Below the pieces are notes generated by a model. The model was not told the origin of the DNA. It saw only the letters and a list, made by a program, of their open reading frames with translations, and ran no database searches. Position numbers and translations under genes: made by a program. From Octopus vulgaris (taxonomy: Eukaryota): a DNA stretch of 64,000 nt. Location: the NCBI GenBank assembly GCA_951406725.2, contig OX597820.1, positions 116,746,001 through 116,810,000 of the forward strand. Direction: 5' to 3'. Position 1 is the first letter of the stretch. The number at the start of each line of letters is the position of its first letter. Of the stretch, positions 1-64,000 are shown piece after piece.

Positions 1-479
1 TAAGTGCTGAAGGTCCAATCATGTGACAGGTAGTTTGGGCTTACATGTTACCAAAGCACTAAGAGTCACTTGAAATACACGTGTACATACGTACATTCCT
101 ACATACATATACACACACATTCATACATACACACATATATACACACACACACACATATTCATACATTCATGCATACATACATTCATACATACACACACAC
201 ACACATTCATTCATACACACATGCATAGTCATACATACATATATATTAGGTTGTTTCACATGAAATGTTGCATTTATAATTACTTGTTATTTCAGTCATT
301 TAAAAACTCAATTATGTATGCCTTGCATTTAATCTTTACTCTTTTTTCTTTCCCAACAATATTGGTATACATAATTCGTACACACAGACCTTATGAAAAT
401 GATAACAACCAAACTATGTTGAGTGATTTTCTCGTAGGAGTACAAACTGGGTCGCTCTGTTCGGTACCAGATTGATCAC

Positions 480-634
480 AAAATCTAATCAGTTCGTGTC
501 AGTTATGAGGCCAAACATCCCTGAAAGTTTCATCCAAATCCATCCAGTGGTTCTTGAGGTATCTTCTCTACGGACAAACAAACTAACAAATATGACGGAA
601 AACAATACCCCTGCCTTTGCTAAGGCAGAGGTAA
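480..634 (+). mobile_element. 3' part of a Helentron/DINE-1-like non-autonomous element
   Basis: Homologous to 49480-49634; ends in the stem-loop cctgcctttgctaaggcagagg. Confidence 0.5.
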
Positions 635-664
635 TAATGATAATAATAATAATAATAATAATAA

Positions 665-1170
665 TTGGAAGTGTTATCATGTACATTGTTTTGTCTTGGT
701 ATAAAAGATGGGCTACAGCAAATATTCTGCTCAATACCACAGATTTGCTTGTCAGTTGCTTGACCTTAACCAGTTGAGCATGTCCCTTAGTGGTTGACGA
801 TATGTGCATCTCTGATCACGAGCAAAACTGGTGGGGGAGCATCATAGCCATGTGTTGAGAGGGATTTTTTGGGGTTTGAATAATTCACCTCTGGAAACAT
901 GGGTGGTTCTTTCAACATCCATAAACAACCCTTATTCAGGGACCTTTTGAGCGGGATGGACTACTCAACCTGAAGAAAATTCTAACTGGGCCCCCACCTG
1001 CAAGGTCATGTGCTGTCTATCTTGATATGAGATCACCATGTCACATGCATATGGTTGTGATGCATGTGCCTGGTGTACCCTTATCAGATGGGTAATCATG
1101 ATGGGTATACTGGGCTTCGTATATTTTACCCCAGTGTCACTTTGATGACATGAACTGCTCTCTCACTCAA
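665..1170 (+). mobile_element. non-autonomous retro-element (family E) flanked by (TAA)n
   Basis: Near-identical copies at ~45497-45925, 48653-49214 and 63726-64000(-); 3' end ctctctcactcaa(TAA)n. Confidence 0.7.
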
Positions 1171-1231
1171 TAATAATAATAATAATAATAAGATTATGAT
1201 GATGATGATATATATATATACACACACACAC

Positions 1232-1623
1232 TGTGCTTGAGGAGACTTATTGAGTCAAGTACATCAGCATCAAAAAATCAAATGGAAATCGTAGTTATGA
1301 TACCCGTGCCAGTGGCACATAAAAAGCACCTTCCAAACGTGGCCGATGCCAGCGCTGCCTTGATTGGCTTCTGTGCTGGTGGCACATAAAAAGCACCAAC
1401 CGATCGTGGCTGTTGCCAGCCCCCTCTGGTCCCTGTGCCGGTGGTTCGTAAAAAAGCACCCACTACACTCTTGAGAGGTTGGCATTAGGAAGGGCATCCA
1501 GTTGTAGAAACACTACCAGATCAGACTGGAGCCTGGTGCAGCCTCCTGGCTTCCCAAACCCCAGTCGAACCGTCCAACCCATGCTAGCATGGAAAACGGA
1601 CGTTAAACGATGATGATGATGAT
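1232..1623 (+). mobile_element. retro-element family D (3' end ...catggaaaacggacgttaaacga(TGA)n)
   Basis: Shared tail ggaagggcatccagctgtagaaa...gttaaacgatgatgat recurs many times, e.g. 5610-5758, 15108-15263, 47080-47230, 52093-52250(-). Confidence 0.7.
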
Positions 1624-1640
1624 GGTGAAGTAACACATAA

Positions 1641-1985
1641 ATGGTGGTGGTGGCAGCGGTGGTGGTGGTGGTGGTGGTGGTGGCGGTGGTGGTGGTGGTG
1701 GAAGTGGTGGTGGTGGTGGCAGTGGTGGTGGTGGTGGCTAGTGGTGGTGGTGGTGCAGAGAGTGGTGGTGGTGGTGGTAGACCACAATCAAAAACAATTT
1801 GGTTTCCATGTATCAAGGAACTGAGCAAAACTTAGTTTCTGCGCAGAAAGGGTTAGTGTATCTCAGTGGCAGTGGTGGTGGTGGTGGTGGTGGTGGTGGT
1901 GGCAGTGATGGTGGTGGTGGTGGCAGTGGTGGTAGTGGTGGCAGAGGCGGTGGTGGTGGTGGTGGTGGTGGCAGTGGTGGTGTTG
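1641..1985. repeat. (GGT)n-rich low-complexity tract
   Basis: Two imperfect (GGT)n blocks; they produce the spurious poly-V/G/H/T ORFs. Confidence 0.95.
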
Positions 1986-2329
1986 GTAGGGGTGAGGTAG
2001 GGGGAACAATGAGCCAGGAATAAAAGGAAATGATTCAGCTGTAACTTTGCAGTTCAAATTTGGGGACTTTTTGTTTTTTCTTTCTTTTACTTTTGTTGTT
2101 GTCTGCTGATTTGTAAATGACCGACAATGGAGAAAGTCATTTTAGGGGCCAAATTAGATTATGTTAGAGGGAAAAAAAAAGTAGTGGTAAGTAGCTTGCT
2201 TACCAACCACATGGTCCTGAGTTCAGTCCCACTGCGTGACACCTTGGGTAAGTGTCTTCTACTATAGCCTTGGGCTGAGCAAAGCCTTGTGAGTGGATTT
2301 GGTAGACGGAAACTGGAAGAAGTCCGTCG

Positions 2330-2376
<47 letters not shown>

Positions 2377-3419
2377 CCGTGTGTGTATGTATGTGTGTGT
2401 ATGTATATGTTTGTGTGTCTGTGTTTGTCCCCCTCGCTGAGCATCACTTGACAACCAATGCTGGTGTGTTTACATCCCCGTAACTTAGCGGTTCGGCAAA
2501 AGTGAGCAATAGAATAAGTACTAGGATTACAAAGAATAAGCACTGGGGTCGATTTGCTTGACTAAAAGCAGTGCTCCAGCATGGCCACAGTCAAATGACT
2601 GAAACAAGTAATAGAATAAAAAGAATAACCCCATAACAACTACAACCCTTGGCAGCATGGAAAATAGATGTTAAATGATCTTTTACTTGCTTCTGGCATT
2701 AGACTGTGGCCATGCTGGGGCACTATTTCGAAGGCTTTTTAATTAATAGAATCAATCAACCCCAGTACTTTTATTTTCTAAGTTTGGTATTTATTCAAAT
2801 TACTCTTTTGGCAAACCACTAAGTTACAGGGATGTAAACACTCCAACACCGGTTCTCAAGTGGTGGTGAGGGACAAACACAGACACACATGCATGCATAT
2901 ATGTGACCAGTTTCTTTCAGTTTCCCAGTCGAGGTGGCACTGGCTTCGGCCACGATTTGGATGGTGCTTTTTACGTGCCACCGGCACGGAAGCCAATCAA
3001 GGCGGCACTGGCTTCGGCCACGATTCGGATGGTGCTTTTTACATGCCACCGGCACGGAAGCCAGTCGAGGCGGCACTGGCTTCGGCCACGATTCGGATAG
3101 TGCTTTTTACGTACCACCAGTCCAGGGGTCCTGGCATCTGCCGGGTACCAGTCATAGGATAGGTTCAATTTCGATTCCGATTCCATGTGCCTAGTTAATT
3201 GAAGGTCCCAGTGAGTCTCACTCCACTCCAAGTCTAACCAGTTCTAATTTCCTCTTTGAAGAAATTGTCAGAGAGTCAAAAAGAAAGAATGAAAGAAAAA
3301 AGAAGAATCAATCACAGAACAGAAATTCTATTGTTGCAAATCAACTCAAGAAGAAAAGTTAAAGAAAGACAAAAAGTGGAAAACTTGAACAGAGTTGTGT
3401 ATTCAGTGAAACAGGCATA

Positions 3420-3542
3420 TGAGTATATATGTATGTATATGAATACATACATACATACACACATGTATATATGTATGTATGTATATATGTATGTATCTAT
3501 ATATATTCATATTATATATATATATATATATACACACACATT

Positions 3543-3596
<54 letters not shown>

Positions 3597-3668
3597 CATA
3601 TAAATGTATGTATATATAAATGAATATATATATGAATATATATATATATATATATATCATGATGATGA

Positions 3669-3704
<36 letters not shown>

Positions 3705-3780
3705 TCATCATCATCATCATCATATATATATAATATATATATATATATTCATTACATATATATACACACACACATACATA
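3420..3780. repeat. (TA)n/(CAT)n/(TACA)n compound microsatellite
   Basis: Seen directly. Similar compound tracts at 81-245, 4440-4610, 7090-7290, 16440-16790, 43706-44080, 60675-61035 and 62590-63000. Confidence 0.95.
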
Positions 3781-4290
3781 ATTTTTTGTTTTGCTTGTAG
3801 AGGAACACCAGACCATTTGTTTTGTTTTCGTTATGTTTCTTCGTTAGTGAGAAAGACCACACCCTACACTCCGATTAGAATATCTCCATTTTTTAAAAAT
3901 TCGTTGGATAACTTTTGAGAGTGTAGAGTTCCGAATATCAAGAAAACCAATTTCTCTGAAAATAAAAAGAAATATATTAATTTAAAAAAATTTTTTTTAA
4001 CCAAAGTTGGAATGACTCAGCAGAAATCCTGATGCAGTTTAATACAAAGGAAGAAGCTGCTGGAAAAAAATTGAATGAAGAGAAAATGAGAGCCTCTCAA
4101 TGCTGAGTAGGTTTGAAACCCACATCATTCATATGTAACAATGCATTGTGGAAACAATGGAGAAAGTTTATTATCTGGGACTGAAGATCGCACACAGTAA
4201 TTCAACAGTGTTCTTATATGTCTGTATACACACACACACATATGTATACATATGTATATATATATATTTAGCCCCCCCCCTCTCTCTCGC

Positions 4291-4322
<32 letters not shown>

Positions 4323-4547
4323 TTAATATTTGAGGGAATAAAATCCAAAATTTACAAGTAAAAAAAAATTCAATTTAGAAATACTAAATCAAATTTCACA
4401 CAATATAATTATAATTTAGTGAAACAGGCATATGAGTATATATGTATGTATATGAATACATACATACATACATACATATGTATATGTGTATGTATGTATG
4501 TATGTATGTATGTATGTATGTATATTTATTTATATATATATATATAT

Positions 4548-4595
<48 letters not shown>

Positions 4596-4939
4596 CACAC
4601 ACACACACACACATTAGATGGTGTAATTTAATTGTTCATTTTGAATTGATAAAAGGTGGGTTTTTTCTAATTTTATATATATATATATATATTGATAGAA
4701 ATAGTAAGACAACAAAAGAATGAAAGAGACCTCGATATTATGTAAATAGAGGAATTTATCTGTAAATGTAACATGTGATAATTATTCGGTAGCCATGATA
4801 AAACTCTGAGTTTCAGATGTCGGGGCAGAAATCCATGCTGCCATCTCTGATGGCTGGATAACAGAAGAGATGGCAGTGTGGGTTTCTGCCCCAACATCTG
4901 GCTACCGAATAATTGAAACATATTACATTTATATATATA

Positions 4940-5758
4940 TGCCTCACCGAGGCAATGACCAGCGACTGAGACCTTTGGAAATATGCTGTGCGTGAGAAGA
5001 CCAGGCAGGACAAGTGAGTCCAGCCCACTTATGCATGTCTTTCCTCCCTTGGACACACAAAGACCTGTTGAGGCAAGCGAAGTCAAAATCGTACCTCATC
5101 CGACGACAGGCACCCATGCCAACCCCCCTTTATTGGACACTAAACTCTGCTTGCGAAGACCTGTTGGGGCAAGTGAAATCGAATTCGAAATTGGAATTGA
5201 AATTGAACCAATCCTATGACTGGCACCCGGCAGTTGCCAGGACCGCTGAACTGACTCCTGTGCAGGTGGCAAGTGAAGTAACACCATTTCGACCCTGTGC
5301 TTGAGGAGATCCATTGAGTTAAGTACACCAACATCAAAATCAATGGAAACTGCAGTTGTGATCCCTGAGCCGGTGACATGTAAACAGCACCATCTGAAGG
5401 TGGCCGATGCCAGCGCCGCCTAGACTGGCTTCCGTGACGGTGGCACGTAAAAAGCGCTATCCGAATCGTGGCCGATACCAGTGCCGCCTCGGCTGGCTTC
5501 CGTGCTGGTGGCACGTAAAATGCACCAATCCGATCGTGGCCATTGCCAGCCTCACCTGGCACCTGTGCAGGTGGCACGTAAAAAGCACCCACTACACTCA
5601 TGGAGTGGTTGGCGTTAGGAAGGGCATCCAGCTGTAGAAACACTGCCAGATCAGACTGGAGCCTGGTGCAGCCTCCTGGCTTCCCAGACCCCGGTCGAAC
5701 CGTCCAACCCATGCTAGCATGGAGAACGGACGTTAAACGATGATGATGATGATGATGA
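4940..5758 (+). mobile_element. longer family D element
   Basis: Starts with gcctcaccgaggcaatgacc...agacctttgg, also seen at the RTE 3' end 32875-32960; ends in the (TGA)n tail. Confidence 0.65.
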
Positions 5759-5943
5759 CACAAGATGTTCTGAAATCAAGGCAACTGATGTTTTGGGCTT
5801 TAATAGCTATCAATAAGATGTGATAAGATATGAAAATTATACATTGTTATAAAAGTTTATTGTGTTGTCTTTTTGTTTCAGACTAAATGAACACAGCTTT
5901 ATAAGCTTTATAAGTTAGATAGTGGCTATAGACCACAATACAG

Positions 5944-6610
5944 TCATCGTCCTCCACAAAGGAGGCAAAAGTAATACAGTAATAAATCTTGGAAATTGTG
6001 AAGAAATTCCAAGAGATTAGTTCCAGTGTTGATCAACCTGGACATTGCTGAAAAAGAAGTGTTTGGATCCCTCGGCTTATTAAAGGTACTGGAGAAAAGG
6101 TTGTTGCAAAATCCCCTTTGTTCCATCAGCAAACTAGCTTCCCCAGCAAGAATAAGGCTAACATCAATGTATTTAGTACTGGAGGAGAATTCCAGGACCC
6201 ACCCCTTCCAGATGATCCACTGTCATGAGCTGATGCAAGTTTATAAGGCCATGAGACGGGAGAGAAGTGGTCTTACCCTGCATCATATTGCTGAAGGCAT
6301 GCTGCCCAGCCTGGCGTTCACTGCTGAAAAGAAATTTGACTTCAAACAGGCAGTAACACACATGGACATGCCTACAAAGTCAGAAAACAACACAGCTCCC
6401 ATGACTTTCAGAAACATTTTTTCACGCTCAGAGTTGCTGAAGCATGGAACAAACTGCCTGTTTCAGTTGTTGACTGCCATGACACTGCATCCTTTAAGGC
6501 CCTCATGCTTTCCGAAATCCGCCAAAACTACACCTGATTATACATACACTTTAGATGAGTTGTAGTGCACCTGAGCACTGTACACAATGTTTTTATTATT
6601 ATTATTATTA
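5944..6610 (+). mobile_element. CR1/L2-clade LINE 3' remnant
   Basis: 3' end reads GHAYKVRKQHSSHDFQKHFFTLRVAEAWNKLP, the typical CR1/L2 C-terminus, followed by a (TTA)n tail. The 5' boundary is uncertain. Confidence 0.65.
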
Positions 6611-6699
6611 AATCACCAGAATGGCCGAGTTTGGAGTGTATCTGTCTCTGTCGAGGGTAGACTTGTAAATTGACATCAAAATCTACAGTCTGTTATGGT

Positions 6700-7093
6700 T
6701 TGGGCAGCTGTGACAGCCACTGGAATGTTTCCCCTTGTTTTTGTGCCCTCCAAGGTTAAAATTTACACTGAGTGATACCTTAGCGACATTCTGGAAGCTG
6801 AACGGCTTCCATGGTGAATGAATATTCTCAAGGCACACCTTGCAGCCTCCAACAGGACTTGACACTGTCCCGCAGCTCCAAACAGAGACAACACTCGATT
6901 CAGAAGAATGTTCCATTGTTCATAGGCAAGGATGTATGGCTTTCAAGAAGCCCTGATCTCAACCTGCCTTGAGTACTCCTCATGCTATGCTCAACACTCT
7001 GAAGGCAAAACTGCACCAGACCCAAAATATAACAATATTTTTGCTTTGGCAAAATTGAAGGTAGTTGGTGGCCTTAATTTTGGGATACCCTGT
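6700..7093 (+). mobile_element. Tc1/mariner remnant
   Basis: Degenerate WLSRSPDLN motif at ~6937-6963 and a TIR-like end ttttgggataccctgTA. Confidence 0.5.
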
Positions 7094-7251
7094 ATATATA
7101 TATAAACATGTAATAAATAATATAATATATATATAGATATATATACATACATATATATATATATATATACATATAGATATATATACATATACACATATAT
7201 ATATATATACATATATATATATATGCGTGTGTGTATGTATGTGTATATATA

Positions 7252-7290
<39 letters not shown>

Positions 7291-7802
7291 GAATATATGG
7301 GTACAGGACTTCATCAATGGTGCAAATAACATGAAATATGTAAACAAACGAGGGAAAAAATGAGTAAAATACATAACAAAAAAACAGGGAAAACAGGACA
7401 AGAAAACACAGAGAAAGAACCCTTCATCAGTTGTCAGCTGCCTATCTACTCCTCATTTCGAGCATTTATATATATATCCTATGTGCACAGTTAAATGTAC
7501 AACTGCTACTCCGTGCAGAGAATCATCATCTGTTTACTTCCATTTAAGTGGTGTGGTCACGAGTGATCTAGAGATTTGGGAACAGCCTGCTAGGGCAAGT
7601 GAAAGTTAATTAAAAACCCGGATGCTTGAAGGTTTGAAAGGTCACCAGGAGAGAATGTGTACCATTTCAAGGCCTTCATCTCTGTAGCTTTACGGCACAC
7701 CAGCTCCCCTCACTGAAGTGACACCCCCTACCTGCTATTTCGACTGACTAGTATTTGACCCCAACTCCATTTCAGGATAACCACTTGTCCAGTCAGATTT
7801 CA

Positions 7803-7985
7803 TCACACCTGGAATTTCTTTTCTAATTCTACTAAATATTCACCTGTAATAATGAGGTTATTCCATGGCCATCCAGTTTTAAATTCCTTTGCTATGGCCG
7901 GCAGGACTCTGATGAATAGAAGTGGACTAAGAACTGAGCCTTGGTAAGCCCCTGCCTGCACACTGAATTCATCAGTGTACATAGT
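7803..7985 (-). mobile_element. RTE-clade LINE RT fragment
   Basis: TDEFSVQAGAYQGSVLSPLLF, the RT QGxxLSP motif. Confidence 0.75.
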
Positions 7986-8019
7986 GTACGCATATACATA
8001 GTAAGATCCATTAGGTCCA

Positions 8020-8495
8020 TAATAATAATAATGAAATGATTGTATACAGTGCTCAGGTGCACCACAACTTGTCAGAAAGTGCGTATAAAGCATATGCAGT
8101 AATGTAGAAATGTCTGGAAAGCGAACAATGTATGAGTCAGATACATGCTTGCGTGTGTATGGAGGGGAGAAAATCAGGTGTAGTGTTGGCGAATCTCAGG
8201 AAGCATGGAAGTTTTGAAGGATGCAGTGCTCCGACAACTAACAACTGTTTGTTCCATGCTTCAGCAACTTTTAGCGTGAGAAAATGTGTTTCCGAAAGTC
8301 ATGGGAGCTGTGCTGTTTTCTGACTTTGTAAATATGTCCACGGGTGTTAGATGGGTGGAGTTTGAAAAGGTGCTCAGAGTTATTGTTTGTACGATGGTTG
8401 ATAATTTTATGGGTGTCTGCCAAGTCAGCTGCCAGATATCGGAGTTTCAATGTGTCCATGCCCGGGTAAAAGGAATCAACGTTTCCTATACTCAT
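8020..8495 (-). mobile_element. CR1/L2 LINE 3' end, same family as 5944-6610
   Basis: TLKLRYLAADLADTHKII...TRGHIYKVRKQHSSHDFRKH, with the shared 3' UTR gtgcacctgagcactgta. Confidence 0.75.
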
Positions 8496-8809
8496 CTCTC
8501 TTCACAAGTCTTTCAACTCAATTTCCAAGTGTTTTGGACAATGTAAGGGAGATAACTACTGTTAATACCGTATGAAAGGTCTTTCTAGTTTGAACGACTG
8601 AACTGTCTTCATGACGTATATATGTAGTACACACGCGCACATAGGCACACACACACGTACGTACGTACGTACGTATGTATATATGATAGCCGTGTTTCAG
8701 TTCCCATCTACCAAATCTACTCACAAGAAACTATAGTAGAAGACAGTTGTGGTGGGATTGAACCCAGAGCCATGTGGTTGGGAAGCAAACTGCTACCACA
8801 GCCAGATAC

Positions 8810-8877
<68 letters not shown>

Positions 8878-8879
8878 TG

Positions 8880-8912
<33 letters not shown>

Positions 8913-9072
8913 GCGCAGGAGTGGCTATGTGGTAAGTAGCTGCATACGGACCACATGGTTCCAGGTTCAGTCCCACTACGTAGAACCTAGGGCTACTCTC
9001 TTCTACTATAGCCTCGTGCCGACTAAAGCCTTGTGAGTGGATTTGGTAGACGGAAACTGAAAGAAGCCCGTC

Positions 9073-9111
<39 letters not shown>

Positions 9112-9289
9112 ATGTAGGATAAAATTTTTTTCGAAAAAAAAAAGAGTAGGTCATAAAACACATCTGTGGCCCTTTCAGGAGTTCACTGTTGCAGTCCGAT
9201 TGCAAGTGAAAGCGCAACTCGGCAATGACCCCCTCATTAGGATGAACAGAACCCTCTAGGAAATTCACAATCAAGTCAATTCGATTCAA

Positions 9290-9490
9290 TTTTTATTGGC
9301 TCAAAAAGCAAAAGCAAGGCCATGTAGGGGGACAGGGAGTTATGTACAGGGAGGGTGGTCATACAATGAGTTCATGCCATTTCTGGTCAAGAGAGACTTT
9401 GAATCGAGCGGTCGTCGGCATCTTCACTATCTCGTCCGGCAGCTTATTCCACGGATCCGCATCCCGGACGGAGAAAGCCCCCTCTCCTTC
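9290..9490 (-). mobile_element. CR1-like LINE 3' end
   Basis: GAFSVRDADPWNKLPDEIVKMPTTARFKVSLD. Confidence 0.65.
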
Positions 9491-9599
9491 GATTGAGATG
9501 AAATCGTCGTAGATAGAGCTTTTCGGAGTGACCCCGCAACCCACGCTGCGTCGTTCACAAAAGTTACAATACGACGTCATAATAGCCATTCGGATATCA

Positions 9600-10300
9600 T
9601 CTTTAGTTAGGACCTGCTGGATAGATCCCAACCTTATGCTCAAAAAACTTCCCATTGTCTTTTGAAGGACCATAAGCCTGATTTTTTTTTTTTTATCAAA
9701 TCCTTCGATTAGATTAATCTGCCCAACCAAGTTTGATCTGGGCAGAATTAGTAAGCATATTACTGATAGGATTATTCCCATCATTAGGATAAGTTTCAAC
9801 TTCCCCTATAGAACTTTACTGGGGATGTTATTTTATGGTTTGACTCTCTTATTGATAAGCCTAATTTAGACATTATCCAGTTTGATATTTCCTTTTACCC
9901 CATATTGCTAAATAAGGCTTTGATTATCGCTCGGAAATTTACGAATATCCCTAGTTTGGATGCTGATGTCATTTTAGCAGTAAGGGAGACCCTCATTTCA
10001 CTCAACGAGCGTAATTGGAGGAGGGCTGATTCCACCAACTTCTTTGATATTACTTTGGGGTCCTCGGATTAAGCACAGGTGACCGATTTAGTGGGTCTAT
10101 ATCCCCTTTCGCAGATTAAGGATAGTTTTACCCTCCTTACTGGGGGATTATATAGGGATGATCCATTTCTAGTCCAAAACTGCATTGACTAGATTAAAGA
10201 AATATTTGAGAAATTTCATAAAAGATTTCTTTAATCGTAACATTATTTTTTAGGTTAAATCCAGAATGGTAATTTCTTGGACGTTATTTTTGAATTTGGG
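9600..10300 (+). pseudogene. Penelope-like element (PLE) reverse transcriptase relic
   Basis: Frameshifted motifs in PLE RT order: LKDHKPDF, NPSIRLICPTKFDLGRISKHI, IIQFDI, FFDITLGSSD*AQVTDLVGLY, GGLYRDD. Confidence 0.75.
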
Positions 10301-10594
10301 TACTTCTGTGCTTATATATGTATTTCTTTTAGGCGAAAATAAAGAATACGTATTCCTGGTGTTTAGGGTCAGGTTTTTTTTTATGCCAAAAACGGGTGGT
10401 GTACCTATTCTTTATTTCCGCCCTTCTTTCATATGTTGAAGGCCATGGTATTATGTGTATATGATGGAATGTAGAGAAGCGTGAAGTTATATAAAGTCGT
10501 TGGCCCGAATCGACCGTTTGTTCTCTAATCAATGATTTTCTTTTTGTCTCTACCTCAATTTCTCTTGAGCACTTTTTTTTTCAGTTCTATATAT

Positions 10595-10825
10595 ATTTCT
10601 TTACTACCCACAAGGGGTTAAACACAGAAGGGATAAACAAGGACAGACAAAGGGATTAAGTCGATCACATCGACCCCAGTGCGTAACTGGTACTTAATTT
10701 ATCGACCCTGAAAGGATGAAAGGCAAAGTTGACCTTGGCGGAATTTGAACTCAGAACGTAACGACAGACGAAATATGGCTACGCATTTCGCCCGGCGTGC
10801 TAACGAGTCTGCCAGCTTGCCGCCT
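10595..10825 (-). mobile_element. tRNA-derived SINE family B
   Basis: Head ggcggcgagctggcaga...gagttcaaattcc and body gcctttcatcctttcggggtcgataaattaagtaccag. Other copies at 11242-11460(+), 37205-37438(-), 50112-50342(-), 61890-62305(-). Confidence 0.8.
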
Positions 10826-10870
10826 TCATATATCTTTTGTTTCCATGAAAAGAAACGAAAATTATTTCTT

Positions 10871-10940
<70 letters not shown>

Positions 10941-11241
10941 TACACACACACACGCACACACGAGGAGATACTGGAATGTTCCTGGCTGTAGATAAAAGAA
11001 AATACAGGCAGATCAGTTAATTATGATTTTATTCAACATATTCCCCTCTCAGATTCACACATTTATGGCAGCAGTCCTCCAGTCTTTCTAAGCCCTGTAA
11101 AAGAACTCGGAAGGTTGGACCTCCACCCAGGTCTTTCGCGACACCCTTAAACCGGAGAACTTTTTAACACCCCTCTGTGTGTGTGTGTGTAAGCTATATA
11201 TATATGGTATAAAAGACACGAACGTATTAGACGTAGCGCAA

Positions 11242-11460
11242 GGCGGCGAGCTGGCAGAAACGTTAGCACGCCGGGCGAAATGCGTAGCCGTATTTCGTCT
11301 GCCGTTACGTTCTGAGTTCAAATTCCGCCGAGGTCGACTTTGCCTTTCATCCTTTCGGGGTCGATAAATTAAGTACCAGTTACGCACTGGGGTCGATGTA
11401 ATCGACATAATCCGTTTGTCCCCTCTGTGTTTAGCCCCTTGTGGGCAGTAGTGAAATACA
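11242..11460 (+). mobile_element. SINE family B
   Basis: Full copy, inverted relative to 10595-10825. Confidence 0.8.
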
Positions 11461-11774
11461 TATTCAGGGAAAAAATGTTTTTAGTTCATTAAAACCTATG
11501 GGGAAAGACACAACTTTGCGTACAGGTTCTGATGTTATTCTTTCTTTTTCATTTCTGTTTCTCTCTTTGTGTGTGTGTGTGTGTGTGTGTTTTATATACT
11601 ATCAAATGTGATAGTTTATAATCTTCTAAAACGTGTCAATAGTATGATGGAAAGTTTCTAGAAACGAAACTATTTCTCTTCGACATTGTCAGCCGAGAAC
11701 TTAATGTAAATAGTCAATTTGATTAGAATTTATGTTATGTTAGGGAGCTAATTTTCTTTCCTATTAATTAATAT

Positions 11775-12168
11775 AAGCGTAAGAGTAGCTGTGTGGTAAG
11801 TAGCTTGCTTACCAACCACATGGTTTCGGGTTCAGTCCCACTGCGTGGCACCTTGGGCAAGTGTCTTCTACTATAGCCTCGGGTCGACCAATGCCTTGTG
11901 AGTGGATTTGTTAGGCGGAAAGTGAAAGAAGCCCGTCGTATATATGCATATATGTGTGTTTGTGTGTCTGTGCTTGTCCCCCCAACATTGCTTGACAATC
12001 GATGGTGGTGTGTTTACGTCCCCGTAACTTAGCGGTTCGGCAAAAGAAACCGATAGAATAAGTACTAGCCTTACAAAGAATAAGTCCTGGGGTCGATTTG
12101 CTCGACTAAAAGCGGTGCTCCAGCATGGCTACTGTCAAATTACTGAAACAAGTAAAAGAGTAAAGAGT
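11775..12168 (+). mobile_element. tRNA-derived SINE family A
   Basis: A/B-box-like head (gtggtaag...ggttcagtccc), central (TA)/(TG) microsatellite and tail gaaacaagtaaaagagtaaa; more than a dozen copies in the window. Confidence 0.85.
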
Positions 12169-12439
12169 AATTAATTAATTGGTTAATTATTTATCTAATT
12201 TACTACTAAGAAGTTCAAAGATCAATATAGTTCTAAAAACGAGGGAAAAAATGGAAAAAACTTCTATATTCTGCTAATCAAACGGTAACAAAATAATATA
12301 AGCTCTTTAAATTAGGGAATATTTTAAAATTAGGGACGATATTTAAATTAGGGAAAATCTTTAAACAAGGAGCGAGAGATTTGAAATTCCGCCTAGCGAC
12401 CAAAGACCAAACGATATTCAGATTCGGTTAAGGTCCGCT

Positions 12440-12452
12440 GTTGCTAGGCAAC
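12440..12452. promoter_or_regulatory. RFX X-box in the promoter of the EF-hand gene
   Basis: GTTGCTAGGCAAC is a near-palindromic match to the RFX X-box consensus. It sits in a CpG-containing, repeat-free stretch 65 bp before a strong donor. A half-site-like CCTAGCGAC lies at 12392-12400. Confidence 0.8.
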
Positions 12453-12454
12453 AC

Positions 12455-12517
12455 AACGCCAGACTCTTAGAGTGCTGGAATTTCGTTACTTCGTTTAAAA
12501 GTCGAGTGAGTCATAAC
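12455..12517 (+). other. probable non-coding first exon (5' UTR) of the EF-hand gene; start approximate
   Basis: Donor AAC|GTAAGT at 12517/12518 just downstream of the X-box. The first coding exon has its own acceptor before the ATG, so an upstream UTR exon is needed. Confidence 0.6.
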
Positions 12518-13800
12518 GTAAGTAAATTCAGTCGCCTTTTAATTGTTTTTATATAAACATATTTTATTGAATTTTTAGTTTGAAAGAAAATAATGATTGT
12601 TAACACGCTTAAAATTGATGAGAAAAAGAAAGTTTACTTAGCTAAATCGAAACAGCGGACACATGCTTACCTACAACGAAAACCGACCTCAATAACTATA
12701 AACTCGCAAAACAAAACCCAGTTTAAACTGATTTGACTAGTTTTTATAGAAGTTGTATTGATGACACTTGGGATCCGAAGTCCAGTATTGTGACAACAAG
12801 GTTGAAAAGCATTGCGTCAGTGTGTAAACATAGACATTAAGCCCTATTCACAAACATGCGAGCGCTCGCACTCCTACACGCTTACAGAGAGGATGAGAGG
12901 GTGTAAGCCAAGGTTTTTACCAGGACCCACCCATATCACTATTAAAAATAAAATTAGAGAAAACGCAATTCTTATAAGCGGTAGGTGCAGTTGTGTTGGT
13001 GTGTGTGTGTAACTGGGTTGTCCCAATGAAAACAGCCGCCCAGATTCAGGCAGTTTTATGACACTTGATACTGTAATAACGAATTTACTTTAAAATATAC
13101 ACAATCTATAATTTTCTCTTCATGTTCATTTTTGCCTCCTCCCGATTCTATACAGTCTAATACAACAGACCCAAATGTGGAGCCCCCGTAAAAGCGAAAG
13201 TACCGCCCCATAAAAGCATCGCCGGGGCAGACTGTCGCCAGGCTTTGCTCACCCAGCTACGCTACTGTTTCCCCAAGTTGTCTCGAAATGATAGGTTATG
13301 GTTAACTGAGAGAGGAAATTAGTTGAATTAATGCTCTCTTTCAAACTTGAAAAAATTATTGTTGGGACAGAGGTATAAGGTAAGAATTACGTGAACAGCA
13401 GAGAGAGGAAGATTCCTTTGTGAGAAATGAAGGTTTGCCCAAAAGACTCTGAACGGTGTTTTGGAGGTGAAATCTATTTAAGTTTATGAATACTGGCACG
13501 AAAATGTATCGAATATTATTCAAAATGATAAAGAAAAATTAATGGGCTTGGATATTGGCAAGGTGAGTTTGCAAGGACATAAAGCACACGAGCGACAGAG
13601 TTGATAATGGAATGTCCGACCAACTTAGAGGATGGTCGTTTATATTCTGTGACTGGTTACGCAATGCTTTGTTATTGTTGCTGTTCTTACAGCTGTCGTT
13701 GTTAACTTTGTTCCAGTCCGACTCTGATCAAAAAAACAGACCCGTGATCGATAATGTTCCGTACTGACTTATTTTCAAACTTAATGTATTTAAAATTGCA

Positions 13801-13965
13801 TAGGCGCAGGAGTGGCTGTGTGGTAAGTAGCTTGCTAACCAACCACATGGTTCCAGGTTCAGTCCCACTGCGTGGTACCTTGGGCAAGTGTCTTCTACTA
13901 TAGCCCCGGGCCGGCCAATGCCTTGTGAGTGGATTTGGTAGACGGAAACTGAAAGAAGCCCGTCG

Positions 13966-13998
<33 letters not shown>

Positions 13999-14195
13999 CT
14001 GTGTTTGTCCTCCTAGCATTGCTTGACAACCGATGCTGGTGTGTTTACGTCCCCGTCACTTAGCTGTTCGGCAAAAGTGACCGATAGAATAAGTACTGGG
14101 CTTACAAAGAATAAGTCCCGGGGTCGATTTCCTTGATTAAAAGGCGGTGCTCCAGCATGGCCGCAGTCAAATGACTGAAACAAGCAAAAGAGGAA
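13801..14195 (+). mobile_element. SINE family A
   Basis: Full-length copy. Confidence 0.85.
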
Positions 14196-14937
14196 AGAGC
14201 AGGTAATGTCTTCTTTCTGGGTGGTAGGGAAGGAGGTAGCTTTCATTTTATTTTTTTAAAAAAATGTTTTGTTAGCTTTTACTTGTTTCAGTCGTTGGAC
14301 TGCGGCCATGCTGGAGCATAGCCTCGAAGCCTTTAACAAATTGACCCTACTACATACTTTTAAGTTTGGTACTGATTCTATCGGTACCTTTTGCCGAACT
14401 CCTAAGTTATAGGGTCGTAAACAAACCAACACCAGTCGTCAAGCACTGAGAGAAAGACAACACACACACGCACATACACACACACACGCACACACACAAA
14501 CACACACACACACACACACACATTGTCAATACATGTTTTGAATCCAGAAGAAATTTCTTTACCGATGTACAATGTTAACACATGTCACTGTAGAGGTAGG
14601 CTTCAATACAGTTTCCATCAACCAAATTCACTCAAAAGCCATTGCTTAGTAGAAAACACTTGCCCAAAATATAGTGCAGTGAGTCTGAACCCAAAACCAT
14701 GTGGTTCAAAGCAAGCTTCTTAACTATACAGGAGATTTAGCTATTATTTTTAGCAGGTTCAATGACAACATGGAGGCTCCCTCATGTTTTGTGCCTGTGG
14801 TTGAGTGACTTTATTCTGGGACAGCTCAGTCCATCTAGCTGTAAATGGGTAATCACATGGGAAAATACTTCTCACTGCTCGTAAGTCTCAGCATCAGTTT
14901 AAAATTGTTGAGTTTAAAGGATGCTGAGAATGTTAAC

Positions 14938-15500
14938 AGGCGCAGGAGTGGCTGTGTGGTAAGTAGCTTGCTAACCAACCACATGGTTCCGGGTTCAGTC
15001 CCACTGCGTGGCACCTTGGGCAAGTGTCTTCTGCTATAGCCTCGGTCCGACCAATGCCTTGTGAGTGGATTTGTTAGACGGAAACTGAAAGAATCCTGTC
15101 GTATATATGGCGTTAGGAAGGGCATCCAGCTGTAGAAACATTGCCAGATTAGACTGGAGCCTGGTGCAGCCTTCTGGCTTCCCAGAACCCCGGTCGAACC
15201 GTCCAACCCATGCTAGCATGGAGAACGGACGTTAAACGATGATGATGATGATGATGATGATGATATGTGTGTGTATGTGTGTGTGTTTGTGTGTGTGTGT
15301 TTGTCCCCCTAGCATTGCTTGACAACCGATGCTGGTGTGTTTACGTCCCCGTCACTTAGCAGTTCGGCAAAAGAGACCGATAGAATAAGTACTGGGCTTA
15401 CAAAGAATAAGTCCAGGGGTCGATTTGCTCGACTAAAGGCGGTGCTCCAGCATGGCCGCAGTCAAATGACTGAAACAAGTAAAAGAGTAAAGAGTAAAGA
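14938..15500 (+). mobile_element. SINE family A with a family D 3' end inserted at ~15108-15263
   Basis: SINE head and tail are separated by the ggcgttaggaagggcatcc...(TGA)n segment. Confidence 0.8.
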
Positions 15501-15546
15501 GAGTTTAAAGACTCTTTTTTTAAGCTAATTATGTGTATTTACACAC

Positions 15547-15700
15547 TGCTGAGGAGAGCACGAGTCAGGTGGGCAGGCCATCTTGTTCAAATATGTGACA
15601 TACAATTCCTCAAGAGACTGTTTTACAGGAACTGATGGGAGGCAAGTGCATGCAGGGTGGACCGAAAAGGCACTTCAAGGATACACTCAAAACCCTTCAA
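15547..15700 (+). mobile_element. RTE (BovB-like) C-terminal fragment
   Basis: Degenerate RWAGHLVQ...KRLFY...QGGPKRHFKDTLK. Confidence 0.6.
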
Positions 15701-15845
15701 TGAGACTTAGAAGAGCCCCTAAGCTCAATCATGATGAGAATTTCTAATCACAGGTAGCCATGTTTTGTGCCATTTCATTCTTATTTGAAATTGTGTGCAT
15801 GACATAACTTGAAGCTGGTTTCAAGAGAAAATGGACCCAGTAAAC

Positions 15846-16101
15846 CAGTGGTTTTCAATCATTATTTGCCTATGAAACCCTTTGATTTTTATTGTACTAG
15901 AGTGGACCCTCATAAACATTTGATATTTAAAAAAATCCAATTATATTCTCATTATCAAATATTATTGGGAATTGTATTTTAAAAAATGTTAAAATATTTT
16001 GTGTATGGTAGAAGTATAAACTATTCATTTTACATAAATTTTAAAAACAAAATCTTATAGGGACACTGAATGGTCACAGGGACCTCAATTGAGAACCCCT
16101 G
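15846..16101. mobile_element. hAT-type MITE
   Basis: TIRs CAGTGGTTTTCAA / TTGAGAACCCCTG; perfect 8-bp TSD CAGTAAAC at 15838-15845 and 16102-16109. Confidence 0.85.
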
Positions 16102-17036
16102 CAGTAAACATTTAAAGTGGGTGGAAAATGAGCAATGGTAACATAGGGCCAAGTGAGCCCTTTTGTTTTGTCAAAGACATGACAACCGCTCTTGTGAGGG
16201 TATCAAGATAAAATGCACTCAATACATCCTGTAAAGTACTTAGTAAGGGTCACAATCCTAGAAACCTTGTCAAAAGTGGAACATATGCAGCAAGATGCGG
16301 TCCTCCAACATACTCCAAAAGTACCGTCTTATATCCTCACACTCATCAGGCTGGTTACCTGTTTCCCATGGTGTACAAATGACTGAGATGACAACATTCC
16401 CCCTGGATGGGAAGCCAGTCCCTCACAGTTACTCAATGCATGTGTGTATGTATGTATGTATGTATGTATGTATGTATGTGTGTATGCGTGTGTGTATGCA
16501 TGCAAGTGTGCTTGTGTGTGTATGTGTGCTTGTGTGTGTATTATGCATGTGTGTATGCATGCATGTGTGTGTGTATGTATGCATGTGTGTGTGTGCATGT
16601 GTGTATGTATATGTGCATGTGTGTATGTATGCATGTGTGTGTATGCATGCATGTGTGTATGCATGCATATGTGTGTGTGAATGTATGCATGCATGTGAGT
16701 TTATGTATGCATGCGTGTGTGTGTATGCATCTGTATGCATGTGCATATATGTATGTGTGTGCATGCATGTGCGTGTGTGTGTGTGTGTAGCCTTGTCTTG
16801 GCATTACATGATGGTTGTAAACAATCATCACCATCATACAAGCAGCGTTGTTCATTTCCAGTCTTCGGTGAAAACATGTCTGGCCACGGGGCAAATATTA
16901 CTTTGGTTGCCTCAACAAATTCTGTCTGACCCTTGCAAGTATGGAAAAGTGAGCATTAAATGATGTTGGTGAACACTTTCAATACTAAAGTTACAAATGT
17001 TTGTAACTTTTAATTATAACATTAAAACTGAATGTA

Positions 17037-17595
17037 CAAGGGTGAGTCAAAAAGTAATGCCGTTTTGTTTAGGACAGGTATAATTACCAACACAGGAACA
17101 TGTATCCTACATCAAAATGAAGCTGGTCCTCTGTGGATCACATCCCTACTTCTCAACATTGTCACTGTTTTTTTCAATAGCAATGTTCCACCTTCGAATG
17201 AGAGCATGTATCCTTGCCCTGTAAAATTCTGTTGACTGTTGTTTGAGCCACTTCTTCACTAGAGTTTTCACTTCCTCGTCACTGGAATAATGTTTGCCTC
17301 TCAAACCCTCTTTCGTGGTGCCAAATAGATGATAGTTTGAAGGCACTAAATCTGGTGAGTGTGGAGGTAGTGAAGAAGAGGCTCAAAGAACAGTCACCAG
17401 AATTTTACGGGGCAGGGATACATGCCCTCATTCAAAGGTGGAACATTGCTATTGAGAGAAACGGTGACTATTTTGAGAAGTAGGGATGTGATCCACAGAG
17501 GACCAGCTTCACTTTGATGTATGATACATGTTCCTGTGTTGTTAGTAATTATACCTGTCCTAAACAAAATGGCTTTACTTTTTGACTCACCCTCG
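17037..17595. mobile_element. mariner-derived fold-back MITE
   Basis: TA TSD; TIR c(a/g)agggtgagtcaaaaagtaa. Internal minus-strand PSNYHLFG..KEGLRGKHYSSDEEVK is a mariner transposase C-terminus. Both arms derive from the element 3' end. Confidence 0.85.
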
Positions 17596-17644
17596 TAAAA
17601 AATAATGACTTCCTTTTGCAGGTTTTGCCAGTCAAAGAGAAAAA

Positions 17645-17762
17645 ATGACATTATCATTGTCAGAAATAGAGAAATATATCCAAAAATTGTGCCAAACCAA
17701 ACGGATAAGAATCCAACAGTTTTTTCAAGACTATGATTCCCTGAGGTCAGGTTATGTGACAG
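17645..17762 (+). CDS. multi-EF-hand (CFAP115/FAP115-like) protein, coding exon 1
   Basis: Acceptor ttccttttgcag|17622, ATG at 17645. MTLSLSEIEKYIQKLCQTKRIRIQQFFQDYDSLRSGYVT. Donor CAG|GTAATA, phase 1. Confidence 0.9.
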
Positions 17763-19012
17763 GTAATAATCGTTTGTAATTTTTAGCACAAAGCCATCAA
17801 CCCCAGTACATGACTGGTATTTATTTTATCAACTCTGGAACAATGAAAGGCAAAATTGCCTTTGGTGGCATTTGAACTTAGAACATAAACTGGAAGAAGT
17901 GCTGCCAAGTTTTTTAGTTATGCCATATGAATTCGAAATGTCTCTCAAAGTTTCTGAATTCTCATGATGTCAGCAATTTATAATTCTCATTGGTAATGGA
18001 CAGAGAAATTTGAAGGATTGCTTTGGTCCAATGGTAGAATGTCTGTCACACTTACAGGATATGTGGGTTCAAGTCCCATGGCAATCTTTGATGTTTTCCA
18101 TTCAAAGGGTTTTTTAACCCAATATTTACAAGCTATTATTACCCTGGGCACATAAACGAAAACTGGGTATTGTGATAACTTGCCTTTGTCTGTGTGTTTG
18201 CAAAGTTACTGGAAAATGGCTGAATGAATTTTCCCCAAATTTGGTAGAAATACTCAGTGGGTGAGTGGCTCAAAATTATGGAAATTTGGTTTGATTATCT
18301 TCAAACATAAATCAATACATACATAGATATGTGATTGTGTGTGTGTGTATAGTGTTGGATTCAAGGGTTTTGTTTATTTATGAGTTGATTGCTTAATTTC
18401 AGTGGAGTATAAACATGTATGATGGTGATACTTAAAAGAAATAAAATTCTTTTAGAATCAAACTTATAAATTTCCCGATAAGCAAGTGGATATATTATTC
18501 ATATCGTACAACAAACTACAGCACATGTGATTCACCTGCCATCATTGAAAGACACTATACAATATTTTCTATAAGTATTTCATTTTGTTCACTTCCTTTT
18601 TCATATGAATCGACCCTCGTCTTTGTGTGTAGAGATCATGGTGTACCTATGCATGTAGACACATGTGAGTACATACATACATACATAAATATATACATAT
18701 ATATGTGACTCTGTGTGTGTGTGTGTGTGTGTGTACAGTGATGGATTCAAGAGTTTCATTTATTTACAAGTTGTTTCCTTAATTTCATTGTTCTTAGGCT
18801 TCTAATCCTCTTTCAGTCAAACACAAAGCTTAATTCAATTCTGTTAAAAAGTATGAGAAAGCCATGCATTGTAAGCCATATTATAATTTGTGAAAAACTT
18901 TATCTGTGCACAGGGGATGCATCACCCTAGCCTTTTTATTTTTCATTTACAGCATTTTCTACTTCGAGTTCCATCCTTAAAAATATTTTTTTCCTTGTCT
19001 TTTATTTATTAG

Positions 19013-19238
19013 AAACTCAGTTTTTCCGATGTCTCTGTCAGACACTTAATATTACACTGAGCAAAGATGAAGAAAAAATTCTTTCTGAAAAATATGACTT
19101 TCGAAGAAATAAGACTGTCAACTACCGAGAGTTTTGTTCCACCATAAATAAACCAATCAAGGAAGACATGGATTCCAATGAACAGTCTGAAATATATCAA
19201 TGTAAACAACAACAACAACAACAACAACAGCAACCAGT
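19013..19238 (+). CDS. EF-hand protein coding exon 2
   Basis: tttatttattag| (E)TQFFRCLCQTLNITLSKDEEKILSEKYDFRRNKTVNYREFCSTINK...CKQQQQQQQQQP, then |GTGAGT. Phase 1 in, phase 2 out. Confidence 0.9.
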
Positions 19239-19565
19239 GTGAGTGTTTTAGTTGATTATAATTAATTGTTTGTATCATTTTTCATGTATGTCTCTGTGAA
19301 GATTGTTTTTTTAATGAGCTTTAATTAATTTTGCTGATGTGATCATAAAATGTGCTCACTCTCTTCTTTAAAGTGCTTGATGAACAAGGGGAGATAACTT
19401 AAGTTTGAGCGAACTCTTTAGTCTTGCTGAGAACACGTCAACCTCTCTTGTGCTGGTGCCACAATAGAATGCCTTCAATATGTTTTTTTTCTAAGGGTTG
19501 GTGTGAGGAAGGGCATCCATTTGTACAAACCATTTCAGAAATGTATGTGTGATGTATTGAGAGTA

Positions 19566-20880
19566 ATACGAAAATGAACATAACTTTTTTTATGAATTGA
19601 CATAGGTATCCCTGTTATACATGTTGGCAGAGTAACTCTTCTTCCAGTTCTTCTTCATAACAGACAAATAATGGGTTGCAAGTAGATGCAAGTTCTTGCT
19701 TTTGCTTGCAACATTATCATTGAGTTTTTGATGATGGAAGGATGCAGGCTGTCCACATTCACAGAAGGTTACAGGTTGTTTGCGGAAATGACACCATTGA
19801 CAAAAGTAATGTGTACAGATGCGTAAAAGAACTTCAAGAAAGAGAAGTCAGCATCAAAGATCAATCGTTCAGTGAGAGACCATCGACTACAAACATTGAA
19901 TCAAATCCTGAGTCATGTGCATGAGCTTGCTGCACACCTGGGCTATGGTCAGAATGCAATATAGAAAACGGGGAAAGACTTTGGATATTGGAAATTGTGT
20001 TCAAAGTGGATACCATGACAACTGACACTCAATTTGAAAGAAAGGTAGTTGTTGCACTGATCTGCTGGAAGCATTTGAAGCTGATGAAGACATTTTTTTC
20101 TGATCTGCTAAAACAGGGGCATATCTTTATGATCTGGAAACAAAAGCTCAATCCATGGAATGGTATCACACTTCTTCGTTATGGCTAGGGATGTTCAAGG
20201 GCCAGCAATCAGCAATAGACGTGGTGATTGTTGTTTTGGTTTGACAACTGTGTCATTCTCCTTGGTTTTCTGGAACATGGCAGCACTTTGGACTAACAAG
20301 CAGTACATTGAGACAGGAGGCGCAATGACCCAGTGGTTAGGGCAGCGGACTCGTGGTCATAGGATCGCGGTTTCGATTCCCAGACTGTGCATTGTGAGTG
20401 TTTATTGAGCGAAAACACCTAAAAGCTCCACGAGGCTCCGGCAGGGAATGGTGGTGATCCCTGCTGTACTCTTTCACCACAACTTTCTCTCACTCTTACT
20501 TCCTGTTTCTGTTGTACCTGTATTTCAAGGGGCCGGCCTTGTCACTCTCTGTGTCATGCTGAATATCCCCGAGAACTACGTTAAGGGTGCATGTGTCTGT
20601 GGAGTGCTCAGCCACTTACACGTTAATTTCACGAGCAGGCTGTTCCGTTGATCGGATCAACCGGAACCCTCGTCGTCGTAACCGATGGAGTGCTTCCATA
20701 CATTGAGACAATCAAGATGCTCAGAGAAGCTGTGTGGAGGAAGAGACCAAGCAAGCATCTGTAAACAGTCCACGTCAAGACAATGCATGACCACAGACAT
20801 CCTTGGCCATAACATCCAACCAATAAACGGGGTAGAGGAGTAATTCTCCATTCACCATCCAGGTGATTGTCTTACCTTCA
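19566..20880 (+). mobile_element. decayed mariner transposon interrupted by a SINE
   Basis: IHRRLQVVCGNDTIDKSNVYRCVKELQEREVSIKDQSFSERPST is a mariner HTH region; later degenerate catalytic-domain pieces. Confidence 0.65.
20316..20698 (+). mobile_element. tRNA-derived SINE family C
   Basis: Head ggcgcaatg(a/g)cccagtggttaggg...gtttcgattccc; 12-bp TSD TACATTGAGACA. Copies at 29182-29549(-) and 63247-63626(+). Confidence 0.88.
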
Positions 20881-20924
20881 CAACCATATTGTGTTTCACA
20901 TTCTTTTATTTATTTTTCAATTAC

Positions 20925-21350
20925 TCTCTTTTTTTACTCTTTTACTCTTTTACTTGTTTCAGTCATTTGACTGCGGCCCTGCTGGAGCACCGCCTTTAGT
21001 CAAGCAAATCGACCCCGGGACTTATTCTTTGTAAGCCCAGTACTTATTCTATCGGTCTCTTTTGCCGAACCGCTAAGTGACGGGGACGTAAACACACCAG
21101 CATCGGTTGTCAAGCAATGCTAAGGGGACAAACACAAACACACAAACACACACACATACATATATATATATATATTTACATATATACGACAGGCTTCTTT
21201 CAGTTTCCGTCTACCAAATCCACTCACAAGGCATTGGTCGGCCCGAGGCTATAGCAGAAGACACTTGCCCAAGATGCCACGCAGTGGGACTGAACCCGGA
21301 ACCATGTGGTTGGTTAGCAAGCTACTTACCACACAGCCACTCCTGCGCCT
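20925..21350 (-). mobile_element. SINE family A
   Basis: Full-length reverse copy. Confidence 0.85.
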
Positions 21351-22049
21351 AATTATAATTATATAATTATCTAATTTTTGTTCATTTCAGTCAATCAATC
21401 AATTGTTTAATCAATGTTTTATATATTTCATATGACTGCTACATAAAGTGCTGCAATATTGTTGTTGTCATCGTTGCTGTCCTCCGCCTTGTCACTCCCC
21501 CTCATTCCCCCGTCCTTCAATTTCTTTCCTCTTCTTCTCCTCTTCCATTTCTTCCTCTTACTTCCCCTTCTTCTTGCTCCTTCTCCTTCTTCCCACTCTT
21601 TCCCTTTTTCTCCCCTCCACATCCTCTTCATCCTCTCAAGGTAGTTCTAATTGAGGGACCCCCTACCTTCACTCTCTTTCTTTACATCTTTAGCCTGATC
21701 ATACGTTGATCCAATGTGTTCTTTTGTAAGTCAGCAGGACTAGCTTTGAGGGTGAATTGACTGTTATTCATAGCAGTTTGCACGACCAGATAGAAGCTCA
21801 TAATAAGGAGAAATGATTAAGTTGGAATGATAAGAGAATATTCATGCTTTTCCCATCTCTTCTCTTTTTCCTCCTCTCCATGTACTCTGCATCCTCTCAA
21901 GCTAATTCTGATTGAGGGACATATCATCAAAGGCTTTCCAGCCATGACTACCCCCACCTTTACTCTCTCTTTTTATACTTTATCCAATGTATAATCATTA
22001 ATGTATTCATTAAGATCTGGCCAGATCTTAATCAATACATATGAATTAA

Positions 22050-22270
22050 TATACATTATTTACATTTGATGGATATTTGTCCTCATCTTGTTTGTTGTTA
22101 ACACAATGTTTCAGCTGATATACCCTCCAGCCTTCTTCAGGTGTCTTGGGGAAATTTCAAACCTGGTGGAGGGTGGAGGGTATATCAGCCAAAACATGTT
22201 AACAACAAACAAGATGAGGAAAAATATCTGTCTAATGTAAATAATTCCTCATCTCTTAAATATAGAACTG
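22050..22270. mobile_element. Penelope-like terminal repeat in inverted arrangement
   Basis: Arms ttacatttgatggatatttgtcctcatcttgtttgttgttaac / gttaacaacaaacaagatgagga...aatgtaa; contains a hammerhead motif. Confidence 0.6.
22100..22145 (-). ncRNA. second copy of the same hammerhead motif
   Basis: GACAC-CTGAAGA-A-GGCTG gagggtatat CAGCT-GAAA-CA-TT-GTGTT. Confidence 0.62.
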
Positions 22271-22290
22271 TATTATATGACGGTTTTGAA

Positions 22291-22703
22291 TTTGGTTTGC
22301 AAGATTCTTTTATGAGTTCGTGTGTTGAAGCATATTCTGTTGTGTCTGGGGAGAGTCATTTTCTTTTTGTGCCTTATAATTTAACACACTCACTGGTAAA
22401 ATTTCCACTCTTATTTATTTTTCTAAAATTTTCCTTGTGTCTTGCAATACTATTGAAAAGGTTGCAAGATGCAATGAAAATTTTTAAAAAATAAAAAAAG
22501 AAATAAGCGAAAATTATTAATTATAATTTCGTTTTTGGATTTGGTTTGCAAGATTCTTTATATGAGTTCGTGTGTTGAAGCATATTCTGTTGTGTCTGGG
22601 GAGGGTCATTTTCTTTTTGTGCCCTATAATTTAACACACTCACTGGTAAAATTTCCACTTATTTCTTATTTTTATTTTCCTAAAATTTTCGTTCCGTCTT
22701 GCA
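22291..22703. repeat. two direct copies (~160 bp) of an unclassified repeat
   Basis: ttggtttgcaagattctt...gtcttgcaa at ~22291-22448 and ~22541-22703. Confidence 0.8.
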
Positions 22704-22959
22704 AAAACATATTGTTATATGTATGAATAACCATATTCATCGAATTGTTCATTCATACATAACCAACTGTATGAATATGGTTGCATATTCATACTGTTGC
22801 AATCATACCAACTGTTGCACTGTGCCAACAGTTGGTACAGTGCAACCATACCAACTCCAGACAACAACCCATCCCAAAACAAGAAAATTCTTTTTTTAGT
22901 GTTGATGAATCTGACAAAAGAAATTAAAAAAGAAGCACTTCTAACTCTCACACAGCACC

Positions 22960-23704
22960 AACCACTGCTATTACCCCAGTGCACAACCACACCATTGCTG
23001 TCTTGAACAGAAAAATTCAAATGGAAGGCAACAACACAACGAAAAGTGCAAGGAATATTAATGCAGTATATGGGAATTGGACAATAAGCGTAAGCCAGTG
23101 TCAAAGGTTCTTCCAGAAATTCCAAGCCGGAAACTATAGCCTAGAAGACAAGCCTCATCCTGGAAGATCTGTAGAGCTCGACAAGGATGTCCTGCAAACA
23201 CTGGTGGGACAAAATCCCATTATAACTGTTGAGGAACTAGCAGAGAAGCTTGGATTTGGTCATTCGAATCAGTGTGGGAAGAAAATCAACCATCTTTGGT
23301 TTCAAGATGAAAAGTGTTCTTCCACCAGAATAATGTTCGGCCACATACAGCAAGGATGATATTCCAAATGCTGGAACAGTTTTAATGGGAAACGATACCC
23401 TACCCACCATATTCACAGGACATTGCACCATCTGATTATCATTTATTCCACAGTTTTCATAATCATTTGGATGGAAAAAATATGAATTCTGTAGACGAGG
23501 TCAGAACAACACGGGAGGAATATTTTTTGTCATGGACAAGTGAATTTTGGTAGAGGGATCTTGCAAATCCACCAGAGAGATGGAAGATCATTATAGAAAA
23601 TGAAGGAAAGTATATTTTAGATTAAAAAAGAATTTTGCTTACCTTAATTTTGAAAAATAAAAGAAGTATAAAAAAAACTGCATTATTTATGGGATGACCT
23701 AGTA
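22960..23704 (+). mobile_element. mariner transposase remnant
   Basis: KSARNINAVYG...CQRFFQKFQAGNYSLEDKPHPGRSVELD...TVEELAEKL and PYPPYSQDIAPSDYHLF (mariner YSPDLAPSD motif); TIR-like end ttatgggatgacctagTA. Confidence 0.8.
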
Positions 23705-24110
23705 TTTTAGTATCTTATAAGCTTAAAGCTCATAAGTGATCACCGCGCAACAATTAAAGAAAATAGTCCAATAATGGGGCAATGGAAAAATGTAGGTTTT
23801 CCTGTATGCGTGGGACACACACACACTCATATACATATATATCATATACAAAGATTCATAAATATGTCTCCCATAGTTTTATTTCCTCATTTTTCACAGC
23901 ACCCCCAGACAGGCTGTGACTTTTTTTTTTACCTCCAATAACAGAGAAGAGTTGATATTTTTTTCCAAACTCGTCATCTCTGAAGAGTACATAGTGTTAG
24001 TTAACCATTCTGTTATCTAATCCCTGGTTACCTAATATCCACTGCAAAACTCACCAATAAGATTGGTGGAACTGGATCTATAATACTTCATACTTTGACT
24101 ATATATATTC

Positions 24111-24505
24111 ACGAGTGGCTGTGTGGTAAGTAGCTTGCTTACCAACCACATGGTTCCGGGTTCAGTCCCACTGCGCAGCATCTTGGGCAAGTGTCTTCTA
24201 CTATAGCCTTGGGCCGACCAATGCCTTGTGAGTGGATTTGGTAGATGGAAACTGAAAGAAGCCTGTCATATATATGTATGTATTTGTGTGTATGTTTGTG
24301 TGTCTGTGTTTGTTCCCCTAGCATTGCTTGACAACTGATGCTGGTGTGTTTACGTCCCCGTCACTTAGCGGTTCGGCAAAAGACACCGATAGAATAAGTA
24401 CTGGGCTTACAAAGAATAAGTCTCGGGGTCGATTTGCTCTACTAAAGGCGGTGCTCCAGCATGGCCGCAGTCAAATGACTGAAACAAGTAAAAGAGTAAA
24501 AGAGA
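24111..24505 (+). mobile_element. SINE family A
   Basis: Near full-length copy about 170 bp upstream of coding exon 3. Confidence 0.85.
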
Positions 24506-24672
24506 GAGAGAGTTTGTATGTTTATATACAAATATACTTAAACATATGTACTTGCATACTTCACTGATTTGTTAAAACTTTTGATGAAAAATAAGGGTTA
24601 AAATAAGTGAAAAAAAAAATGAAGGAGCAAATTTATCTGCCAACCCTAAAAACATTTACCATATTCTTTCAG

Positions 24673-24808
24673 AACACCAACAAAGTATTCTACATTGGAT
24701 CAGGTTTTATCTCGGTTAGCTACTTATTATAATCTTTATGGCTTGTCAGTAAAAAGAGGCTTTGAAGATTTTGATATGCACAGTAAGGGCACTGTTACAG
24801 AAAGTCAG
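24673..24808 (+). CDS. EF-hand protein coding exon 3
   Basis: ttctttcag| (V)TPTKYSTLDQVLSRLATYYNLYGLSVKRGFEDFDMHSKGTVTESQ |GTGGGT. Phase 2 in, phase 0 out. Confidence 0.9.
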
Positions 24809-25980
24809 GTGGGTTCTTCAAGCATTGAAATTCCTTAAAAAATATCTTTTTGTTTCTTGTTTAAGTTTTTGTTGTTACTTTGTTGTTTTTCTTTTTTTTT
24901 TTTTTTTGCTTTTTCTTTTCTTTTAAGTCTTTAATAAAAGGAGATAATGGTTATTTATATTTGTATGAATAAGGTCATAGGGTCATACAATCAATGAAGT
25001 TGACTGCTGTTTATTTCATAGACCCTAGTAAAGATTGCAATGCCGTATGGTTAAGAAATTTGTTTCATTATCATGGCCATGCAGTGCTGGAAAAAACAAT
25101 TCACTTATCTTAGGAGTATGGGTGAAACAAAAGCTGAAAATAATGGGTAAGACAGAGGTGAGCACAGTATATATAAGTGCAGGAGTGGCTGCGTGGTAAG
25201 AAGATTGCTTCCCAACCACATGGTTTTAGGTTCAGTCCCACTGTGTGGCACCTTGGGCAAGTGTCTTCTACTATAGCCTCAGGCTAACCAAAGCCTTGTG
25301 AGTGGATTTGGTAGACAGAAGCTGTCTACTATAGGTAACAATGTTATGCAAAATATGAAAGCCAATTTATTGCATTGTACATCGGATAATGCTCATGAAA
25401 TTAGTAACAGAAATAATGGAATTGAAAAACACATCCTGTACAAATATAAGATTTAAAAATTTGAAAATTATATAGCTTATGATAAAAAAATAATATTATT
25501 TGGCTCATTATTCCATTCACTAAGTAAATTAAGAACAATTTAGTTGAACCTTTATACAAACTATTTTCCAAAACTTTTACCAAGGAAAATAGATATTATG
25601 ATGTAATTAACACCAGTTTCCTCCATGTGGCTTTTTCTGTTTTGAAGAATATGTCCCAGATTATTTCTGCATTTACATATAATCCTTAAAAATGTTTTAG
25701 CCCAAAGGCCGCGGCCATGCTGGGGCACCACTATATGCATAAGTAACGGTTTTTTAAATGCATTGGTAGCTAAAACACACATATGAGTCTGTCAAGGGTC
25801 AAACAACACATCAGAATGTAGCTCCCTTCTATTAATTTCTTTCTGTGATGAAATACTCAATTAACGATATTCAATATGGAAATTTAATTTAATTTCATTT
25901 TATTTCTCAACTTGGTTTAATTGGAAACAATTGTAGGTGAAATAGAGTTTGACGTTGTTCAGAATTGTATTATTTTCTAA

Positions 25981-26288
25981 CTAGCAGTATCGCCCAGCGT
26001 TGTTCAGGTTTGTAAGGGAATGAACTATATAAGCATTTTTAGAGAGTTACTTCCCTTATATAACCCGAGCAAAAATCATTAAAAATGCGGAAAAAATTAT
26101 GGTAAATTTTTTTTTAAATCGTAGACTAATCATAGACACGCACTAATACCCAGAAGGGTTCGATGTGAATGATGACTATAAGATACTCACTTTTGGTTAA
26201 ACTGCACCGCAAAATCTGGGAGTAGTTAGGAATCTAAATTGGAGGAGACAGAGTCTCACACACACAACTTGAATTTTATATATAAAGA
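25981..26288 (-). mobile_element. non-autonomous Helitron
   Basis: Minus strand starts TC and ends CTAG with a subterminal GC hairpin; inserted between A and T. Confidence 0.75.
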
Positions 26289-26494
26289 TAAATTGGTGTC
26301 TGTATGTCAGTTTCTCCATTTTCTTTTTCTCATACATAAAAAATAGTATTCCCGCATCCATCAATGCAAAACTAACATCTTTGGTTTTTCACTGACACAC
26401 TGGATAAAACTGGGGAACTTGAATGCGTGTGTGTGTGTGTGTGGCAGGTATATAAGTTTGAAGATATGATTATGTATACATATATATTTTTCAG

Positions 26495-26689
26495 TTCTAT
26501 CGCAATTTACCAATTCCTCCTGATATTAGTGAAATTGATCTCAAATTCTTGGTGCAAACTTATGCAGAAATTAGTGACCCAGGCTACATAAATTATAGCA
26601 AACTTGACGTTGATGTCAAAAGATGTCAAGCGGCCAAAGAAGCAGCCAAAGAATTTCCTATTCCTCCACAGTCTGAAACTATTACCAAG
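26495..26689 (+). CDS. EF-hand protein coding exon 4
   Basis: atttttcag| FYRNLPIPPDISEIDLKFLVQTYAEISDPGYINYSKLDVDVKRCQAAKEAAKEFPIPPQSETITK |GTAAGA. Phase 0/0. Confidence 0.9.
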
Positions 26690-26952
26690 GTAAGACACAT
26701 TAAAAACCATTATTTCTAATACTGGTTTCAAATTTCGGCACAAGGCCAGCAATTTCAGGGTAGAGGGTAAGTTGATTACATTAATCTCAGTGCTTAAAGA
26801 TACAAAAGACCTAGATGGGTAGAATATATTAGATGTATTAAAGATTAGCCTTTTTTTCCTAATCCACCAGAACTATGCTATTTTTTTACCCCTTTTCTCT
26901 ATAAACTCTGGTTGTCCCTTATTAAAGAACTTTATGTACATTTGTTATTTAA

Positions 26953-27174
26953 CCCTTTCATTACTGTATTTCTGTTGTGATGCTCTGTTTTTCTTTCAAT
27001 TACTTTTAAATACAACAAAGAATTTAGTAAACTAACTTAGTTATCATTCAGCTAGTGTTAGGAACATAAATTGTGACTAAGGTTTGGTGGAAGATTTTAT
27101 TTCAGAACTTATGAAAACAAGACTTTTGTACTTCAGAGCCAGAAATGGTTTCAGCCGGGTTGGTAACGAAAGGG
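26953..27174. mobile_element. piggyBac-type MITE
   Basis: TTAA on both sides; TIRs CCCTTTCATTAC / GTAACGAAAGGG. Confidence 0.8.
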
Positions 27175-27408
27175 TTAAAGAACAGTCAAATGCTGTATAA
27201 TGTAGGATTGAGAGAGTTCAGTGAATAAAGGGTCAGACAGCAGGTTCGGAGTTGATGAGTTCAACAACACGGCTGGTGGTCCATTGTGTCTTCAAGCAAA
27301 ACAGTTTTACATATCTTGGTTCACCAAGACAACCAGGGACTGCATTTGGACAATGTATTCCCACCAAAACTCCAAATGTGAACTCCATCATCATCATCAT
27401 CATCATCA

Positions 27409-27880
27409 TTTAACACCTGTGCTGTCTGACACCATCATCATTTAACACCTGTGCTGTTTGGCACCATCATTGTTTAACACCTGCGCTGCCTGACACCATC
27501 ATTGTTTAACACCTGTGCTGTCTGACATCATCATCGTTTAACACCTGTGCTGTCTGACATCATCATCATTTAACACCTGTGCTGTCTGACACCATCATCG
27601 TTTAACACCTGTGCTGTCTGACATCATCATCGTTTAACACCTGTGCTGTCTGACACCATCATCGTTTAACACCTGTGCTGTCTGACACCATCATCGTTTA
27701 ACACCTGTGCTGCCTGACACCATCATCGTTTAACACCTGTGCTGTCTGACACCATCATCGTTTAACACCTGTGCTGTCTGACATTATCATCGTTTAACAC
27801 CTGTGCTGTCTGACATCATCATCGTTTAACACCTGTGTTGTCAGACATCATCATCGTTTAACATCTGTGCTGTCTGACAC
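27409..27880. repeat. 32-bp minisatellite, ~15 units
   Basis: Unit TTTAACACCTGTGCTGTCTGACA(C/T)CATCATCG starting at 27409, 27441, 27473 ... 27857. Confidence 0.95.
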
Positions 27881-28239
27881 ACTTGCTCTCTCAGTGGGCA
27901 TTTGTCAAATTCGCAAGTTGGATATTTGGGCTGCAGGCAGAAGTGTTACTCTGCCTGCTGGAATGTCAGAACCGACCTAATGGTTAGCATTTGTGATGGA
28001 TGTGGTAAACTTGTCACTCAGAGCCACCTCAAACCACCCAGGAGTAATGATGCTGGAAGTACATGTAAGGACAGATCACCAGATCACTAATGGGAATAAG
28101 TAACAGACAGAGGAATGTTGTTCCTGACAGACAAATGGTCTTTCCGGAAGATGCTCACTTATTGTTTTGCTATTTGGCTTTGGTGATTTGTGCTTTGGAA
28201 AAGCTTCAAGTCTCATTTACTCAACCAATCAATCACTTA

Positions 28240-28433
28240 CAGTTCTATATTTAAGAGATGAGGAATTATTTACATTATTTACATTTGATGGATATTTGTC
28301 CTCATCTTGTTTGTTGTTAACACAACATTTCGGCTGATATACCCTCCAGCCTTCATCAGGTGTCATGGGGAAAATTTCGATCCTGGGTTCTCATTCCTAA
28401 GGTATTTTTCCAAGTTCGATTCCAGGCAGTGAT

Positions 28434-28470
<37 letters not shown>

Positions 28471-28586
28471 TAATAATAATACCAACAACAACAACAATAA
28501 TAATAACAACAACAAAGAAGATGAGGACAAATATCCATTAAATGTAAATAATGCATATAATTCCTCATCTCTTAAATATAGTACTG
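28240..28586. mobile_element. Penelope-like terminal repeat, inverted arms around a hammerhead and (TAA)n/(CAA)n
   Basis: cagttctatatttaagagatgaggaatt...gtcctcatctt at 28240-28310 is inverted at ~28516-28586; same family as 22050-22270. Confidence 0.65.
28319..28364 (-). ncRNA. minimal type I hammerhead ribozyme motif (Penelope-like element associated)
   Basis: Minus strand reads GACAC-CTGATGA-A-GGCTG gagggtatat CAGCC-GAAA-TG-TT-GTGTT. Core intact; stem I GACAC/GTGTT, stem II GGCTG/CAGCC, vestigial stem III. Confidence 0.7.
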
Positions 28587-28815
28587 GGGAAATGGATGTC
28601 AACACTCTTTACTGCAGACTTATTCCAGATTATTATATATTTCTGTTCTGTGTCTTGTAAACCGTTTAATTACACAAATCTATTACAGCCAGTTTATGAA
28701 TAGCCATTTTACTTTCGTTTTTCTTTCACAAATTTTTCACAAATCTTTTTCACAAATTTTTCACAAATTGTTTTCACAAATCTTTCACAAATTTTTCTTT
28801 CACAAATTCTTTCAG

Positions 28816-29089
28816 TCAGAACCAGAACCAGATAATCCTCTGGCCAAAATCGTTGACAACATTAAAATTGAAGCCTTCAAGAATGGCGTTCGGACAACTG
28901 ATTTCTTCAGAGATTATGATAAACTTAACTGTGGAGCAATAACTGAATCCCAGTTCATAACATCTCTGAAGCTGGGCATAGGAAAAGAAGCCCACCTAAC
29001 GATGAGTGACATCCAAAAAATAGTTGAAGCTAACAGGACCCTTGATGGCAAAGTTCGATACAAGGAGTTCTGTGATGACATTGAAAATG
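28816..29089 (+). CDS. EF-hand protein coding exon 5
   Basis: ttctttcag| SEPEPDNPLAKIVDNIKIEAFKNGVRTTDFFRDYDKLNCGAITESQFITSL...DGKVRYKEFCDDIEN |GTAAAT. Phase 0/1; lies inside ORF 28696..29241. Confidence 0.92.
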
Positions 29090-29181
29090 GTAAATTCTTT
29101 TCTGTTTCATTTACTGTTTTCACTTCTCTCTCTCTCTCTCCCCCTCCCTTTCCCTCTCTCTCCCTTTCCCTCTCTCTGTGG

Positions 29182-29549
29182 ATGGAAGCACTCCATCGGT
29201 TACGACGACGAGGGTTCCGGTTGATCCGATCAACGGAATAGCCTGCTCGTGAAATTAATGTGTAAGTGGCTGAGCACTCCACAGACACGTGTACACTTAA
29301 CGTAGTTCTCGGGGGATATTCAGCGTGACACAGAGAGTGACAAGGCCGGCCCTTTGAAATACAGGTACAAAAGAAACAGGAAGTAAAAGTGAGAGAAAGT
29401 TGTGGTGAAAGAGTACAGCAGGGATCACCACTACCCCCTGCCGGAGCCTCGTGGAGTTTTAGGTGTTTTCACTCAATAAACACTCACAACGCCCGGTCTG
29501 GGAATCGAAACCGCGAGTCCGCTGCCCTAACCACTGGGCCATTGTGCCT
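29182..29549 (-). mobile_element. SINE family C
   Basis: Reverse copy of 20316-20698. Confidence 0.85.
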
Positions 29550-31081
29550 CCACCCTCTCTCTGTACCTCTGTCTCAATGTCATGCGAAGATTGTAAATGA
29601 GCATCATCTTCATACAAGTGACGTTATTCATTTCCAGTTGTCCACGGAAAATGTCTGGTGAGTGTTGGCAACAGGAAGGGCACCCAGCTGTCAAAAATTT
29701 GCTTCAGTAGATTCCATCTGACCCATACAAGCATGGAAAAGTGGACAATAAAACAATGACAATGATAACAACAGGGTAATCATGGTTGTTATTTGGCTCC
29801 AAATCAGCACTGATAACAAATGATTAGACGTATTCCAACCATGGCAGCCCCAACTATTTTTAAGGAATTTGTAGGACCAGATTATTCAGTATGTCTTTTG
29901 CATATTGAAGATGATAGGGTGTCACTTGAGTAAAACCTGGCTACTATTTCTAACACGCCCAACTAACCACACAGAGGCACCTTATCAAACTAGCTTTCTC
30001 TTGATACACACACATACACACTTTATGAAGATGACGTTTTTCCTGATGTCCTGGATGACCCCTGAAGGCTGCTGGACCAAGCCTAACTCTATTCACAGAG
30101 CTGAGTTTCAGCTGTATTAGATGTCGTCCAATACATGGCTGTAATGTGTGTGTGTAATCAACGTTTATTGATTCTGCAGACATGTAGATTTAATAGCAAG
30201 AAGTAATAAAGGAATTAAAATTAGCCAGGAGGGTTGACTGTTGCCAGAATTTTACTGAACAAAGCAAATATTTATTGTTAACATTTCTTTACTGTCCATT
30301 AAGACTGCTGACATCATAGTCTCTTTCTCTCTCTCTCTCTCTCTCACTTGTACAGTAACTAGACATTTCTTTTGCTTTAGCAGCAGTACAAGATCAGCAA
30401 GATATATAGTGAATAGTGTTGATGTAATTGATCGAGTCAATCCTGGCATGTTGTTGGTGTATTAGCATTGGAGAGTGGTTGGGTGTACTTAGAGTGACAA
30501 ACCTCTGATGCGGGTTCAATTCTCAGCCAAGTTATTTCACTTATCTTTGTCCTCTTACATGACAATGTCGTCTGCATACAACAACGTGGGGAGGAGGGAG
30601 GGGTACAATCAGACCGTTTTTTTCTTCTTTTTTTTTTTAATGGAAAAAGCATTTGTGCTGGTGCCATGTAAAGAGAAGCACCCAGTACACTCTGTAAAGT
30701 GGTTGGCACCAGGAAGAGCATCCCACCGTAGAAACCATACCAAAATAGACAATTGGAACCTGGTGCAACTCTCTGGCTTGCCAGCTCCTGAAAAACTGAT
30801 GTTAAAAACAGATGATGGCACCTCAGATGATGACCACCTCGAAAGGGTCCTATCAGAAGCAAATGTCATACTTTCCTGCTGGGTTTCCAAGAATGACCAC
30901 CTCCGGGTCTCCTGCCGGTAGGCTTGGCTTGAAGAAACTGTCTTGTAATTCTTTCCTGCAACATTCTAATCCCATGTCTGTAAAACAACAGCTGTGGCCT
31001 CTCTCAATGCGGAGAATGGCTCAACTTGGAGTGACTCCGCAACCTCCGAGGCATGCATTCTGTCAAGTAATGTTATTCTCT

Positions 31082-31485
31082 TTACTCTCTTTTTACTCTT
31101 TTACTTGTTTCAGTCATTTGACTGCGGCCATACTGGAGCACCGCCTTTGGTCGAGCAAATCGACCCCAGGACTTATTCTTTGTAAGCCCAGTACTTATTC
31201 TATCGGTCTCTTTTGCCGAACTGCTAAGTGACGGGGACGTAAACACACCAGCATCGGTTGTCAAGCAATGCTAGGGTACAAACACAGACACACAAACACA
31301 TATATACATATACATATATACGACGGGCTTCTTTCAGTTTCCGTCTACCAAATCCACTCACAAGGCTTTGGTCGGCCCGAGGCTATAGTAGAAGACACTT
31401 GCCCAAGGTGCCACACAGTGGGACTGAACCCGGAACCATGTGGCTGGTAGACAAGCTACTTACCACACAGCCACTCCTGCGCCTA
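31082..31485 (-). mobile_element. SINE family A
   Basis: Full-length reverse copy. Confidence 0.85.
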
Positions 31486-32014
31486 CTCTAGAGATCCTTT
31501 GGAGAAATTGCATTCCTGCCACTTGTATTTGCAGCCTTACTCTTTTGGTTATTATCCAGCATTCAGTGGTGAGGATGCCAATGAGGATGACAACATTGAT
31601 GACAACTTAGTGATTTACATCCTTGTATTGTAGATGAGGAAAACAAGAAAGATTTTGTTATTCTCAGACTGGAAACCTGGTTGGAATACTAACAGCTAAG
31701 TGACCTCCACTAAAGATATCCAAATGTTGGAATTATTAGAGTGAATAAGTGGATTAGGTCTTTAGGGGGGTGACTTAATAATTCATTGAGAGTTACAGGA
31801 TGTTAGCATTAAAATAAAAACTAGGTGTAGGCTTGGCCATGTAGTTAAGATGTTTGGTTCTCAACTTTATAGTAAGGGGTTCAATCCCACTGTATGACAC
31901 TTTAGGCAAGTGTCTTCTACTAGAGTTTCAGACTGACCAAAGACTTGTGGGTGATTTGGTAGGTGGAAACTAAAAGAAGCCTATTGTATATGTATATGTA
32001 AAATATATATATTT

Positions 32015-32338
32015 TGAGACCCCTTTCAGTCATGAATGACCAAGGGATTGCACCTAGAAAGTTACCTTCCGAGGCACAAGTCCGGTAAGGTTGTTTGTGG
32101 AAGACCAGCAGTCACCCATGCATACCAGACTCCCCTCTCCACACCACTGATGTTATCCAAGGGAAAGGCAAAGGGGCCAATACAGTTTGGCACCAGTGAC
32201 GTTGCAACTCATTTCTACAGCTGAGTGAACTGCAACCACGTGAAATAAAGTGTCTTGCTCAAGAACACAACACGTAGCCTGGTGCAGGATTCGAACTCAC
32301 AACCTCATGATCGTAAGCTTGATGCTCTAACCACTGAG
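32015..32338 (-). mobile_element. tRNA-headed SINE with a CORE-like segment
   Basis: Minus strand: ctcagtggttagagc...gagttcgaatcc...ttcttgagcaagacactttatttcac. Confidence 0.65.
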
Positions 32339-32371
32339 TATGTATGTATATATATATATATCTATATATAT

Positions 32372-32965
32372 AGAAGTAGTCCATAGCTTCCGTTACCTAG
32401 GTGACCAAGTCAGTAGTGGGGGTGGATGCTCTGAGTGCATAGCTGCTAGAATAAGAATAGCCTGGGCAAAGTTCAGAAAGCTCCTACCTCTGCTGGTAAC
32501 AAAGGGCCTCTCGCTCAGAGTGAAAGGTAGACTGTACGATGCATGTGTGTGAACAGCCATGCTACATGGTAGTGAAACATGGACTGTGACTGCTGAAGAC
32601 ATGTGTAATCTTGCAAGAAATGAAGCTCCGTTGGATGTGTAATGTCAGTGTGTGTACATGAATGTGTACCCTGAGAGAAAAGCTGGACATAAAAGAACCA
32701 TCAGATGTGGTGTGCAAGAGAGATGACTGCGCTGGTGTATGGTCATGTGTTGCGAATGAATGAGGACAGCTGTGTGAGGAAGTGTCACATCCTAACAGTG
32801 GAGGGAATCTGTGGAAGAATTAGTGCCAGAATGACCTGGGATGAGGTAGTCAAGCACAACCTTTGAATGTTGGGCCTCACAGAGGCAATGACAAGTGACC
32901 GAGACTTTTGGAGATATGCTGTGCTTGAGAAGACCCGACAAGCCAAGTGAGACCATAACCTTGGC
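32372..32965 (+). mobile_element. RTE-clade LINE 3' fragment
   Basis: EVVHSFRYLGDQVSSGGG...ARIRIAWAKFRKLLPLLVTKGLSLRVKGRLYDACV, then ML.GSETW. Confidence 0.85.
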
Positions 32966-33150
32966 CTATGCCAGTGTTGCTTCTCTTAAGAAGGAACTGG
33001 TTTCTAACAAAAAGATACAAAGCTCCATTGTTGGAGGGTAGACAACAAAAACAATGTTGTATCTTGTCTTGACATGATGGTTGCAAACGAGCGCCACCAT
33101 CATAAAAGCTAAGCTGATTGTTTCCAGTCTTCCAGGAAAAAAAACAAACA

Positions 33151-33317
33151 TAGGCGCAGGAGTGGCTGTGTGGTAAGTAGCTTGCTAACCAGCCACATGG
33201 TTCCGGGTTCAGTCCCACTGCGTGGCATTTTGGGCAAGTGTCTTCTGCTATAGCCCCGGGCCGACCAATGCCTTGTGAGTGGATTTGGTAGACGGAAACT
33301 GAAAGAAGCCTGTCGTA

Positions 33318-33366
<49 letters not shown>

Positions 33367-33586
33367 TGTGTTTGTGTGTCTGTGTTTGTCCCCCTAGCAT
33401 TGCTTGACAACTGATGCTGGTGTGTTTACGTCCCCGTCACTTAGCGGTTCGGCAAAAGAGACCGATAGAATAAGTACTGGGCTTACAAAAAGAATAAGTC
33501 CCGGGGTCGATTTGCTCGACTAAAGGCGGTGCTCCAGCATGGCCGCAGTCAAATGACTGAAACAAGTAAAAGAGAAAGAGAAAGAG
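33151..33586 (+). mobile_element. SINE family A
   Basis: Full-length copy. Confidence 0.85.
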
Positions 33587-34450
33587 ATATCTAGACATGA
33601 AGAAATATCACCTCACTTGTTTCCAAGTGATGGTTGGTGGCAGGAAGGGCATCCTGCTGTGTTGAAAATCTGCCTCAACAAATTCCTGTCTGACTGATGC
33701 AAGCATGGAAAAGTGGATAATAGATGTTTGATGATGGAAACTATAAATGTGGTTGGTGTTTATTTTATTGCCAGTGCAGAGAGGAAAGCCAGAGTGGGAT
33801 TAGAACTTGGAAGCATAAGGGATGAGGATAAATACTGACAAATACTACATAAGCTTTAGTCTGGCATTCTTCTACCTTAGAAAATCCTTCAGTCACTCTC
33901 AGTATTGATTCCTTTTGAAAAAACACAAAGACAATTTTTGTAGAGGAAGGATTTTGTAGTAAAGATTGTTTGCCAACATAACATGGCAGTCCTGGTTTAG
34001 GACGAATGTTGCTGTAATTTAGCCACGGGAGACATCATCTCCAGCTGGCTATACGACACGATCTGTGTCCTTATATTTTTGAACAAGGGAATCTAGCACC
34101 CCCACTCGGCTCCAGACAATATCTGTGTATTGTGATTTCTGGGTTATTTCTCTTCGTTAAATGCAAGTCTAAATGTCTCATAGAATTTAGTTATGACCCT
34201 TTATGTTTTGAATCAGTCTATGAAGATTTGCCCTTCTTTTTCATCTTAATCATTACAAGAACCAATAATGTATGGAGGTTGGTTCAATAATCAATAACCT
34301 CATTCATTTAATAATTACCTTGTGTCTGATCAATAAATATCATCAATAACCCTTACTATTGATCTTCTTAACATTTAACAAAGAATTTCAAGAAGCAATG
34401 ACTTGTATTGTTTGTCCTGAATAATTTTGTGCTTCTTGTCGTCCTTGCAG

Positions 34451-34524
34451 CCTTTACTCGCTGTCATCTCGAGCAAAGACCAACTGAAGAAGTAACCCGC
34501 CCACCCATGGGTGCTCTTAACAGG
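34451..34524 (+). CDS. EF-hand protein coding exon 6
   Basis: gtccttgcag| (A)FTRCHLEQRPTEEVTRPPMGALNR |GTAAGA. Phase 1/0. Confidence 0.88.
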
Positions 34525-34689
34525 GTAAGAAGAGGACATTTTCATAAAATATTTTTGCAAAATGTATTTACTTTTCTACAGTTGTCTGACCGCTGTCATC
34601 AAATTCTTCAGAATTCCATTCCATGAATATCTATGGGTTGTCGTTATGGAACCATGAAATTCGTTTGGAGAAATGTATGCCTTGTTACA

Positions 34690-35596
34690 TGTAATGAATT
34701 CACAAACTTACCGTTAGCTGTGTTCTTGTGTTCTTGTGTTTTGTAACAGGATGAGAGATTCCCGCCCCTGGAGGGGTGCTGCTCGCATCCTTTACATCAA
34801 ATATTAATTGAAGAAAGAGTCAAGGTTTTCCGTTAACTTCAACAGTATAAATTTTTATTCTTTGATTCGCAGGAGTGGCTGTGTGGTAAGTAGCTTGCTA
34901 ACCAACCACATGGTTCCGGGTTCAGTCCCACTGCGTGGCATCTTGGGCAAGTGTCGTCTGCTATAGCCCCGGGCCGACCAATGCCTTGTGAGTGGATTTG
35001 GTAGACGGAAACTGAAAGAAGCCTGTCGTATATATGTATATATATATACATATATGTGTTTGTGTGTGTGTGTGTTTGTGTGTCTGTGTTTGTCCCCCTA
35101 GCATTGCTTGACAACCGATGCTGGTGTGTTTACTTCTCCGTCACTTAGCGGTTCGGCAAAAGAGACTGAAAGAATAAGTACTGGGCTTACAAAGAATAAG
35201 TCCCGGGGTCGATTTGCTTGACTAAAGGCGGTGCTCCAGCATGGCCGCAGTCAAATGACTGAAACAAGTAAAAGAGTAAAGAGAGTAAAGAGAATATAAA
35301 TATTTCCTTCCCCTGGGCGAATCGGCAACCTAGGAGCTTATCGGCAGTAGTCAAGTGGAGTGAGTCAGTCCTGCCTGTTCAAGCATAGCAGAGATGCGCC
35401 ACGAGGTAGGAGCTCGAGAGAGCTTCTGGAGACACTTCTGTATCGTTCAGCTGCTAGCGTCAAAAGAGAGAGATACAAGAGAATTTCACTGCTGCTAGTT
35501 TTCTGCGCATTTGCATGAGGGAACTCCTGGCTGGCCTTCTGGAAGATTCCAACCCTGCGTATGCATGCTGGAGATTTCCAAGATGGCGTCACTACA
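34690..35596 (-). mobile_element. probable solo LTR with a SINE A insertion (34868-35292)
   Basis: Termini TGTAATGA...TCACTACA (TG..CA, 7/8 inverted match), minus-strand AATAAA near 34854, GC-richer body. No TSD seen. Confidence 0.45.
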
Positions 35597-36200
35597 GTTT
35601 GATTTAATTCTGATATTTGGTTCTCCTCCTTTTTCTTTTAATTACTAAATCAAAACAAGTGATGCATTGCAGAGTACCATCCAAGACATGTCTCTATGTA
35701 ATGTATTAATAACCATTTTTAGCATTGTCATCAAGGTGATGAAAATGGTTAGCAAGAGGAATAAAAAGCTCAGCGACCATTTCTTCCAGCTCTTTATGTT
35801 CTGGATTCAAATTTTATTGAGATCAACTTTGCCTGATGCCCTTTCAGGATTTATAAAATAAGTACCAGATGAGGAATGGCATTGATGTAATCAACATAAA
35901 ACTCCCATTAAAATAGCTGGTTTTGTGTGCAAATTTGAAACCTTTTGAAGCCATTATATTATTACTGTCACAATGCTGAATATTTTGTCTTCGGATTCAA
36001 TTGTGCCACACTTCTTTTATTTCCTCATGACCTTTCTTTAATGGTTATCAGACATTGTAGAGTAAAAAAGAGACGAAACTGCTTCTTTTAAAGCTGTAAT
36101 ATGAAAAAAATATTGTGAGAAGTGTAAACTATTTTAGCCAACAATTTCATCCAATGTATTAAAGACAAATCAGTTTGTTATAGGTATAGCTTGCTACAAC

Positions 36201-36600
36201 TCTCTTTTACTTGTTTCAGTCATTTGACTGCGGCCATGCTGGAGCACCGCCTTTAATCGAGCAACTCGACCCCGGGACTTATTCTTTTTGTAAGCCCAGT
36301 ACTTATTCTATCGGTCTCTTTTGCCGAACCGCTAAGTAACGGGGACGTAAACACACCAGCATCGGTTGTCAAGCAATGCTAGGGGGACAAACACAGACAC
36401 ACGAACATACACGCACACACATATATATATACATATATACGACAGGCTTCTTTCAGTTTCCGTCTACCAAATCCACTCACAAGGCATTGGTCGGCCCGGG
36501 GCTATAGCAGAAGACACTTGCCCAAGATGCCACGCAGTGGGACTGAACCCGGAACCACGTGGTTGGTTAGCAAGCTACTTACCACACAGCCACTCCTGTG

Positions 36601-36642
<42 letters not shown>

Positions 36643-36808
36643 TACGACGGGCTTCTTTCAGTTTCCGTCTACCAAATCCACTCACAAGGCATTGGTCGGC
36701 CCGGGGCTATAGCAGAAGACACTTGCCCAAGATGCCACGCAGTGGGACTGAACCCGGAACCACGTGGTTGGTTAGCAAGCTACTTACCACACAGCCACTC
36801 CTGCGCCT
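36201..36808 (-). mobile_element. SINE family A with a tandemly duplicated head
   Basis: Head segment present twice (~36437-36603 and ~36642-36808), separated by (TA)n. Confidence 0.85.
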
Positions 36809-37670
36809 ATTCTCTCAAATTTATTTTCTCAGTTAATTTTCTTGGGATGGTTGTTTCATTTTCAACTATTATCCTAGTACAGTATAGCCTAGTACAGTAT
36901 AGCCTAGTACAGTATAGCCTAGTACAGTATAGCCTAGTACAGTTATAGTCTGTTAAATGGTTTGAACATTTGTTTTACAATGATGAGGTTTCAAATTCAC
37001 TGCCACTGCATAGTACTTTGTTGTGAAGTAGAGTCTCAGGTTAACCAGAGCCTTGCGTGGGGAGGTGGTGGGCAAAGAGACTTGGCAAAAGCCCATTGGG
37101 TGGGTTGCATCTCCAATTCAAAGGGTCAGCCTTGTCATATTGTACATGTGGCACACAGATTCTGCCTGAGGAATATGATAAGGACACTAGGATATGTAGA
37201 ATACCTATTTCTTTACTACCCACAAGGGGCTACACACAGAGGGGACAAACAAGGACAAACAAATGGATTAAGTCGATTATATCGACCCCAGTGCATAACT
37301 GGTACTTATTTAATCGACCCCGAAAGGATGAAAGGCAAAGTCGACCTCGGTGGAATTTGAACTCAGAACGTAACGGCAGCCGAAATACCGTTTAGCATTT
37401 CGCCCGGCGTTCTAACGATTCTGCCAGCTCGCCGCCTTCAGTCACTTAGACTATGTGTCAATAAGTAGGTCAGGCCATTGATCAGACAACTCAAAGAACC
37501 ATCCTTGAAACCCATGATTGATCCATCAGATCTCTAAAGAATTAGATTTGAACCCTGCACTGTAATGTAATGATAACAGTTGAAAATGAAACAACCATCC
37601 CAAGAAAATTAACTGAGAAAATGAATTTGAGAGAATGATTGTGAAGGAGAACATTGATTTTTATTAGTAA

Positions 37671-38176
37671 CTAGCAGTATCGCCCGGCGTTGCTCGGGTT
37701 TGTAAGGGAAATAACTATATAAGCATTTTTAGAGAGTTACTTCCCTTATAAATTCGGGCTTTCTTAGCCATTTTTGTTTTGGTGTCTTCAAACCATGAAG
37801 TCGTTGTTCTAAAAGAACGCTGGTTTCCTTCACAACGCATTACGACGTTGATTTCTTTACACTCCCTTCCCCACAGCTTCACGAGGGAGGGAAGGGGGAG
37901 AAGCAAACAGGTGCAGCTGTGAGCGTGGACGCCAACTCCGCCGCCATCGACACACGATGCATTTTATGCATTAAAATGGAATAAAAAATGATGTTAAATT
38001 ATTTTTTAAATCGTAGACTCATCGTTGACGCGCGCTAATAGTCAGACGGGCTCGATATGAATCACGACTACAAGATACCCGAATTTGGTTAAACTGCACC
38101 GCAAAATATGGGAGGAGTTAGGAATCTAAATCGAAGGGGACAGACACTCACACAACTAGAGTTTTATATATATAGA
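37671..38176 (-). mobile_element. non-autonomous Helitron
   Basis: 5' TC(TA)n, 3' CCCGAGCAACGCCGGG hairpin + CGATACTGCTAG; A|T target; near-identical to 59924-60436(+). Confidence 0.82.
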
Positions 38177-39050
38177 TTTACTTGAAAAGCTTGTGTGGTT
38201 CACGACTGTTCCAAGAAAACTAACTCATAAACTGAAACTGAAAAAAGGATTCTGTAAGAAAATGTTGTTCTCATCTTGGTAATTTAGTTGGACAACTTAT
38301 GTTGTATGTGAATGAAAGTGATTTAGAGAGAAGGAGAGATGGGTTGAGTGAAGGAGTTTGAGTGTCTCCTGCCACAATCAGTTTTTGAGTTAGTAACAGT
38401 TTGGTTGTTGGATGTTGCAGAAAGCTCTTTTTTACCAACAAGTCTAGAAGTCTGCTTGTCAAACGACTGATATGGAACTTAATATAACTTAGTGCACAAC
38501 TGCATCCATCTTCTGTTCTTTTTCCTCCCTATCGCTCTCTCTCCCTCTCCCTCACTCTCTTTCTCCCTCTCCCTCTCTCCTCACCTCTCTCTCTCCCTAC
38601 ATCCCCTCCTTCTTCCCTACCTCTCTTTTCCTCCTCCGTCTCTCTTTCCATCCCCTCCCCTCCCCTTCCTCCCTCCTGCCCCAACCCTTTCCTCCCTCTA
38701 CCGCCCTAGCTCTATCTGACCCTTTATCTGTCCTTCAATCCCCTTTCATAAGCTGCATTTAGCTTGACTGGTTTTCAGTCAACAACTTTTGATTCTTTAG
38801 AATTTCGGTTGGCACCATTTGACAAATTTTCTCCCAACCCTCAGAGTATTTATCAGTTGCTCATTCTCATGACTCTTTTACTCCATATGAAAGATTTTGA
38901 TTTTGACAAGAACCTTCTTGGGAAATTACTATTTTTAAACCTCACAACAAGAGATATTCAGCAACAGTACTTCGTAGTAAAGATTGTTTGCCAACAGAAC
39001 ATAGCAGTCCTGGTTTATGTTGGCAAACTATCTTTACTACAAGAACCTTA

Positions 39051-39805
39051 TCATCATCATCATCATCATTGTTTAATGTCCGTTTTCCGTGCTAGCACGG
39101 GTTCGACCAGGGTCTGGGAAGCCAGGAGGCTGCACCAGGCTCCAGTCTGATCTGTCAGTGTTTCTACAAGTGGATGCCCTTCCTAACGCCAACCACTCCG
39201 TGAGTGTAGTGGGTGCTTTTTACGTGCCACACAGGTGCCAGGGGGGTCTGGCATCAGCCATGATCAGTTGGTGCTTTTTACGTGCCACCGGCACAGGTGC
39301 CAGGGGGGTCTGGCATCAGCCATGATCGGTTGGTGCTTTTTACGTGCCACCGGCACAGGTGCCAAGGGAAGCTGGCAGCAGCCATGATTGGTTGGTGCTT
39401 TTTACGTGCCACCGGCACAGGTGCCAGTGCTGGCAGCAGCCATGATTGGTTGGTGCTTTTTACGTGCCACCAGCACAGGTGCCAAGGGAAGCTGGCAGCA
39501 GCCATGATTGGTTGGTGCTTTTTACGTGCCACCGGCACAGGTGCCAGGGGAGGCTGGCAGCAGCCATGATTGGTTGGTGCTTTTTACGTGCCACCGGCAC
39601 AGGTGCCAGGGGAGGCTGGCAGCAGCCATGATTGGTTGGTGCTTTTTACGTGCCACCGGCACAGGTGCCAAGGGAAGCTGGCAGCAGCCATGATTGGTTG
39701 GTGCTTTTTACGTGCCACCGGCACAGGTGCCAGGGGAGGCTGGCAGCAGCCATGATTGATTGGTGCTTTTTACGTGCCACTGGCACAGGTATCACAACTA
39801 CAATT
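39051..39805 (-). mobile_element. family D element with an internal 62-bp tandem array (~9 units)
   Basis: Unit ggtgctttttacgtgccaccggcacaggtgccaggggaggctggcagcagccatgattggtt; ORF starts spaced 62 bp (39446, 39508, 39570, 39632). Confidence 0.85.
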
Positions 39806-39955
39806 CAGGTTCAAATTGTGACATCTTAAAACTAAATGCAACAAAATGTCTTTCAAATTTAAAAACAAATTTTTGGGTTTGGAACATTTATCAGCCTTTC
39901 TTTTTAATGTGGTTTTTTAAAACATTTATTTTTGTTTTTCTCCTTTTAATTGCAG

Positions 39956-40075
39956 AGAATAAATATACTCAGTACCGAAGAAGAAGCAGAAATAAAAGAA
40001 CTGCTTGACTATCAATCTGAGAAAATCAGAGAAAGAAATTTACTACTTTTTCCATATTTTAAAGATTATGATCGA
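39956..40075 (+). CDS. EF-hand protein coding exon 7
   Basis: ttttaattgcag| RINILSTEEEAEIKELLDYQSEKIRERNLLLFPYFKDYDR |GTGAGT. Phase 0/0. Confidence 0.9.
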
Positions 40076-40152
40076 GTGAGTGTTTATTCTCCATCATCAC
40101 AGGGAATTGTATGTTTGATGTATGTTTAACCTTGAGGCTACAATTAAACTAA

Positions 40153-40544
40153 CTAGCAGTATCGCCCAGCGTTGCTCGGGTTTGTTTCGATCCTTTAGAA
40201 TTGGAATGTTTGAAAAGTAAAAAATTTGCATTATGTAGCTTGTTATTCTCTTTAAGTGAACATCTTTCTGGTTGAAATACACCGAAAAATGGCAACACAG
40301 CAATCAAAAAATTGTAAAAAATAGGGATTTTCATAGAAAAAAAGCACCTTTTTGATGTAAATAATTTGTGGTCTTAACATGGTCCGATTTGAATTTTTTC
40401 TTCTGCAGAATGAAGAGTAAGCCTTCTTCTATCATACTCTCAATTTTGGTCAACTTGTGCCACAGGGTCTCGGAGGAGATAGTGTTTGTCGAAGGCTACC
40501 AAACCTGCCACACACAGACAAGTTGAGCTTTATATATAGAGAGA
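40153..40544 (-). mobile_element. non-autonomous Helitron, second subfamily
   Basis: Same 3' hairpin and CTAG end; body homologous to 58686-59080. Confidence 0.8.
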
Positions 40545-42404
40545 TTTGTTCTGATAGTAATATAAATTTCAAGCATTTTTAGTTATGGCTTAGTTAGATA
40601 TGGTTGGTTTAGATAGATATGGTTTAGACAGATATGGTTGGTTTAGATTCTAAAGAGTTGAGGTTTGCAGCATTGTGGGCTTCCCTGAACATACTCCAGA
40701 ACAGGACTTTCTCCATTGTTTACATTTCCTAAATTTTACTCACCAAGCATTGGTTGATCCAAGGCTATTGTAGATGACCATGATGCTCCATGATGCCACA
40801 CAGAGGAATGAAACTGAAAACTGTGTCATCTATAATACATTAAAAGTGAGCTTGAATTTTGCTTGCTTGCAATGTTACCCAGCCAAACTGGCGCATAATG
40901 GGAAAAATACTACAAATAAAGTTTCCTTTGAAATATGAATACAAATGGAATAAAACAAGTTTTATGTAAATCAGATAAGTGGTTGTTGAGACATTAGGGG
41001 TTTCCAGGGTATAGATACCCAAAATAGTGCATAATGGGAAAATATTCTGAAAATAACTTAAACCTGAAAGGGAAGAAACTCTTACCTTGTGATTAGACAC
41101 AGTGACTTGACAACAAAAAGATACCATTTGTTTTTTACAGCAAATGTTTCTATTTTCGCTTTTGTTAAACACAATATTTTAATAATTTAGACATATCTTT
41201 TAATGAATGTGATTTCAAAAATGTAAGTTATTTGTATAGTAAATATTTATATTTTAGCTTTTTTTAAACTTTTTTAAAATTGTTTTCAAGTGAATGCCAT
41301 TACAAAAATTTTTTTGGCATATTTAAAAAATAATTTAAAATGAAAATGACTTGGAAAATATGGTAAATATTTCGTAAATATTTCATAACCTCGGTGTGAA
41401 ATAATTTTTTCCATAGGTCTTTTTTAGTGCATTCAACACCTCCAGAGATTTGGCTGCTATTTCTAGCATGCTCTGCTACCATGTAATAGCTATTTGTGAT
41501 AAAGGACCCAAAATACCTGTTACGTGGTAGCAGGGCGTGCAAGAAATAGCAGCCAAATCTTTCCTTCTCTGGGGAAAGGAGCACTTTATGTGTGATTTCA
41601 ATGTCACTTTCATTGAAAGCATGCGAAATAACTTGGTATCATCAGCATTTAACGTCCAAAAAGGACTAAGTCCACTTTGCTGAGTTGTTGGTGTTAGGAA
41701 GGGCATCCAGCTGTAAAAATCCTGCCAAAACAGCCACAGAAGTCTGGTGCAGGCTTCTGCCTGGCTGGCTCCTGTCAAACCACCCATAGCAGCATAGAAG
41801 GCAGACGTTAAACGATGATGATATCATCCTCCCCCACCACCTGAAGATGGTGAGCTGGCAGAATCTTTAGCATGTCAGGCACAATGCTTAGGGACCTTCC
41901 ACTCGTCTTTACATTCTGAGTTCAAAATTCCACTGAGGTTGACTTTGCTTTTCTCCCTTTCAAGGTTGATAAAGTAAGTACCAGCTGAGCGTTGGGGGTG
42001 GATGTAACTGACTTCACCCCTCCCCCCAAATTTCTGGGCTTATGTGCCACAATCTGAATCCATTAAATCTCATCCATCTATACACTTTGCCCACAGGTGG
42101 AAGCACACTCAAAGCTGTAAAATGTAACAAAATATCTTTCTGTTTATATAAAAGATATGATATCTTATATATAACGATATCATGATATTCCTGTTTGGGA
42201 CTATTTCACTATTTAGAGCTATTCAGACTAGGTCAACTGAGAATTAAGTGTCTTCATCATGGCCAGCATGCAGTACTAGCGAGATGGTGTCTATTGTTGA
42301 CCCCTTGATTTTCTAACAACTCTTTTATGTTGATTTCTTACAAGAAAAAAAAATGCTCAAAAGAAGGTTTGTTTGTTTCTCTCTGCTGTTTCCTCTTTCT
42401 TTAG

Positions 42405-42567
42405 GGTGTTGGATATACAAAGTCAATCACCAAGAACCAGTTTGCTCGTGTAATGCACTTTGTACAATTAGAATTAACTGACAGACAATTGAGATTGCTC
42501 GTCAAAAAATTTGGTAATGAAAATGGAGATATTAATTATCCATTATATGTTCAAACTGTGGATCCAG
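42405..42567 (+). CDS. EF-hand protein coding exon 8
   Basis: tctttctttag| GVGYTKSITKNQFARVMHFVQLELTDRQLRLLVKKFGNENGDINYPLYVQTVDP |GTAGGT. Phase 0/1. Confidence 0.9.
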
Positions 42568-43704
42568 GTAGGTTATTGATTCTAATTTGAATTTCTATAT
42601 TTTTCTTAAGTTTCTGGACTCAGTTTCCCAGTTTCCATGATGTATAACCGACTGAGATCCCTTTCCTTCCCTGAACAGACACTGGCCAATAACAGGGTCC
42701 AAGGCTAGCAATTTTTGAAAAGAGTTGATCACGTAGACCCTTTTACCTTGCTTGGAAACAGGTGAGAATTGATGATAGGAAGAGCCTCCTGTTGTCTAAA
42801 ACAAACATTTTCTGCCTCAAGTCCTGTGTTACTCATGCAAATCATACAAGGTGGAAATTAAAATGATGTACATATACATAAAAGTGCCTATGCAGTGCCA
42901 CATAAAAGCACCCATAGAGTGCCATGTAAAAGCACCCAGTGCCACTCTGTAAAGTGGTTGGTGTTAGGAAGGGCATCCAGCTGTAGAAAACCATGCCAAA
43001 TCAGAGTGGAGTCTGGTGCAGCCTCCCAGCTTACCAACCTTGGTCAAACCGTCCAATCCATGCCAGCGGGGACAACGGACATTCTTTTATTGTTTTTGTT
43101 TCAATTATTTGACTGTGGCCATGCTGGAGCACCACGTTTAGTTGTGCAAATTGACTCCAGAATTTATTCTTTGTAAGCCTAGTACTTATTCTATCGGTCT
43201 CTTTTGCCAAACCACTAAGTTATGAAGACATAAACACACCAGCATCAGTTGTCAAGCAATGTGCGATGTTGAGGGAACAAACACAGACACACAAACATAC
43301 ACATGCATATATATATATATATATATGATGGGCTTCTTTCAGTTTCCGTTTACCAAATCCACTCACAAGGCTTTGGTCGGTCCGAGACTATAGAAGAAGA
43401 CATTTGCCCAAGATGCCACACAGTAGGACTGAACCTGGAACCATTGTTGTTGGTAAGCAAGCTACTTACCACACAGCCACTCCTGAAGGTTTGCAAATCC
43501 ACTGGAAGCCTCAAAAGACATGTTAAGATCCACAAAGAGCAGAACTTATCTGCAGGTATTGGTGGTCCAAACCAGAGGTACAATCTTATGTAGGTGTCTT
43601 TTCAGAACATTGTCTGGTTTAAAAAGCCACATCAGATACCACGATGGTGCTAAAGTGTAGGCACAGGAGGTGGTCAAACTCTGTATAAGGAGTAGACAAC
43701 CACC

Positions 43705-43737
<33 letters not shown>

Positions 43738-46391
43738 TGTATGTATGTATGTATGTATGTATGTATGTATGTGTGTATGTATGCATGTATGGATGGATGT
43801 ATGTGTGTGTGTATGTATGTATGTATGTATGTATGAATTATGTATGTATGTATGTATGTATGGATGGATGGATGTATGTATGTATGGATGTATGAATGTA
43901 TGTGTGTATGTATGTATGAATGTATGTATGTATGTATATATGTATGGACGTATGTATGTATGTATGTATGGATGTATGTGTATGTATGTATGTATGGATG
44001 GATGTATGTGTGTGTGTATGTATGTATGTATGTATGGATGGATGGATGGATGTGTGTGTGTGTATGTATGTATGTATGTCTCCACTATTCTAGGGAGACT
44101 CATAGGGTTAGGGTTGTTGGGAAGGTCCTAGAGTCCCCAGGCATCTTTTCTATAGGGTCCTGTCATTACAGCTTCCAGCTGGATTCCCAAGCATGACCCA
44201 ACTGACACAAATGAATAATATCCAAACATCTTGTTCTTGGTCTGCTCTTAGGTCTTCTGTCTGTTGAATTCTAGACATCATTTAAATGCTGAAGGAACTT
44301 CTGAAACAATGTGTCAGAGTGTGTGTGTGTGTGTGTGTAGTCAAACCCATGCATGTATGGAACAACAGACAGACTATAATAATGATACAACAATGATGCT
44401 GTCGTTGAATGATTACCTGTCAGTATTCCAATCAGTTAAGATCAAAAGCCATGAGAGCCACTGCCTGGTATTGCATCGTCGTTGTCGTCGGCGTCATTGT
44501 TGTTCTCTCTCTGATTAGTTCTCTCCTCCAGAATTTCAGGCCTTAGGAGGAATTACAACCGTGTTTCGTGGTCTGCTACCACAACAGCTCCTTTATAGGA
44601 TCCAGTTAGCTCAAGACATCATCAGGAAGAACCACGTCCGGTTTCAGCCCCTACTCCTCTACCGTTTTGATGTGCCCCCCCCCCCCCTTTCAGAGGTGTC
44701 TTCAGCTCTGATGTTGGGTACATGTCTTCTTTCTTCTGTTCCCTGGCCTCTTCGATGTATCGTCAGCGAGTGTCAGCCAGTGACTGACTGACTTGTCAAA
44801 TTTTTCCCTCTAAATACCTGCCGCTAGGCTCCAGCAGGCAGCCCCAGCAAGTTGTCACATGACACTATCTCACCTTATCTAACTAGTGAAGGCGTGTAGT
44901 TTTAGCCCGCACATTTTCTAAATGACCATCACCTGTCAGTCAGCGAAGCTGATTCAGTGTCAGCTTGTCTCACCTAATGATGTTATTTCCCGCCGGCATG
45001 TTAGGATTGATATTATTATAATTATTATTAGTTGATGGAAACGATTGTTACTTTTCCATTAAGTTTTGGTAGTTATTCAATGACAGTATCCAATCGGTTA
45101 AGTATCAATACCCATCTACCAACATGGCTCAAAAAGATTGGTACAAAAATCAACATTGCTTGGAACTGCAAGAGTTCTTCACAGGGTTCTTGAAGCATGA
45201 CCAGTAAAGAAATGTCACCATAGTTTGCTGGCTGTGAACAGCTGACACTTTCCATCATATCTAGCAAAATAAGCTGAGAATTTCCATCAACTAATAATAA
45301 TTATAATAATATTAAGCCTTTCTACTACAGGTTCAATGCCTGAAATTCTGGAGGAGAGAACTAATCAATTATATTGACCCCCAGGAAGCATGAAAGACAA
45401 AGTTGACCTTGGCCATATTTGATCTCAGAATACACAAAGCTGGAAGAACTGCTGCTAAGCATAATAATGATAATTATAATAATAATAATAATAATAATGC
45501 AATATCAGGCAGTGGTGGATCTCATGGCTCCTCATCTTAATTGATTGGAAGTGTTATCATGTACATTGTTTTGTCTCGGTATAAAAGATGGGCTACAGCA
45601 AATATTCTGCTCAATACCACAGATTTGCTTGTCAGTTGTTTGACCTAAACCAGTTGACCATGTCCCTTAGTGGCTGACGATGTGTGCATCTCTGATCCCG
45701 AGCAGAAGTAATGGGGGAGCATCATAGCCATATGTTGAGAGGAATCCTTAGGGGTTTGGATAATTCACCTCTGAAAACATGGGTGTTTCGTTCAACATCC
45801 TTAAACAACCCTTATTCAGGGACCTTTTGAGCGGGATGGGCTACATAACCAGAAGAAAATTCTAACTGGGCCCCACCTGCAAGGTCATGTGCTGTTTATC
45901 TTGATACATATGGCTGTGATGCATGTACTCAACTGATCCTTATTTTATCGACCCCAAAAGGATGAAAGGTAAAGGTCACCTTTGGAATTTTAACTCAAAA
46001 TGTAAAGATGGATGAAAGGCGAGCTGGTAGAATCATTAGTAAGATAAAATTAGTACCAGTTATGCACTGGAGTCAATTAAATCGATTACCCCCCTCCCCC
46101 CAAATTTCAGGCTATGTGCCTGTAGCAGAAAGGATTATTAATAAGGTTGCGAGCTGGCTGAATTGTTAGCATGTTGGGTGAAATGCTTAACGGTATTTCA
46201 TCTGTCTTTATGTTCTGAGTTCAAATTCTGCTGTGGTCGACTTTTCCTTTCATCCTTTCGGGGTCAATAAATTAAGTATTAGTGAAACTGGGGTCAGTGT
46301 AATCAACTATCCTTGTCCCCCAAAATTTCAAGCCTTGTGCCTATAGTAGAAAAGATTATTATTATTATTAGTAGTAGTAGTATTAGTAGTG

Positions 46392-46433
<42 letters not shown>

Positions 46434-46640
46434 AATACAGAAATACCAAGAGCTATGAGAAATGATAACATTGATGTTGGTGTTTTTGCAAAACAAGATA
46501 AAAAGAAATATAAACACAATATTACCATAAATTTGCATATCTAACCATTTATCCTTTGAATAAAATTTTACTCATTCACTTTCCAAAATGTAAACCTACA
46601 AGTTCAGTCCTAAACTATTTGGTTTTTGTAATATTTTCAG

Positions 46641-46780
46641 ATTTCAAAGCCCACTTTATTGGAGATGTCATTCTTCCAGATCAAGCCAAAGTGGAGGTGA
46701 AAAAGGCCGAAAGATCCAATTTAACTTTTGATGAAGTGATGGCTCGCATTAGACATGTCGTTTTTGTAAACAGACTTCAG
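46641..46780 (+). CDS. EF-hand protein coding exon 9
   Basis: atattttcag| (D)FKAHFIGDVILPDQAKVEVKKAERSNLTFDEVMARIRHVVFVNRLQ |GTGAGA. Phase 1/0. Confidence 0.9.
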
Positions 46781-47654
46781 GTGAGAAACAAGAGAAGGGT
46801 TTTTTGCCTAATGATAGAAAATCTATGTTAATCATGATGGGATTTGCAGGTCCTCCCAAATTGGGGATTGATGAGTTGGGCCTCACAGAGGTAAAGTGGC
46901 TGAGTTTCTCTTGAGTGTTGGGCCTCATGGAGGCAATGACCAAGACCTTTGGCATTATGTTGTGCTTGAGAAGAAGACCCATCAAGCTAAGCAAAATTGC
47001 AGTTGTGGCAGATACTGGTGTCATGTAAATTGCACCTGTGCCAGTGGTACGTAAAAGCATCTATTACACTCGCAGAGTGGTTGGTGTTAGGAAGGGCATC
47101 CAGATGTAGAAGGCCATACCAAATCATACTCGAGTCTGGTGCAGCCTTCCAGTTTACCAGCCTTGGTCAAACTGTCCAACCCATGCCAGCATGGACAATG
47201 GACGTTAAATGATGATGATGATGATGATGATGCAGCAGTTGATGTGCATTTGACCCATCTGTAGATCAATCTCTAATGAAGTTAGGGCATTCGGCTCATG
47301 ACCATGGGGTCAAGAGTTCAATTGCTGGTGTTGTGTCCTTGAGCAAGACACTTTATTTCACATGGCTCCAGTCCACTCAGCTGGCAAAAAGGAGTTGTAC
47401 CTGTAATACAAAAGGGACCAGAACTACATTAAGGGTACATGTGTCTGTGGAATACTCAGCCATTTGCACGTTAATTTCTTGAGCAGACTGTTCTGTTGAT
47501 CAGATCAACTGGATCCCTTGTCGTCGTAACAATTCAGTGCCAGGCCAATCCCTATAATAAAAAGTAGATGGGGTGGGAATTGCAGAGGGTTGCAGTTTAC
47601 CATTCCGTGACTTGCTATTTTCCGTGACCAAAGTATAAAATAATGTATATTTAG

Positions 47655-47865
47655 GTTGGTCAGAATTTTGAAGATTACGATCCTCTTAAGTCTGGTTCAA
47701 TTACCAAAGCTCAGTTTCGACGTGGTTTGTCATCTCTTGGATTCAGTAAGATAGGTTTCCACGACATGACCAATGACCAGTTTGACTTGCTCTGTGATCA
47801 CTACCAAGACCCTCATCATAAGGACAAAATTATTTGGACAAATTTCAACAATGATATCAACCTAG
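47655..47865 (+). CDS. EF-hand protein coding exon 10
   Basis: tatatttag| VGQNFEDYDPLKSGSITKAQFRRGLSSLGFSKIGFHDMTNDQFDLLCDHYQDPHHKDKIIWTNFNNDINL |GTAAGT. Phase 0/1. Confidence 0.92.
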
Positions 47866-48652
47866 GTAAGTAATTTTCCTAATTCCAGTTTAATTCGTTT
47901 TTCTTTTCTTTTTTTTCTTGCTTCAGTCATTGGACTGCAGCCCATGCTGGAGCATTGCCTTGAGTAGTTTGCTCAAACAAATTGACCTTAATACTTATTT
48001 TTAAAGTCTGGTACTTATTTATTGATCTTTTATACTAAGCTGCTGAGTTATGGAGATGTAAATAAACCAACACTGGTTTCAAGCAGTATGAGGGGGACAA
48101 ACATAAACACAAAGACACACATATAGTAGGCTTCCTCACAGTTTCCATTTGCCAAACTCACTCACAAGGCTTTGGTTAGCCTAGATCTATTATAGCAGAC
48201 ACTTACCCCAGATATCACACTGGGATTGAACCCAAAGCCACATGCTTGCCAAGCAAGTCTCTTAACCCCTCAGCTACACCCCTGTCTGACTTTTTGTTAT
48301 TTTAATATGTCTTCAACTTGTTTATTCTTTTATATTTGGGTTCTGTTTACTTTTTTTTTTTTTGTTATATACTAGAATTGCTTAGGTGTGTGAACCCCAT
48401 GGTGATGAGTTCAAACCTTGCTGTAAACAATGTCTTTTGCCTGGGAAAATAACCCTGTTTTGCCCCATTATTTATTCTGGGTCACAGTTTTAATTGGTTA
48501 GTGATAGGAAAGGCTGGTAGTTCTAAAAACATTAGCCTCATCAGTATGCCGTTATGCAAATTCATGGAAAGTATTTCACCTCATCTCCATACTTGTATGG
48601 AGAATCAATTTGAAGCAACAATAACAATGATGATGATGATGATGATGATGAT

Positions 48653-49214
48653 GAATACAGTACCTGATGCAGTACCAGGCAGTGGCTCTCATAGCTTCTC
48701 ATCTTTAGTGATTGGAAGTGTTATCAAGTACATTGTTTTGTCTTGGTATAAAAGATGGGCTACAGCAAATATTCTGCTCAATACCACAGATTTGCTTGTC
48801 AGTTGTTTGATCTTAACCTGTTAACCATGTCCCTTAGTGGCTGACGATATGTGCATCTCTGATCATGAGCAGAAGTAGTGGGGGACCATCATAGCCATGT
48901 GTTGAGAGGAATTCTTTGGGGTTTGGATAATTCACCCCTGGAAATATAGGTGTTTCGTTCAACATCCTTAAACAACCCTTATTCAGGGACCTTTTGAGCG
49001 GGATGGGCTACTCGACCAGAAGAAAAATTTAACTGGCCCCATCTACAAGGTCATATGCTGTTTATCTTGATATGAGATCACCATGTCGTGCACATATGGT
49101 TGTGAAACATGTGCCTGGTGTACCCTTATTAGATGGTTAGTTGTGATGGGTATATTGGACTTTGTATATTTGTATCTCAGTGTCATTTTGATGGTATGCA
49201 TTGCTCTCTCACTC
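48653..49214 (+). mobile_element. family E element
   Basis: Homologous to 665-1170; followed by (TAA)n. Confidence 0.7.
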
Positions 49215-49265
<51 letters not shown>

Positions 49266-49270
<5 letters not shown>

Positions 49271-49634
49271 GAGCACTCAGAGAGTGCAAACCTCTGCTAA
49301 GGTAATACCAATCCTCTCAACGATTCGCTAGAGATGATTTTTAAAATGCGAATATCTGAAATAAACCCAACTGCTTTCACAAACGAGAATACTAAAAATG
49401 AACCCGACCACTCTCAAAAATTAAGTTAAAAAAACTGGAAAAATAATCAAGAATCTTTGTCCAGTTCTGGATCAATCCCAAAATCTAATCAGTTCGTGCC
49501 AGTCATGAGGCCAAAGATCCCTGAAAGTTTCATCCGAATCCATCCAGCAGTTCTTGAGATATTTTGTCCATGGTCAAATAAACAAACAAACACAACTGAA
49601 AAACAATACCTCTGCCTTTACTAAGGCAGAGGTA
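49266..49634 (+). mobile_element. Helentron/DINE-1-like non-autonomous element
   Basis: 5' aacaagag...acctctgc subterminal repeat, inverted against the 3' stem-loop tacctctgcctttactaaggcagaggta. Confidence 0.55.
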
Positions 49635-49782
49635 ATAGTAATAATAACAACCAAAGGTGTCTGGGTTCAATCTGAGCTGATGTGGCATTAAACAACTTCT
49701 TCCACCCAACTGTTTTCATTTAGCCAAGATCATTTCCATTATTCCTGTTTCTTTTAATAGAAAAATTGATATTTCTTTGCAG

Positions 49783-49987
49783 TGTTTACCAAGTCCAACT
49801 TAGAGAAAACTCCAATGGAAGAAATACCACCTTCTGAAGTGTATCTCATCCCCAAGTCAGGCACTGCTGACTGGAGCAAAGCATCAGATGAGCAAAAAGC
49901 AGTGTTTGAAGCTGGAATGAAGAAGTTAAGAAAATGTGTAAAAGAAAAACGGATGCTTATTGAACCTTGCTTTCGGGATTTTGATCA
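49783..49987 (+). CDS. EF-hand protein coding exon 11
   Basis: ttctttgcag| (V)FTKSNLEKTPMEEIPP...KKLRKCVKEKRMLIEPCFRDFD, then CA|GTAAGT. Phase 1/2. Confidence 0.92.
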
Positions 49988-50789
49988 GTAAGTTCTCAAT
50001 ATTTTCTCTTATATTCTTCACATGCTTTATCACCTAAATCGATATATCAATACATGTATGCTTGCACAGCGATATAGTTTTCAGTAAGTTACAAATATTT
50101 CATTCATATATATTTCTTTACTACCCACAAGGGGCTAAACATAGAGGGGACAAACAAGGACAGACAAAGGGATTAAGTCGATTACATCGACCCCAGTGCG
50201 AAATTGGTACTTTATTTATCGACCCCGAAAGGATGAAAGACAAAGTCGACCTCGGCGGAATTTGAACTCACAACGTAACGACAGGCGAAATACTGCTAAG
50301 CATTTTGCCCGGTGCGCTAACGTTTCTGCTATCTCGCCGCCTTTCATTCATATAACTGACATGCTTACGTTACCCGAGTGTCAAGCATGGCCTCGGAATG
50401 TTGGGCCTCACAAAGGCAATGACAAACGACCGAGACCTTTGGAGATATGTTGTGATTGAGAAGACCCGGCAAGTAAAGTGAGATCACAGCCTATACCAGT
50501 GTTGTATAACCAGCCCATTTAAAAAGTACCTTTCAATCGTTGGGTGACACACCATGCTTGAGGAGACCTGTTGAGTCAAGTAAAATCAAAAATCAAATCA
50601 CAATCAAAAATGGAAATTGTAGTTGTGGCTGATGCTCATGCCACCTGACTGGCTCTCGTCCTGGTGGCACATAATAAGCACCATTCATGCATAGGTTGTT
50701 GCTAGTGCCAGTAGCACGTAAAAAGCACAATCTGAACACGATCGATGCCAGCATGGAAAGTGGACATTAAATGATGATGATGATGATGA

Positions 50790-52740
50790 TGATATCAGGA
50801 TGGAATTTGGGATTAAAAAGTGTGATATGCTTATCATATAAAACGGCAGAGTAGTGTCATGTGATGATGTGGAACTATTCAATGGAAACAAAATCAAGGA
50901 CATCGAGATAGATGGGTGTAAGTATCTAGGTATTTTGGAGTCTGACAAAATCAAGGAGAGTGAGATGAAGGAAAGCTTTAGGTGAGAATACCTGAGAAGA
51001 ACCAAATTAATTATGGAAAGAACGAGATCAGGGCAATGAATACATGGTTCATCTCCTTAATGCGATACGGCACAGATGTTTTTATGTGGATAAAGAAAGA
51101 ACTTGAAGAAATGGACAGAAAAAAAATAAACAGGTAAGCGATGAAAATAGACAAAAGCCTGCACCCCAAAAGCAATATTGATAAAGTGTGTGTGCCTAAG
51201 GGCGAGGAAGAAAGAGACCTTATAGGATTCAAGATCTGTGTTGTGAATGAAGAAAACAGTCTGGGCTGGTTCGTGAGGCAGCAGATTGAACCCTTGTTTG
51301 TTGCTCTTAGAAACAACAACACGATACCTTGTCAAAATGTGACATCCATAAAAACATTGAAGAAACAAGATGGGGAACAAAGGTTAAACAAGTGGAAAAT
51401 AAAAATGATGAATGGAAAATACTTGAGAGAAATCAAAGGGAAAGACAAGTCCAACACCGGGAGGTGGCTAAGAAAAAGTGATCTGAAATGATGCTCTGAG
51501 GCATTGATATGCAGCACCTAGAAACATGCTCTGAGAACTAATTACTCCAAGTTCCAAATAGATAAGAATAGCAAATTGCCCCTTTGCAGGATGTGTGGCA
51601 GCGAAACTGAAACAGTCTCACATATTATGAGTGGGTGTAGCAAACTGGCTGAAAAGGAATACAAAAAGAGGCACTATGATGTGGATAAGTTTGTTCACAG
51701 GAGATTGTGTGAAAGGTATGATCTTGAAGGAGAAGAAATGGTATGGGCATTAACCTGAAGGCATCACTGAGGATAATGAGTATAAGATGTTATGGAATTT
51801 TACAATCCAATATGACTTGGGGATTGATGTTCAGAGACCAGATATTTTGGTTAGCGGATAAAAGGAAGAAGGAAACCAGATCATAGATGTAGCCATATCT
51901 GGGAAAACATGAGTGGGTGGGAAAGAGCTGGGAAAGACTGGAAAAGTACAAGCTGCTAAAAAAGATGAAATTGCACGAATGGGGGAAATGAAGAGAGTAA
52001 CATTAATCTCGGTAGTTGTCAGGGCACCGGGGACACTAACATCCAGGTTTGAGAAATATGTTGGAGAAACTGGAATTGATATGAACATAGGACATCATCA
52101 TCATCATCATCATTTAACGTCCGGTTTCCATGCTAGCATGGGTTGGATGGTTCGACTGGGGTCTGGTAAGCCGTGGAGGCTGCATCAGGCTCTAGTCTGA
52201 TTTGGCAGAGTTTCTACAGCTGGATGCCCTTCCTAACGCCAACCACTCCGTGAGTGTAGTGGGTATTTTTTACGTGCCACCAGCACAGGGGCCAGAGCAG
52301 GCTGGCAAATGGCCATGATCGGTTGGTGCTTTTACGTGTCACCAACACGGACGCTAGTCAGGCGGTGCTGGCGTCTGCCACATTCAGAAGGTGCTTTTTA
52401 TGTGTCACCGGCACAGGTGTGTTAACTACAAATTCCATTTGAATTTTTATTTTGATGTTGACGTACTTGACTCAATAGGTCTCCTCAAGAACAGTGGGTC
52501 ACTCTACAATCCAAGGTTAGCACAGCAGGCCGTCCTGCGAGCCATGAACTCACTTCATTTGTCAGGTCTGCTCAAAAAACTGCTCTAAAGGAGTTTGAGA
52601 TTTGTAATTGGGTGTTAAGTATAGTGGAAAGAGATCTTGTGAGACCTTTGACAACAGGTTGCTGTCTGCTCTCATGGAATTAACCGAAGCAAGGAAAATT
52701 AAGAGCTCTGAGAAGTAAAATGGAAATATCTTGCGGAAAA
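50790..52740 (+). pseudogene. R4/Dong-like non-LTR retrotransposon relic (RT C-terminus, CCHC knuckle, restriction-like endonuclease), interrupted by a family D element at ~52093-52565
   Basis: DIRMEFGIKKC, KYLGILESD, WLRKSDLK, CRMCGSETETVSHIMSGCSKLAEKEYKKRH, RPDI...IIDVAI, with stops and frameshifts. Confidence 0.8.
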
Positions 52741-52768
52741 AAATATATATCTCCTGGACTTACAAATA

Positions 52769-52990
52769 CTCTTTACTCTTTTACTCTTTTACTTGTTTCA
52801 GTCATTTGACTGCGGCCATGCTGGAGCACCGCCTTTAGTCGAGCAAATCGACCCCGGGACTTATTCTTTGTAAGCCCAGTACTTATTCTATTGGTCTCTT
52901 TTGCCGAACTGCTAAGTGACGGGAATGTAAGCACACAAGCATCGGTTATCAAGCAATGCTAGGGGGACAAACACAGACACACAAACACAT

Positions 52991-53031
<41 letters not shown>

Positions 53032-53190
53032 TACGACAGGCTTCTTTCAGTTTCCGTCTACCAAATCCACTCACAAGGCATTGGTCGGCCCGGGGCTATA
53101 GCAGAAGACACTTGCCCAAGATGCCATGCAGTGGGACTGAACCCGGAACCATGTGGTTGGTTAGCAAGCTACTTACCACACAGCCACTCT
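52769..53190 (-). mobile_element. SINE family A
   Basis: Reverse copy. Confidence 0.85.
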
Positions 53191-54129
53191 AACCTACAGA
53201 AAAAACAGCATTGCAAGGCACCACACACATCCTGCACTTTTGGTGCAGTAAAAATAACAACAAAACAAACCCAAGGACCATAGAGCCGCGCTTAACTGTG
53301 CAGCAAAAGCATGCAGTAGAAATAAGACTACAGAGTAATAACAACAACAACAACAACGACAACAACAAGTAACAATATGGTATTATTTAGGAGAGATTAG
53401 TTTCCACTGTTTCGTGATGTGAACCAATTTGGTGTGGAGATTAAAAGAATACAAATATTTCCTTGTGATTTTAATCACCATAGCTAAACAGGTCTTGTAT
53501 TAATTCTTTGTTTCTGGTTCCATGTTACTAAAAGAGATTAATAAAGATAAAAGCAGAACAGAGAAAATGGAACTGGAGAGAATTCTGACTCAGAGAAAAT
53601 AAAAATAAATGTTAATGCTTGTTTATTTATTCTGTAATTTCTGAGATTTATCAGAAGTCTACTGTGGAATCAGACTTAGAGTGCATTGTGTGTGTGAGAG
53701 AGAGAGAGAGAGAAGATGAGAGGGGAAAGATAGCGAGAGATTATATAAACTCACAGGAATCATCATCATCGTCCACTTTTTCATTCTTGTATGGGGGAGA
53801 CAAAATTTGTTGAGACAGTCTTTCTATGGCTAGGTGCCTTTCCTGTCATCAACCCTCACATATTTTCAAGCAAGGTGAGTTAGACATTTTTCACAAATGA
53901 TTGAAAATATAGAAATATTAATATTTCTAAGTCTCTCTAAAGGAAACTACGGCAGCGGTACTGGTAATTAACAGTTATCGCCAAGCTAATATGGCAGTCC
54001 ATATATATAAGACTAAAGCTGCCGTTGATTAGCTCCAACAGGCCATTGCCTCTAGCTAGCTATATGACACACGAACCATTATAACCTTCGAACAGGGGAG
54101 GCCAACAACTTCTCCTTGCTGATCAGGCA

Positions 54130-54172
54130 TCTGCAGACATGTTTCAGGGTATTTGCCCTTTGTCAATGCAGA
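54130..54172 (-). ncRNA. degenerate minimal hammerhead motif, different family
   Basis: TCTGCA-TTGACAA-AGGG caaata CCCT-GAAA-CATG-TC-TGCAGA. Perfect 6-bp stem I, 4-bp stem II, palindromic ACATGT stem III and GUC triplet; core differs from CTGACGA at two positions. Confidence 0.6.
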
Positions 54173-54257
54173 GTGGCCAGACCTAGCAGGCATCGCTGCT
54201 GACCGTCTGTTCGAAGGATTATTGAAAATATATATATATATATATAAATATAAATAT

Positions 54258-54543
54258 GAAAAATCAACGAAAATGCACATTGCAAATATAAAAAGGCTAT
54301 TTATGACAGGTAACGACAAATATATACATTTAGATTGACTGAGGTAGTAATACGAGTCATAAAGGTCATTATTATGAGATGATTATAAGATGATAATAAA
54401 GTAAGAGAACATCTTATAATCATCTCATAATAATGACTTTTATGACTCATATTACTACCCCAGTCAATCTAAATGTATATATTTGTCACTACCTGTCATA
54501 AATAGCCTTTTTTATTTGCAATATGCATTTTCGTTGATTTTTC
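54258..54543. repeat. long inverted repeat (135-bp arms, 17-nt spacer)
   Basis: Arm 54258-54392 is the reverse complement of 54410-54543 with few mismatches; mirrored ORFs MSLPVINSLF appear on both strands. Confidence 0.95.
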
Positions 54544-54990
54544 CTATTTTACCCTTACATTTCCACGTGTATTTTATATTTTCTTTTCGGAACATTTTTC
54601 TACTATATATAAAATATATATATAAATTTACTTGTATAATGAAGATGCTCATTTACAATCGTTATGTTATGTCCAAACAATGATACACACAAACACACAT
54701 ATATTCAAGTCATTTAACATCTGTTTTCCATGCTGGCATGGGTTGAATGGTTTGACAGGAGCTGGCACGATCAGGAGCAGCACTAGTCATCATTGCCTGT
54801 TTTGGTAGGGTTTCTAGGATTGGATGCCCTTCCTAATGTCAACCACTTTACAGTGCGTACTGGGTGCTTTTTACATAGCACCAGAATTATTGCTTTATAT
54901 CATCATCATCATCATCATTGTTGCTTAACATCCGCTTTCAATGATGGGTTGGATGGTTTGACTGAGGACTGGCAAGCCAGAAGGCTGCGC

Positions 54991-55878
54991 GGATCTTTTC
55001 TATTCTGAAGCCAGTTTTTTCAAATTTTTCCTACTGAACCAAACAATTTGAAACTTCGTATACTGGTAGAATGTGTCAAAAGTAAACTTAATTGTAAACC
55101 AGAATGAAAACGGAATTGTAACTTCTAAGTTTAACGTTGTTTAATAATTAGAATTTTAACCAATGATATTCCGTCATTCGGCTTTATTTTATTTACTCCG
55201 TCTCGACCACCAATTTCGTGATGTATTAAACATCTTAAATGTAAACAAGCGCATCCTTCTAATTATTTAACGTACTCATGTTTCCAGGATCCTATAGTCA
55301 GCCACCTTCTAATAACAATATTTAAAACTAGTTAATAAGCCACATGTATTAAATTGAAAATGTTTCCATTCTGTTAGTACTTGCTTTCGTTTGCTATTAA
55401 GAAGTGGCATCTCAGTGACGAGGCTTCTAACAAGATTTCGTTTCTAAGCTAATGCGTTTCATTTCACTTATTGTATTTATTTGTGCAAAAGGCAAGAAAT
55501 TTAGGCGAAGTTTCGCGCCGAATTAAAAAAGCAAAGAGCTGGCAGAAACATTAGCACACCGGGCGAAATGCGTAGCCGTATTTCGTCTGCCATTACGTTC
55601 TGTGTTTGTTTACAGTTTTCTGAACGTTAGTACGTCACAAAAGCGCTTTCTACGTCACACTAATAGAATGCAGTCAAGTTTTACACATGAAAACAAACAA
55701 TCTGATTGGTTAAAATTCGCAGTTTTAATCTACGATTAAAGTCATAAAATAGATTTTTCTCAAATAAACTAGTTCCAACCTGTGTCTTGTTTTGCTAGAC
55801 TCTATCAGCATACGAAGTTTCAGATTATTTAGTTAAGTAGAAAGATCTGTGGTCCTGGCTTCAGAATTGAAAAGATCC
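54991..55878. mobile_element. TIR element with 8-bp TSD (Merlin-like by termini), inserted in a family D element
   Basis: TIRs GGATCTTTTCTATTCTGAAGCCAG / CTGGCTTCAGAATTGAAAAGATCC; TSD GGCTGCGC at 54983-54990 and 55879-55886. Confidence 0.8.
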
Positions 55879-57709
55879 GGCTGCGCCAGGCTCCAATCTG
55901 ATCTGGCAGAGTTTTTACAGCTGGATGCCCTCCCTAATGCCAACCGCTCCAAGAGTGTAGTGGGTGCTTTTATGTACTGCCGGCACAGAGGCCAGTCAGG
56001 CGGCACTGGCAACAACCGTGCTCAAATGGTGTTTTTTACATGCCACCTGCATGAGAGCCAGTCTGGCGGCACTGGCAATGACCGTGCTTGAATGTTGTTT
56101 TTCACATGCCACTGGCACAGGTGCCAGTAAGGTGATGGTGGCAATGATCATGCTCGAATGGTGCTTTTTACATGCCACCTGCACGGGAGCCAATCAGGCG
56201 GTACTGTCATTGGCCAAATCAGCGATTTTGATTTCACTTGCTTCAACAGGTCTTTGCAAGTAAAGTTTATTGTCCAATGAATGAAGGATACTCTTAAGTG
56301 GGCTGGTTTTTGCACCACTGTCATAGGCCATGGGTCATGGTCTCACTTGGCTTACCAGATCTTCTTAAACACATCATATCTCCAAAGGTCTCTCTCTCTG
56401 TATAGGCAGAAACAAGGAGAATGCCCCTTGTATTTGAATACTATGCAAATATTCTTTTTAAAAACTTTTCATTCACTTTTTCCAAAATTTAATTCTTTTC
56501 CATACTTACTGTTGAAAAAATCTCAATGACTGAAACTGGTACTGAAATGTTTTTTATAAAATTATTTTAGCATTTTTTACCTTGAGTTTTTTTCCCTATA
56601 TATATATACACACACACACACACATTTAAATGTGTGCATATACATTTTTTGTTTTCATCAATGAAATCCGCACCCAAGGCTTTGGTCAACCTGAAGCTAA
56701 TGTCAAACACATTTGTCCTAGATGCCATGCAGTGGGACTGAACTCAAGATCATACAATTGGAAAGCAAGCTTCATAACCACATGGCCATGCCTGTGCCTA
56801 TATAAAATCTATATAAATAGATAGATGATGATGATGGCTGTCCACTCAGGAGTGAGAAAGACTATCACTGACCATTGCCCATGTGAAATGCTAGCAATGC
56901 CTGTGCATGAGGCAAATTGTACCAACAGCTGGCTTCACCCAGGTTCACATCTGTGGTTTTCATGCTTGCCGTGACTCCCTCCTACTCAACTGGGTAACTG
57001 TAAAACATAAAACTTTAGGTCCAATAAGGCTTGCACAGCACCTCACCCCACATCCTCTCCACTCTACTGACACTTCTAGAGAAAGCCAGGTCAAGATGTC
57101 AAGTGCCAATATGGGTTGAAGGTTCAGGGATATCAGAAAATCATGATCTCAGGGGCAAGCAAAAGATTCCCCAAATGTCTGATGCCATTCCCTGCATATC
57201 TGGTTTTATATTAGAGTGACCTTCTCCTAGAGACATGCTTTAGCAAAAGCTAAGGGCTGCCTTACTCCCAGTGGTCTTGCAGTACATTGGACACCAACCC
57301 AGAATTTCTTTAGGTTTAGCGCCACATAACTGGCTCCTGTGTTGGTGGTACTAAAAGAGCACCATTTGAGTGTGGTCGATGCCAGTGCCACCTGACTGGC
57401 TCCCATACCAGTAGCATGTAAAAAGCACCCACTACACTCTCGGAGTGTTTGGCATTAAAAATGAGCATCCATCTGTAGAAACCTTGCCAGATCAGATTGG
57501 AGCCTGGTGCATCCTCCTGGCTTGCTAGTCTTCAGTCAAACCATCCAACCCATGCCAGCATGGAAAGCAAACATTAAACGATTATGATGATATCTTTATT
57601 GCTACATTGTCGTTAAACCTACACAAGGTTCATCTGTCCTTTTGACAGGTCTTGTTTTTAGTTCTACTGGATTTCTAGCAACCCTCCTCATATGTGTGTG
57701 TGTGTGTGT

Positions 57710-57746
<37 letters not shown>

Positions 57747-58026
57747 CGTCTCCTTGCCTTGTCATCACGTGATAGTTGTAAAAACCTATCACCAACATAC
57801 AAATAGTGTTATTCATTGCCAATCTGCCATGAAAACATGTCTGGTCATGAGGAAATATTACCTTACTTGGAAATGGGTGAAGGTTTGCAGCAGGCGGGGC
57901 ATCTGGCTGTAGAAAATCTGCCTCACCAAATTCCATCTGACCCATGCAAGCATAGAAAAGTTGACACTAAATGATAATGATGATGATGATATTTCTAACC
58001 CCTATTATATAACATTGTCTTTGTAG

Positions 58027-58315
58027 TCATAGCAACCATCACATAACGAGGAAACAGTTCCAGCAGTGCTTGTCTATCATGAATTTACCATTTACCAAAG
58101 CAGAGATCGATGCCATTGAAGCTCGCTTCAGCAATGACATAGGATTCAACTACATGACGTTTCTCTATGAATTACTGTCGGACGAATACCAGCTATGTCC
58201 ACCTCGTTATCCGACATTAAAGAAAGAGGTTTTCCATTTGAGCAGAAATAAGTCATTGCAAGAATCTGACGCCAATGTCCACGAAGAAGATGTGCTGACC
58301 AAAATTAAGAATAAG
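58027..58315 (+). CDS. EF-hand protein coding exon 12 (gene continues beyond the window)
   Basis: tgtctttgtag| (H)HSNHHITRKQFQQCLSIMNLPFTKAEIDAIEARFSNDIGFNYMTFLYEL...EEDVLTKIKNK |GTAAGG. Phase 2/0; no stop reached. Confidence 0.9.
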
Positions 58316-58685
58316 GTAAGGACTGTGTAAATGTTTAAATGAGAAGCCTATTATCGTTTGTCATTTGTGAGCTTCTGTTACTGGGCTGTGGCCATGCTGG
58401 GGCAGCACCTCCACTGGTTTGGTTGAACAAATCAACCCTAGGACATTGTTTTTTTTTTTTTTATATAAGTCTGAGACTTATTCTATCATTCTCTTTAGCT
58501 TAACCATTTAGCTACAGGGACATACCCAAACCAACACCAGTTGTCAAGCGGGGGTTGGGGGGACAAACACAGATGCATGCTCGCATTCTTACATACACAT
58601 ACACACACATACATGCATACATACACATACACAAATGCATATACACCAACCACCCACTACCCCACACACATACACATTTGTGTAT

Positions 58686-59080
58686 ATATATATATAAAGC
58701 TGAAGTTGTCTGTGCATGGCAAGTTTGGTAGCCTTCAACTAACACTATCTCCTCGGAGACCCTGCAGCGCAAGTTGGTCAAAATTGAGAGTATGATAGAA
58801 GAAGGCTTGCTCTTCCTTCCATAAAACAAAAATTCAAATCAGACCATGTTAAGATCAAAAATTATTTACATCAAAAAGGTGCTTTTTTTCTATGAAAATC
58901 CCTATTTTTAACGATTTTTTTTACTGCTGTGTCGCCATTTTTCTGTGTATTTCAACCAGAAAAATGTTCACTTAAAGAGAATAACAAGCTACATAATGCA
59001 AAATTTTTACTTTTCAAAAATTCCAATTCTAAAGGGTCAAAAAGAAAACAAACCCGAGCAACGCCAGGCTATACTGCTAG
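58686..59080 (+). mobile_element. non-autonomous Helitron
   Basis: Ends cccgagcaacgccaggctatactgCTAG; homologous to 40153-40544. Confidence 0.8.
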
Positions 59081-59086
59081 TGTATG

Positions 59087-59133
<47 letters not shown>

Positions 59134-59174
59134 TATTTAGTTTCAGCTCACAAGCTGTGGCCATGCTGGGGCAC

Positions 59175-59442
59175 CGCAGTATCGCCCGGTGTTGTGGTTT
59201 GTTTCGACCCTTTAGAATTGGAATTTTTGAAAAGTAAAAATTTGGCAGTATGTAGCTTGTTATTCTCTTTAAGTGAAATACACTGAAAAATAGTGACACA
59301 GCAGTCAAAACATCATAAAAAATAGGGATTTTCATAGAAAAAAGGCACCTTTTTAATATAAATAATTTTTAGTGTTAACATGGTCTGATTTGAATTTTTT
59401 CTTCTATGGAAGGAAGAGCTAGCCTTCTTCTATCATACTCTC
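59175..59442 (-). mobile_element. partial Helitron copy, inverted to 58686-59080
   Basis: Reverse complement of ~58790-59075. Confidence 0.75.
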
Positions 59443-59923
59443 ATATATATATGTATATATGTATATATATACATACATATATATATGATGATATATATAT
59501 CTATTAATACGAAAAAACCCTCCAGGCTACATCCCGAAAATTCATTTCTTTGCCAAATTTCTACAATGTTTACGGCGATTCGTTTTTATATCTTGATTTT
59601 TTATTTTTCATGCAATTTACGCATGCTTGCACGCGTGGTGAACACAGTTCATGTCAAACAGCTGACTGAGTAAAGTTCACTATTCAATGCATAGGATAAG
59701 GCCTAAACAATCACATTATCAATTTTTGAACTTGCGAGATGAATTTCGGAACAGAAATAGCACAGTTCAATTTTTATTCGCCTAAACTTTTAAGTGACCC
59801 ATTTTTGGTGGTTCTACGATTTGTTGGCTAGGAGGAGATATGCTGGGAAGTTAAACACACAGACACACACACACACACAGATACACACACAGACACACGA
59901 GTTGAGTTTTATATATATAGATA

Positions 59924-60436
59924 TCTATATATATAAAACTCTAGTTGTGTGAGTGTCTGTCCCCTTCGATTTAGATTCCTAACTCCTCCCACATTTTGCG
60001 GTGCAGTTTAACCAAATTCGGGTATCTTATAGTCGTGATTCATATCGAGCCCATCTGGCTATTAGCGCGCGTCAACGATGAGTCTACGATTTAAAAAATA
60101 ATTTAACATCATTTTTTATTCCATTTTAATGCATAATTTTTTGTGTGTCGATGGCGGCGGAGTTGGCGTCCATGGTCACACCTGCACCTGTTTGCTTCTC
60201 CCCCTTCTTCCCTCCCTCGTGAAGCTGTGGGGAAGGGAGTGTAAAGAAATCAATGTCGTAATGCGTTGTCAAGGAAACTAGCGTTCTTTTAGAACAACGA
60301 CTTCATGGCTTGAAGACACCAAAACAGAAATGGCTAAGAAAGCCCGAATTGGCATCTATAAGGGAAGTAACTCTCTAAAAATGCTTATATAGTTATTTCC
60401 TTTACAAACCCGAGCAACGCCGGGCGATACTGCTAG
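59924..60436 (+). mobile_element. non-autonomous Helitron
   Basis: A|TCTATATATATAAAAC ... CCCGAGCAACGCCGGGCGATACTGCTAG|T. Confidence 0.85.
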
Positions 60437-60689
60437 TATTTGTATAAAGCAGTGAGGTTGTTGATAGTTTTGTTCATTACAAGTTGATTACATTTAAAGA
60501 GGTGACAGTGAGAAGATTGCACCACCGGCCCTCATAAAGTGCAAGTGTGGCTGTGTGGTTGACGAGCTTGTTTCACAATCATATGGTCTTGGGTTCAAAA
60601 CCACTGCCTGACACCTTGGGCCAACCAAAGCCTTGTGAGTGGATTTGATAGAGGGAAACAGAAAGAAGCCCATTGTATGTATGTATGTA

Positions 60690-60774
<85 letters not shown>

Positions 60775-60781
60775 GTGTGTA

Positions 60782-60846
<65 letters not shown>

Positions 60847-60850
60847 GTGT

Positions 60851-60881
<31 letters not shown>

Positions 60882-60882
60882 C

Positions 60883-60914
<32 letters not shown>

Positions 60915-60953
60915 ATGTGTGTGTGTGTGTATGTGTGTGTGTGTATGTATGTA

Positions 60954-60988
<35 letters not shown>

Positions 60989-61244
60989 GTATGTGTGTAT
61001 GTATGTGTGTATGTATGTGTGTATGTGTGTGTGTATATCTTTGTGTTTGTCCCTCACCACTACTTGCTAACTGGTATTGGTTTGTTTATATCTCCATAAC
61101 TTAGCAGTTTGGCAAAAAGAAACCAATAGAACACAAATATGAGGTTTAAAAGAAATAGGCTGTGGTTTGATTCATTTGACTGAGACACCTCAAGGTAATG
61201 CCCCAGCCTGGCCAAAGTCCAACTGAAACAAAAAATAAAAGGTT

Positions 61245-61281
<37 letters not shown>

Positions 61282-62651
61282 GAGCATCTGGCTGTGGAAA
61301 ATCTGCCGCCATAAGTTCTGCTTGACCCAAGCAAGCATGAAAGACATTAAACTGCTGGTTCTCAACCATTTTTTTGGCTTTTGGTTTCTATGTTAAACCA
61401 AGCAGTGTGTTAGGACCACTAAAAATGCAGAAGTCAATTACATGGACCCCAGTACAAAACTGGTACTTATTTCATTGACCCCCAACCCATCCACCCATCA
61501 AAAGATTAATAGGCAAAGACCCCAAAAGGATTAAAGGGCAAAGTCGAACCCAACAACATTTGAACTCAGAACTTAAAGTCTGAAGAACTGTTGCTAAGCA
61601 TTTCGTCTGGAATGGTAAACTATTCTGCCAAATCACTGTCGAATGATGTACAAATAATGACTTTGAATTTTAGCACAAGGCCAGCAGGTTCGGGGCAGAA
61701 GTTAAGTCATTTACATCAACCCCCAGTATTCAACTGGTACTTGTTTCATCAACCCCAAAAGGACTAAAAGGCAAAGTTGACCTCAGTGGAATTTGAACTC
61801 AGAACATAAAGACACAAAAAAATGCCAATAACCATTTCCTCTGGCATGCTAACGACCCAGCCAGCTTTCCACCTCATGATGTACAAATATTTATTTCTTT
61901 ATTTCCCACAGGGGGCTAAACATAGAGGGGACAAACGAGGACAGACAAAGGGATTGAATCAATTACATCGACCCCAGTGCGTAACTGGTACTTATTTAAT
62001 CGACCCCGAAAGGATGAAAGGCAAAGTTGACCTCGGTGGAATTTGAACTCAGAACGTAACGGTAGATGAAATACCTATTTCTTTATTACCCACAAGGGGC
62101 AAAACACAGAGGGGACAAAGAAGGACAGACATAGGTATTAAGTCGATTACATCGACGCCAGTGCGTAACTGGTACTTAATTTATCGACCCCGAAAGGATG
62201 AAAGGCAAAGTTGACCTCGGTGGAATTTGAACTCAGAACGTAACGGTAGACGAAATACCGCTAAGCATTTCGCCTGGCGCACTAACGACCCTGCCAACTT
62301 GCCCCCTCATGATGTACAAATATTAAAAACAAAATCAATATGTTTATCATTCGTTGTGCCAAATCAAGCTAAACTTGTGAATTTGATTTTGTGGGTTTTT
62401 CGTTTTATTCTCTATTTTTTTTTTTCCGATTAAACATTTAATAATTCAGATAGACATCATCAATATTTTATAGTAGACGTCATGCTTGTATGCTTTTTAC
62501 ATGCATAGGAGTAGATGAGATGAGGACACGAACGTTAAAGAGATGTGTGTGTGTGTCATAAGGATGTGAGTTTTTGTGTATGTGTGTATCATAAGTGTGT
62601 GTGTGTGTGTGTGTAAGTGACAGTATTATAGTGGTTATACCTTTGTGTATA

Positions 62652-62686
<35 letters not shown>

Positions 62687-62777
62687 GTGTATGTCTGTAT
62701 GTGTGCTCGAGTGTTTGGCTGAGTTTCACAGTGTATGAGTTGTTGCAGATGATGTTGTACTTTATCAATGAGTCTGT

Positions 62778-62818
<41 letters not shown>

Positions 62819-63246
62819 TATGCATGTGTGTGTGTGTGTGTGAGTATGCATGTGTGTGTGTGTGTGAGTATGCATGTGTGTGTGTGTGTGTGTGAGTATG
62901 CATGTGTGTGTGTGTGTGTGTGAGTATGCATGTGTGTGTCTGTGTGTGAGTATGCATGTGTGTGTGTGTGTGTGTCTGTGTCTGTGTGTGTGTGTGTGCA
63001 TGTGGCCCACTTGTTCAGGAAAACACATGCAGAAAAACATATATTTGCATTGTTTCGTGTTGATTTCCATAATGAAATCTAGAAACCGAGATAAGATTTT
63101 ACCCTTGGGCAAATATATAAATATCAGTTTGCTGTCAGCAATTTTTAATGCAGTGGGTCATCACCATCATCACCATCATCATCATCACCACCATCATCAG
63201 CAGCAGCAGCCGTGTCTTATCACCACCAGCCACTACCATCAGTAGA

Positions 63247-63626
63247 GGCGCAATGGCCCAGTAGTTAGGGCAGCGGACTCGCGGTCATAGGATCGCGGTT
63301 TCGATTCCCAGACCGGGCGTTGTGAGTGTTTATTGAGCGAAAACACCTAAAAGCTCCACAAGGCTCCGGCAGGGGATGGTGGTGATCCCTGCTGTACTCT
63401 TTCACCACAACTTTCTCTCACTCTTACTTCCTGTTTCTGTTGTACCTGTATTTCAAGGGGCCGGCCTTGTCACTCTCTGTGTCACGCTGAATATCCCCGA
63501 GAACTACGTTAAGGGTACACGTGTCTGTGGAGTGCTCAGCCACTTACACGTTAATTTCACAAGCAGGCTGTTCCGTTGATTCGGATCAACCGGAACCCTC
63601 ATCGTCGTAACCGACGGAGTGCTTCC
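63247..63626 (+). mobile_element. SINE family C
   Basis: Near-identical to 20316-20698; inserted in a (CAT/CAC)n tract. Confidence 0.85.
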
Positions 63627-63681
63627 CCACTACCATCATTATGATGGTCATCACAACCATCATCATGATCATTATTATCAG

Positions 63682-63725
<44 letters not shown>

Positions 63726-63727
<2 letters not shown>

Positions 63728-64000
63728 GAGTGAGAGAGCAGTGCATGCCATCAAAGTGACACTGGGGTAAAATATACGAAGCCCAGTATACCCATCATAA
63801 CTACCCGTCTGATAAGGGTACACCAGGCACGTGCATCACAACCATATGTGCGCGACATGGAGATCTCATATCAAGATAAACAGCACATGACCTTGCAAGT
63901 AGGGCCCAGTTAGAATTTTCTTCAGGTTGAGTATCCAATCCTGCACAAAAGGTCCCTGAATAAAGGTTGCTTAAGGATGTTGAACGAAGCACCCATGTTT
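63726..64000 (-). mobile_element. family E element (3' part)
   Basis: Reverse complement of ~895-1170, next to (TTA)n. Confidence 0.75.

Follow-up and report, generated by a model that had tools for sequence, protein, structure and literature searches.

Retrozyme fragments in the analysed window

The window analysed here, a stretch of 64,000 nt from the 2.8 Gb genome of Octopus vulgaris, carries on its minus strand two related repeat fragments, at positions 33953-34155 (copy 1) and 53905-54223 (copy 2). They are dead, 5′-truncated members of two families, A and B, of one superfamily, and no sign of a host function was found for either. Each unit of this superfamily opens with one minimal type I hammerhead, encoded on the minus strand of the window, in which one unpaired base precedes stem II and stem III is palindromic. 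On the same strand lies a predicted domain of about 160 nt with eight helices around a four-way junction. Their order is the P1 hairpin; P2, a conserved internal loop and P3; P4, closing the junction with P5, P6 and P7; and the P8 hairpin. P4 is a long-range helix of 8 bp whose partner arm lies about 60 nt beyond its 5′ arm.

Copy 1 covers unit positions 12-214 and is 95.6% identical to the family A consensus. Its hammerhead remnant (34122-34155, predicted cut 34128/34127) retains stem II, the GAAA, a mutated stem III, an AUA triplet and the 3′ arm of stem I; the 5′ arm and the CUGA have gone with the truncation. This motif had been described in the initial annotation as heavily decayed. Homology to family A starts at 34155, inside the core; since copy 1 begins at unit position 12, its hammerhead is truncated rather than decayed, and 28 of 30 family A cores are intact. 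The remnant is accompanied by the P1 hairpin (34055-34069, with 34069-34065 pairing with 34059-34055), P2, the internal loop and P3 (34020-34051), the 5′ arm of P4 (34008-34015) and the two junction arms P5 and P6 (33972-34003; P5 34003-33999 with 33993-33989, P6 33987-33984 with 33975-33972). The copy ends in P7, with the 5′ arm and loop of this helix (33953-33961), at an insertion end that we call site 1 and that would correspond to a first reverse transcription start. Because copy 1 terminates at site 1, its P4 arm is without a partner. No ORF of the element is present.

Copy 2 runs from unit position 312 round to 276 and is 91.1% identical to the family B consensus. The hammerhead-like motif noticed earlier on its minus strand proved to be an intact minimal type I motif (54172-54130). 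Its core is of the U3:A8 kind, one base ahead of stem II is unpaired, stem III is palindromic and the triplet is GUC, with a predicted cut at 54136/54135. The motif sits at the apex of a predicted rod (54081-54217) in which 54217-54176 pairs with 54128-54081. P1 is disrupted by a 7-nt deletion, next to P2/P3 at 54030-54062. The four-way junction (53949-54025) is closed by eight Watson-Crick pairs of P4 (54025-54018 with 53956-53949), which encloses P5, P6 and P7; site 1 falls near 53970-53964. The interval 53905-53948 holds the P8 hairpin (53948-53943 with 53935-53930) and the AT-rich insertion end, or ‘tail’ end, termed site 2, where copy 2 stops and where a second reverse transcription start could lie.

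The scaffold common to both copies was recovered within 1 nt of the limits first reported (33971-34060 and 53979-54070). Its inner hairpin is P5, and its second hairpin with the enclosing stem is P3 with P2, read from the opposite strand; all of them covary across families. The plus-strand stem ATGGCAG/(C/T)TGCYGT did not survive the comparison, with 7 of 7 pairs in families A and B, 6 of 7 in D, 4 of 7 in each of C, E and F, and 3 of 7 in B2. We rejected it. P4 replaces it on the hammerhead strand, and the 5′ arm of P4 is complementary to the 3′ half of the rejected stem.

A third, two-armed insertion of family A, absent from the initial annotation, occupies 38923-39041. Its minus arm (39017-38923) runs to site 2 and its plus arm (about 39017-39041) to site 1, and an 11-nt duplication is present at 38906-38916 and 39039-39049. 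Elsewhere in the window, a type I hammerhead-like motif starts at 28364 on the minus strand, running towards lower coordinates, in an unrelated repeat with no domain after it; a similar case was seen at L130:48. The window also harbours 32-bp and 62-bp tandem arrays (27302-27973 and 39168-39864) and many copies of an abundant SINE, for example at 33155-33590, 34868-35292 and 52772-53190.

A large superfamily of hammerhead-bearing units

Both copies belong to families with several thousand members. First-look searches of the genome returned 2,699 candidates for copy 1 and 2,523 for copy 2 (40 scored in each case), and a 26-letter degenerate pattern gave 3,428 exact genome matches against none for the reversed control. 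A profile was positive in 9 of 60 blind 10-kb tiles, which suggests, as a rough extrapolation, tens of thousands of insertion sites genome-wide. At least seven lineages were sampled (A, B, C, D, E, F and B2), plus a subfamily, C2. Pairwise identity among the A-E and B2 consensuses ranges from 64 to 85% (68% for A against B), and copies keep the predicted fold across 15-35% sequence change. Copies from still further lineages were encountered near L236:6671, in L248, at L170:1461-1615 and at L112:493-553.

Tandem junctions give monomer lengths of 353 nt for family A, 361 for B, 357 for C, 353 for D and, from three linkers only, 344 for E. The unit is therefore 344-361 nt long instead of the approximately 220 bp proposed initially, and the structured domain exceeds the limits first given on both sides. 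More than one unit was present in 44 of 117 locus-family pairs, and locus L045 contains two complete hammerheads spaced 352 nt apart; most copies are dispersed and truncated. Private variants shared between tandem arms were near the control level.

The hammerhead core is intact in most family A copies (as CUGAnGA), in 36 of 38 copies of family B (U3:A8), in 17 of 19 of family C and in 8 of 16 of family E. In family D, with 1,187 first-look candidates, the core mostly carries a C3.A8 mismatch (9 of 16 copies; L172-L184). Judged from its core, the family D hammerhead is probably inactive, and this family has possibly spread without an active ribozyme. Its spread despite a mismatched core fits with cleavage being dispensable for insertion.

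Frames starting at the hammerhead ATG in families A and C end after about 30 codons, frames of about 175 codons cross single family D copies only, by chance, and no ORF with a reverse transcriptase (RT) and a GIY-YIG endonuclease was found in the retrozyme unit. On their testable features, these non-coding, hammerhead-bearing units are animal non-LTR retrozymes with Penelope-type insertions. We have little doubt that they are mobilized by Penelope-like elements (PLEs). The association with a Penelope- or retrozyme-type hammerhead noted at the outset is confirmed, the domain travelling with it.

In sequencing run X14, record 2 is a 363-nt contig that matches L003:1438-1798 and corresponds to one circularly permuted family B-like unit, which fits a tandem or a circle; the RNA nature of this run is only guessed, and contig-only runs show neither strand, ends nor circles. 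Contigs from a second organism match at 85% likeness. One conserved P2/P3 pattern had no match in metagenome_contigs or viral_contigs.

A conserved and covarying RNA fold

The same architecture emerged when five family consensuses were folded separately (z-scores of -2.9 to -5.4 for families A-E), with a z-score of -2.0 for B2. A blind RNAalifold prediction from 22 natural copies recovered P1 to P6; in 18 of its 26 pairs, both partners have changed. When the 42-pair structure was scored on a sequence-only alignment, all six pairs of P1 showed a two-sided change and 87.2% of cells were paired as compared with 35-47% in slid controls; the value was 87.9% in a model-fitted alignment of 98 matches. 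Family consensuses were built from 76 of these 98 rows, after 22 with a foreign 3′ part had been left out. Pairing holds for 272 of their 293 cells; of the 21 unpaired cells, several come from register shifts in P8, P5 and P3. For the 41 gap-free pairs, 93% of cells are paired and 21 pairs have changed on both sides, values to be read with the caveat that the structure was drawn from the sequences on which it was tested and that the families had been aligned to the model. Sequences fetched after the model had been built also agree with it. Family F scores up to 123.5 bits, with all eight P4 pairs formed and new compensatory pairs, and subfamily C2 fits with a two-sided change in P3.

One may ask whether this pairing is simply a relic of common descent from one structured ancestor, without continued selection. 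Within families, stems decay as much as loops, which speaks for this explanation. However, neutral simulations along the family tree, started from a fully paired ancestor with matched stem divergence (0.30), attained neither the observed pairing nor the observed two-sided count in any of 400 runs in each of 12 settings. They gave mean values of 69-80% paired cells, with a maximum of 89%, and at most 20 two-sided pairs. The equal decay of stems and loops within families shows merely that inserted copies are dead and indicates that selection acted on the master elements and not on their inserted copies. The relic explanation is largely refuted and retains, in our opinion, almost no credibility. 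We are nearly certain that the covarying structure is real.

Circular monomers of all five families are predicted to fold with a rod of 34-43 bp that joins the sequences flanking the hammerhead. All five monomers have an additional conserved hairpin in their linker, between P8 and the rod, where neither window copy extends, and a self-complementary hexamer of the rod, TTCGAA in families A, B and D, is replaced by TTGCAA in C and E, swapped on both sides.

The suggestion that the domain falls outside described classes agrees with a comparison with Rfam. No hit, whether to hairpin, twister, twister-sister, pistol, hatchet or HDV-like families, was obtained at the motif or the hammerheads, at E<=1 for the window or at E<=10 for three good copies, although this is a weak test that missed the minimal hammerheads too. 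For locus L005, the only Rfam hits were to miRNAs, on its inverted junction.

Strand of the fold

The assignment of the fold to the hammerhead strand rests mainly on the hammerhead itself, because several indicators do not separate the strands. Antisense folds have similar z-scores and about equal stability, G.U and A.C appositions are nearly balanced (10 to 8), and a test for RNA-editing scars was not significant (A>G 273/11,491 versus T>C 238/11,719, p = 0.07). These near-symmetries leave room for a role of the pairing in minus-strand cDNA or DNA, for second-strand priming or endonuclease recognition, and not in RNA. Nevertheless, each of the five families gains 3-15 kcal/mol in the stability of its circular fold when the hammerhead strand is folded instead of its complement, and G.U pairs are retained on that strand in P1 of families C and F and in P7 of family D. 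Moreover, P4 and P7 are complete on the RNA only, as a cDNA begun at site 1 would be without the P4 partner. We thus regard a function in cDNA or DNA as quite improbable and retain the fold as an RNA structure of the hammerhead strand. Of the second structured domain originally placed beside the hammerhead, the conservation and the covariation stand; neither the plus-strand reading nor a new ribozyme class finds support.

Most insertions end at two positions of the fold

We compiled insertion ends after leaving out 13 duplicate loci, matches shorter than 60 nt and matches touching a locus edge. Among 184 3′ ends, 64 fall at site 1 (in P7), 83 at site 2 (the AT-rich run after P8) and 37 elsewhere; as loci were selected as best BLAST hits, the proportions of the two sites are biased. 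Two windows that make up about 12% of the unit contain 147 of the 184 3′ ends and only 19 of the 184 5′ ends. Site 1 lies at a median of 5-7 nt into P7 and site 2 is located 40-56 nt beyond it.

Of 117 locus-family pairs, 40 had an inverted partner no more than 400 nt away. In such composites, both outer ends were 3′ ends in 47 of 47 cases; 30 combined site 1 with site 2, none combined two ends of the same site, and 17 had an unclassified end. This paired-end test was run after the third insertion of the window had been seen, and the choice of best BLAST hits biases the main arm and not the partner arm. Many composites show flanking duplications of 8-13 nt or microsatellite flanks. This pattern of fixed 3′ ends, an optional tail, scattered 5′ ends and an inverted 5′ arm is that of Penelope-type insertion.

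The ends also bear on whether the domain might be a second, undescribed ribozyme that cleaves or ligates on either strand. Its compact junction, the conservation of some unpaired bases and the lack of an Rfam match would suit such a catalyst. On the other hand, the domain shows no accumulation of 5′ ends, 3′ ends on two outward-facing arms are the product expected of RT starts, and the unit already has a hammerhead. Crude core patterns (hairpin, twister, pistol and HDV-like) yielded one stray match, to the pistol pattern, in 10 strands. A second ribozyme consequently appears very improbable to us. By eye, we also weighed an HDV-like and a hairpin-ribozyme reading for the plus strand and discarded both on topology.

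Search for an autonomous partner

The search for an autonomous partner with the fold was negative: none of the pLTRs in the C-terminal-EN PLE or Naiad-remnant loci tested (about 35 PLE loci) gave a match. A GIY-YIG scan, in which 150 of 6,136 candidates were scored, identified a young PLE family with a 781-aa product, along with other families. In this young PLE (L081:421-5660 and L082), the 781-aa RT/GIY-YIG frame is intact at many loci and is preceded by a frame of 333-359 aa; its pLTR has a U3:A8 hammerhead whose core and stem III are identical to those of family B. The element has two 3′ ends about 35 nt apart, without the fold, and the region after its hammerhead is shorter and AT-rich. 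PLE ORFs near retrozyme copies in L079, L084 and L235 are in opposite orientation or behind their own end, and R1 together with nhmmer detected only separate retrozyme insertions. In a set of Naiad and other PLE loci, R1 scored no higher than 20.4 bits, on AT-rich sequence away from the element start. Eight additional fetched loci revealed no new partner.

A motif of a published Octopus Naiad consensus has one exact match in the genome. Naiad remnants were located, and none matched the fold. Several of them (L221:1403, L223, L224, L228 and L230) match from the same position, and L223 and L225 have a segment of about 120 nt between the 3′ end and the start of the published consensus. PLE-type ends with a hammerhead and without the domain were also observed near L082:5735 (minus strand), near L175:2739, at L144:7045 and 8380, and at L145:2762; the one in L082 adjoins the 781-aa PLE tail to tail.

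A possible recognition and start signal for a PLE reverse transcriptase

Three roles had been suggested for the domain, namely RT recognition, priming and circularization. Because insertion 3′ ends cluster at two positions of the fold, RT recognition or priming is the best of these. A function in circularization would instead fit the 34-43-bp rod, a part of the unit other than the domain. From these sequence patterns, we consider it rather probable that a borrowed Penelope-type reverse transcriptase-endonuclease recognizes the domain and receives from it the signal to start. Several observations count against such a role: the loci tested yielded no autonomous partner with the fold, P1-P3 are far from both putative start sites, the 37 ends mentioned above are off both sites, and the tail exceeds the 30-40 nt given for PLEs (PMC8557442).

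The main competing explanation is that the fold is a scaffold of the circular RNA in general, contributing to its stability, its ligation, the control of the hammerhead or the binding of host proteins, and that the ends are set by local sequence (AU-rich, A/C loops) and not by the junction. The folding of the whole monomer as a circle with its rod, the conservation of P1-P3 and of the linker hairpin at a distance from the ends, the high self-pairing reported for retrozyme circles (PMC7229834) and the two ends of autonomous PLEs of the same genome that lack the fold all speak for it. Yet site 1 keeps a constant structural offset in five families whose P7 sequences differ, and a fixed junction geometry would be unnecessary for general stability. 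A general scaffold thus seems unlikely to us, and we continue with the recognition and start signal.

A cycle that would agree with these data can be outlined. The hammerhead and the rod would make unit-length circles via the retrozyme route (PMC7229834). Cleavage of a tandem transcript would be the work of the hammerhead, probably acting as a dimer or assisted by protein; the rod would keep the new ends together and a host ligase would close the circle. A PLE protein dimer could then bind the P4 junction and nick both strands of an AT-rich target DNA, after which one cDNA would begin at each of the two sites. The outcome would be two back-to-back arms, only one of which carries a tail of 40-56 nt. 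Selection would work on the replicating master copies.

More specifically, the P4 junction and P8 might form an RNA docking domain that positions the PLE dimer on a single circular RNA, such that each active site would begin copying at a fixed point of its own, with one start per target strand. This is a tentative model that we hold to be possible but doubtful. Protein-binding junctions of telomerase RNA would be a possible counterpart of the P4 junction, by analogy. If the docking model were true, the domain would be the earliest example, among animal retrozymes and PLEs, of an RT-recognition structure defined by covariation.

PLE reverse transcriptases are the closest relatives of the telomerase RT, and how they recognize RNA and which enzyme moves animal retrozymes are the questions on which the domain bears. 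A domain of about 160 nt with two mapped, putative start points offers a minimal substrate for in vitro TPRT, probing and structural work, and the natural compensatory variants are ready-made pairs for disrupt-and-rescue experiments.

Comparison with known retrozymes and PLEs

The element class, PLE-linked non-LTR retrozymes, is already known, and repeat catalogues may list these families under unclassified or Penelope repeats. We found no description of the domain or of octopus retrozymes in the literature or in Rfam; octopus elements or a fold for the Anolis Poseidon element (PAc) may be listed in the supplementary material of PMC7229834, of PMC11167929 and of a preprint from 2026 (bioRxiv 10.64898/2026.07.22.740005). 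Octopus is absent from the main text of PMC7229834, and the giant squid genome paper, in the text available, counts 235 hammerheads and says nothing further about them. According to a review, metazoan retrozyme repeats have no conserved motif that would indicate the helper element (PMC7761336).

The octopus units resemble the metazoan non-LTR retrozymes described so far (PMC7229834; PMC7761336; bioRxiv 10.64898/2026.07.22.740005) in being non-coding and about 350 nt long (350-390 nt in mussel), in their single type I hammerhead per unit, low GC content and tandem and partial-tandem copies, and in the highly self-paired predicted circle and proposed mobilization by PLEs. Unlike the retrozymes in these reports, they are mostly dispersed and truncated. 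Moreover, whereas the folds given there are minimum-energy predictions only, the octopus units possess a domain supported by covariation, in seven lineages and with insertion ends.

The hammerheads share with those of PLE pLTRs the minimal type I core, the unpaired base before stem II, the palindromic stem III and the U3-A8 variant (PMC4209133). Similarly, PLE insertions display an inverted 5′-truncated arm, a tail at one end and microsatellite or AT-rich targets (PMC8557442). The octopus units differ from PLEs by the lack of an RT/GIY-YIG ORF and by a tail of 40-56 nt instead of 30-40 nt (PMC8557442), and the ends of those autonomous PLE and Naiad copies that were compared did not match them. 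As to cleavage, eight of nine predicted Xenopus elements are reported to be without it.

The closest experimental parallel is the single PLE examined in vitro, Anolis Poseidon PAc (PMC11167929). In vitro, its protein, a predicted dimer, extends both strands and requires RNA downstream of the hammerhead; two internal RT starts, the first of which lies in a stem-loop, define the tail, and hammerhead cleavage is not required (PMC11167929). PAc and the octopus units are thus alike in having a hammerhead followed by an RNA region, which PAc requires, two tail-defining starts, the first in a stem-loop, and extension of both target strands (the starts and the extension being putative in octopus), and AT-rich targets. 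In contrast to the octopus units, PAc is autonomous, its required region is protein-coding, and no covariation model is given for it in the main text (PMC11167929). The first site is also closer to the hammerhead cut in PAc, about 85-92 nt past it (PMC11167929), as compared with 171-177 nt in octopus families A-D.
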